A stretch of 64,000 bases of DNA from Hemiscyllium ocellatum. Taxonomy: Eukaryota. Of the stretch, positions 1 to 64,000 are shown piece after piece. Both the position numbers and the translations under genes were made by a program. Each line of letters starts with the position of its first letter. The stretch's first letter is position 1. The stretch spans positions 42,972,013 through 43,036,012 of the forward strand of contig NC_083414.1 of NCBI RefSeq assembly GCF_020745735.1. Direction: 5' to 3'. The notes below the pieces were generated by a model. That model was given only the letters and a program-made list of their open reading frames with translations. It made no database searches and was not told where the DNA came from.

Positions 1-44
1 CTTTCCTTGAGTCTGGACAACTGCAGGAAGACCAGAAAAATCTA

Positions 45-260
45 CTGAAAACAACAAATGCTAGGGACCACAGCGGGTCAGACAGCATCCATGGAGAGAG
101 CGCAAGCTAACTTTTCAAGTCAAGATAACGTTTCATCAGAGCTTAAGGATCACAATGGTGTGTTGAAGTGGCAGGCATCTGGAAGCTCAGGGTCTCCTTT
201 GTGGACAGAACACAGGCGTCCTGCAAAGCACTAACCCAGTCTGAGCTTTGTTTCCCCAAA
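45..260 (-). mobile_element. Penelope-like element 3' fragment (GIY-YIG remnant + terminal repeat with degenerate hammerhead)
   Basis: Minus strand reads GETKLRLG*CFAGRLCSVHKGDPELPDACHFNTP (PLE endonuclease), followed by AGCTCTGATGAA...GAAAAGTTAGCT. Confidence 0.75.
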
Positions 261-1010
261 TGAATTGAATTGAATTTATTGTCACATGTACCGAGGCACA
301 GTGAAAACCTTTGTCTTGTGAGCAATACAGGCAAATCACACAGTTAAGTAGCACTGATAGTAAATAATAGGTAAACAGCGACAAAAACAAAAACACAGGT
401 ACAGGTGAATGTTAAGAGTTTGAGAGTCCATTCAATATTCTAACAACAGTAGAGTAGAAAATGTTATGAAATTGGCTTCTCCCCAATGGGAGAGATCGTA
501 GAAAAACATTGCCAGGGTGGGATGGATCTTTGAGAATGCTGGTGGCCTTTCCTTGACAGTGGGCCTGGTAGATGGATTATATGGATGGGATGTTGGCCTT
601 TGTGATTATCTGGGCTGAGTTCACCACTCTCTGTAACTGTCTCTGACCTTGAATGGTACAGTTGCCATACCGGGTAGTGACATATCCAGACAGAATGTTC
701 TTGATGGTGCACCTATAAAAGTTGGCAAGGGTATTCACCGTCATGTCAAATTTCCTCAGCTGCCTGAGGAAAAAGAGATGTTGGGCCTTTGTAACTAGTG
801 AGTCCACATGAACAGTCCAAGAAAGCTTGTTGTGGAAGACAACTCCCAGGAGTTTGACTCTCTCCACTTGTTCCACCTCTGTGCTGTTAATGTATAAGGG
901 GGACATGAGTAACATCCCGCCAAAAGTCAATAATGAGTTCCTTGGTTTTGCTGGCATTGAGAGCTAGGTTTTCTCAGTGCACCATTTTTCCAGATCTTCC
1001 ACCTCCCATC
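261..1010 (-). mobile_element. Rex1/Babar-type LINE 3' fragment
   Basis: ORF 577-957 KLLGVVFHNKLSWTVHVDSLVTKAQ.LFFLRQLRKF...FYRCTIKNILSGY matches the Rex1/Babar RT C-terminus; AATAAA(TTCAA)n tail at ~261-280. Confidence 0.8.
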
Positions 1011-1612
1011 TGTGGAAGAGAGGAGACCAATATAGAGGAGACCACATTGTGAGCAGCAAATATAACAGATTGAATTGAATAAAATGCAGATAAATCACAG
1101 CTTCACCCGGACGATGTGTTATGGGCCTTTTATAGTCAGGAGGGAGGTGCTGTGGAAGGTGTTGGGAGTGAAGGAGGAGTGGACCAGATTATTGCAGAGT
1201 GAACAGTCCTTGCAGAATGCTGACAAGGGTTTGGAGGGGAATATGTAAAAACAGAAAGAACTGCAGATGCTGTAAATCAGAAACAAAATCGGGTGACCTG
1301 AAACGTTGACTGATTTTTTGTCACAGATACCGCCAGACCTCCTTAGCTTTTGCAGCAACTTCTGTTTTCATTTGAAGGAAGTATGCATCTGGTGTGGCAT
1401 CTCGCTGGAGGTGGTGGAAATGGTGGCTAATGATCCTGTGGATGTGGATGCAGTGGGATGGTAGATGAAGACAAGGTGAACATATTACTTTTGTGGGAGG
1501 GAAGAAAGGGGATAAGGGACAATGTGCAGGAGATAGATCGGACTCAGCTGAGGACACCGTCAACAACAGTGCAATGGAATCCTCGGTTGAGGAAGAAAGT
1601 GGACATTTCAGA
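1011..1612 (-). mobile_element. Penelope-like element remnant (RT C-terminus to GIY-YIG), interrupted by a PLE terminal-repeat fold-back at ~1247-1372
   Basis: IHRIISHHFHHLQRDAT, PLSAFCKDCSL, ICCSQCGLLYIG motifs on the minus strand; continues into 143-260 across the Rex1 insertion. Confidence 0.75.
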
Positions 1613-2039
1613 CTAAAATAGAACTTGCCTTGGTACTTCCTTTTCAGAGTAAAAAGGATTGTATGTATGGAGATATATTATTCAGAATGCATCAGAGGAT
1701 TATTATATTCATAGCTGGCAGGAGGAATGAAAGTAACATTTGTTTCTGGAAAAGGAGAACAGATTGGCCATTTTAAGAGTACCCTACATTTTTTTTTATC
1801 AGTAATAGAAAATAAAAGCCATGATAATTGGAGTTCAATGTTTCAGCTGAACATATATTCTTAATACTTAGATTATGCTCAAAACTATTGAGATTGTCTT
1901 AACACTCCACAGATTGAGCTTATTCCTTACTATTTCATACCTTCCCTCAGCTGGTAGCAGTCATCAGCATAAACAAAAAGAGCTATGCCATATCATTCTG
2001 GCTACATTAGTACTATGTTATATAAATTAACACATGTTT

Positions 2040-2512
2040 GATGCACATGTCATCCGTGTTGACTATCCTTAATCAACCTACTCCTTTCTAGATGATTATA
2101 AATCCTCTCTCTTATAATCCTTTCCAACACTATTCACAATTGATGTAAGGCTCACTGGTCTATAATTGCCAGGGTTGTCTCTACTCCCCTTCTTGAACAA
2201 GGGGACAACATTTACTAACCTCCAGTCTTCTGGCACTATTCCTGTAGACAATGACGACATAAAGATCAAAGCCAAGGGCTCTGCAATGTCATCCCTAGCT
2301 TCCCAGAGCATCCTAGGACAATACTTCCGCCTTATGAACTTCAACCTCATCTAATCTAATAACCTGTATCTCACTATGTTCCTTGACAACATAGTCTTTT
2401 TCCTGTGTAAATACTGATGAAAAATATTCACTTGGCGCTTCCCCTATCGCTGCAGACTCCACACCCAACTTCCCCCTACAGTCCTTGGCAGGCTCTACTC
2501 TTACTCTCGACA
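2040..2512 (-). mobile_element. CR1 LINE ORF2 fragment
   Basis: VPEDWRLVNVVPLFKKGSRDNPGNYRPVSLTS. Confidence 0.9.
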
Positions 2513-2671
2513 ACATAAGAAATTCTGCCTTTCTTCTGTGGACGTATTAGAATTTCTAAAATATAAAAAACATTTGCTGCTGATCAAACATCTGAGCAAG
2601 CTTTTAAATTAGAAGATTTTTACACTTCCATGTTCATGCATTGTCAGAAAGCGAAGGCAGTTTTCACCAGT

Positions 2672-2765
2672 CCCTGCTCCTTGGATGCTGCCTGACCTGC
2701 TGTGCTTTTCCAGCACCACACTCTCAACTCTAATCTTCAGCATCTGTAGTATCTGCAGTACTCAT
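2672..2765 (+). mobile_element. Short PLE terminal-repeat insertion
   Basis: Matches the PLE repeat at 57405-57495; flanked by 11-bp direct repeat TTTTCACCAGT (2661-2671, 2766-2776). Confidence 0.75.
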
Positions 2766-3599
2766 TTTTCACCAGTATGTCTGAAATGTGCAGATTGTTC
2801 CAATTGACCTTGATCTTTACTTATTGTCTTGTCTCCACAACATAACTCAGGGAAAACCGTCATTATCATTAATAAGGAACAAGCCTGTGTTGTAAGTTAA
2901 ATGCATGATAAGTGGAGGTTGGAAGCATTTTTCTTTGAATCACACCCACATGTGTTTTCTGTGCAATATCTCGCCTCATGAGATTGAATTTAATTCAGGA
3001 GATTGGGAGTTTCTAATGTTAGGTTTAAAAATCAATGAACTGCAATGACTGGGAATAGAACCCTTAATGAAAGATTCAATTAATTTTGTATCTAAGGAAG
3101 TGCAAATACAATGTTTATGAGAGCCGCTCACTTCATCAGGTTTTTAAAGCATTAGAAATAGCTCAGTGAAAGACATTGTGCAATAGTCACTTGATCTCAG
3201 CACATACACGCTCTTTGTGCCACCTAGAGGTGGTGTTTATATGGTTAACAGCAATATCTCACTTTCAAATGAGCTTGAGCCAAATGTTTCTCTGGGAAGA
3301 CATTCCTTCTCTGCTAATGCTACCTAATACATACAAGTGGCTAAAATCAGCATATGGCAACACATTCAATGGGAAAGATTCATCCAAAAAGTATCTCCAT
3401 TTTCTTCTTTCATTCATGTCAAAGGATTGCTTGATGTTTTTAAACGATTTGTAGCTTGGGTTGTGGATGAGGTCGTAGATTCGTTTGCCAAGCTGGTGCA
3501 ATGTTTCATTGCCTCACTAGGTGACATCGTCAGTGCGTCTTCAATAAGATTGCTTGATGGTTAGACTAAGTTACAAATCCCGTTTACATTAGTGGATTG

Positions 3600-3880
3600 G
3601 TGAATCCAGCCTCTGCCGCATGGAAGGACAGCAGAGGCATGAGAACACCTCCTCCCTAAGTCACACACCATACTGACATGGAAATTATATCAACGCTCCC
3701 TCACTACCACAGGATCAAATTTCTGGAACTCCTTTCCTGATAGCCTGTGGACATATGCACATAGCACGGACTGCAGCTATTCAAGAAAGTGACTTACCAC
3801 CACCAGCTCCAAGACAAGTTAAAGAAAGGCAGTAAATGATGGCTTAACCAGCAAAGCCTGTAAACCACAAATATATAACC
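3600..3880 (+). mobile_element. Old CR1-like LINE 3' end
   Basis: Degenerate ...TGGAACTCC...GGACTGCAGCTATTCAAGAAAGTGACTTACCACCACC... 3' region, similar to ~14490-14560 and ~25230-25645. Confidence 0.5.
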
Positions 3881-5099
3881 TGTCTTTTTTTTTTCAAAAG
3901 ATTCAACTCTAACCGCAGAGCCAGTATAGAAAATATATGGAGGAAGCAGCAAACATTTGGACAAATGAGTTCACAATACTAGGTTTGAGACCCATCAGAC
4001 ACTCGCTTTGCTGGCTAATGGCAAGGAAATAGCATGAAAGCAATGCAATGATATAAATCACATTTTGGGTACTCAGCTTTACTTCAGTTAGAGTTTATTT
4101 GTTGATGAACACAAATTTGCATCAATTAGATGTTAGTATCTTCAAAATCTACCACAAGGAAACCTGTCTATATCAACCATAAATCATGCCAAATATCAGG
4201 TTCTAAGAAATGTGTTCTAACAAATGGGCGTTAATCACCTCTGGTCTGTTTCTGATTTTATTCTGGTGTTCTGGCAACTTGATTTTTAGTTGTATCTTTT
4301 GGTTCTCTACCACCTAGCTGTAAATTAATTTAAGTGGCTTTGACCAGTACATATTAATCCAGTGCAATATTGCCCACATTTTGTAGGAGAAAAAAGGAAC
4401 CTTGTCCCACTTATATCTCTACTTTAAATGGATGATAATCCTTTTATCATATTGTTCAATCTTCATTTTCCTCTTGTTTTGCTGCATATGTTCACAATGT
4501 TCATTGTTGCTTAATAAATCCCCTTATGTTTTGTCAGCTGATAAAATTAGCTACGTACTTCTGCTTTCCAAAGCAACTCAGCAATGCAATGAAACACTCA
4601 TCAACTTTTTTAAGAAGTGGTTTATATATCAAAACACATCAATTGTAATAAATTGTTACTGAACTCTTATAATGGGCACAGACACACGTTTGTTAATGTG
4701 ACATAGCTAAATGGCATGTGGGTGGGTGTGAAGAATAATTAGATGTTTGCATTTATCACAAGTCAAAAAAAAGTGCGCTGCACTTAATTAGCCTAACATT
4801 TAGACTGTTATTTAATACCACATTACAAGCTGCAGTGCTGCCGCTGTCAATGAATACGTCATACTCTTGTTATGTAATGCATGCATTCTTGTACCCGAAC
4901 ATTCAAATGCATTTTGTGGGAAATTACATTTTGAAAAACACCATGCTGTTGTAAACTATTCCAATCAATTTTTATCCAGTTGAAGTGACAGCTGGACATC
5001 TTCAGTTATTGATTCAATAACTGCATCAAGAAGTGCCTAAAAATTTGGATACTTCTCTATTCAAGAAAGTGGGGGGGGGGGGAGAGGCACACACATGGA

Positions 5100-6930
5100 A
5101 GGGTGAGAGAGAGAAGATACAGGCCAGTATCTTAACATCTGTCATAGGAGAATCTATTATTAAAAAAGTTACAGTGGAGGCACTGAGAAAAATTGCAACA
5201 TCTTCAGGCGGAGTCAACATGGGATTGAGAAAGGTAAGTCAGGTTTGATTAACTTACTGGAGGTTTTTCGAAGAAGTAGGACCTATGGATGTCTGCACTT
5301 CGATTTCCAGAAGCATTCAGCAAAGGTTACAACACAGAATAAAAAATCATGGTGCAGGGGGCAGAAATTGCTGGAGAAATTTAATAGGTCTGGGAGCAGC
5401 TGTGGAGAGAAAGCAGAGTTAATGTTTCCAGTCCAGGGACCCTCCTTCACAACTAGTGGTAGCTGGGAAAAGGTGGTCCTTATTTAATAAAGAATGTGAA
5501 TGCATTTGAAGCATTTCACTTGACAGATACTTGTAATGGGGATATCTTACGAAGAAAGTTTCAAAGATTATAAGACCATAAAATATAGGAGCAGAATTCA
5601 GCCATTCAACTCACTGAGTGTGCTCTGCCATTCAATATGGCTGAAGTGGTTCTCAACCCTATTCTCCTGCCTTCTCCCCAGAAGTCTTGATGTATTACTA
5701 ATCAATAACCTAACTATCTCCATCTTAATGCTTGCCTCAACATCATGGCCTCCACAGCCTTCTGTGTTAGTGTTAAGTCTCAATCAGATGCCCCTCATCC
5801 TTAGCTTGCTTTTACGCTGCCCCTGATCTCCCTTGTCAGCATTATCTCATCCTCTCATTAGTATGTCTCTTCATCTCTCGGATGAATTTCTGCTCTCCCT
5901 CCCTAATTACTCCTGAAACTCCTGCTATTGCTGCCCCACCATTCTTCTGCTAAGCTCCCCTTCCAAGCAACTCTGCCCAGCACCTTCTTCATGTCTTTGC
6001 AGTTACCTTTACTCAATTGTAATACGATTATATCTGATTCCAGTTTCTGTCTCTTGAACTGCAGCGTGAATTCCAGTATGGTCACTGCACCCTAGGGATT
6101 AAACACCCTAATCAAGTCTGTCTCATTTCAACTCACCAAATCCAGAATTGCCTGCTCCCCAGTTGGCTCTACCATAAACTGCTCCATAAAGCTCTCTCGC
6201 AGACATTCCACAAATTCTTTTTTCTGGATCCATTACCAACCAGATTTTCCCAATCCACCTACATATTGAAATCCCACTATTATTGTAATAGTGACTTTCT
6301 TACACGGATTTCCTACCTCCTGATTTGTTTTCTGCACACATCCTGACTACTGCTAGGAAACCAACACATAACTCCCACTAGGGTCTTTTTTCTTTTGCAG
6401 TTCCTCAACTCTATACACAGAGGTTCTATGATTTTCCATTCAACATCAACTCTTGGTTTCAAGTTAATTTAATTTCTTACCAAAAAGACAATCCCACCCA
6501 CTTTGCTCATCTATCTGTTCTGCTGATAAAACAGGTATCACTGGATGTTTAAAAGGAATAGTAATCTTATTAAAACAAAATCTTGAGGGGCCTTGCAAAG
6601 GTTGATACTTAAAGGGCATTTTCTCTTGTGGGAAGGTTAATAACTAAGGGATACCCTTCAAAAGCAAGAGGTCTTCCATTTAAGACGGAATTAGGATTAC
6701 CTTTTTAAATCTAGAGGGTAACGTGTTTTTAAAACTCTCTTCCCCAACAAATGGTGGAGTTGGGATCATTGAATATTTTTACGGCTGATGTACGTAAATT
6801 CTGCACTAATAAGGAAGTGGGGGTCGGTGGGAATGTGCTGCTGAAGCCATAATCAGATTACTCATGATATGACTGACTAACAGACAGAAGAAGGTAAATG
6901 GCCAACCCCTGCTCTTCTTTGGTATATTTA
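5100..6930. mobile_element. Cluster of decayed CR1 fragments (+ at ~5100-5560 and ~6550-6930; - at ~5570-6545)
   Basis: INLLEVF / DFQK-like RT remnants on +; endonuclease-region remnants and an ATAAGACCATAA tail on -. Confidence 0.6.
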
Positions 6931-7185
6931 TAAAACCTTTGAGATGGAGAACAGTGCGTTAAATCTATGAGCATGGTTACGTGGGTATAAAGAAAAACAT
7001 ATAGAGGTCAGTGCACTGGCTGCAACGTACTTCAATATAACATTACTGTTTTATAGAATGGTAAACTTGAAACAAAACAGGCAATGTTGATAATATACAT
7101 CACCTCAGTAAGCACCTATAATAAGAAGGTGTCTCTGAAGTTTTGAGTTTGCAAATATTTTAATCAATTTTTTCAGAGGTGCCGT

Positions 7186-7500
7186 AGGCGGCACGGTGGC
7201 ACAGTGGTTAGCACTGTTGCCTCACAGTGCCAGAGACCCGGGTTCAATTCCCGGCTCAGGCAACTGTCTGTGTGCAGTTTGCACGTTCTCCCCGTGTCTG
7301 CCTGGGTTTCCTCCGGGTGCTCCGGTTTCCTCCCACAGTCCAAAGACAGGCCAGGTGAATTGGTAGTGTTAGGTAAGGGTATGTAGGGGTATGGGTGGGT
7401 TGCGCTTCAGCGGGTCGGTGTGGACTTGTTGGGCCGAAGGGCCTGTTTCCACACTGTAAGTAATCGAATCTAATCTAATCTAAACTTTAAATCTAATCTA
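7186..7500 (+). mobile_element. HE1-type tRNA-derived SINE
   Basis: Box A TGGCACAGTGG, box B GGTTCAATTCC, CR1-like 3' end GGCCGAAGGGCCTGTTTCCACACTGT, (TCTAA)n tail. Confidence 0.9.
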
Positions 7501-8256
7501 ATAATATACCTCTGGAGCAGACAGGGCTTGAAATTGGACCTCCTGGCTCACAGGTAGGGGCACCACCACTTTGGGTATGCATCCTTAACAAGAATTACTG
7601 ACAGGAACAGACAAGAAAAGACACGTTACGAAGGTTAGAAAATAAATCATCTATTTTAACAATCATAGAAAGAAAATAATTGGATAGAATTTGCTGCTTA
7701 GCAAAGATTAATGATATAATGAGACTTTTCAAGCAAAGAAGAGGCCTATACAAACAAAAATACAAGAAAGTAAGAGAAGAGAATACAGAGAGAAAGAAAG
7801 ACGCTTTAAATGGGAAATAGATATTAAACTAAAATGAAAGTGCTGACAAAACCCATCAGGAATATCAGTTTTGAAAAGAGGGAAATGCCATTTATGACCA
7901 CATGCTTAGAATTCATCTGGTACTCTGCAATAAAACTACCAACCTCTGTACCAGCACAAACAATTCCACACATTGCTGAAGCAAAATAAAGACAGAGGTC
8001 AAAATGACAACTGGAGTAGAATTAAAAATGGAAAATCATAAGGAGGTTTGGGTAACATTTGATGAGACATTCAGTGAAGTGGCCACCAAATGCGTTTGGT
8101 CTTCTCCATGTAAGTAGCCCTTTCCCATAGTTAATTCAATAAAAGTCAGCAAAATTAGGAAGTCCATAAAAGAATGGTCTCTCAAAAAAAAAGGAACATC
8201 TGGGGATTCTCAACAATTGTGTCAGGAGATTTATGGCAGACATCATATCCACTCTA

Positions 8257-8385
8257 AACTCTCATGAAGAGTCATCTAGACTTGAAACGTTAGCTTGCCT
8301 CTCTCCACGGATGTTGCCTGAGCCATTGCACTTTCAAGCATTTTTGTTTTCAGTACAGATTTCAGCAGTAATTTGCTCCTATTAT
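8257..8385 (+). mobile_element. PLE terminal-repeat fragment with mutated hammerhead core
   Basis: CTCATGAAGAGTCATCTAGACTTGAAACGTTAGCT; same family as 45-142. Confidence 0.65.
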
Positions 8386-10002
8386 ACTCACTCTGATTAT
8401 GTGGTGGCTGGTTGTGAGGCAAAAACAGATTGGAAGTAAAGGTGACTGAGCAGGGAGCAAGGATACTGTGGTGAGGGGGATTTCTCAAAACCAGAAAGGG
8501 GAGTACAATAGGAAATGATCTGAGTGTGAATCCTGTTGTAGATGGCAAAAATGACAAATGATAATCTGGGTAAATCTGAAGGCCTTTCCAGTGGAAGCAA
8601 AGGACAAAGCAATCCTACCGTTGTAGAGAAATTATGGAAATTATTGAGAGCAGAGAAACTCGAAGGAAAGACTGATCAGTCAAGTCCCGATCACCCACTG
8701 TGGAAGCAGACCTCGGTGAAATAGAAGTGGTGCCACTTCTGTAGCCTCTGATTGTGGGGAACATAAAGTATCCCTCATTGCAAGAACCAGAAACAGGTGA
8801 TCAGCCTGTAGAAACTAGATTTGTTGCATTTAGTTACATTTAACCTTGAAAGCCACTGTTTAACAGCAATGAGATAACTAATCAGATAACCAGTTTTTGA
8901 CACTGCACTGAAACAATTGCTTACATTTCTGCTCAAGTCTCTGGAATGGGCTTGAATGCACAACCCTGAGGTGGGATTACAGTTAGTGAGTTAATGCTAA
9001 CACTTTAGCATGGAATGGGATTTGCATGACATATTTTCACAAGTATAGTATGAGTAGGTTCTTTTGGTAGGAATATTTGAATTTTCAATGCAGCTACCTG
9101 AACTGCACCCTGTTTCCCATTTTATTTACATTTATGCTTGCTAATGTTATGATGTATGTACAAAGGCAGATTCTTGGCTCATAGTCTGCGGATTCTTTAT
9201 CTTGAACTGTTTGCTTAGCAGTTTTGTTTTGTCAGGTTGGCTTGCTGTTGCCTTCCAGTCTCAGGGACAGTGACAAGTGGTAGGTCCCAAGTGTACTTCA
9301 GTTAGAATGGTAAGCGAAATTGTTGACATGACTCTGAACTATATCCACCTAATCAACTGAACTAATTCCAACCTTCAACCCTAACCCCTTCTCCCCAGAT
9401 TCAGACAATGGGCAAGTAAACTGGGGTCATCAGTTTTAACAAAGGCATAATGATGGAAAAGCAATCCAATAGATTTAGCTCACTCGTCCTCTATACAGTA
9501 TAATAGAATCTAAATAATATCACAAGTATATCATGTGTACTGTATTACAGGGTAAAGAAAATTATTCCTAAATGCATTCAATAGACAATGTATGTTTAGC
9601 GACAGTAGGAGGCAGAGGAAGGTTTAAACAAGTCAAATATTTGCTTTGAGAGCTGAATCATTTTCAAGCAGAGAGCTCCAGAAATGATTGATTATTAGTT
9701 GACTTTGAAGCACAGGGAGAATAATTATTAATAATGGTAGACTCTTCTATTAAGTCACGGGTAAGGAGTAAAGTAGCCCTGAAAATCAATGACACAGCTG
9801 TTTGTGAATTTTAAAACAGTTCAATAGGTGGAGCTATTAAATGAGAAAGTAAATCAATACTACAACTTCAAAAATTTGGCAGCTGCTCTGGTGTTATTTA
9901 AAATATTCATGATACAAAAAGGCAGAGAATGTTAAGGAATATGCACGACCCCTCCAAAACCTCCTACGTAATCAATAAATGAAATAAAGTGCCACTCACT
10001 AC

Positions 10003-11669
10003 AGAGTCATAGAGATATACAATATGGAAATAGAACCTTCGGCCCAACTTGTCCATGCCGACCTAACCCAATCTAGTCCCACCTGCCAGCACCAGGCCCA
10101 TATCCCACTAGAGAAGGTGCAAAACCTGACCTACTCTTGGGAAATAAGCCAGGGCAGGTGACTGAGGTGTCAGTGGGGGAGCACTTTGGGGCCAGAGCAA
10201 AAAGTTGAAGTTCTCAACTGGAGAAAGGCCAATTTTGACAGTATTAGGCAAGAACTTTCAAAAGCTAATTGGGGTGCAGATGTTTGCAGGTAAATGGACG
10301 GCTGGAAAATGGGAAGCCTTCAGAAATGAGATAACGAGAATCCAGAGAAAGTATATTCCTGTTAGGGTGAAAGAAAAGGCTGGTAGGCATAGGGAATGCT
10401 GGATGACTAAAGAAATTGAGGGTTTGGTTAAGAAAAAGAAGGAAGCACATGTCAGGTATAAACAAGATAGATCAAGTGATTCTTCAGAAGGGTATAAAGG
10501 CAGTAGGAGTATACTTAAGAGGGAAATCAGGAGGGCAAAAAGGGAACATGAGATAGCTTTGGCAAATACAGTTAGGGAGAATCCAAATGGTTTTATAAAT
10601 ATAAATATATTAAGAACAAAAAGATAACTAGGGAGAGAATAGGGCCCCTCAAAGATCAGCAAGGCAGCCTATGCGTGGAGCTGCAGGAAATGGGGCAGAT
10701 ACTAAACAAGTATTTTGCATAGTATTTACTGTGGAAAAGAACATGGAAGATATAGAATGAAGGGAAATAGATGGTGACATCTTAAAAAATGTCCATATTA
10801 AAGAGGAGGATGTCTTGGAATGCATAAAAGTTGATAAGTCCCCAGGACTTGATCAGGTATATCCTGGAACTCTGTGGGAAGCTAGAGAAGTGATTGCTGG
10901 GCCTCTTACTGAGATATTTGTATCATCGATAGTCACAGGTGAGGTGCCGGAAGGCTGGAGTTTGGCTAATGTGGTGCCACTGTTTAAGAAAGGTGGTAAG
11001 GACAAGCCAGGGAACTATAGACCAGTGAGCCTAATGTCAGTGGTGGGCAAGTTGTTGGAGGGAATCCTGAGGGACAGGATTACATGTATTTGGAAATGCA
11101 ATGACTGATTAAGGATAGCCCACATGGCGTTAATGCTTGGGAAATCATGTCGCACAAACTTGATGGAGTTTTTTGAAGAAGTAACAAAGAAGATTGATAA
11201 GGGCAGAGTGGTAGATGTGATCAATATGAACTTCAGTAAGGTGTTCAACCAGGTTTCCCATGGAGACTGGTGAGCAAGGTTAGACCTCATGGAATGCAGG
11301 GAGAACTCACCATTTGGATACAGAACTGGCTCAAAAGATAGAAGACAGAGAGTGATGGTGGAAGTTTGTTTTTCAAACTGGAGGCCTGTGACGAGTGGAG
11401 TGCCACAAGGATCAGTGCTGGGTCCTTTTCATCATTTACATAAATGATTTGGATGTGAGCATAAGAGGTATAATTTGTAGATGACACCAAAATGCAGGTG
11501 TAGTGGACAGCAGAGAAGGTTACCTCAGATTACAATGGGATCTTGATCAGATGCACCAATGGGCTGAGAAGTGGCAGATGGAGTTTACTTTTGATAAATG
11601 TGAGGTGCTGCATTTTGGGTAAGCAAATCTTAGCAGGACTTATACACCTAATGGCAAGGTCATAGGGAG
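10003..11669. mobile_element. CR1 LINE with inversion (3' end on -, 10003-10107; ORF2 body on +, 10108-11669)
   Basis: AGAGTCATAGAG tail in minus orientation joined directly to + ORF2 (KSPGLDQVYP, VVPLFKKGGKDKPGNYRPVSL, SGVPQGSVLG). Confidence 0.85.
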
Positions 11670-13439
11670 ATGGATGCTCATACATTGATATTTATAAATC
11701 TCCCTTTTAATACGTCTAAGAACTTTAAACACAAAAATTAAATCAGATGTCTGTTCATTCCATCAACTCATCCAGTCATTTTCTTCATCAATTGTTAGCA
11801 AGTCACAATAATTCACATTTCTTAATACTATCATTTCCCATCACTGGTAACATCATGGTATCTCTGTATTCCATGCTCTCTACAGTTCTACCATCCATCT
11901 GCATCCCACTCAAAATTGAACTTACTGCTCTAACTGTGACTTCACTAAAGGTTTGTTGAAATAAATTTTGCTACTCTTGCACCAATGACCCCAATTAAAC
12001 ATCATAACTTTATAAATCATTTTTACATTATGCTTTCGCTCACCAATAACCTTTAGTGCTCCTGCATTAAAAGTATGCTCTGCATCCTATGGTTCTTGTG
12101 GAACATAAGTAGCATCCTTACCTCTGACCCAGGAGGTCCAGTTTAAATCCCACCTGCTCCAGAGGAGTGTATTAGCATTTCTGAACATGTTTATTACAAA
12201 CATATCCATACTCACAATCCTGTTATGAAACCCAAAATGCAACCTCCCAATATTTTAAGTTTTTCCTGCCATATTTCTGCCTATTTCTCAATTATTGCTG
12301 TTTCAAAATAAAGACAATCCACTTCCCTGTTTACCAGAACAGCTCATGCTGAATTTTTATGCTGTGAACCAGATCTCCACCTCCCCAGTATAAAACATGG
12401 GGGAGATTTTGCTGCTGCTTAGCTGGCTCGGTTTGTAACCATTCACTGGACCAATAAAATGGTTGGTAGATCTCTTGCCCCAGTATTGTTACTGGAAGAA
12501 ATGACCATTTGTTGAAACTGCAGGATGTTATCTGAAGGTACTGATAAAACCTAGTTGAAGGCAAGCCTTATGTCTTGCTGGTGGCAAGCTTGCAGAGTTC
12601 AGCAAAGGGCATGGGGAGTCAAACTGAAAAGGGCAGAGCAGGGGCCAGTGATATCTGAAATAGACCAGAGAATACTGGCCATTATTTAAAAACACTGCGT
12701 TTCAGAATACTAATTTTATTCGAATGATGGGCTCAATAGGATAAATGCAATTTAACTTGCTGTCTCTTCAAACAATGGAATATTGTCTTTGTGCTGAATC
12801 GACAGTCAATACGGGACCTTGAACAGATTCATTTTCATGAGCAAGCCTTCTTTCTTGCGCCCCAATTTGTATTCAGAAAGGAATTAGATCGACATTTACT
12901 TTTTAACTTGGCAGCCACATTTCAAAATGCCAATTTAGAGACTTCCTGCAGATAGGAGGAAAGTAGACATATTCACTCCTGTGTTTGTAATGGCTGATCC
13001 ATCAGAGAACAGACAACAGAAAAGGGCAGGTAAAAGCTAACCTTAACATTTGTGACAATAAAACACACACTTTGACATAAAGACATGACCTTAGCTGCTC
13101 TACTTTCATTTCAAATCAATGTGTTTGTGAAATCAGAATCTGAAATAGCAAAGAACTAGGTTTACAGCAGAGATGGGAGTTAGTCAGTCAGAACATTTAT
13201 TTTGTTAATTAGTATAGTAATCCAACCTAATTGCACAGCCCTGTTTGAAGTGTAGCCATGTATGCCTCAAATGTCATTGCATTATACCTTTTAAGGGGTC
13301 TGATTAAATGTCCCCTTCAAGTGTGTGAGATCCTGTGCGGATGACATTAAAGTTGGCTCCTTAAAGTTGCTGCACATGCACTAAAAGGCCCATGCATTTA
13401 CACATATTGTCATTTCATGGCCTCAGGTAGCCCTCATGC

Positions 13440-14370
13440 TTTACAGCCAAGACCTTACTGTATAGAAGTATTGTTTTCCTGTCAAGGGCTAATATTTAGA
13501 TTGGGACTTTGATGTGATTAAATATCCCAGGGCATTTTACAAAAGATTGGTAAAGCAAAATGTAAAGAAAAGGTAGATTTCCAAACAATGTACCAGTTGT
13601 GCTTCATAGTTGCTTGGGCAAATAAGTCTACCAAGTTTTGGAGTTTTAAAGGAGGAAAATAAACAGAAAAGTAAGAGGATTCTTCTAAGATTTGTGGTCC
13701 AGGCAGTTGAAGACACAGCCTCCAATCACAAAGAAATTTAATTCAGGGATGTTCAACTGACCAGACTTCAGTGACCACAGTGTTGTAGAATTTCAGATTA
13801 TTAGAGAGATGAGGAGGAAGGACGGACATGAAGAGGCTTGAAAGGGAAGATGAGAATATTAAAGTAAAGACATTGCTTGACTGGGTGCCAACTTACAGTG
13901 AGCACAAGAGTGCTTAGTGAATGGGCCTTGCTGTAAATCAACACATGACAGCGGAGTTAGGGTGATCTCAAGCATTTGAAGGATAGAATGTATTAGACCA
14001 TTCGTGAATGCATGAGCATAATTAAGTCTAGAGGTAACAATGCAGAGATGAGGGTCAAGGACAAAACCGACTGATATTAAGGGAGTGGAAATAAGCGATC
14101 TTGATGGCACTAACATGTAATTGGAAACGCATCTCAGAATCAAATGTGACATCACGATTGTGACCAGAATGTTTTAACATCAGACTGTTGACATGGAATG
14201 TGATTGGACTTGGTAACTCAGGAAAGGAGTTTGAAACAGGGAACAATGTCAATGGCTTCAGTTTTCCCTCATTGGAATAAATGCCTACTTTTCCAGTACT
14301 GCCTGTTAGTTAACATTTGATAACTTAGCAACAGTGAAGGAATTGAAAAGGCTAGTAATGTGGTTGAGCA
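13440..14370 (-). mobile_element. L2 LINE remnant
   Basis: RDVTFDSEMRF and IVTSRLNYAHA correspond to the L2 RT motifs NLGVxFDxxL and VTSRLDY. Confidence 0.7.
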
Positions 14371-14619
14371 GTCAGTAAAAAGTGGTCTAAAGCATTTTTA
14401 ATGATCACTTGAAATCTAGCCACTCCAATCATGGATTCTCAACCAAACAAAATAATCTCATTCTGTTCACACTGTCAATGCCAGTATAAATCTCACGAGG
14501 GCAATTAGGGATGGGCAACAAATGCTAGCCTAGGCAGTGACACCCTCATCCTGTGACTATATAATTTTAAAAAGTAGATAAAGACTACATTATCTAAAAG
14601 ACCATATATTTTGAACTAT

Positions 14620-15720
14620 ATAGAGTCAGAGAGTCAAAGAGATGTACAGCACGGTCCAACTCGCCCATGCTGGCCAGCCCAACTTAATCTAGTCCCATCT
14701 GGCCCATATCCCACCAAACCCTTCCTATTCATATACCCATCGAAATGCCTTTTAAATGTTCTATTGTACCTGCCTCCACCACTTTCTCTGGCAGCTCATT
14801 CCATACACGTACCATCCTCTGTGTGAAAAAGTTGTCCCTTAGGTCTCTTTTATATCTTTCCCCTCTCACCCTAAACCTATGCCCTCTAGTTCTGGACTCC
14901 CCGACCCCAGGGAAACGACTTTGTTTATTTATCCTATCCATGCCCGTCATCCTTTTTAAAACTGTATATGGTCATCCCTCAGCCTCCGACCCTCCAGGAA
15001 AAACAGTCCCAGCCTGTTCAGCCTCTTCCTGTAGCTCAAATCCTCCAACCCTGGCAACATCCTGGTAAATCTTTTCTGAACTCTTTCAAGTTACACAACA
15101 TTTTTCCGATAGGAAGGAGACCAGAAATGCAAGCAACATTCCAACAGTGGCCTAACCAATGTCCTGCAACATGACCTCCCAACTCCTGTACTCAATACTC
15201 TGACAAATAAAGGAAAGCATACCAAACGCCTTTTTCTACCTATCTACCTGCGACTCCACTTTCAAGGAGTTATGAACCTGGACTACAAGGTCTCTTTGTT
15301 CAGCAACACTCCCTAGGACTTTACCATTAAGTGTATAAGTCCTGCTAAGATTAGCTTTCCCAAAATACAGCACCTCGCATTTATCTGAATTTAACTCCAC
15401 CTGCCACTTCTCAGTCCATTGGCCCATCTGGTCCAGATCCTGTTGTAATCTGAGGTAACCCTCTTCACTGTGAACTACAACTCCAATTTTGGTGTCATCT
15501 GCAAACTTACTGACTGTACCTCTTATGCTCACATTCAAATCATTTATATAAATGACAAAAAGTAGTGGACTCAGCACCGATCCTTGTGGCACTCCACTGG
15601 TCACAGGCCTCCAGTCTGAAAATCAACCCTCCACCACCATCCTTTCTCTTCTACCTTTGAGCCAGTTATGTATCCAAATAGCTAGTTCTCCCTGCATTCC
15701 GTGAGATCTAACCTTGCTAA
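14620..15720 (-). mobile_element. CR1 LINE, 5'-truncated
   Basis: SGVPQGSVLSPLLFVIYINDL, KFADDTK, FFTQRMVRVWNELP, AGAGTC tail at the left end. Confidence 0.92.
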
Positions 15721-16493
15721 TTGAATCTAATATAATACAAATGTTTTAAAATAGGACACTTTAATTCCTTTTAGGTAATTGCATTATTCCTGTTTAATTT
15801 TATATAAGAATTGTTAGTTAACTTGCTAGGTATTTTCTCTCTGAAAACCTGCTGTGGTATTTACAATTATCTACCTCATAAATACGACCATTCATTTTAA
15901 CTTAAAGATTCAAAGCTGTGAAATTTGCCAGCTATCAAATGAAGAGACAAAACACAGTCAGTCTCTGGCATACTATACTAAAGGTGAAGGATAATTGTTG
16001 AATCTGATCACCTTAACCCATCCTTGACATAAAGGGTTGCAGCTTTTGGTTCAGAGACAATATGATGTCAACAAACTAAAATCACTATGTTACAGTCAGC
16101 TTGGCTGTATCTTAAATTTCAAGCTAATAGAAGTATGAATTAACATAAATTAAAATCTGCTTTATATTAATACAAAGTGCATTGATAGGTAACAACTTTT
16201 ATCCTTAGTTATAGTTTGTGTTTTTTTTATTACCTGATTCCAATTAGAGTCACGTTAAGTATGTGGTACTATCTAAATCTATCCATATGTTCCAAGGCAA
16301 GATTTTCTCTATGCAAATAGTGTAACAGTATCATAAGTCACCTCAGCAAAGGCACCTTGATCCAGTGCTATGTAAGTTCCATTATTCACCAATTTGCTTA
16401 GACCAAATTAATGCAACACTTCAAGTTATATCATAAGGTGAATGTTCAATTAACTGGAATAAAGGCAAAATACATTCAGCACATACAGATATT

Positions 16494-16631
16494 GAGGTAA
16501 AAACAATGACTGCAGATGCTGGAAACCAGAATCCTGGATTAGTGGTGCTGAAAGAGCACAGCAGTTCAGGCAGCATTTAAGGAGCAGCGAAATCAATGTT
16601 TCGGGCAAAAGCCCTTCATCAGGAATAAAGG
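16494..16631 (-). mobile_element. PLE terminal-repeat insertion with hammerhead motif
   Basis: Near-identical to 43377-43512; flanked by CAGATATT (16486-16493, 16632-16639). Confidence 0.8.
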
Positions 16632-17118
16632 CAGATATTAAATCATCATCTGAAAAGATAAAGATCTGTAAAGATTTTAAATATTTGTCTGTTCAATTCT
16701 TCTGTATAAGCATCAACAGCCAACATCTAAAATATTAACCTACTTCTCTTTTTGGATACTGATTGCCATTTCTAGCTTTGTTTTTTAAATTTCACTCTTC
16801 TCGCATGTGTAGATTTCCTCTTCTGTCGCCCTTTATGTGATATGTGCTATTTTACTTTCTTCCTGCAAACAGTGCTTTACACTTGGCCAAAATATATTCC
16901 AGTTTCCACTTTGCTGTACAATTCTTTACCGTATTGATCTGAACTTGTACTTCTAAAGGAATTCTATTCCTCAGACTCAACTGCATCTCGAAAGCCAGTT
17001 GCATGACAGGATGACTTGCATTTGGACCTGCAGTGCTGGAATCTAAAGATTAACGATAACAAATCTGCTTTTATCTTGCAGCAGAATATGACTTTGAAAC
17101 GGGGAAAACGGTGTCCAT

Positions 17119-17437
17119 TATTAGATTAGATTAGATTACTTACAGTGTGGAAACAGGCCCTTCGGCCCAACAAGTCCACACCCACCCGCCGAAGCGCAAC
17201 CTACCCATACACCTACATTTACCCCTTACCTAACACTATGGGCAATTTAGCATGGCCAATTCACCTGACCCGCACATCTTTGGACTGTGGGAGGAAACCG
17301 GAGCACCGGGAGGAAACCCACGCAGACACAGGGAGAACATGCAAACTCCACACAGTCAGTCGCCTGAGTCGGGAATTGAACCCAGGTCTCAGGTGCTGTG
17401 AGGCAGCAGTGCTAACCACTGTGCCACCGTGCTGCCC
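17119..17437 (-). mobile_element. HE1-type SINE
   Basis: Reverse complement of the 7186-7500 family; (TTAGA)n at left; ACGGTGT occurs at both flanks. Confidence 0.9.
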
Positions 17438-17858
17438 ACGGTGTTACGCAACTACTATCTGTTTACGTAAGTATTGTAAATTGGCCGATAAATGTTGGTT
17501 CCCTGAAATCCAAACTAAAAACAATAAGTAAACAATTTTACATTGATCAGTTTGCCTTGCACTCCAAAATCTTTAGTATAGAAACAGTGGAAGTCGAAAG
17601 ACTGATCACTGAATAACCACTCAGTATTTCCTCCATTCCTCTGATGTAATCCCTCCAACTAGTAACTTCTAAATTCTATTCTTCAGCCAATTTCTTAGTC
17701 ATTTACAGTTTCTTCCCCCCCATCCGAATCCCCACTGCTTTAATCTAGTAGCCTTTCATGCAGCATGAACACTCCAACATTTCTTAAAAGTCAAGACGCG
17801 GCATGTTAGCTGGATTTCTACTGTACGCTCCTGATGGCAGGCTTTCAAGAAAAATCAA

Positions 17859-18025
17859 AGTTAAAATCACACAACACCAGGTTATAAGTCCAACAGGTTT
17901 ATTTGGAAGCACTAGCTTCCAGAGTGCTGCTCCTTCATCAGGTGGTTGTGGAGTATAAGCTGGTAGGACACAGAACTTATAGCAAAAGTGCTCCCAAGTG
18001 AACCTGTTGGACTATAACCTGGTGT
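17859..18025. mobile_element. PLE fold-back, left part (split by ERV; right part at 22155-22205)
   Basis: Inverted terminal-repeat sequence; TCAAGAAAAATCAA (17845-17858) recurs as TCAAAAAAAATCAA (22206-22219). Confidence 0.8.
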
Positions 18026-18561
18026 TGTCATCATCCCATTTCCCCTCCCAGCCTCCACCTCAGGCAAAGCAAAATGCTCAGAGGCACAGTATAGTTTTAT
18101 CTCCTTCATCTTTATTCTGAGCCCTTGAAGGAGACAGAACGATCTCCCATATGCAGAGAGAGACATAAGTTCTCAGTCTTCTCTGGAGCAGTAGTTTCTC
18201 AAAGAACTATGTAGTCATTTTACAGGAAAGAGCATCCAGATAAGGCAACATACATATTAATTGGGTGACCATTATAATCAGCAAGTGTCAATAGTAAAGA
18301 TTAAGCCATCTGCTGTTACATAATGAATAACTGGCTTCACATAATGAATACTTTTCACCTTGTTACACTTACATTACATACTTATTGCTATTTCATCTTG
18401 TTAAATGGCTCTGCATAATGACTGCTTTTCCACCTTGTTAACCCATTACCTTTGCCTCCAGCACCCCATTGTTAACTGTAAGTTCTTATCTGATCTGAGC
18501 CATGCACAAAACTCAGAATTTAACTCTTTCCCTGCCTGCTCATATCCTATACACATTCTCA
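18026..18561 (-). repeat. 3' LTR of the ERV
   Basis: Homologous to 21556-22154; AATAAA on - at 18111-18116; right boundary could alternatively be 18577. Confidence 0.8.
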
Positions 18562-18576
18562 TTCCCTCCTTTTCTC
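18562..18576 (-). promoter_or_regulatory. Polypurine tract
   Basis: Minus strand GAGAAAAGGAGGGAA immediately before TGAGAA of the 3' LTR. Confidence 0.7.
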
Positions 18577-19096
18577 ATTTATGATAACTGATGGCATTAC
18601 CAGCTTTCATAAGACTCCGACAGCCAGCACCCAAGCAAGCCATTGACACACAGCATTCAATTACTTTAACAACAAAAAAAATCACTAGCCCGTTACAGTA
18701 AATAGAGTTTGAAGAATCTTCTTATGTGGAAAAAAAACACAATGAAACTCTTAAATCCACAGTCTTTAATGGCCACTCCATCCCCTCCAAGTCACGAGGA
18801 AACAAGCCAATTCTCCAAAATCTCCTTCAGTAAAGTCCAACCTGAAAACAAACTTCAGTCTGTCCTTATGCATCACTCCACCGAGAAATCCGATTTCTTG
18901 GATAAGGGCAGTTAAATACTTGAATGAGATTTCCATCCTTGTGGAGATGCTTCAGATAGAGGATACCAGTACACCCAAGCATGAAGTGCAGCAGCAGCAG
19001 CAGCAGCAGGGTAGGTGAACACAGCACTCTAAGCTTCTGCTCCCGCTCTGCTATTAAATGTAACAAAGCCAACTGGCTGTTGTGATGTTAGCTTGA

Positions 19097-19408
19097 TCAG
19101 TGAACCCTTAAATGATCGAAAGACAAGATAAAGCTCACGTGGTTTAATGTCCATAGGAAGGCTACTGACAAAAAGCATACAGACCTCCTCTTCATGGTTG
19201 CTAGCTTCTTCACTTTTGTGCTCATGACTGAGGAGCTGATTGAATCCGTTGGATCAGGTTGTGGAGGGGCGGGTGGTGGTCTGAAGATGTGCTTTACCTG
19301 TGTTTGGAGATACTTTAGAGACGATGTTAGCTGCTGAAAGTATCTTTGCATTTCCTCTCTCATTCCTTCCTTGCCAAGGTGGTTATCAGTATGAAGACAG
19401 TCACACAT
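19097..19408 (-). pseudogene. Retroviral integrase N-terminal remnant
   Basis: CLHTDNHLGKEGMREEMQRYF resembles the HH half of the retroviral IN HHCC domain; located inside the LTR pair. Confidence 0.5.
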
Positions 19409-19811
19409 TTACCGACACTAAATTGTGTCTGCCTACTTCAACCTTCTTTGAATTCTTGAAGTCTATTACTCTGTTCACTATACAATTCAGTCAATTATAA
19501 ATAACAATCAATGGCCCTAAAATCAAATCCTTGGGTGCCTCCATTCAGGTTATTCAAAAATTATTTTCTTTTAACAAATTGATACTTGGCTAATGTGAAA
19601 GCTGTCAGGAAAAGTATTTCAAAAGTCTGGAACAGCAAGAAAACAACAAAATGTCTCTTGTGCTTTAATAATTGAAGAGACAGTTTCAGTTCAGATTTAA
19701 ATCTCAAATATTCATGGGAAACAAAAGCTGAATATTTTAAAAAAAGGTTCTGCAAATGAAACTTCCTAAATAAAACAGCCGAAATTACAGTGGCAACTTT
19801 GGTTGAGATCA

Positions 19812-20207
19812 TGATTTGGAGATGTAAAACTCTGTTATCTCACTTTTTAGATTAGAATCAATCTAAACATCAGGTCACAGACAGAGAACACAGGGGGCTA
19901 ACACCTTCAACATATTGTCCAGCTATCACCATTGTTAACCCGAGAATGCAACTTTTTAAAAAAAGGTTTTGTGATTTACACATGAAAGAAGAGAAACTAT
20001 CACTGTATTCTAAAAGATGAAAGGCTTAACAGACAATCAAATTTTCAATGTATAATTTCAGTTACATCACACTGCAAATTTTTGCTATAAATTCTGTGTT
20101 ACGATCGAGCCCTCCACTATCACCTGATGAAGGAGCGTTGCTCCGAAAGCTAGTGTGCTTCCAATTAAATCTGTTGGACTATAACCTGGTGTTGTGTGAT
20201 TTTTAAC
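19812..20207 (+). mobile_element. PLE terminal-repeat insertion within the ERV
   Basis: Near-identical to 32718-33107; short inverted tail TGATTTGGAGATG; flanks TTGGTTGAGATCA / TTGGTAGAGATCA. Confidence 0.88.
20121..20155 (+). ncRNA. Minimal type I hammerhead ribozyme motif (PLE)
   Basis: CAC-CTGATGA-A-GGAGC gtt GCTCC-GAA-AGCT-A-GTG. Confidence 0.8.
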
Positions 20208-20940
20208 TTGGTAGAGATCAACATCCTTTAAATTTGCAATATGAAGGGGGCCACTGAAGTCTTAACAAAAGCAGTTCAGCCTCAAGGTCTAATATTTTCT
20301 GGAAAATTAAACAAACATCAAACTAAAAATGTACTCATCTTTTTGTAAACACTATGCATTAAAAACACAGCAGCAAAGATATTTTAATACAAAACTCTCA
20401 TCTGGTTAAAGCATGACCACTGACCCAACTGTGTTGTAGAATTACAAACAAATCAGGGGCTCAAAGCATTCAATCAATTTGTTTTAAGGTTACAAGTTTG
20501 ATCATTTTAAAAAGGACATAATGTTGTACAACTTCAACGTAAAAACAAAATCTGTCCCATTGCATAGCCCACGAAACACACTGAATTGAGAGCCTGACTC
20601 AAACAAGGCAAAACAGTTACTTAAAAGGATTTCCGAACAATTATTTTAACAAACCAAAATTTTTAAACATCAAACACTCACAGCATGGCACAATTTACAT
20701 TGAAACTTGCCACTTTCAACCCCAGAGTTAGTACAACCGCAATTTCAGTGTTTCTCTTTTATTTTGCATCCTCACACTGAAATTACGCCGATAACAAGAG
20801 AAAGCCCTCGCAGCGGACCACATGCTGCTGCAATCCAAGCCACTCTTTTACCCCAGAGCAAAGACTCGCAGAGCCTCAAATTGTGGCACTAGAGGACTTT
20901 AACCCATTTCTCACTTTATTCCTCATGGGGGCTAGAATCC

Positions 20941-21316
20941 CACTTAAACACAGAGAATCCGAACTGCACTTAAACACAGAAAACGCAAACAACAATTAAA
21001 CACAGAAAACTCAAATCCCAATTAAACACAGAGAGCTCAAACCTCGCTTAAGTACAGAGCTTGAAGCTCAGGACAGTGCGGAGAACTTGAACCTCAATCA
21101 ACCCACCCAAGGGAACTTGAACCCCAGTACTGCACAGAGGACTCAAACCTCAACCAAACCCACCCCAGGTGACACTAGCTCTGGTACTGCGCAGAGAACC
21201 TCAATCACACCCATTCCCAGGGGACTGTAACCCCAGTACCACACAGAGGACTTGAACCTCAATCACACCCACCTCAGAGGACTGTAACCCCAGTACCGCA
21301 CAGAGGATTCAAACCT
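20941..21316. repeat. Compound minisatellite in the ERV leader
   Basis: ~26-bp unit (TTAAACACAGA..) x5, then a ~58-bp unit (AACCCCAGTAC..CACAGAGGAC..AACCTCAATC) x4-5. Confidence 0.85.
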
Positions 21317-21537
21317 CTGCCTGCCAGCCCGCTTGTGAAACTGTGTCTCTCAACTGAACTAATTACTGTTCGAGGAATCTATAGAATAGAGAGTGATTGA
21401 ACAAGGGGACCATCTCTAAGACACAGGAATACCAAGAGGGACCAAGGTTTAAAATCTTAATTTGTGGGGCCATCCAACTCAAGACACCGGTGTTCCAAGT
21501 GGCTGCTGACACCATCTGATCGTAACTATCCATGTGG

Positions 21538-21554
21538 ATCCTGCCAACTAACCA
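21538..21554 (-). promoter_or_regulatory. Primer binding site, tRNA-Ser-like
   Basis: TGGTTAGTTGGCAGGAT, 1 nt after the 5' LTR, versus the tRNA-Ser 3' complement TGGCGTAGTCGGCAGGAT. Confidence 0.75.
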
Positions 21555-21555
21555 A

Positions 21556-22154
21556 TATCATCGTCCCATTCCCATCCCTCCCTCCCCTCCACACCCAAAC
21601 CCCCACACACCACCACACCCACCACCCACCTCCCCCCTCCCCCAGCAAAGCAAAACGCTTAGAGGCACAGTATAGTTTTATGTCCTATTCCGGGCCCTGG
21701 AAGGAGAGAGAATGATTGCCTATGTGCAGAGACATGACTCACGGTCTTCTCTGGAACAACAGTTTCTCAATTAACTATATAATCATTTTCCAGGATGGAG
21801 AATCCAGATAAGGCCACATACATATTAAGTGGGTAACCGTTACAATCAATGAGTATCATTAGCAGAGACCAAGGCCTTTACTGTTATACAATGGATGTTC
21901 TCAACCTTGTTAACTAGATTCATACAATAGGCACTTTTCCCCTTGTTAGCTGACCTTGTATCCTGAATGCTTCCAATATTGTTACGTGGCTCTACATAAT
22001 GACTGTTTTTCCACCTTGTTAACCCATTACCTTTGCCTCCAGCACCCCATTGTTAACTGTAAGTTCTTATCTGATCTGAGTCATGCTTAGCTGATCCTCT
22101 TGTTTCACAAAACTCAGAACTTAACTCTTTCCCTGCCTGCTTCTACCTTTCTCA
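21556..22154 (-). repeat. 5' LTR of the ERV
   Basis: Homologous to 18026-18561; ends in TTCTCA where the PLE sequence resumes. Confidence 0.8.
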
Positions 22155-24344
22155 TTGTTTGATTTTTAACTTTGTACACCGCAGTTCAACACCAGCACCT
22201 CCGCATCAAAAAAAATCAAGATTTGTCAAGCAGGATCGTACTCATTCGAATCCATACTGAATGCTGTTAATATGTCGTTCAGTTAAGGTAACCTTTATAG
22301 CATTCAGATTGAAATGGGTAAGAAGGCAACTAGTTGTTCTAAACTGTTCCTTCCCTCAACATGCTGTTTCATTCTACAGCAACTGCACACTGTTATTGTA
22401 CACGAAGTGAAGGAGGATTTGGGATTTTTATTACTGTTATTGAAAAAAAACTTCACTTATTGAATTTCATTTATCAAGCCCAAACAATTCACTCCTTTGA
22501 GAAAAATATGAACCATCATGGAATTCCACTTTATATGATCTAACCCTTTATGTTGGAGGTATTCCTTTAATAGTTGTGGCCAGAGGCAACTGTTTAGATC
22601 ATTTTCTGCTGATGCTTCATCCAGAGTTATTTTCCTGGCACTTTATCAGTGTAGTTACCCATTGTTTTCTACTCTCGTAGAGGTATATGTCTAAGCTTAA
22701 ATTCTATATACCCAATGTTTACACTGGTGCTTTTGATGAAGCAATTTGAAAATAAAACTTACTTGTTGCATTAAAATTCACCAAAGCATTCTAGGATAAT
22801 TTCTTTGCTTAAATAGATTCTGAGAAATGAAATCATAATGAATTTATAGAGCATTAACTACTTGTAATTATTTTATTATTGAAGACTTTCTAGTATACAA
22901 GCATCAGTGGGAAAAACAAGATACAAATCTATTGTTTAAACCAAGTGCGTGTAGTGAGCTGATAAACAATAAGTAGTTAAATAGCAGCTGCACAAGGAGG
23001 AACTGATGGTTTCTTTTAGATGTTAATAAAGCGCTACTTATTAATAAAGTCTTTTTAAGCTATTTAAACAAATATCTAAATACACAATTATTAAAGATGA
23101 ATGGACTTGCTTTTATGTTCTAAAAATGTCATTGAAGAACCTGGACAAAGACTAAAAATTGGTCTTCTTCAGGTGCAGCCATGGTTTCTCATAGTGATTC
23201 AATTTTATTGCTGTCCTCAGTTGTAATAAAAGATCTGGTAGCAATTAATTCTGATAATAATGTTTTGGTCCAAAGAAATAATTGCTTGAATCAGGCAGTT
23301 AGCAGCAATAATAGCAACACCAGCTTTGCAGCTCTGCAGAAATTGCTACTAAGGATGCTACAGCACGTTTAAGCAGCTTCTGTGCTGCTGTGATCCAGTG
23401 CTATTTACCCCATACAGAATTGGTGCAGTCCCATTCTAATATTAAACATTTACAACATGCAGTTTCTTCCTCGGTTCCAAAATTTTACTCTTTGCTTTCT
23501 GCTTAGTCTGAGGTACTTGCATCCAACTCAGCAACAGTCTAACAAATAAACTAAGGCAGAATTCCAACATACTTAATTTTTAACATTATTCAGAATTTGA
23601 AATGCGTTGACTGTATTTCAAGACCTATATTTAAATGTATTTTCCTCTCTACAGTAATTAATGTTATCCCTGACATAAAATTAATCGTACAGAACTAATA
23701 TTTTTGCCAAATTATGATAGCATTGTCTTGTTTCCAAAGACTTTTTGATACAGTGAATCTGATGTAACCACTTGCAGGTTTGAATTTGTTTTCTTCTTGG
23801 TGTTGAGCTGCCTGTAGTAACAGGTCAGCAGGGAGCACAGCAGACTGCAGAAGCAATGCTCTACAAATACAAACTAAAACAGCTACAGCCAGAGAACAAA
23901 GCTTCAGAAGGCTGAAGAATCTGGCTTAAACAATACGAGAAGTTGTACCAAAAGAGTATTTCTGTATTGGACAATGACATAAGATTACTGCTCACTTAGA
24001 ACTTTGAAGATTTTTTTTCCAATTAAAAACTTTTAAAATTAGTTTCTTAGGAATATACTTTCCACTAATATAATTCATAATTTCCTAAAAGCCAATACTT
24101 TGTTTAGGCCAACCATAATTAACCTCATTAATCCTAATGTTGCCCTTATAGTGATTCAAATGTGGAATAATCAGTGCAACATTCTCAACCTAATGCAGGA
24201 TCAGTTTCTCTGACTGCTCAGTCTTCAGCGAAAGTCTCACTCACATTCCTGATAAGAAAGAATAATTTTTATTGACAGAGTGCCTTTGATTTTTAAAATA
24301 TTGTTCCCATTGTGACATAGGAAATCAGTGCAAGAGCATACAGC

Positions 24345-24650
24345 GTGGGTGGCACAGTGGTTAGCACTGCTGCCTCACAGCGCCAGAGACCCGGGTTCAA
24401 TTCCTGACTCAGGCGACTGACTGTGTAGAGTTTGCACATTCTCCCCCTGTCTGCACGGGTTTCCTCCGTGTGCTCCGGTTTCCTCCCACAGTCCAAAGAT
24501 GTGCAGGTCAGGTGAATTGGCTATGCTAAATTGCCCGTAGTGTTAGGTAAAGGGGTAAATGTAGGAGATGGGTGGGTTGCGCTTCGGCGGGTGGGTGTGG
24601 ACTTGTTGGGCCGAAGGGCCTGTTTCCACACTGTACGTAATCTAATCTTA
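24345..24650 (+). mobile_element. HE1-type SINE
   Basis: A/B boxes, conserved core, CR1-like tail. Confidence 0.9.
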
Positions 24651-25229
24651 AAAAAAAGTCATAGAAAGTGTAAAATTCCTGGTGTCTTTATGGAAAAACA
24701 GCTTGTATATTTTGGACCTACAATTTATTAATATGAACATTTAAAAAATCCCTCGGTTTACTAAGTCGTAAATAACCAGCTGAAAATGTTGACATCCATG
24801 AAGAAAGCAAAGCGGTCACCCATTCAGGCCTAACGTAACAATTACTTGCAATACAATACCCTAAAGGGCAAGCTCAGAATGGGTTACTGATTATTTAATA
24901 CAAATGCACTTTACCACTGAATGACTTCCTCGATATATTTGCCCACATTCGGAATCTAGATTGCACCAAATTAGCAATGTGCCCAGAAGAAATCTGTATG
25001 TAAATCAACCTGCAACAGTTTAAAATCTAGTCATAACATGCTGTTGATTAAATCTGGCAACTGAATGTCTACCTCCCCTCCCAGATTGCACAATGGAGGG
25101 AGGGGAAAATGAAACTGGAGATAACACAGTATAAGACAGGGAGGGCTCAACGTAACTATATTTGCAGTGAGTTAAAAATTGTTTATATGTAGGTTTCAGC
25201 AATATCATCCTGGGAGTTAAATTGACCAG

Positions 25230-25645
25230 CCATATAAACACTGGTTATAAGAGTAGGTCAGAAGCTGGGAATTCTGAAGGAACTAAATTCCTGACTCCCT
25301 GTCCACCATTTGTGAACTATAAGTCAGGATATAATAGAATATTTGCCATTTGCTTAGATGAGTGCAACTCTTAAAACATTCAACAAACTTGAGCCCACCG
25401 CTTTAAACGTTCACTGCTTCCCACACTAGTGCACAGTGGCAGTGTTTATCATCTACAAGATGCACTATAGTCACTCAGTAAGGCTTCTTCAACAACGCAT
25501 TTCAGATTTGCAATCTATATTTTCTTTTAGGACAAAGGCAGCAAATGCATAGGAGCACCACTGCCTGCAAGATCCCCTCTAAGGCAGACACCATTCCAAA
25601 CTGGAACCGAGATAAAATCCTCAAACTCTCTTCTGACCAGCAATG
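25230..25645 (+). mobile_element. Old CR1-like LINE remnant
   Basis: Degenerate RT C-terminal and 3' sequence similar to ~3600-3880. Confidence 0.45.
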
Positions 25646-25647
25646 TG

Positions 25648-26010
25648 GATAGAGTCATAGAGATGTACAGCATGGAAACAGACCCTTCGGTCCAACCCGC
25701 CCATGCCGACCAGATATCCCAACCCAATCTAGTCCCAGCAGCCGGCCCATATCCCTCCAAACCCTTCCTATTCATATACCCATCCAAATGCCTCTTAAAT
25801 GGTGCAATTGTACCAGCCTCCACCACTTCCTCTGGCAGCTCATTCCATACACATACCACCCTGTGTGAGAAAACGTTGCCCTTAGATCTCTTTTATATCT
25901 TTCCCCTTGCACCCTAAACCTATGCTCTCTAGTTCTGGACTTCCACACCCCAGGGAAAGGACTTTGCTTATTTACCCTATCCATGCCCCTCATAATTTTG
26001 TAAACCTCTG
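25648..26010 (-). mobile_element. CR1 LINE 3' end
   Basis: VCVWNELPEEVVEAGTIAPFKRHLDGYM; ATAGAGTCATAGAG tail. Confidence 0.92.
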
Positions 26011-29000
26011 TGAATTCTTTTTTAAAAAAAACTTAACTTTAACCAAAGAATAACACTTATGTTTTTGCTATTGCTACAAAGCCATGATTTACTTTTATAA
26101 AGAAATGTGATAGATTTAAAGGCAAAACTACTGGTTAAATTTTAAGAGGACTAAGATCATATTCAAGTGTCTTAAAATGGCAGCTTTACAAGATGGCTGA
26201 CAATTTGCATTACTGTGCAGGACAAATTCCAAAGTTATTAAGTGGAGGCAACCTACTTAAAAATACCCAACCGAAACAGCTAATTTGAGTATGAAGGAGC
26301 AATTACCTCCTAACTCATTCACAGAACATCCTGTCAACAACCTGGGTGGGGTTGTGGACTATATATATATGAAATATATAGTTGCTAGGGCCTCTGGATT
26401 ATTAGTGGATTGATACTACCACTATCGCACAAACTCCCCATAAATGGCAAGCAACTGTTTGCAGTTTGATATGTAAAAATTTAAAGTGATTCGTTAAAAC
26501 AGACAATATCAGGAAAATCCTATTTAGACATCGAATGATTAGAACGTGGAATGCACTGCCATTGTTTTTTCAATCTCATTGCTGACATAGTATTAAATGC
26601 TTGAGAGTTTGCTATAAACCAAGATTTATAGTACAAAATCTAAATTTTCCTAAAAGGAGATAAGCATTTTCATCTTGCACTCATCAGAATTAGGCCATAA
26701 GAAACGAGTGAGAAAAGACTACTGATGGCTTGGTCTTCATCGACATGGAGATGCAGCAAGAACAGTTCAAGCTTAATTCGCAGATCAGGCATGTAGATTC
26801 TGACTGCTCACGGCATAAGGATGCAGTAAGATTTTATCTGTCCATGACTCCCTTTTTTTTGGAAAAGGTGCAACACATGTACAAACTCCATTTGCCAACA
26901 TAAAACTGAGTCTTCAGTATTATGTATGACAGATTCACTTGTGGCTTTCAAAACAGAATTGGATAAAAGTGAAGATAAAAGTGTTACTGGGGACGGGCAA
27001 GAAGCAGGCCCAGCTGAGGAAAGTTGCTGTGGATTTGACTTTGCAGGACTTTGCAAAACAAAACCTGAGACTGACTCACAGTATAGAATGCCAAGTCCAA
27101 ACTAATCAGCATAGTGTGTGTCCATGAAAGTATTTTATTTATGAAAAGCACTTTGTCTATGGTGTAATTGCTTTATAATTCTAAACTTCTTTCTCTCAAT
27201 TCAATGAGCAACCAACCATGACTGGTGAAGCTGAACACAAAAAATCAGCAATTCAAACTCTGTAAGTAAGTAAGCCTTAGAATCTGCATCAGTTCAAAAC
27301 TTATGTTATATAATTTCAATCAATGCTGGACTGCAGAATCATCTGTTCTCAGTCCAATCTCATTGTAGTGTTATAGGTAAGATATTGATTTTCACAAGCA
27401 ATATGTGTCATTAATTGCAATGCCACTTAAAGTTCAACGTGTAAGCTTGAAGATTGAGAATCTCAAGTGGTTTCACCATATCAACTCTGGAGCCAAGTGG
27501 AAAATGGCTTGTAGCAAACTTAATCTTTGCTGCACTATACAAAATAAAACACAAAGAATTGTACTGGATTTTCAAAAAGACTACAAAATAGCATCATTCC
27601 TGCTGATTTAGAATGTTTTGTTAAAGAGTTTTACCTTCTATCTTGGGATTTGCCAGACCTGACAATGACAGATAAGCTTCTCCCTACCTCTTGGAGGAAA
27701 AAAGTGAGCATGAAATATATAGTGAAAGATTTGGCTCAACTCCTTTCCTTGAATGGAATAATCAAACAAACTACAAGTTTAACTTCAATTAACTACATAA
27801 ATATCCAATAACCTCTGTCTTCCTTTTTTAATATGAACTTTTATGCAAGTCAGAAGAAAGAACAATTCTGGTTAATGGAATGTTTTCTCCACGTTGGTAC
27901 TCAGTATTTGAACCTAATGTTTCCAGGTCAGAGATAATGCAATGAGATGCAAAGCTTGCTGAACATAGCTTCAATACCAAGGGCAGCCTCAGTGAAACAC
28001 TGCACTGGAAAGGAATTTTTAAATTCCTGTATTTACCATTCATGGTATATATGAAAAAATTATCATGCCTCTGGTTTTGTCCACACTCCTGCTTCTTGGT
28101 CCATGCCTGACAGCAAATTCTTCCCCGGTCCCATTCCCAAACCCAATTAGCTCAGTTTTGTTATTATGTTGCATGCATTGACTAAATGGTGGCTGCAGCA
28201 TTGATATAAAGAGCAGTGAAGAGCAGGCTTAATAATTATACTAACAGAAACAAATTACTTTATTATAACCAATCCAAACAAATACACATATTCTTCAGCA
28301 CCGATCACTGAACACTGATTAGCAGTAGATAATCTGAGTATTTTCCCCTTACGTAAATAGATGGTTTATATTTCTGAGCGCAAATCACTTGCCATAGACC
28401 AACAATTGATCCTGGGGCATTTCTCATTTCTATGTCTCTTCCTGGGTATTTAATTATTGAAGCATTTAGCAGATTACATCAAACTTCAACACATCAACCA
28501 TAAAGCCTCACTAAGTTAAGACGGCCAATTTAGCATCAACTTTGTGTATTATGGACTGGGTGTAGTAGAAACTGGGTGAAGACAGAAAGCACTGTGTAGG
28601 CAACTGATGAAGAGAAGACTTTATCCGTCAATTAGGCTTAGGATCGAAGGTCATGTCTCAGACGGATTAAGATAACATTGGATAATAATCTTGTGTGCAT
28701 GATCATTTGCCCAAGTTTCAAATTTGATCAAAAATCAATAAATGTGCGCCTTAAAATAGCCCAGAATAAACATAAATATACAAAGACATAAAGTGAAAGC
28801 AGAAAACAATTTGGTTCAAACAGACAGCTTCAGATAGACAGCACTGCAGCTTTGTGAAAAGTTGCTCAGTCCACAATTTGAAACTTATAATAGCCATCCA
28901 ATCTCTCAGGTTACTGCATTCTGACAACATACTCTATTAAACTGATTTGCAACTAGATTGGAGAGGTATACAGCCAGCACATTAATAAAATATTGCAAAT

Positions 29001-30413
29001 ATCTGCAGAAACCATGTATTGACTGCGTTACAGAGAGATCATTCATCAAAACAGCACAATAAGCAGAAATGCTTCTATTTTCTCTAGACAGGGTATTCAG
29101 CAGGAATGTCTTTTTTTAAATGAAAATCAAAAAACCAGTAATTTTCTAATTTCCCACAATAGTTAGTCTTATATCATACAAACTTAGAGTTACTTCCTCC
29201 AGTCTCATACAGGACACTGTACAATCTGCAATGGCAAAAGTAAAATGCAAAATGTACATAAAGGGTTTCAAGGAGCTAGGAAACCAGATATTATATTTTA
29301 CTGTAATATTTTGGTCCAGCTACATTTATTTTAGTAACCGTATAATTATTGGAACATAAGGCTACTTTGTAGAATTAAAATGATAACGGCTTTACAGCAT
29401 GCCAATGTCTAATTTAATATAATATACAGAGCTTATAAAATTTAAAACTGGAGTGAAATTAGTTACTGCACAGCTCTCCACTACTTTCTCAAAAGCAAAT
29501 AACAATGGGCAACAAATGTTGCCTTTGCCAAGAACACCCACATTACAAGAACAAATTTAACAAAATCATTATATTGCCTTAAGGGTAGTAGCATTTAATT
29601 AACAGAATAATAATAATGTAAAAGCAAATTTGTGCAGATGCTAGAGGTCTGAACTAAAAATGGAAAATGCTAGAAATATTCAGCTGATCAGGCATCATCC
29701 ATGGAGAAGGAAGGAGAGTTAATGCTTGACATGAATGGCTGATCATCAAAATTAAGTCAAATTGAAATCATGCCATTTTGGCAAATAACAACCACAAAAC
29801 TTGGATAATTTTAGGCCTCTTTTTTCCTTGCCATCCTCATATTTCACTTCAACCAGTTCACCACAAAATGAATCTGTGCATTATAAGAGAGAAGAAATAA
29901 AATGTTGCGCACTGATGTACGAAGGAGAAACAAAAAGGACTGATATATGTTATTTTATGGTAGTGATCATTATCGATTTGAGGCTAAGCTGTTACACCAC
30001 TTCCTAGTTAAACCATAAAACATTTTCCAACGAAGAACAAAACAGAGAAAGTTGGACTTCAATTTTTCGGTTACACTGAGAAATTATGAAATATGTTATG
30101 ACACTCAGATCTAACTTCTCTATTAAATAAAACTCCCAGCTTTTACTAGACCCCTTTGATAAATGAAGATTCCAAGAAACACTTTGATAGGAGACGATAA
30201 TCACATAATTACTTTACAGAAAACACAAACCACGATTTAAAAAGTTCTCAAGGAGAAAAAAAAAGTCCTCCACAGCAATACATTCCAGTAATTTTATTGT
30301 ATTCACTTAAAAACATATTAATACAAAATGAGAAGTTTCTTCAAAAGTACAAAAAAATGAATCTGAGTTGAAAAATTCAATAAGAACTTTTTTCTCCAGA
30401 TTTACTCCCAATC

Positions 30414-30494
30414 TTAGCTCCAATCTGTATTCCAGTTTTGCATAATGATCGATATTTTGATTGATAAGTTTTGTAAATGTGACAATGCCCATAC
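30414..30494 (-). CDS. Candidate terminal coding exon of an unidentified gene
   Basis: Acceptor ctttgttttattag|G, VWALSHLQNLSIKISIIMQNWNTDWS*, AATAAA at 30293-30298; no protein recognised. Confidence 0.2.
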   Translation of the reverse strand, partial: VWALSHLQNLSIKISIIMQNWNTDWS

Positions 30495-31019
30495 CTAATA
30501 AAACAAAGACCAGCAATGCATAGGTCATATTGAATATTTCATACAATAAATAGTACTTGTCTTATTATATAAAATTTCAAAGTTAAAAATCACACAACAC
30601 CAGGTTATAGTCCAACAGGTTTAATTGGATGCACACTAGCTTTCGGAACGACACTCCTTCATCAGGTGATAGTGGAGGGCTCGATCGTACCACAGAATTT
30701 ATAGCAAAAATTTGCAGTGTGATGTAACTGAAATTATACATTGAAAAACTGATTGTCTGTTAAGCCTTTCATATGTTAGAATACAGTGATAGTTTCACTT
30801 CTTTCATGTGTAAATCACAAAACCTTTTTTAAAAAGTTGCATTCTCGGTTTAGCTGTTAACAATGGTGATAGCTAGACAATATGTTGAAGGTGTTAGCCC
30901 CCTGTGTTCTCTGTCTAGACCTGATGTTTAGATTGATTCTAATCTAAAAAGTGAGATAACAGAATTTTACATACATTCATGCAGTTTTTGAGCAAAGTGC
31001 AATGTAACTCTGCAAGTAC

Positions 31020-31189
31020 NNNNNNNNNNNNNNNNNNNNNNNNNNNNNNNNNNNNNNNNNNNNNNNNNNNNNNNNNNNNNNNNNNNNNNNNNNNNNNNNN
31101 NNNNNNNNNNNNNNNNNNNNNNNNNNNNNNNNNNNNNNNNNNNNNNNNNNNNNNNNNNNNNNNNNNNNNNNNNNNNNNNNNNNNNNNNN
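31020..31189. other. Assembly gap (170 N)
   Basis: Run of N. Confidence 1.
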
Positions 31190-31358
31190 GGGGTTGTGAA
31201 TGTGAGAAAGTGGGTGTAGTGAGTGCATAGTGTCTCAAGTCTGTGAGGGGGTGCATGTAAGAGTGTGGGAGTGTGTGTGTCTATAAGGGTGTGTGTGGGT
31301 GTCTGTGTGCGTGTCTGTGTGTACCTGTGTCTGCGTGTATGTGAGAGTGTGTGTAGGA

Positions 31359-31438
<80 letters not shown>
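31190..31438. repeat. (GT)n microsatellite / GT-rich tract in the PLE 3' UTR
   Basis: Perfect GT run ~31365-31438 with a degenerate left flank. Confidence 0.95.
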
Positions 31439-31440
<2 letters not shown>

Positions 31441-31451
31441 TGCAATGGTGA

Positions 31452-32708
31452 TCACCTGTAATGTGACATGAACCCAAGGTCCCGGTTGAGGCCCTCCCTA
31501 TGGGTACCAAACTTAGTTATCAGCCTCTGCTCAGCCACTTTCCTCTGCTGCCTGTCCTGAAGTCCACCTTCGAGGATGGTCACCCGAAGGTCCGAGACTG
31601 AATGTCCTGGACCACTGAAGTGTTTCCCAACTGGGATGAACCCTCCTGTCTGTTGACTGTTGTGCGGTGCCCATTCATCCGTTGTCGTAGCCTTTGCTCG
31701 GTTTCCCTAATGTACCATACCGCTGGGCATCCTTGCCTGCAACGTATAAGAGAGACAACATCGGCTGAGTCACATGCGTACCTGCCATGTGCAAGGTGGG
31801 AGGTGTTCCCACGTGTAATAGTGGTATCTATGTCCACAATCTGACACGTCTTGCAGCGTCCACCGTGACAGGGTTGTATGGAGTTGTCCTGAGAGCCGGG
31901 CAGTTTGCTACAAACAATGATCTGTTTGAGGTTTGGCGGTTGTTTGAAGGCAAGTAGTGGAGGTGTGGGGAAGGTCTTGGTGAGATGCTCATCCTCATTG
32001 ATAAGGTGTTGCAGGTCACGAAGAACATGGCGTAATTTTTCAGCCCCTGGGAAGTACTGAACAAAAAGGGTACCCTGTCAGTTGCAGCACGTGTCTGTCT
32101 CCTGAGGAGGTCATTATGGTTCCTTGCTGTGGCATGTCGGAGTTGAGCATCGTACCCCTTTCTTGTGAGGGCATCCTTGAGTACTTCCAAGTGTCCGTCA
32201 CATTCCTACTCATTTGAGCAGATCCAGTGTATGCTTAGGGCTTGTCCATAGGGAATGGGTGTTTTAATTTGTTTTGGGTAGAAGCTGGAGAAGTGTAGTA
32301 TTGTGAGGTTGTCTGTGGGTTTGCGGTAGAGTGTGGTGCTGAGGTGTCCGTCCTTGATGGAGACACACATGTCCAAGAATGAGACAGACAGTCGAGAGTA
32401 GTCCTTGGTGAGTTTGATGGTGGGATGAAACTTGTTGATGTCACTGTGTAGTTTTATCAGTGACTCCTCGCCATGGGACCAGAGGAAGAAAATGTCATCA
32501 ATGTACCTGGTGTACAATGTTGGTTGGAGATCCTGCATCGAGAAGAAATCTTGTTCGACCCTGTGCATAAAAATGTTGGCATATTGGGGTGCAAACTTGG
32601 TCCCCATGGCTGTTCCGTGTGTCTGGAAGAAGAATTGGTTGTCAAAGGTGAAGACGTTATGATAGAAGATAAAGCGGATGAGTTGTAGGATTGTGTTTGG
32701 AGACTGGC
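31452..32708 (-). pseudogene. PLE RT-GIY-YIG ORF, frameshifted
   Basis: ORF pieces 32206-32607, 31828-32190 and 31580-31837; ends GLNRDLGFMSHYR*. Confidence 0.9.
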
Positions 32709-33018
32709 ATGAATTTATGTAAAACTCTGTTATCTCACTTTTTAGATTAGAATCAATCTAAACATCAGGTCATAGACAGAGAACACAGAGGGCTAACACC
32801 TTCAACATATTGTCTAGCTATCAACATTGCTAACAGCTAACCCGAGAATGCAACTTTTTTAAAAAGGTTTTGTGATTTACATATGAAAGAAGTGAAACTA
32901 TCACTGTATTCTAACATATGAAAGGCTTAACAGAATCAAATTTTCAATGTATAATTCCAGTTACGTTACACTGCAAATTTTGTTGTAAATTCTATGTTAC
33001 AATTGAGCCCTCCACTAT

Positions 33019-33053
33019 CACCTGATGAAGGAGCGTTGCTCCGAAAGCTAGTG
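33019..33053 (+). ncRNA. Minimal type I hammerhead ribozyme motif (PLE)
   Basis: CACCTGATGAAGGAGCGTTGCTCCGAAAGCTAGTG; mutated counterpart on - at 30634-30668. Confidence 0.8.
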
Positions 33054-33624
33054 TACTTCCAATTAAACCTGCTGGACTATAACCTGGTGTTGTGTGATTT
33101 TTAACTTTGTACACCCCAGTCCAACACTGGCATCTCCAAATCATGTATAAAATTTCATGCATCATTCCGGTCAGCACTACAATTTCATTCTTTGTGCCAA
33201 TTTTCCAAGCACCTTATCACAATAACTAACTGACATGTTTACTCTACACTACCTTACCCAGGTAACTACATTGGACATTATACAGATAACTGTTTCCTGA
33301 TATCAATCTTTAACTTTTCTTTCACTAGTTTGTACTTACAAACATTTGCCTATAATTTTGGTTTATTTTCAAAAGTTGTATTACACTTATACATTTCCTA
33401 TTTCATGTAACATTACAAACTCAATAAGGTCCCCTCCCATTCATCTCCATTCAAAGCTAAATCATTCAGCTTTTGACCTGTCATGTCACTAATGCTGCAG
33501 GTTAGCAATATGGAGTTTCTGTGCAACCTTCAAGGTTTGGATGTTTATTTGGTTGATCACAACTCAACATGATGCTCAAGATACAACCTGTCTAAAACCA
33601 TCCATAGGACAAGACCACTCTCCA

Positions 33625-34170
33625 CATCCTTTATCATTTGTTCATGAAATGTGAGTGCCAGTGACAAGGCTAGCATTTATGGCTCATCCTCAAGTGACCA
33701 CGAGACAGCCACCCTCTTGAACCACTGTTTTTACCCAATTACAGCAAAGGAACAACAAAATAGATCAAAGTCAGGGTGGTTGCAGGGGTGATGTTCCCAA
33801 GGATCAGCCCATTTGTTTGTCTACACATTGCAGATTTGAAAGGTGTTATCAAAGGATTCTTAATGAATTGCTACAGTGTATCTTGTAGAGAATGGACACT
33901 GCTGTTATCATGCACTGATGGTGGAGGGAATGAATGTTAAAGGTGGTGAAAGGTGTACTGATGAAGTCCTAGGCAGTGTCAAGCTTCTCGATTGTTGTTG
34001 GAGCTATGCTCTTCCATGCAAATGGTGAGTTTCCCTAGTTACGTCTTACAGATCATAGGCAGGCTTTGAGGAATCAAGAAATGAGTTACTTGCTCCAAGA
34101 TTCCATTTGCTGATTTACTCTCATCACTATAATATTCGGTAGCATTGTTCAGTTTACTTTCTGTTTAAAA
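33625..34170 (-). mobile_element. Old CR1-like LINE remnant
   Basis: Reverse-complement similarity to ~25230-25645 and ~14490-14560. Confidence 0.45.
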
Positions 34171-37100
34171 TTAATGCTCAGTTACTTTAGTGCATTGTAC
34201 AAGACTCCATGACTCATCTGTTTTCTTTAATTATCTGTGAATTTAGCCAATTTATTTTGTTGCTGAATTCAAATCTTTCATGTATTTTTGTATAGTCAGG
34301 AATAGTTTCAGTTGGAAGGGAGGAGGTTACAACATCAATCTCTAACATATTCCTGTCAATCCATTTTCTTAGCTCAGCATCATTTCCTTACAACAATTCA
34401 CTGATTCCTCACTTTCAACTAATTCTTTATCCATCTCCCAAACTCCCTGCTTTAAACCTGTGTAGCAAAACCATTCTTGTGTCACATTATGTGTGGTTTT
34501 CCTATTTCATTATGTGGGAGTGGGGAGGGATGAGGGGGAGCTTTAGAACATTTATTTAGATAATACTTCCTTAAAACGAACAATGATGATGCTGGATTTG
34601 TTCCTTCTTAATCATATTGGCTGCCATGCACTTAATTTGTATAAATAATTTCAATATTTTGCTGGTCACAATGTCTTTAATTGCACAAGTTTGTTATAAT
34701 ATCTTTTGTTAAATAGGTACCATGTTTTTTTGTTTGCAATGTCACAGTAGATTATTCTCACCTCACCTCTGCATTAATTGACACCCCACTGCAGATCACT
34801 GCTAACATTTTGGAGATTGCAGCTGAATAGTTTACTTGTCCCAGCATTTAATGAATGTCAAGTTCACCATGAAGTGAACACTGTCATCGTATCTCCACCT
34901 GCAAGATTTCTTCATATATGATTATAATGAAAGGTCCTCCAACTGAAGCATTTTTCTGTCCCCAGGCAGGCCGAGAATATTCTTCATTTTGTACTTTTGT
35001 TTCAGGTTTCCAACATCTTTGCCTTTGTATTAGGTTGTAAGTGTTATATAAGGCAGTTAGTTTCTGAAAGGGTTAAGTGATATCATAAGAGAATATCCAC
35101 TCATCAGGTTATTAAGGACTATTCCTGGGAGACGTTCACCTGTATTGTCCAGTCCTGTTGTGTTTGCGCTGTTAACTACTGGTTACTCTTAAGTCTAACC
35201 CCAGATCTTATCAAAATTCACCTGCATCTTGGATATAACAAATATTAGATAATAAATACAATCTACTTTTCAAGATTGAGTCTATCTTCTGCTGAAGACT
35301 TCTTGCGGGAAACATTCACCATTTGGTTTCACTGCGTTAGAAAGATTGGCAATGGTGAATCCATTCAAGGAAACCCAGACGGTTCCAACAGATGTGACCA
35401 CAGATATCATGCTGCTGTCAGAAAATACTGTTTCAGAACTGGTGTCCGAAAATACTGCATGCTAACAGCAGGGACATTTTCACCACAGATATCAATAAAG
35501 AATATCTTAAAAGATGAGAAAGGATGAAAGGTTTTAGGATGATTTCAAAAGCTTTGGTCATAAAAAGCTGAAGGAACAGTTGCCAGTGCTGGAGATTTAT
35601 TTGGAGCAGCTAGGTATTATAAAAGGAAGAATAGCTGGATTGGACTTCTGAAAGCTAAATGCTCTGGTAAGTTTTCATATCCATGATTTAAGCTATACTT
35701 CTATAGAACTCTGCCACAACAAATCTTACAGACTGATATGAAGACTCCATTTGATATTAAATGATACACAATCTGCTCATCCATTTGCTTCCATGTCCAA
35801 TAACAGTAGTTCATTTAACAGCCACACTTACATGCTTATTATCAATCTCAATCTTTATTCAACATGCCTGTAGAAATCTCGGAGTGCATAGAAGCATCCA
35901 TCAGCATCTGACCTGGATTCTCTTTGTAAAGTATTTAATTGTCATTAAATTCTGTCCATTAGACAGATTAGTTACCACTTGTCAACCACTGGATATTTTC
36001 ATGGTCTCTCTTTTTATACTAAAAAATTGCACTGTAATTTTAATCAATATTTCAATATATAATTCACAGAAATTTAAGTTGCCAGAAATTAACTGTAAAG
36101 TTAACCCATTATATTTACATTGTCCTGGACAGAAGACAAATAATTAGTTAATACAAAATTGTTGCACTGAACAAAGTTAATTTTGCTTGGCAATTAAATT
36201 TCCAATTCCAACATGTCCTAAAACTTAATTCCATGCGTCAGAATTCAAGCTAATGAATTGTCATATGCAGTGCTGGTTGAGGCAAAGGACGCACAGTGCA
36301 TGAATAATTTTGAAATGTATTTTGTTGAAATTATCAATATTGTCAATACAATTGACACAGTATGTGACATCTGCCTCACTGTCAACTATCCCTGGTCCCT
36401 TACTAATCCCTTGATTTTGTGTAAGCTTTCTTTTGTAGGCTCTTTAAGCTTCTGGAAAACTATTGCTAGTTTCTCAGTTGCTGTGTGATTTGATCACACT
36501 TAGTGGAAAGCTGTGTCAGTGAATCTGGGTACAAGAGGGCAGATTTTAAACTGGGGCAGGAATTATGCAGATGAAGTGGAAGACATTTTGATGCTCGGGT
36601 CACTTTGGCACCCGAGGCCCTTTTTGCAAATGAGGATTTTGACTCCTGCCCACAGAATTTGAGTTCGTCATTACTCAGTGGGCAGGTCTGATTTTCTTCC
36701 CAAATGGGCATTAGTGAATTGGTTTTTCAAAAACAACAATTAGCAGTGTTCACATGGTTGTTATTAGGCCAAATTTTTATTAAGTTCAAATTTCAATGTC
36801 TGCCAAGGTGCTGAGAGGCCCTAAATTATTCGCTTGCCTTTCTGGATTATAGTTTCTTGGACTACTGTAGTACTTCTGTTTGGGTCCCTTATCCATACCA
36901 TTGTATAAGGCCCAGCTGTGACCATCTTGCATAACGGCAATTACTACAATGAGTAGACATGTGGTGATAAGAAAGATGGCTTTTAGAAACTTCTTTATGT
37001 GGGCTCAGCTGTACAGTCTGCCTCCTTGGTGACAGATGGAATTGATTCTTCAGTTTTCTGCCCATCAGCAATTTTGATGGTGATAAGCCATACTAAAATG

Positions 37101-39086
37101 GGGTTTGTCCAGGAAATTAACACAGCTGCACACGTCAGCATTTTTCATCAAAAAGGATCTAACTGCCTGGATCGCACACTGTGGTTCTCCATTTGATCAT
37201 AGCTGTCTTATTGACAATGCTACATATTTGAAGCCAAAAACTGGCTGAAAAACTAATTGGCAAACTGCAATCCGTTGTCTGACACAACCACATAAGAACC
37301 TAATAAGTAGCAAACATTTCATGCCAGATTCTGATAACACTCTTGGTGGTAGGGATGGTGTACAACATTTTCATCTCTACCTAGCAAGAAAACTCAGCAA
37401 CAGCAAAAGGTAAGAACATCCATCAAACAAACAGATTGGTTCTCATTTGCTTCCATGGTCTGAAGATGAAAGTATTGGGGATGGGCAACTCTTGTTCAGG
37501 TCTTTAACTAGACAATGATTCACATTTAGCTATGATGTCCTCAGTCTCCTTTGAGATCCCCCCTCTGCCACACTGAGGAGTAAGTCTTGGCTGCAATTGG
37601 TTACATCTGTGACACCACAATGAAGTTGCAATGACCAGCCTTTCTAACGCTAGAAAGTCACGTGTAATTGTGAAATGCAGGCAATGCTCAAACAGATCTT
37701 TATGACTAACACACCAAGCCTTTGATCTAGCCAACCTTCAGTTAAATTCTGATGAATGAGATGAATACATTCACAGCCTTTTTTTTGTTCCTGTTGTATT
37801 TGATTGACTACTTTTGCATTGCTGACTACTTTAGCATTGATGTGCAATTCAATTTCATCAACAAATCACTCATCATTCATAGAAAAACTACTGACAGTAA
37901 GCCTGAGCTCGAGTGCATTTAGAGTCTTTTGTAGCTTTCTCTGTACATATCCGGTTTCATTAGCAAATCTTAGGTTAAAATTAATACTTCTGTGTCTGTG
38001 GAGGCATTCTTTGTGTATGTTTTTACCTAGTATGGAGACCAATGGTTTATTGTCCCTACGAGCATGTGCACTCCAAGATATAGTCTGAAAATTGCCTTCA
38101 TAGAGGATGTTGAGAGATTGTCCTTCTTTATAACTGCTTAACATATCTCCATGTCTGATAATGCTGGAGAGGCATAATACACTGTTTTCTGACATCTATC
38201 TGGTTGCTCCAGACAGCATCCTGCAATGTCTGTTACCAAAGGATACAAGCTAATGGAAAGGATGGATAGTAATGGGTCAGGGCATCTGTGAACATCAGTA
38301 TGTCTTTGATCTTTTGAAACTATTCTTTGGATAGGAGTCCCAGTTTCATCTTTATACTTTCTTGGGGAATTACTTCAAGGGTTCATTTGAAGTTGTCAAA
38401 TGAAGCAAAAACTTTGCCAATTCATTTACCATATCACAAAATCTCTATGTGTCAAGGGTTGATTTCAGCATTGGAACTCCTGAACAGCCTTTGTTCTTTG
38501 CAGATCTGGCCGAACTGCATCTTTGTCAACAATATGCTCCAAGAAGTAAACAGATTCTTTGAAGATATGATACTCTTCATTGAAAGTAAGTCCTTCAGCC
38601 TTTAGGAGTTTGAATGCTGCATCCAATTTATGGTTATGTTCTTCAATTGGTTCCCCATGTATCAATGTCATCTGCATAGCACTTGACCTCTTCTAAGCCT
38701 GATAATACACTGGACATGACACTTTGGAAGATATCTGGAAACAAGTGATCCCAACTGTCAATTTATTGAAACAGGAACTCTCAAATAGAATAATAACAGC
38801 AGTAAGGAGTTTTGATTGCTAATCTAATGGTACCTGCCTAACATCCTGTTTCCATCAAGTTTGGTAAAAATTCTATTCCTCACCAATTTTGCTATACTCT
38901 TATTGTCTGTAAACACAGGGTGCACTTCCCCAGCTATTGTTTTGTTGAACAGTATTATATTACCACATTTTCATATGGCTTGGGTATTGTAAATATGCGC
39001 GAGGACCATTCAGTTGATTTGATCATCAGGGAAATTTCACTCTGTCTCATCATTTCTTTCCCCCAAATTGTTTCTGAACTTGAGTC

Positions 39087-40292
39087 ATGAAGGCCTTCCA
39101 AAAGGCCTTTGATAAGGTGCCACACGGGAGGCTGCTCAGCAAGGTGAGGGCCCATGGTGTTCGAGGTGAGCTACTGGAATGGATTGAGGATTGGCTGTCT
39201 GACAGAAGGCAGAGAGTTGGGATAAAAGGTTCTTTTTCGGAATGGCAGCCAGTGATGAGCGGTGTCTCGGAGGGTTCAGTGTTGGGGCCGCAGCTGTTCG
39301 CATTATATATTAATGATTTGGATGGAGGGACTGGGGGCATTCTTGCGAAGTTTGCCGATGATACGAAGTTTGCCGATGATACGAAGTTAGGTGGACAGGC
39401 AGGTAGTACTGAGGAAGTGGGGAGGCTACAGAAGGATCTAGACAGTTTGGGAGAACGGTCCAGGAAATGGCTAATGGAATTCAATGTGAGCAAATGCGAG
39501 GTCTTGCACTTTGGAAAAAAGAATAAAAGCATAGACTACTTTCTAAACAGTGAGAAAATACGTAAAGCCAAAGTACAAAGGGATCTGGGAGTGCTAGTCG
39601 AGGATTCTCTAAAGGTAAACATGCAGGTTGAGTCCATGATTAAGAAAGTGAATGCAATGTTGTCATTTATCTCAAGAGGGTTGGAATATAAAAGCAGCGA
39701 TGTGCTACTGAGACTTTATAAAGCTCTGGTTAGGCCCCATTTGGAGTACTGTGTCCAGTTTTGGTCCCCACACCTAAGGAAGGACATACTGGCACTGGAA
39801 CGTGTCCAGCGGAGATTCACACAGGTGATCCCTGGAATGGTAGGTCTAACATATGAGGAACAGCTGAGGATCCTGGGATTGTATTCATTGCAGTTTAGAA
39901 GATTAAGGGGAGACTTAATAGAGACGTACAAGATAATACATGGCTTGGAAAGGGTGGACGCTAGGAAATTGTTTCCATTAGGCGAGGAGACTAGGACCCG
40001 TGGACACAGCCTTAGAATTACAGGGGGGCAATTCAGAACAGAAATGCGGAGACATTTCTTCAGCCAGAGAGTGGTGGGCCTGTGGAATTCATTGCCACAG
40101 GGTGCAGTGGAGGCCGGGACGCTAAATGTCTTCAAGGCAGAGATTGATAGATTCTTGTTGTCTCGAGGAATTAAGGGCTACGGGGAGAACTCTACTAAGT
40201 GGAGTTGAAATGCCCAACAGTCATAATTGAATGGCGGAGTGGACTCGATGGGCCGAATGGCCTTACTTCCACTCCTATGTCTTATGGTCTTA
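39087..40292 (+). mobile_element. Young 5'-truncated CR1 LINE with an open 373-aa RT frame
   Basis: FQKAFDKVPH...FADDTK...WNSLP; (TCTTATG)-like tail; ATGAAG at both ends. Confidence 0.95.
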
Positions 40293-40465
40293 TGAAGCAA
40301 CGTGGAATTTTCCCATACAGAGACATTCGCTTTAACATCCCTCCTTAACATGATCTTGTACTCAGTTTGAGTTTGCCTCATCTGGTGAACAATTTGAGTC
40401 ATGCCACCTCAAAAGAACTTCTACTGCTATGATGCTGCAGCACTTAGACTTTCAAATAATTGTCA

Positions 40466-40617
40466 TGATTTGGAGATGCCAGTGTTGGACTGGGGTGTAC
40501 AAAGTTAAAAAACACACAACACCAGAACCACCTGATGAAGGAGCGTCACTCCGAAAGCTAGTGTGCTTCCAATTAAACCTGTTGGACTATAACCTGGTGT
40601 TGTGTGATTTTTAACTT
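40466..40617. mobile_element. PLE fold-back mini-insertion with hammerhead motif (40529-40563, +)
   Basis: Inverted tail plus repeat; flanks CAAATAATTGT / CAAATAATGT. Confidence 0.85.
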
Positions 40618-43374
40618 GCAAATAATGTTGAGAACAACACAAGCCTTTCTGCTCAAGGGGGAGGCTGAGAGTTTGGTCCATCTGCCACTTGATGTTGTTA
40701 CGCGGACTATCTCAACTTTTTTGTTGAAAGCCATTCCTCCTATCTCACAGAATTTCACATCTGTCAGCTGTCAACTCTATTCTTTCAGCAGGAGAATTTG
40801 ATCTGAAAGAACAGTGACTCACTCCTGTGTCAAGCTTAAAATTAACAGGAAGAACAGTGACATGTACATGTTTTGTTAAATTTGGATCACGATCCCTCCA
40901 GAATGTTTGCGATATCACTGCTAACAAGCATAAATGAAGCTCAGCCAGGCCAAAAGAAAGCTAAAGTATTGACATCTTTGTACATGTACATCTTTTACTT
41001 ATTTCTCCTCTGGAATGTGTTTTGCCTTTGCACATTCTGTGAAAGTAACCTAAAGTGCTACAGAAATAGCATTTCTTTGTCCTGGCTGAGCATCATTTAT
41101 GCCTGTTAGACTTTACTGTTCCAGTGTTGGCACTGTTACATACTAGCTGCTGTCCTTAAGCTTGTATCTTCGTAAAACCAATGCTGCATTCATTCTGCTG
41201 CAATAACATTTGCACATTGTGACTCGGTACCACAGCATGTTACAGTATTTACTTTGCTGGACTTCTTTTAAAACTGCATTTCTGGATTTTAAATTCTCTA
41301 ACTAACCTTGAAATTAACCTTACGACTGATTGTTCTGCAGTAATTATAAACTGTGACAAAATTTTTATATCTGTTTCTTAGCAATTATATCAAAATTAGG
41401 CAGGAGCTCGGAAATGTGGATTGGACACAGCTATTTGAAGGGAAGTCCACTTTTGAGGTGTGGAAGGCTTTCAAAGATTGGTTAAAGATAGTGCAGGCTA
41501 GTCCTATCCCGTTGAAGGTAAAGGATAGGAAGGGCAAGATTTGTGAACCATGGATGACAGAGGAAATTGTACGACTAGCCAAGAGGAAAAAGGAAGCGTA
41601 CATAAGGTCTAGGCAGCTAAGAACAGAATGGGCCCTGAAGGAATATCAGAAGAGTAGGACAAGTCTTAAACGAGGAATCAGGTGGGCTAAACGGGGTCAT
41701 GAAATAGCTTTAGCAAGCAGAATTAAGAAGAATCCCAAAGCATTTTATTCTGGCGGGTAACTAGAGAAAGGATTGACCCACTAAATGATAATGAAGGAAG
41801 GCTGTGTGTCGAACCTGAGAGAATGGGTGAGGTTCTGAACGATTACTTTGCATCAGTGTTCACTGAGGAGAGGGACATGATGAATGTTGAGATTAGAGAT
41901 AAAAGTTTGATTAGTCTGGATCACATTGACATAAGAAGGGAAGATGTGTTGGGTAGGCTAGAGGTTATTAAGGTGGACACATCCCCAGGACCAGATGGGA
42001 TCTATCCAAGATTGCTGAGGGAGGCAAGAGAGGAATTAGCTGGGGCCTGACAGATATCTTTGTGGCATCCTTAAGTACAGGTGAGGTGCTGGAGGACTGG
42101 ATGGTGTTCCCCCTGTACTAGAGGGGAAGTAGGGATATTCCGGGTAACTACAGACCAGTGAGCCTGATGTCGGTGGTGGGAAAATTGCTGGAGAGAGTAC
42201 TGAGGGATAGGGTCTATTTATATTTCGAAAAGAATAGGCTTATCAGTGATAGACAACATGGTTTTGTGCGAGGGAGATCATGTCTTACCAACTTAATAGA
42301 AGTCTTCGAGGAACTGACCAAGTTGATAGATGAAGGAAGGGATGTTGATGTCATATACATGGACTTTAGAAGGCGTTTGATAAGATTCACCATGGTAGAC
42401 TAATGGAGTAAGTGAAGTCGCATGGTGTGCAGGGTGTTCTAGCAAGGTGGACAAAGAACTGGTTGAGCAACAGGACACAGAGAGTAGTACTTGAAGGGAG
42501 TTTTTCGAAATGGAGAAAGGTGACCAGTGGTGTTCCTTACTGATCAGTGTTGGGGCCACTGTTGTTTGTGATATACATAAATGATCTGGAAGACGGCACT
42601 GTTGATATAATCAGCAAGTTTGCAGATGACACGAAGATTGGTGGAGTAGCAGAAAGCATAAGGGATGATCAGAGAACACAGGAGGATATAGATAGACTGG
42701 AGAGTTGGGCAGAAAAGTGGCAGATGGATTTCAATCCAGACGAATGAGAGGTGATGCATTTAGGCAAGACTAATTCTAGAGCGAATTGTATAATGAAAGG
42801 AAAAGCCTTGGGAAAAGTTGATGGACAGAGGGATCTGGGAATGCAGACCCATTGTACCCTGAAGTTTGCTGCACAAGTGAATAGAGTGGTCAAGAAGGCA
42901 TATAGTATGCTTGCCTTCATTGGACAGGGTACTGAGTATATGAACTAGCAAGTCATGTTTAAATTGTACAAGACATTGATTCAGCCGCATTTAGAATACT
43001 GTGTACAGTACTGGTCACCACATTACCAAAAGGATGTGGACACTATGGAGAGGGTGCAGAGAAGGTTTACGAGGATGTTGCCTGGTATGGAAGGTGCTAG
43101 CTATAAAGAGAGATTCAGTAGGTTAGATTTATTTTCATTAGAAAAAAGGAGATTGAGGGGGGACCTGATTGAGGTTTACAAAATCATGAAGAGCAAAGAC
43201 AGAGTGGACAGAGACAAGTTTTTTTTTCCCAGCATGAAGGATTCAATAACAAGAGGTCATGCTTTCAAGGTGAGAGGTGGAATAAGGGGGATACACACAG
43301 CAAGTACTTCACACAGAGGGTGGTGGGTGTTTGGAACGCGTTGCCAGCAAAGTTGGTAGATTCAGTTAAGATGA

Positions 43375-43936
43375 CGTAAAAACAATGACTGCAGATGCTG
43401 GAAACCAGATTCTGGATTAGTGGTGCTGGAAGAGCACAGCAGTTCAGGCAGCATCCAAGGAGCAGCGAAATTGACGTTTCGGGCAAAAACCCTTCATCAG
43501 GAATAAAGGCAGAGAGCCTGAAGCATGGAGAGATAAGCTCAAGGAGGGTGGGGGTGGGGAGAGAGGAGCATAGAGTACAATAGGTGAGTGGGGGAGGGGA
43601 TGAAGGTGATAGGTCAGGGAGGAGAGGGTGGAGTGGATAGGTGGAAATGGAGATAGGTAGGTAGGACAAGTCCAGACAAGTCATGGGGACAGTGCTAAGC
43701 TGGAAGTTTGGAAAAAAGGTGAGGTGGGGAAAGGGGAAATGAGGAAACTGTTGAAGTCCACATTGATGTCCTGGGGTTGAAGTGTTCCAAGGCAGAAGAT
43801 GATGCGTTCGTCCTCCAGGCATCTGGTGGTGAGGGAGTGGCGGTGAAGGAGGCCCAGGATCTCCATGTCTCGGCAGAGTGGGAGGGGGAGTTGAAATGTT
43901 GGGCCACGGGGCAGTGTGGTTGATTGGTGCGGGTGT
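43375..43936 (-). mobile_element. PLE 3' fragment (GIY-YIG C-terminus + terminal repeat)
   Basis: VAQHFNSPSHS, LEDERIIFCLGTLQPQDINVDF, followed by the hammerhead-bearing repeat. Confidence 0.9.
43469..43504 (-). ncRNA. Minimal hammerhead ribozyme motif, second family
   Basis: ATTC-CTGATGA-A-GGG tttttg CCC-GAA-ACGT-C-AATT. Confidence 0.75.
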
Positions 43937-45038
43937 GAGCCTAGACAGATGCATGAGTGGGGAGCAGAGGGATACAGACGCTTAGGAATTGACTGACAGG
44001 TTTAGACAGTACATTTGGATCGGCTCAGGCTTGGAGGGCTGAAGGGCCTGTTCCTGGGCTGTAAATTTTCTTTGTTCTTTGTTCAGTAGGGGTCTCTGAA
44101 ATGTTTATCGGAGTTTTCTGTCTTTTTAATGATCAAAATTGTGGCTATATACTTTCTACAGGACATATGCAGCTTCTGTTGCCAAATGTTCCCATTTATT
44201 CCCAAGTGAACTTGGCATTTTCCCACTTTTGATCGTCTAAAACACACTTCATTTAAATTAAAGAAAATTCTGACTGCGATCTATAATCTCTAATTTTTCC
44301 TGAATTTTCTTCTTTTGCTAAACACTGATCAGATTTCTTTGAATTATCTCATTTTCAGCTAAATTAAATTGAGAGGCCATTTCATTTCTGTGACCCCAAT
44401 TCTTTTCTGGCTGTTTAATTGTTTGTTAGACCTTGAACATAGTCTCATGCAGCATTTAATTGCTCGTAACAGAGTATCTTTCATTAAGGCCTCTGTATGT
44501 TTCAAGTCTGGCTGGCTTTTCACTCTTTCCCTAATCCACATTCTTGTGTCAACACTTATTAGTTTCTGAATGAAGTTTTGTTTTTGGGGTGCTGAGTATA
44601 CCTTTGATCTGCTTCCATTGCTGTTGTTGTCTGTCTGTCTCTCTCTCTCTCTGTCAGCAATTGTTTCAGCTGCTGCCTGACAGTGTCTCTTAAAGTAGCA
44701 ATGCTTGAAAATGGCAAACATGCTTGCTTGAATTTTAAAGATACTTTTGAATCTTCGAGATTTCTTCACCTGTTGGTGGGGGTCAGATCTTCTCTATTGC
44801 AAAAACCTGGTATTTTCCCAGATAACCACTCAGCTATCTTGTGGTATTTGCCGACTCTAACAGTATGAGGAAGGATTGTACGAGGTAGTTCACTGCATCA
44901 TCTTTGCTTTATGTTCAGCCCATCCAGTCATTTGTGGTAGGGAAGACACCATGAGAAAAATGTAACAAATAATGAACTGTTCTTCCATAGCAAGAAGGTT
45001 AATTACATTAAAGCAATAAGTATAACTACATTAGATCA

Positions 45039-45156
45039 TGATTTGGAGATGCCGGTATTGGACTGGGGTGTACAAAGTTAAAAATCACACAACACCAGGT
45101 TATAGTCCAATAGGTTTAATTGGAAGCACACTAGCTTTCGAAGCGACGCTCCTTCT
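45039..45156. mobile_element. PLE tail + partial terminal-repeat insertion
   Basis: Perfect 12-bp TSD TACATTAGATCA (45027-45038, 45157-45168). Confidence 0.88.
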
Positions 45157-46837
45157 TACATTAGATCAGGTCCAATTATTCACACCATAGCGAGCTGGTA
45201 TTGATAGATCTGTTCCCATCGAAAGTTAGACTGTGTGTGACATCAGTAGAATGGGTGGAGTCAGCGCAACATGAGTATGAACCACCTATAGGACATTATC
45301 ATAAACTACAATTTAACTGGTGAGTCAAGAACCGGCCCAACAACTGAAGCATCATTATCAATGTTGACATTATGTGATATAATGCTTCCAAAATCTTGTT
45401 AGTTAGTTGGAGCCCAGAGAATTGGCTCCAGATTATAGTTTGGAATAATATAAAACTGTAATTTAAATGTAACCTGTAGTAACAAGGACAGCAACTCGCC
45501 CATGAAATTAAAAAGATCAAATTAATTCACCATATTCAGTAGTTACTAAAGCAGGAAATCAGTAATCGTGGTCTCATGTCTTCAGTCCTTTTGTATAACA
45601 AGTGTACTGCATTGCTAAGAGGCCACTTTTAATTGCACTTCTTTGCAATAATCGACAAATGTTCTTGCATAGACAGCCACTCTCTTCAGAATGCACTTTA
45701 AAAAGAACAATAACTTTTCTTTATATTTAGGTGTTATGAGAAAAATCAACACCCTCCTTATTGAATAGTCTTTGCATTCCCGAACAAATGATACTAATGG
45801 AAAGCTCTTCAATTTTCAAATAAAAGGTATAATTTCAGCAGCACTGTACTACACATCATTTAGATACCCACTTATCTTGTTGATCAATGTATGTTATTAA
45901 ACAACAATCAGAACACATTACACAAGCCTGCTCCATACGAAGTAGTTTAATATTTTCATGTTATCATTATAACAATCATATTGTGTTCACGTCTTTTCTT
46001 GAAACATGGTGAAAAGCACAAAGTAGATTTCCTGACAGCAAACTAGTTTGGAGTTTTGATAATTGACAATACAGCCATTGCAACATGTTGTCTTTAATTG
46101 TTCTTTCTCCATTTGTTTAGCCATCTGTTTTACTTTGCTTTCCTCTTGAGCACAGCCTCTCCTTAGCTTCTGCCTATTGTTACTTCTGACCTAGTTCTTG
46201 TGGACACTTGTGAACAATGGGGTGATTCTCCTTCTGTCTCTCAAGGAACTTACAGCCTACACACATAGAGTCATGAATAGTGAATGAAGAATATTTCAGC
46301 ACAATATTTTTACTGAAAAGTTTACAAAAAAAAACTCCAACTCCATTTTGACAAAAAAGTATAATCAAATTGGTGTCAAATAAATTTCATTCTTTTTCAT
46401 TCTGTACGAAAGATAAATATGCAATTCTGATTTCTGAAATGCCTCATAAAAATGACAAATACTATTGATAAGTTGGCCTTATTTTGATTTAATTGCTGTT
46501 AGAATAGCTAGATGCAATGTCAACTAGCAGTATCTAATGTAAAAGTCATTATTCATTAGGAGAAGTCACTCAGTCTTAACGTCTCGATACCACTGTCTCA
46601 CACTGTGGATGGACAATGACTGAGAATCATCTGTTTACTGAGTTTCCTCATGATGTGTTAAGCATATTTGATCATTACTGCATTATGGGATAACGCCCAG
46701 TTCACATATTGGATAGGAAATGCGGTTTCCCATGATTCTTTGCAGGCTGAGAAAATTCCATTAAAAATGCATTATTAATTCTTCATAAAATCAAAGGATT
46801 ATTGATTGCCTCCTCAAAGAGGCTTCACGATTCTTAC

Positions 46838-46912
46838 ATTATCCATTAAGTCTTTTTTGATGCGAATATGCATTTTCTGTATGCTAACCAAGGTTCCGAC
46901 ATGATCTGGTTC
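46838..46912 (-). CDS. Candidate 75-nt internal exon of an unidentified gene
   Basis: tgtaaatgttcag|GAA...AAT|gtaaga, phase 0/0, EPDHVGTLVSIQKMHIRIKKDLMDN; no homology recognised. Confidence 0.2.
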
Positions 46913-47304
46913 CTGAACATTTACAGCAAAAATAATTAAGCTCCCTGGGGCTGAACAGCAGCTCAAAGCAATCAGACTGAGCAGGACTTCTTTTCATGTC
47001 AGTCAACCTGAATATTGACATTTTTAAACAGAATCCAGTCTCTGCTTTCAAATAACCGTTAAAGCAAGAGAGTTTGCTTCTCTGCTTTACTGATAGTTAC
47101 CTCAATCAATATCAATCAAGTTTTCTGATAATTATCACATTCTTGATTGTGGGAGCTTGCTTTGTGCATAGTGGGTGCAGTGTTTCTCAACTGTTGAACT
47201 TCAGTGGCACAACATCTGGAAATCTGGTCTTGCTACTACCAGAGTCGTCACAAACATCAAAGAAAGTACACAAAATTCCCCAACTGGCCTTTTAGTCCAG
47301 TAGT

Positions 47305-49100
47305 CTCTTAAATGTCCCCAATGACCTTGCTTCCACAACTGCTGCTGGCAACGCATTCCATGCTCTCACAACTCTGTGTAAAGAACCTGCCTCTAACATC
47401 CCCTCTATACTTTCCTACAACCAGCTTAAAACGATGACCCCTCATGTTAGTCATTTCTGCCCTGGGAAATAGTCTTTGGCTATCGACTCTATCTATGCCT
47501 CTCATTATCTTGTATACCTCAATTAGGTCCCCTCTCCTCCTCCTTTTCTCCAGTGAAAAACGTCCGAGCTCAGTCAACCTCTCCTCATAAGATAAGCCCT
47601 CCAGTCCAGGCAGCATCCTGGTAAACATCCTCTGAACCCTCTCCAAAGCATCCACATCTTTCCGAGAATAGGGCGACCAGAACTGGATGCAGTATTCCAA
47701 GTGCAATTTAACCAGAGTTTTATAGAGCTGCAACAAGATCTCACGACGCTTAAACTTAATCTCCCTGTTAATGAAAACCAAAACACCATATGCTTTCTTA
47801 ACAACCCTGTCCACTTGGTTGGCCATTTTAAGGGATCTATGTATCTGCACACCAAGATCCCTCTGTTCCTCCACACTGCCAAGAATCCTATCCTTAATCC
47901 TGTACTCAACTTTCAAATTCAACCTTCCAAAATGCATCACCTCATATTTATCCAGGTTGAACTCCATCTGCCACCACTCAGCCCATCTCTGCATCCTGTC
48001 AATGTCCTGCTGCAGCCTACAACAGCCCTCCAACCTTCGTGTCATCTGCAAACTTGCTGACCCATCCTTCAATCTCCTCATCCAAGTCATTAATAAAAAT
48101 TACAAACAGTAGAGGCCCAAGGACAGTGTAGAACACCACTCACCACAGACTTCCAGGCAGAATATTTTCCTTCTACTATCACTCACTGTCTTCTGTTGGC
48201 CAGCCAATTCTGTATCCAGACAGCTATGTTCCCCTGAATCCCATTCCTCCTGACCTTCTGAATGAACCTACCATGGGGAACCTTATCAAATGCCTTGCTG
48301 AAGTCCATATACACCACATCCACAGCTCAACCCTCATCAACTTTTCTCGTCACATCCTCAAAAAACTCGAAAAGGTTTGTGAGGCATGACCTGCCCCTCA
48401 CAAAGCCGTGTTGACTGCATTTAATCGAGCCATGCTTTTCCAGATGGGTCATAAATCCTATCCCTCAGAATCCTTTCTAACACCTTGCAGATGACAGATG
48501 TGAGACTTACTGGTTTGTAATTGCCGGGGATTTCCCTATTTCCTTTCTTGAAGAGAGAAATTACGTTTGCCCCTCTCCAGTCCTCAGGTACGACTCTGGT
48601 AGACAGCGAGGATGCAAAGATCTTCGCAAAGATCTCATTTCCCAAATCAGCCAAGGACAAATCTTGTCTGGGGCTAGCGACTTGTCAATCTTAATGTTTG
48701 ACAAAATTTTCAGCACATCAGCTTTCTCTATCTCTATCATTTCCAGCATGAACATCTGCTCTTCAAAGGTTTCATTCACTACAAAGTTTGTTTCATTCGT
48801 AAAGATAGACGCAATAAACTCATTTAGGGCTTCCCCTACCTCCTCAGACTCCACACACAAATTCCCTATGCTATTCCTGATCGACCCTACTCTTTCTTTG
48901 ACCATTCTCTTATTCCTAAGTGTGAAATGACTTTGTGTTCTCCATAATCAGTTCTGCCAAGCCTTTCTCATGCCCCCTCCTGCCTCTACTCAGACCATTT
49001 TTGAGCTCCTTCCTCGCCTCCTGTAATCTTCTAGAGCTGAGCTTGACCATAGCTTCCTCCACCTAATGTAAGCTACCTTTTTCCTTTTGATGAGAAGCTT
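47305..49100 (-). mobile_element. CR1 LINE ORF2 fragment
   Basis: ORFs 47308-48090, 48421-48660 and 48561-48905 carry CR1 motifs. Confidence 0.92.
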
Positions 49101-51147
49101 TTGAGGATCAGCAAATCCTTCTATGCCAGTCTGTATGACTTGTAGCCAACCGACAGCGCGGCCTCCCAGTCGTTCCAGTCCTCTATCACAGGGATCTTAG
49201 ACGAGAGAACACAGGAGAGGCTGGATCAGCCACTATCTCTGGATGAGCTGACCAAGGCCCTCAAGTCCTTTAAAACTCCCAGAAGCGAATGCTTACCAGT
49301 CGAGCTCTATTCTGCTCTATGGGACTTGATCAGCCAGGACCTGCTGGAGGTGTATGTCAGTATGCTTCGGGCAGGTACCATGAGTGAACCCATGAGGAAA
49401 GGCATCATCACCCTCATCTACAAGCAGAAGGGGGAGAGGGAGGAAATCAAAAATTGGAGACGAATCTCACTATTAAATGCGGATTACAAAATCTTGTCAA
49501 AAGGTCATTGCCAACCGGGTCAGGTCTGCTCCGAGGTCGGTGATTCACCCTGACCAAACCTGTGCTGTACCGGGCAGGAAGATCGCTGAGAGTCTCGCAC
49601 TCCTCAGGGATATGATCGCCTATGTGCAGGGCAGAGGGTTGGACACCTGCCTGATCAGCCTGGACCAGGAGAAAGCCTTTGACAGGATATCACAAAGGTA
49701 TAAGAGAGATGTTCTCTCCAAAATGGGCTTTGGGGAGGGAATCTGCAATTGGATCAGACTGCTCTACACCAACATCGTCAGTGCAGTCTCAATCAATGGG
49801 TGGGAATCAGATAGCTTCCCAGTCAGATCTGGAGTCAGACAAGGCTGCCCTTTCTCCTGCCTTGTTTGTGTGCTGCAGAGAGCCATTTGCCGAGTCCATC
49901 AGGAAGGATGCGAGCCTGAGGGGGTGACTAGTCCTGGCAGCGGGGGCTTACAGGATAAGGCTTCCCTGTACATGGACGATGTCGCCGTTTTCTGCTCGGA
50001 TCTGCTATCTGTGCACAGACCCATGTGCATATATGACAAGTTCGAACGGACCTCGGGAGCCAAGGTCAACCGAGGAAAGAGCGAGGCCATGTTCTTCAGG
50101 AACTGGGCCAACCAATCCTCCATCCCCTTCACCGTCAGGACCGACCACCTGAAGGTGCTGGGTATTTGGTTCAGAGGGGCTGGGGCATGTGCCAAGTCTT
50201 GGGAGGAGCGTAGCAAGAAAGTGAGGCAGAAACTGGAAACTATGGTCACTTTCCATCGCGGGAAAAAACTGGTCATCAGGTGTGAGGTACTCTCAGTATT
50301 GTTATATGTGGCACAGTTCTGGCCTATTCCCAGAACCTGTGCCGCCGCAGTCACCTGGGCCATCTTCCATTATATGCGGTGATTAAAGATGGACCAGATC
50401 CGAAGGGACTCGATATATATATAGATCTGGGCAACGGGGGAAAAAAAACACCACCCAATGCCACCCTCACCCGGATAGCCACCTTTGTGTGTGGCAGCAT
50501 CAAGCTGTGCGTGGATCCCCGGTGCACAGACATAAAGTGTCACTACGTACTCCGGTTCTACCTGTCCCCGGTGTTGCGAAGGATGGGCCTGGCCTCGCTG
50601 CCACGGAACACTCCGAGTATCACCTGTCCTTCATGGAGAAATTTATGAAGAAAACACCTTTGACCACAAGTCCATCAGGAAGTGGTCAGCATGTAGTGTC
50701 CTTGAGACCCTTCGGGAAAATGAGAGGGCGGATCCTGTCGAGTGGTTCCCTGGGCAGACTGACAGCTCTTTGGTCTGTCTGAAACCTGTTAATCTTCCAG
50801 CTGAAGGAGTTGACCCCGACTGAGTGTTACAGACTGGCACATTCCAAGGTTCAGGACTACGTGCTGAGGGACGCACTGAAGCATGGGGCAGCTGCCGCCA
50901 AGGCGCGGTGGGGAAAGACCACTGTGTAATTTCTGCCCGTCAAAGAACAGGGGGCCCACACAGTAAGTGGGCTCTGTTGATGCCCCAGCTAAATATATGG
51001 ATGGTAAACGTACAGACCTGTATATATGAATGATTACTCGATCTCTGTATGCAAAGAAATGGAATGTTTACATATGTATGACATGACCAATTGTACAGAT
51101 CAGCAATATATTTTATGAATAAAGTATACTTTTGTAATAAAAAAAAT
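49101..51147 (+). mobile_element. Tx1-like (L1 clade) LINE, 5'-truncated
   Basis: ISLLNADYKILSK, IHPDQTCAVPGR, LDQEKAFDRI, GVRQGCP, YMDDV; AATAAA and a short poly(A) at ~51118-51147. Confidence 0.9.
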
Positions 51148-52611
51148 GTATAAATGCGTATCTATATCCCTTTCCCAAGAGGCAGTTTCTTTGTACATGG
51201 CTTGTTTTTTAAAATATGGTAGTCCTTCCATTATCTCTCCAAAGTGAATATTCTTCAAGTCAAACTCTGAGTATGAGTAGTATCCTAGTCCAAAAGCATT
51301 CTTCGACATTTTGTTTGCAAATTCAATAGTTTTGAGCAGGAATGAATGGATATTGACGGGTATGGACCTTCAAGTTATGTACCTTTCACACCAATCCTCC
51401 AAACAATTGCAACTGTTTTACATTCAGGCAGCTGGTTGGCTGATTTGCCACAATGTTATGATAACCTAATTTGAAATTGCACCATATAATGTGGCACATT
51501 TGTTTATTGAACCATCAAAGCAAATCCACGAATTGGAACCTGTATGAACGAAAATTATTTTTGCAGTGCTTCGCACCACATTTCTGTATCCCCAGTGTTA
51601 CCCTTACAAAGGACTTATCACTGAGCTGCCTCCGAGATCAAAAGCCAATTTATCAAGGTCTAACATGAATGAGATCATTGGTCTTCATAACCACACTACT
51701 TGGTCTAATGGGACTTACAGAATCAGAAAATATAGGAAGCAGATAGAGGACTATCCTCACTTTAAAACTGCAAAAGACTATTGCCAAGTTTCACAGAGGA
51801 AGTACAATATATTGTATCTTAATAAATGCTGTAAAGCAGTTATTATGAATTTGGCAACTGTGATTAACTTGAAGCCAAAGTGCCTCTATTTTTCTTTTTT
51901 GCAAATAATTAAGCAGAAGATATGCAGCACAGCAGTGTTTTTAGTCCTAGCTGCCAAAATAGCTGTGTTTAGTAACACTAAAGATGGCAGTAGGCAGACT
52001 GAGCCCACTGTGCTTTTACTATAAACAATGTTTTGACAGGAGCTAACAGCTGGATCCAAATCTGCTCCTGTCGCAAAGATTACACAATTCTTAGAACAAT
52101 CAAATTATCCTCATCCTCTTTTTTTTATATAAATGATAAGATCTGACTTGCTAACAAACAGATGATCATTCTTTAAAGTTTTAATCATATTCAAATACCA
52201 GTGATAAAATGTAGACAGTGAAAACACATCTCAAACAAGGGAACTTGATTAAACATGGGATTGTCACTGGAACAAACATCCACTGTAAATAGATATCTTC
52301 TTTGTGTACAAAATGCCTTCGTCATTGATACATAATGCAGAATTAGTATAAAGGATATGTACGAGCATCTCCTTTTCAAGATGCCCACTAATAGGATTGG
52401 TGTGTATTTACTCTTTTTGTTCATTTTTACTCAACGTCCTGAACAGTTCAAAAATGCCATTATTGCTCATGCACATCAGCACTTAAAAGCTTAATTCGTA
52501 TGTTTAGTTTCCCAATCACAATTTCCATGGTTATGCTGGGACCAAAATCGACCTCTAGCTGTGATCGCTGTTTCTCCTTCAGTACCAGAGAGGCTGGCTT
52601 TACATTGCATA

Positions 52612-53085
52612 GCTGCTAAACCAAAGGTCTATTTGCTCTCTCAGGTGGATATAAAATATACTGTGGCACTCCTTTATACAAGAATGGGAGAATTCTCCCA
52701 TGTGTCCGGGCCAAATATTTTTTTTATCAATCAATATCACTTAAAAATTGAGTATCTAGTCATTATGACATTGCTATTTGTGCAGAGATTGGTTCTTGCA
52801 TCTCCTACAATAGCTTCTGGGGGTCGGTTGACGGGATGGTTGGTTCAACTGCAAATTAATGCCAATAGCATGGGTTCAATTCCTGCACCGGCTGAGGTCA
52901 CAATTAAATACTTCGCTTCACAACCTCTCGAACAACCGCTGTATTGTACTCTAAGTCTATGGTCCAGTAGGACTGTGGTGACTTTACCATTTCCAACAGC
53001 AACTATCCTCTAATAGCACTTAATTGGCAGCAAAGCAATTTGAATGTCCCAAAGTTATGAAAGACAATATACAAATCCAAGAAAA
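52612..53085 (+). mobile_element. DeuSINE-type (SacSINE1-like) remnant with a second SINE-like insert at ~52812-52990
   Basis: CTCTCAGGTGGAT..AAA...TGGCACT...TCATTATGACATTGCTATTTGTG Deu-like core; box-B-like GGTTCAATTCC in the insert. Confidence 0.6.
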
Positions 53086-53654
53086 CCTTTTTTCACTATG
53101 TTACTGATGTCAAAGAGAGACCTTTGACAAGAGTGCTAGCAACACTTGGAACTAAGCTCTGACATCTGCCTATTGGAAATTCTAAGAACTTTAGCACATA
53201 GTAAGGCCCTATTGTCAAGTATCTTCATGGCTGTTCAGAACATTTTGCTTATAAATAAAAGTTCTTTGGAATCCTAGCAGCTGTTTTAAATGCATTCCAT
53301 TCCTTTTCAAATAGGTTTATAATATAAAATCAAAATCTATTACCCAACAGCAAAATGTTCAGCAATTTGGAAGAAAGCGATATGGGTGGGTTGGGGCTTA
53401 ACAGCCAATAGACACTCATGTCGAGGTGTAAGTAAATGCTGCTTCCCACCTTCACTTGAAATTGGAAAGTTTTATTAATTTTGTTTCCAATTCCCATCCT
53501 GCTTTCACCTTCACCTGTCAATCTCTGACTCCTTCCTTGACAACTCTTACTTCCATTTCAAAGGGATAGATTAGCCATCGATATACACTACAAATTCACC
53601 AACTCCCATATACCGGAACTATATAGATTCGCACCCTTCTTCCTGCTGATAATT

Positions 53655-54175
53655 CTAGTCTCCCTGCTATGGGAAGAATGTTGTGAAACTTAAATGGATT
53701 CAGAAAAGATTTACAAGGTTGCTGCCAGGGTTGGAGGTTTGGAGTTATAAGGAGAAGCTGAATAAGCTGGGCCTATTTTCCTTGGGACATCGGAACTGCG
53801 GGGTGACCTTATTAGAGGGTTATAAAATCATGAGAGACATAGATAGGATGAATAGACAAGGTCTTTTCCCTGAGGTGAGGGAGTCCAAAACTAGGGAGCA
53901 TAAGTTTGAGGTGAGAAGAGAAAGTTTTAAAAGCGACCTATGGAACAACTTTTTCAGACAGAGGGTGGTGCATGTATGGAATGAGCTGCAGAGCAAGTGA
54001 TGCAGGCTGGTACAATTACAGCATTTAAAAGGCATTTGGATGGATATATGAATAGGAAGGGTTTAGAGGGATATGGGTCAAATGCCGGCAAATGGGATTA
54101 AATTTATGCAGGATATCAGGTCGGCATGGACGAGTTGGACCAAAGGGTCTGTTTCCATGCTGTCTATCTCTATAA
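53655..54175 (+). mobile_element. CR1 LINE 3' end
   Basis: IQKRFTRLLPGL...FFRQRVVHVWNEL; CR1 3' UTR. Confidence 0.9.
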
Positions 54176-54179
54176 CTTC

Positions 54180-54495
54180 ACCTTCCACAGGGGCCTCAGA
54201 GATGTCCAACTTTTTCTGAACCAATGACTCCCCACTACCATGGTTGGCAGGGCCCTTAGCTGTGTCCAACCCATTTCCTGCACTTCTGCCCTCCTCTTTT
54301 CTTTCTCATAACAGCGAAGGATCTCCTGGTCTTCACTTCCCACTCCACAACATCCAAAGGATCATCAGCTGCCATTTCCGTCAGCTCCAGCAGGTTGCCA
54401 GCACTTGACACAGGATCCCCTCCCATCACTTGTCAGCATTCTGCAGGGACCATTCCCTGCAGGACACCATGATCCATTCCTCCTCCACACCTCCA
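54180..54495 (+). mobile_element. PLE RT C-terminal remnant
   Basis: IQRIISCHFRQLQQ, LSAFCRDHSLQDT. Confidence 0.7.
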
Positions 54496-54692
54496 CGGCA
54501 GGTACCTGAGTATGGCACATATAAAGGATGGGAAAAAATGTTCCAATTTTAAACCTTATACAATGTGTATCTATAAATATCTAAACACGGGGCAGAATGT
54601 GCAATGTCGGAACCAACCTCTCTGAAACACAAGAGACGGCCATTCTAATCACACATAAAGAGAATTACCTTCATGTCAGAAACTTCCAAGCA

Positions 54693-55207
54693 CAGATAGT
54701 TCTGCTATAACACCATTGTTGTGTTCCAGCAAAACTTTGCTTAATGGAAATAATGGGGCCTATGGGGAAAGTGGGGTTGGAGCAGACCAGCAAAAAATAT
54801 TACTCATGATCGCTCAAAACTCACCCAAAAGTCTAACGCAAACTATAGCACAGCCTGAACGAAGGTTCAAATCATATTTATTAACGAAACAAAAGTAAAT
54901 TTAACACGACACAGTCAAAAAATGTAAGAAAGCTACTCTCTGGACAGTAGCTCTCATGGAAAGCTGCTCTGTCAGCAGCTGACATTGGCATGGACGCAGA
55001 ACAGCATGAAGACCGGTGCAGACATTGCACATGCACAGATGGCCCGGATGTTTTGGCACACACATCGGCACGGGCACAGAACAAAGCATGCAAACTGATC
55101 CCTCCTGCCAATGGAGGTAAGCCTTCTCCAAAATACCATTCTCTAATTCTTCAGTGTTGTTATGGCCAAATCATGCTGCCGAATGCACATCATCCTGGAA
55201 CTACCTG
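54693..55207. mobile_element. Non-autonomous Tc1/mariner (Tigger/pogo-like) DNA transposon
   Basis: Termini CAGATAGTTC... / ...GAACTACCTG (9/10 inverted match), followed by TA on the right. Confidence 0.6.
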
Positions 55208-57325
55208 TACAGCATGCTGAACTTTATATCAATAACATAAAACAATCAAAAAGATTTGTTTCATTATTCTTATAATGCAAAAAGGGAGACAGAACAATAC
55301 TTTCTCTATTATTTAACAAATCTATTTCTGACATAACCTCGGAGCCTTTCTTTTGAGAGGTCTCCTGATGTAGCTCTTTCATGCTGACGTAAGAGGTACT
55401 GTAATCACTTCCAGTGCAATGCTAAGGATTATCCATCGGGTAACCAATATACTGATCATTAAAACAATCATCACTGTGGAAACCAGATGAACACACTGTT
55501 TCATTTATTCAAACACCAAACATACTTGGATAAAAAAAATCTCCTTTTTCTTCATTGTAATTAGGAAAGATTATGGTTGGAAGGTAATCAGCTTAAACAG
55601 ACCTTTTCAAAATACATCAGCAACAAAGTTAATCATACAATAAGAACAATATGAAACAAATGGTTTGGTGATTGAAGGAGTTGTTTTCAAAATAAAGTCA
55701 AGTTAAAGTGAACCCAAGCCCTCAAAAAACTAGACACAACTGTGCTACAATTTACTTGGCATTCCTGGACTATCAAAAAAAAATCTATGAAGCTCATTCA
55801 CTGTCCAGTAAATGATATTAGACAGTTTGTGTCTCTCAATATTTAGTTGGGGCAGAAAGAGCTTTAAATGTGACACAACCTCCCAAATCCCCTTCCTCTC
55901 AGAAATGGCCCCAAACAATCTAATGACATTCACTGCCTCAGCTAACACAGAACAAATGGGAAAATTGTCCAGGTTACTTTGGTCACATCTTGGCCATGTT
56001 AAAATTAAAACAATAGTTTATCCTTGCACTGCACAGATGAATGCCAACTTTGTCTCTTTCAGAGGAAATCAATATTTATGAATATACATGACTTTTTTTT
56101 AGGAATTCCCACATCAGCTAATATATAGTGGATCTGTATTCCATTCTATTCTGTTGCCTGTACTTGATTGAATTGAGTGCACCTTAAACAAGAACACGTT
56201 TCTTGAAACTAATTTTTACAATTATCTCCAGCTAACAATATTTAATCAGATGGAATTATTTTGTATTAAATCGTGATCAGATTGCTTGGCAGATTCTGCA
56301 AGGTAATACATTTCAAACAGAAAGACAGCAAACCCATATTAATTCCTCAGGTTAGTTGCCTTGAGTGTATTAAATGTCGCATAATGAGGGTTTGAAATCG
56401 CACAGAAGAAAGGCTGTCTACCACTGTTTTGTTCAAAGCCACTAGCTACCGTCATCATATTTTCTTCAACAATGTCAAACCACAAATTCTCAAACTTATC
56501 AAATTCAATTCCAAATATGCCACGCTGGGTTCTGAGCTCACCATTTCAGATTTTGACCTGTACCAGAACCCCCAGATTAATGAAAGGTTATGAGGTTTTT
56601 TTAAAAATTCACTTTATTTAAATGTGAGCAGAGCCAAAAATTATTTTTTAATCCCTCATGATAACAAACACCAGTGGATTTATTTTACACAACTCCATTA
56701 ACACAGAAAGTTATACTTTGCGTATATATAAAATCCAACAACAATGGATAGAGAACAATGGCTACCAGTGAGGAGCAGGAAATGGGGAATGGAAGCTCCA
56801 TACAACCACATCACAGGAAACATCTTTAACAGGCATTTATATGTTTAAATTCTGGGTTTGTGAAAATAAATTAGGAAGTTTTTAACAAAAGGCAATCTGG
56901 CAAAGAGGAGACAAAATTCGGTAGTAACTATACATATGCTAGTTTGCAAGGGGAATTCAAGTTTGAATTGGTCTAACAGCATCTGGGAAAAGAGAAAAAA
57001 ATGTCAGAGTTTCTAGATGACAGGGCAAAATCTGTTTAAAATCTATTCTATGTTGCACGGTGGTAGTGTCATACAACATAATTGAAGTTACCCTCAATGT
57101 GAAGAACATCTTCACAAAGACTATGCAGTGGTTATTCCTACCAATACTGTCATGTACTGATACATATGTGGCGTAAATTGATGAGGATGAAGTTAAGTAG
57201 AATTTTCCATTAGTTCCTTCATCACTTGCTGCAGGACCATCCTTTAGGACTCACCCTGCTCTGTCGGCCATGGTGCAACTGAGCTATTCTTGGTTACAGA
57301 CAAATGAAGTTGCCCTGTCTAGGTG

Positions 57326-57495
57326 ATAGATTAGAGTGATGCTGGAAAAGCAGCATCCGAGGAACAGGAAAATCGATGTTTCGGGCAAAAGCCCTTAATC
57401 AGGGATGCTCCTTGGATGCTGCCTGACCTGCTGTGCTTTTCCATTACCATTCTAATCTTGACTCTGATCTCCAGCATCTGCAGTCCTCACTTTCG
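57326..57495. mobile_element. PLE fold-back mini-insertion (second family) inside an old LINE remnant (~57040-57850)
   Basis: Inverted repeat halves, mutated hammerhead; flanks CCTGTCTAGGTG / CCTCTCTAGGTG. Confidence 0.8.
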
Positions 57496-58130
57496 CCTCT
57501 CTAGGTGGTTACCAACAAGTTTCCTTGCACAATGTTTCACCCAGATGCCATAAACTTTCAGTGGGGGAGTGGGCACTGCGGGCAGGGGAGCGGGGCAGAG
57601 TGGAGTCACTGTTTATTACTCCCGGAGCATCTCCTTCACAACCGCCAGATGGGTTGTCCTGCTGGTGGGACAGCAGTACCCAGGGATGGCAATAATAGAA
57701 TCTCTGATCCTTCCTGTGATCATAATGATGTTGGGCTGCTGATTGACTGGTCTGTGGGACAGCTCTCCCAATTTTGTCACAACTCCCCTGAATTGTAGAG
57801 TTGACAGAACAAGTTTGCTTGTGCCATTTGTATAGTCTGCCTGGTGTTATTTCTTTTCGTTAAGGAATGAGCAAAACGTCAAATAAAAATGCATGTGAAG
57901 CAACATTAAAATCAATCAAATCTTTGAAGAATGAATGGCCTGAAAAATCTTAGCTAAAGGCATTTCTTCAGTATTTGCAATCATCATTCCTGCTGAAACA
58001 CATGCCATTTACAACAATCCCAAACAAGATAGTTGAAACAAAAATTCTTTCTCAAATCTAACAGATAACTTAACAGGATTTTTATGAACTGCTGCAATTT
58101 AAAGTGATGAATTATTATTTAAGAATCATT

Positions 58131-59055
58131 TAGAGTCATAGAGATGTACAGCATAGAAACAGACCCTTTGGTCCAAATTGTCCGTGCCAAACAGATATCC
58201 CAACCTAATCTAGTCCCACCTGCCAGCACCTGGCCCATATCCCTCCAAACCCTTCCTATTCATATACCCATCCAAATGCCCTTTGAATGTTGTGATTGTA
58301 CCAGCCGCCACCACATCCTCTGGCAGCTCATTCCATACACATACCAACCGTTGCGTGAAAATGTTGCCCCTTAGGTCTCTTTTATATCTTTCCCCTCTCA
58401 TCCTAAACCTATGCCCTCTAGTTCTGGACTCCCTGACCCTAGGGAAAATACTTTGTCTATTTATCCTATGATTTTATAAACCTCTATAAGGTCACCCCTC
58501 AGCCTCCCGACGTTCCAGGGAAAACAGCCCCAGCCTATTCAACCTCTCCTTATAGTCAAATCCTGCCAATATCCTTGAAATCTTTTCTGAACCCTTTCAC
58601 GTTTCACAACATCCTTCCAAGAAGAAGGCCAGAACTGCACGCAATATTTCAAAAGGGGCCTAACCAATGTCCTGTACAGCCGCAACATAACCTCCCAACT
58701 CCTGTACTCAATACTCTGACCAATAAAGGAAAGCATACCAAATGCCTTCTTCACTATCCTATCTACCTGCAACTCCACCTTCAAGGAGCTATGAACCTGC
58801 ACTCCAAGGTCTCTTTGTTCAGCAACATTCCCTAGGACCTTGCCACGAAGTTTATAAATCCTGCTAAGATCTGCTTTCCCAAAATGCAGCATCTCACAGT
58901 TATCTAAATTAAACTCTATTTGAAACTCCTCAACCCATTGGTCCATCTGGTCAAGATCCTGTTGTAATCTGAGGTAACCTGTTTTTGCTGTCCACTACAC
59001 CTCCAATTTTGGTGTCATCTACAACTTATAAGCTGTACCTCTTGTGCTCACATTT
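58131..59055 (-). mobile_element. CR1 LINE, 5'-truncated
   Basis: ORFs 58539-58946 and 58210-58401; TAGAGTCATAGAG tail. Confidence 0.92.
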
Positions 59056-60871
59056 CATTTCTGAAGAAGAATTCTGTCATTTAAAAACTACATTTACAAC
59101 ATCTTCCATGCTGTCATTTAGCCTAATTTAATTCTTATTTTTTTTTAGGATTTGTTTAAAATGATTTAACAGTCAGCATAACTGTTTATTACTGATAACA
59201 TATTTCCATGTGATATGCTACTATAACTACTTCATGGGGAAATAAAAAGCTTCCTCTATTCAATATTAAGAAGAAATCACAACATATTTATTAATCTCAA
59301 GTTAACTATTTTTCTACAAAGAATACACAGAAGGTAAGTTTCAATTTCCATCAGGTTTGGTAAGTAAAGCGAGAATATTGGAACATTGCACATCAGCAGG
59401 CTGCAGATGTACTGTTAGCACCAGTGAATGTACATCGACTTGTGCTCACAGGTTTTCAAGGTGAAAGTTTGCCTGAGAGCAGGAACATTTCAACTGCACA
59501 GAAGGGGAAGCTTGGTTTAATTTAGTCTGTTCAAATAACATGTCCACTGCAGGTTGTTAGTCCACTGCATCTAAGACTTAAGGAATCTAGTTTGGATCTT
59601 GCAGTCTAAAACCCTAAACAAGTCTTTCAATAGCAATAGGATAGGAGAAGAACTGAATTTTGTCCCTTTTAACAATACTCAGCAATGAAAAAGAATGATG
59701 AGCAGATCCAAGGCAACCCTTACATTCCAAAGAAGTCCTACCGTACTGAAAGCTCCAAGCCAATCATCCTGTCACCTGGCACACAATGATGAGAAACTCT
59801 GCACAGTGCACTAACTTGAGCTTCATTATCTGTGTAATTTAACTGTTGGAATGAACTTGGTCACATCATAGAAGGAAGTCTATTTCGATGCTTGTGAGGT
59901 GGAGATGGCCTGAACTAAATAGAGGGGAAAAACCCAAATAATAAAGGAACTGATGAATTATGGGAATGCATAGTAGCTTCATCAATATGTACAGCAAAAG
60001 ATAACAGATGGAGACTTATCAATTGAACTGGGGACTCTGACAAAGTATTATACTTGTTTTTTCACATATATTTCGAGCATTTTCTCTAGTTTTTGTTCAA
60101 GTTTTTCAGTCTGTGCAGCTCTTTTTTCTACTTATTAAACCAAATATTTTTATTATTGTTTATGTAGCAAAAATATTCAAAGGTCCTTTTCATGTAGTTA
60201 GTGATTTGGATCTGGAATGCACTGCCTGAGGGTGTGGTGGAGGCAGCTACAATCATGGCATTCTAAAGAGAATTGAATAATTATCCACAGGGAGAAAGAA
60301 ATGCATGGCTAATCAGAAAAAGCAGGGAACTGTAACTAGGTGAACTGCTCTTCTGTACTGTAACCATTCTTGAAGTATTAATATTACTCTCTGTAAAAAA
60401 TCACAAAACCTGTTTGAAACTGAATCTGGCTTTTTGAAATAAATTATATTTCTAACAGTGACAGTGGGGATTGTAACCATCTGCCTTTTAGTGCAAAGAT
60501 AAACTGCATCGTTTTCCATTCAAGCACCACCGGGTGTCTTCATTCTCAGGATCAAGGACTCTTGGGTTGCAAGTTCATACCCATTAAGTCTATGGTTAGC
60601 TGGAAGCTCTATCTGTTCAGTACTTAGCAGCTTCCAGTGCTAGTATTTGAGCCTGAGGTCTCAAGTCAAGAAAGAAAACATGTATGGGTGACTACACGTG
60701 GGGGGTGGGGAGGGGAGAGGGGTTAGTGGCAGCCAAGGCAGGATAGCTCTCAGCTTGGAGGAAGACTGATACCTTGTAGAGTTATGATACTTGAGGAGAT
60801 TAGAGAGAGAGAGGTGAGGAGGAGGAAGAATGGGAAGGGAATTGAAAACAAAGATGAGAATTAAACCAGTT

Positions 60872-60948
60872 AAAAAATCACACAACACCAGGTTATTGTG
60901 TGATTTTTAACTTTGTACACTCCAGTCCAACACTGGCATCTCCAAATC
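60872..60948. mobile_element. 77-bp PLE fold-back micro-insertion
   Basis: Perfect 13-bp TSD AATTAAACCAGTT (60859-60871, 60949-60961). Confidence 0.88.
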
Positions 60949-61061
60949 AATTAAACCAGTTCCAGTCAACAAGAGCAAGGCTAGATTAGGACTTGTTCCA
61001 GGTTAAAACAAACACGGTTGAGCTTTGGATGACCTCAAGATTACTAGTCATGGAAATAGTT

Positions 61062-61241
61062 AAAAAACACACAACACCATGTTACAGTCCAACAGGTTTA
61101 ATTGGAAGCATGCTAGCTTTCGGAGCGACGTTCCTTCATCAGATGATTGACAATAGTGTGCTTCCAATTAAACCTGCTGGACTATAACCTGGTGTTGTGT
61201 GATTTTTAACTTTGTACACCGCAGTCCAACATCGGCATCGC
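61062..61241. mobile_element. PLE fold-back mini-insertion with hammerhead core on - (~61110-61145)
   Basis: TSD CTAGTCATGGAA(A)TAGTT (61044-61061, 61242-61258). Confidence 0.88.
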
Positions 61242-61747
61242 CTAGTCATGGAATAGTTGAGAAACAGAAGATAGAAAGTGCTGGAGAAGCTCAACAGATT
61301 TTGCAGCATCTTTGGAGACAAAAACAAAGTTAATGTTTCGAGTCCAGTAAGCCTTTGCCAGACTGAAAGCAATTAGGAAAGATTAATGCTGATGACAGTG
61401 CATTGGAGGTTGCAAACAGATGAGGGTGGTGCCCAGACAGAAAGAGAAAAGGGGAAGCAGGAAATGGGATTGCAGACTGTAGTAAATGCCAAATAGGTGA
61501 CAGTCGAAAACATGACGAGCTGAAAATGGGATAGTTACACTGGGAGTAACCTATACAAAACAGGACCTAGGGGCGTAGAGGTGAGTAACAAACATGGAGG
61601 ATGGTAAAAACCAAAAGAAGTGCGGATGCTGTAAATCAGAAATAAAAACAGAAATAGCTGAAAAAGCTCTGGCAACATCACTGGAGAAAAATCAAGTGAC
61701 CCTTCCTCAGAACTGGAGGAAAGTCTACTCACTCTGAAGCTTTTAAA

Positions 61748-62450
61748 ATATTCACTTCCGTGGCTCCAATCTCATTTTCATTCTTTCATATGTTCCTGAT
61801 GTTAGATCTGTCAATCAAGGACAAAGTGCCTTTGAACAACGATTTACCCGAGAAGACCACAACATTTATACGAGGGATTGGTTTGTCTATCTGTATGGTG
61901 ACCCTTGTCCACTGCTAGCTTATACCAGCGTGACTGCGTGGTTGCCTGAATAAATGCCTTCTTCATCACCAAAACCACCATGAGGGAGGGCAGAAGATTC
62001 CAACTGTGGTCAAATTCTAATACCTAAGCTGTACAGAAATAATTGCTGCAGATTCCAATTGATCAGGTGAGTAAAGGGCAGCACAGTGGCTCAGTGGTTA
62101 GCACTGCTGCCTTACAGCACCAGGGACCCAGGTTCAATTCCAGCCTCGGTTGACTGTCTGTGTGGAATTGCACATTCTCCCCGTGTCTGTGTGGGTTTCC
62201 TCCCACAATCCAAAGATGTGCAGGTCAGGTGAATTGGCCATGCTAAATTGCCCATAGTGTTAGATGCATTAGTCAGAGGGAAATAGGTCTGGGTGGGTTA
62301 CTCTTCAGAGGGACTCTTGGTGTGGACTTGTTGGGGCGAAGGGCCTGTTTCCACACTGTAGGGAATCTAATTTAATATGTGTGAAATAAACCTGCCAAGG
62401 GCTGGGATACTAACAATGTGAATTATTGTTTACTGTCCTTCTGCAAATCC
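61748..62450. repeat. Local duplication copy 1 (interrupted by a SINE)
   Basis: Colinear with 63164-63565. Confidence 0.9.
62075..62372 (+). mobile_element. HE1-type SINE (older subfamily)
   Basis: A/B boxes, core, CR1-like tail. Confidence 0.88.
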
Positions 62451-62451
62451 A

Positions 62452-62670
62452 TCTCTCACGTTGTGTCCTGAAGGCTATGATGTGTTGTTCCTCCAATCTA
62501 AAGCGAGCCTTGCTAGAGCACTGCAGCAAGCCTGAGACAGAAACACTGGCAAGGGAACATAGTTGTGTGACAAAGTGGCAAGCAACTGGAAGCACGGGGT
62601 CATTTTTACAGACAGAGGAGAGATATCCAGCAAAGCCAGTCACAGTGTTTCATCTCCCCAGTGTGGAGGC
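62452..62670 (-). mobile_element. PLE GIY-YIG remnant
   Basis: LPVACHF...GLLQCSSKARFRLEEQHII. Confidence 0.7.
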
Positions 62671-62689
62671 GAACACGTTTAATTTATTA

Positions 62690-62910
62690 TTCTAGTGGAG
62701 TATAACAAGGGCATGAATGAAAGTTTCAGAAGCATATGATCTGAGAAAAGTGTGAAGTCAGTGAATATTATGGAGATAGAAATGTTTGGACTTAGTAACA
62801 GTATAATGAAGAAGTCAGAAGCTCACATTCAGATCACATGTTACACCAAAGTTACAGACTGTGTAGTTTAATGTCAGATAGCTGTCCAGAGAGTGTGGTG
62901 GAGGTAAATA
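62690..62910 (-). mobile_element. L2 remnant
   Basis: Similar to ~14020-14230. Confidence 0.5.
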
Positions 62911-63163
62911 ATGAATATCTATCACAGAGTATATTCCACATTCTAATCAACCGTGTAACCACCTATTTATTTGTTCAAAGAAATTCTTAACCTGATGTCA
63001 GCAGCACAAAGAAATTAATCTTTCTCCACTTACTTCTTCAAATCCTTTCAAAATGTCAATCGTGTATTGATTGAAAACTTGAGGCTTCGTACTTCAAATG
63101 GTTTTCCAGCCAATCATTGTAACACCATTCTGTCATCTCTATTATCAGTGTCTTTCCATTACA

Positions 63164-63565
63164 ATATTCACTTCCGTGCTTCCAAAATCCTTTTCGTTCT
63201 TTTATCCCTTCCTGATGCTAGATCTCTCAATCAAGGTCAAAGTGCCTTTGAACAATGATTTGCCCGAGGAGACCACAACATTCACACGAGGGATTGGTTT
63301 GTCAAGCTATCTGTATGGTGACCCTTGGCCACTGCCGGCTTACACCAGGGTGGCTGATTGGGTGCCTGATTAAATGCCTCTTTCACCATCAAAGCCACCA
63401 TGGGGGAAGGCAGAAGATTCTAACTGTGATCAAATAGGCAAGCTGTTCAGAACAAATAGCTGCAGATTCCATTTTATCAGTTGAGCAATCTATGTGAAAC
63501 AAATCTGCCAAGGAGGGAGGCTAACAATGTGAATTATTGTTCACTGTCCTGCTGCATGATCCATT
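63164..63565. repeat. Local duplication copy 2
   Basis: Colinear with 61748-62074 plus 62373-62450. Confidence 0.9.
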
Positions 63566-64000
63566 TTCAATATTCTGTCCTTCAGGTTGCTTTTGCTTAG
63601 GTTAGTGACAAGAACATTTTATTTGATCTGGTAATTCAAGCTCACTGCTCCAAGTCTGTGATCTACATTCCACTCCGAAGCTGCTAATAAAAATCACATC
63701 CAGCCCTGAACAAAGGAATTTTCACAGGAAAACAAAGCAGTTGCAGAATATTTATAAAAATAATCAGAAGAGTACTAAAATTCCATTTTGTGTCAAACTT
63801 AAATCACACCAATGACTTGGTTTTTAACAGCAAATAAAATATTTCCTGTGAAACTACATTAAAAACAGGTAGTACAGCTGGTCAACATATGCAAAACCAG
63901 CAGATGAGAAACAATTGGATGATTCAACAAGTTACAATATATCACTCATAAATTCTGGTTCATGTTCTACAGATTAAATAAATAATTCTCATATGTGTAG

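What the first reader, a model, noticed from the sequence alone, without database searches (positions are those of the whole stretch)
18026..22154. Cryptic ~4.1-kb non-autonomous endogenous retrovirus with a tRNA-Ser PBS, nested in a Penelope fold-back
Seen: two diverged direct repeats (536 and 599 bp), TGGTTAGTTGGCAGGAT next to one and GAGAAAAGGAGGGAA|TG next to the other. The interrupted PLE repeat resumes after 22154, with its own 14-bp flanking duplication (17845-17858 / 22206-22219) and a possible 4-bp TTGT TSD. Known: this PBS/PPT/TG..CA layout defines LTR retroelements, and AAAAGGxGGGAA|TG PPTs are typical of class I (gamma/epsilon-like) ERVs. Inference: an internally deleted cartilaginous-fish ERV family with no gag or RT that the ORF track does not reveal.
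Basis: partly seen in the sequence, partly recalled or inferred. Interest (0 to 1): 0.72.

Follow-up and report, generated by a model that had tools for sequence, protein, structure and literature searches.

The report
Shark retrovirus relic carrying captured RBPMS2
This is one dead copy of an old shark retrovirus-like element that carries a spliced copy of the host's RBPMS2 messenger RNA in place of its own genes, likely picked up by a copying slip during reverse transcription, and that sits at about 200 or more places in the genome.

Summary
The LTR element is real: minus strand, LTRs 22154-21559 and 18561-18029, tRNA-Ser(AGA) PBS, PPT, TSD TTGT. Window 19251-18717 is a spliced RBPMS2 mRNA piece that maps in order onto 7 of 8 exons of a 111-kb host gene. 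I saw 198 distinct cargo-bearing loci; rough recapture estimates give 240-380 for this subtype alone. All 39 sampled subtype copies share one in-frame 255-nt deletion.

Both viral parents survive as decayed proviruses. Family B (class I) supplied the integrase scraps and env tail, and both capture junctions show 7-8 nt of shared sequence between virus and mRNA. Family A supplied this copy's LTR, PBS and leader. Likely history: capture by template switching in B, deletion, transfer under LTR-A, then amplification in trans.

The cargo is decaying: 0 of 58 readable copies have an intact frame, and dN/dS is 0.96 in this subtype. Such captures are published (crocodilian ERVs, 6-9 copies; LTR-mediated retrocopies); five targeted searches listed no paper on this one. 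This scan had already noted what reads as the same family in two other genomes. Verdict: a known kind, unusually amplified and well documented.

The parts
21559..22154 (-). 5' LTR (family A type), starts TG, ends TG
   Evidence: LTR shared with decayed full-length provirus L162 at 78-88%
21538..21554 (-). Primer-binding site for tRNA-Ser(AGA), decayed; follows a 4-nt spacer (21558-21555)
20966..21537 (-). Leader from family A with 57-bp and 26-bp tandem repeats (inner boundary approximate)
   Evidence: L162 matches element positions 582-911, L169 582-1188
19404..20965 (-). AT-rich family-specific middle segment (about 1.15 kb without the nested insert), origin unexplained
   Evidence: found only in family copies among the 40 scored hits; no Pfam hit on either strand; absent from donors L162, L169
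19812..20207 (+). Later, private insertion of a Penelope-end repeat with a 13-bp TSD (19799-19811 / 20208-20220, 12/13)
   Evidence: other copies run straight across this point
19252..19403 (-). Two fused integrase scraps from family B: zinc-finger start and the linker after the catalytic core
   Evidence: (aligns to Integrase_H2C2 region of L138, L140)
18717..19251 (-). Captured spliced RBPMS2 cDNA: end of 5'UTR, exons 1-4, 255-nt internal deletion, end of exon 6, exon 7, first ~200 nt of 3'UTR exon 8; broken by an early frameshift and a stop
18577..18716 (-). 3' tail of env (transmembrane end) and 3' untranslated stretch from family B
18562..18576 (-). Polypurine tract, near-identical in families A and B
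18029..18561 (-). 3' LTR (family A type); K2P distance to the 5' LTR 0.186
18025..18028 (+). Target-site duplication TTGT, left copy
22155..22158 (+). Target-site duplication TTGT, right copy
17845..18028 (.). Host repeat, left part: fold-back of a Penelope-end repeat (arms 17856-17953 and 17987-18028), begins with a 14-bp flank duplication
22155..22219 (.). Host repeat, right part, ending in the second flank copy (22206-22219, 13/14 identical to 17845-17858)

Best explanation
It is a dead copy of a non-autonomous class I endogenous retrovirus that carries a spliced RBPMS2 cDNA, likely captured by template switching and likely multiplied with enzymes supplied by helper proviruses. Shown: the cDNA lacks all introns; it is joined to a reverse-transcriptase piece of ERV family B at its 5' end (long subtypes) and to the env tail of family B at its 3' end, with 7 and 8 shared bases at the joints; the copies share their joints; they have their own LTRs, PBS, PPT and TSDs. 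Inferred order: (1) RBPMS2 mRNA was co-packaged with a family B genome in the germ line and RT switched into it and back; (2) deletions produced two shorter subtypes (185 nt and 255 nt); (3) the 255-nt subtype recombined onto the LTR, PBS and leader of family A, likely through the PPT region the two families share and the integrase scrap; (4) that form amplified in a burst; (5) one copy landed in a Penelope-end repeat here and later received another. The cargo is likely a passenger.
For: Exon-by-exon map to parent C181:20445948-20557256, 81-97%, GT-AG introns, 194-aa host ORF. Same 255-nt deletion in 39 of 39 subtype copies plus the window (in 10 of these 40 the aligner split or shifted the gap) and cargo in 18 of 20 copies picked by the non-cargo middle. 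Decayed full-length donors: family B L144, L145, L147-L153, L155, L156 with pol, and env seen in L150 and L155; family A L162, L169. Joint microhomology. LTR type by subtype: long 15 B, 0 A, 5 none of 20; short 32 A, 3 B, 4 none of 39. RNase H remnant matches MLV/XMRV RNase H, E 7.6e-10. TSDs. Star-like tree. Neutral decay. rbpms2 acts in zebrafish germ cells and oocytes (PMC6049948, abstract).
Against: No intact helper close to either family was found: the nearest open Pol frames are 33-42% identical, so trans-mobilisation is inferred. The 1.15-kb middle segment has no identified source. In long subtypes the RT piece lies downstream of RNase H and integrase pieces, out of order, which needs an extra rearrangement. 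The tree is weakly resolved (87% for the short clade without L050, L058; 5 of 60 rows left out; no one-clade test run), so the order rests on shared deletions and LTR types. The 185-nt subtype has dN/dS 0.70 (0.54-0.91), slightly under 1. The window's LTRs end TG, not CA.
Confidence: 0.88

Rival explanations
1. Read-through capture: a family B provirus sat in or upstream of RBPMS2, a DNA deletion or splice made the 5' joint, and only the 3' joint came from template switching (the classical oncogene-transduction route, recalled).
For: The 5' joint lies in exon 1 (5'UTR), which genomic DNA could supply without splicing.
Against: No LTR-B, leader, pol or LTR-A match in 200 kb around the parent gene, including 66 kb upstream of exon 1; the 5' joint has 7-nt microhomology and is not at a splice site. 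Such a provirus may never have been fixed, so this is not excluded.
Confidence: 0.2
2. The cargo was useful to the element while it replicated (protein or RNA effect in germ cells), which explains its success.
For: The most amplified deletion is in frame and keeps both ends of the protein; dN/dS 0.70 in the 185-nt subtype; a 132-aa open copy of the short type is annotated in Chiloscyllium plagiosum (P0001). A star tree hides selection during the replicating phase.
Against: dN/dS 0.96 (0.74-1.23) short and 0.93 (0.74-1.21) full; 0 of 58 readable copies intact; the deletion cuts the RRM; three different truncations all amplified; cargo-free LTR-A derivatives also exist (L157-L159, one segmentally duplicated element).
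Confidence: 0.12
3. A LINE-made processed pseudogene of RBPMS2 first inserted into a family B provirus, which then spread.
For: LINE/PLE reverse transcriptases are abundant in the window.
Against: The cDNA stops about 200 nt into the 3'UTR with no poly(A), has no TSD, and replaces viral sequence (RT to env tail) instead of interrupting it.
Confidence: 0.04
4. Plain internally deleted ERV with no host sequence.
For: LTRs, PBS, PPT, TSD and pol/env scraps are all there.
Against: 535 nt are RBPMS2 exons.
Confidence: 0.01

Closest known systems
Crocodilian ERVs with captured host mRNAs: CrocERV31-nectin3 and CrocERV29-KIT-ligand (PMC4299795; 12 passages read)
   Same: A spliced host mRNA inside an ERV lineage, amplified afterwards; nectin3 replaces env, as RBPMS2 here replaces most of pol and env.
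   Different: There 6 and 9 copies with intact ORFs under purifying selection; here about 200 seen, none intact among 58 read, near-neutral decay, and the cargo moved to a second ERV family with another LTR and tRNA primer.
LTR-mediated retrocopies of metazoans, incl. maize Bs1 and human FAM8A1_r as cited there (PMC5131818; abstract, sections 6 and 9 read)
   Same: Partial cDNA flanked by LTR-element sequence, microsimilarity at both switch points, no poly(A), secondary retroposition with shared switch points.
   Different: That paper gives 1-5 copies for Bs1 and 3-10 young retrocopies per species; here one capture reached hundreds of loci, and both viral donors can be read.
Acutely transforming retroviruses that carry v-onc genes (RSV src, HZ4-FeSV v-kit named in PMC4299795; general model recalled)
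   Same: Defective genome in which host cDNA replaces viral genes and needs a helper.
   Different: Endogenous, germ-line amplified, cargo is an RNA-binding protein, no sign of retained function.
Mouse ETn/MusD and koala recKoRV
   Same: Non-coding internal sequence of unclear origin, or one family's interior between another family's LTRs, mobilised in trans.
   Different: No captured protein-coding mRNA recalled for those.

Membership tests
LTR retroelement / ERV | Two direct LTRs | tested here: met
LTR retroelement / ERV | PBS complementary to a host tRNA 3' end | tested here: met
   tRNA-Ser(AGA) for LTR-A, tRNA-Ser(GCT) for long LTR-B copies
LTR retroelement / ERV | PPT abutting the 3' LTR | tested here: met
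LTR retroelement / ERV | Short TSD | tested here: met
   4 bp; 9 of 19 perfect, control 0.3%
LTR retroelement / ERV | TG...CA termini | tested here: inconclusive
   met by the family (3' LTR ends CA in 14 of 19), not by the window copy, whose LTRs both end TG
Class I ERV | pol related to gamma/epsilon retroviruses | tested here: met
   RNase H remnant of L072 vs MLV/XMRV, E 7.6e-10; 33-40% identical to Pols with RVT_1, rve, MLVIN_C or Integrase_H2C2; env in donors. The window copy keeps only integrase scraps.
Gamma- versus epsilon-like lineage | RT phylogeny with reference viruses | not tested
   no reference RT set fetched; one search found no scored homolog
LTR-mediated retrocopy | Intronless host cDNA with a multi-exon parent | tested here: met
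LTR-mediated retrocopy | Element sequence on both sides, microsimilarity at joints, no poly(A) | tested here: met
   judged by eye on 7 long copies and 4 donors (5') and 12 copies and 6 donors (3'); no chance test run
LTR-mediated retrocopy | Secondary retroposition with shared switch points | tested here: met
LTR-mediated retrocopy | Co-transcription with the LTR element | tested here: inconclusive
   contigs of runs only guessed to be RNA span the integrase/cDNA joint
Functional captured gene (crocodilian type) | Intact ORFs under purifying selection | tested here: not met
   0 of 58 readable copies intact; dN/dS 0.96, 0.70, 0.93
Penelope-like element (host and nested repeat) | End repeat of an element with PLE-type RT and GIY-YIG; hammerhead core | tested here: inconclusive
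   repeat flanks an RT at 31190-32757 (RVT_1 hit; GIY-YIG-like motif by eye only); CTGATGA core visible but no Rfam hit and no clear hammerhead fold

The most novel reading that the evidence does not exclude
A germ-line RNA-binding gene served as a viral accessory gene: the in-frame-deleted RBPMS2 helped the element's RNA or particles in oocytes, was handed from one ERV family to another for that reason, and drove a burst to several hundred copies; an open copy in a related shark may still be expressed.
Probability: 0.1. Interest if true: 0.8.

Novelty: new member of a known kind. Interest (0 to 1): 0.48.

Why it matters
It is a fossil record of retroviral gene capture with every party still readable: parent gene, both viral donors, both joints and the later deletions. 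That lets the capture route and the hand-over between ERV families be tested directly. The copy number is far above the published cases I read (6-9 in crocodilians, 1-5 for Bs1). Practically, about 200 or more RBPMS2 look-alikes can inflate shark gene annotations (one such copy appears to be annotated as 'RBPMS2-like' in Chiloscyllium plagiosum) and confound RNA-seq, probes or knock-outs aimed at RBPMS2, an oocyte regulator and retinal marker, in a shark lineage used in developmental work. There is no evidence that the cargo does anything today.

Tried and rejected
No ORF of 100 aa or more explains the element. Pfam on read-through frames of the window's interior, both strands: nothing. Protein-database search with the pol remnant: none scored. 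Rfam: two chance-level hits, no hammerhead; folding of three repeat copies gave no clear ribozyme. A host source for the AT-rich middle: none among the 40 scored hits of each of two searches; a spliced source could rank lower. ERV remnants near the parent gene: none in 200 kb. Expression: no RNA holder listed; contigs of four runs guessed to be RNA, from three other coded organisms, cover the family and some span the integrase/cDNA joint, but they may be DNA or intronic, so this is not used as evidence; no piece spanning the 255-nt deletion joint is among the rows shown, and that question stays open. Absolute dating was not attempted: no rate was looked up and CpG decay inflates distances. Empty-site check in related sharks was not possible (no relatives held). 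Literature: searches gave 0 papers; some searches listed 4, 4 and 12 papers, none on this element by title or abstract start; some searches were for background. Subscription papers, Repbase and Dfam were not searchable; the supplements of bioRxiv 10.1101/2021.11.23.469661 (shark ERV lists) were not seen and could hold the donor families. The parrot preprint (passages) has one LTR-mediated retrogene, not an expansion.
Full report
Observation. The two repeats exist and are 84% identical over 510 aligned columns. The element reads on the minus strand. With ends set by comparison with other copies, the 5' LTR is 22154-21559, a 4-nt spacer follows, the PBS is 21554-21538, the PPT 18576-18562 and the 3' LTR 18561-18029. 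TTGT at 18025-18028 and 22155-22158 is the TSD and restores the interrupted host repeat. Of 100 loci examined, 19 had all four ends scorable (81 skipped: 17 no cargo 3'UTR, 14 no PPT, 24 no PBS, 15 no 5' start, 11 no 3' end); 9 of 19 have a perfect 4-bp TSD and 13 of 19 at least 3/4, against 0.3% and 3.2% for mismatched pairs. The PBS matches tRNA-Ser(AGA) genes of this genome.

The cargo. Minus-strand translation shows an RRM just upstream of the PPT: Pfam RRM_1 E 1e-5, RBPMS2 structure 2m9k E 5e-21, best database hits shark RBPMS2. The parent gene is at G000:C181, eight exons with GT-AG introns over 111 kb, encoding 194 aa. Window 19251-18749 maps in order to exons 1, 2, 3, 4, the end of 6, 7 and 8 at 81-97%; by the shared joint the cDNA runs to about 18717. 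It is a spliced mRNA. In this copy it is broken: reading from its ATG gives 42 out-of-frame residues.

The family. A DNA search gave 40 scored matches of 595 candidates at 79-83%; a protein search gave 150 scored matches, two of them parent exons. These make 165 distinct loci besides the window; 18 of 20 further copies picked by the non-cargo middle, 11 of 20 picked by the leader and 3 of 20 picked by pol carry the cargo too: 198 with the window. I inspected DNA for 92 of these; the rest are known from hit coordinates. Chapman estimates for the short subtype are 241, 319 and 382 (samples are top hits, so rough). Three subtypes were seen among 60 aligned copies: short (40, with the window), sharing an in-frame 255-nt deletion (mRNA 409-663, inside exons 4 and 6, so not exon skipping); type I (10), sharing a 185-nt deletion; and 10 without either deletion, some truncated. 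Most end near mRNA position 994; long copies start near 113, short ones at 169.

The viral parents. Long copies have a different LTR (B) and a tRNA-Ser(GCT) PBS. They keep an RNase H piece like that of MLV/XMRV (E 7.6e-10) and integrase scraps that align to the Integrase_H2C2 region of other shark Pols. Eleven cargo-free relatives (L144, L145, L147-L153, L155, L156) are decayed class I proviruses with pol domains, env being read in L150 and L155; they share 72-81% DNA identity with the scraps. At the 5' joint an RT piece of family B and the host 5'UTR share CCCCTCC; at the 3' joint the host 3'UTR and the env tail share TGGGAGGA; there is no poly(A). The window's LTR, PBS and leader belong instead to family A, seen as the decayed gag-pol-env provirus L162 and as L169; its pol is only distantly like B (68% over one 350-nt stretch). 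The two families have nearly the same PPT region. Long copies carry LTR-B in 15 of 20 and LTR-A in none; short copies carry LTR-A in 32 of 39 and LTR-B in 3. Since deletions do not revert, the likely order is capture in B, deletion in B, transfer to A. The tree of 397 cargo columns (55 copies plus host; L074, L075, L084, L086, L087 left out) is star-like and agrees weakly: L050 and L058, with LTR-B, fall outside an 87% clade of the other short copies.

Age and selection. LTR pairs differ by K2P 0.149 (median of 12 LTR-A copies) and 0.181 (7 sorted as B, one mis-sorted); the window's is 0.186. The copies share Ala8 and the short N-terminus with this genome's gene and Chiloscyllium plagiosum (42 of 60), unlike five other shark genera and a skate in the records; 36 of 60 keep Ala64, where both of those genes have Val (CpG decay can mimic Val). 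So capture likely fell inside the carpet-shark lineage, before this genome and C. plagiosum parted. Copy-versus-copy dN/dS is 0.96 (0.74-1.23) short, 0.70 (0.54-0.91) type I and 0.93 (0.74-1.21) full, four near-duplicates dropped; 0 of 58 readable copies have an intact frame. This test sees mostly post-insertion decay and says little about the replicating phase.

Mechanism. Shown: spliced cargo, viral sequence on both sides, shared joints with microhomology, independent insertions, two donor families. Inferred: co-packaging and two template switches, as modelled in PMC5131818 (abstract, sections 6 and 9); mobilisation in trans, since no close intact Pol was found; germ-line availability of the mRNA, from zebrafish rbpms2 (PMC6049948, abstract only). 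Read-through capture is the main rival for the 5' joint; no ERV remnant lies in 200 kb around the parent, which counts against it only weakly.

Context. The host repeat and the nested 396-bp insert are ends of an RT element at 30580-33111 with Penelope-like motifs by eye; neither Pfam nor Rfam confirmed the label. The insert is private to this copy.

Comparison and novelty. Host-mRNA capture by ERVs is described in crocodilians (KIT-ligand, 9 copies; nectin3, 6 copies; intact and under purifying selection; PMC4299795, passages) and across animals (PMC5131818). This element meets the tests for a class I ERV derivative and an LTR-mediated retrocopy, and fails the test for a functional captured gene. 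It differs in copy number and in the cargo's move between families. Searches listed no paper on it; Repbase and Dfam could not be checked. The scan's own notes e1-8023565 and e1-8025832 describe what reads as the same family in other genomes, and e1-7910996 a parallel SUDS3 capture in a ray; I saw them after my analysis was done, and they are not independent support. Verdict: new member of a known kind, interest 0.48.

Noticed in passing
window 30580-33111: A longer Penelope-like element: RT frame with a GIY-YIG-like motif downstream, flanked by two inverted copies of the same end repeat that hosts and interrupts the ERV.
   Followed up: partly
window 19404-20965: AT-rich middle segment shared by LTR-A cargo copies and by cargo-free L157-L159 (in part), absent from full-length donors; could be a second captured host sequence.
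   Followed up: partly
L050, L058, L053: Short-subtype copies with a third primer-binding site (Leu-like, by recall only); L053 has a third LTR type, so the cargo may have ridden three LTRs.
   Followed up: partly
L157-L159 (C116, at least 6 hits): A 2.6-kb cargo-free LTR-A derivative multiplied by segmental duplication on one contig.
   Followed up: partly
L070 oriented 8440-8553: This long-subtype copy lies beside an exon of a bromodomain gene (BRD7/9-like, by eye), in the same orientation.
   Followed up: no
L139 (C112:9145500-9154500) and many C15 loci: A younger, unrelated class I ERV family with long open pol frames (about 33% identical to the remnant).
   Followed up: partly
protein P0001: Chiloscyllium plagiosum 'RBPMS2-like' 132 aa has the short-subtype joint and begins with the integrase-derived stretch: likely an ERV copy annotated as a gene.
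   Followed up: partly
L072: Lowest dN to the host among 60 copies (0.049 vs dS 0.28); not intact from its ATG; may be chance.
   Followed up: no
window 39084-40208, 49477-50382, 15236-15622: LINE-type reverse-transcriptase fragments; no host gene found among 15 long ORFs tested.
   Followed up: partly
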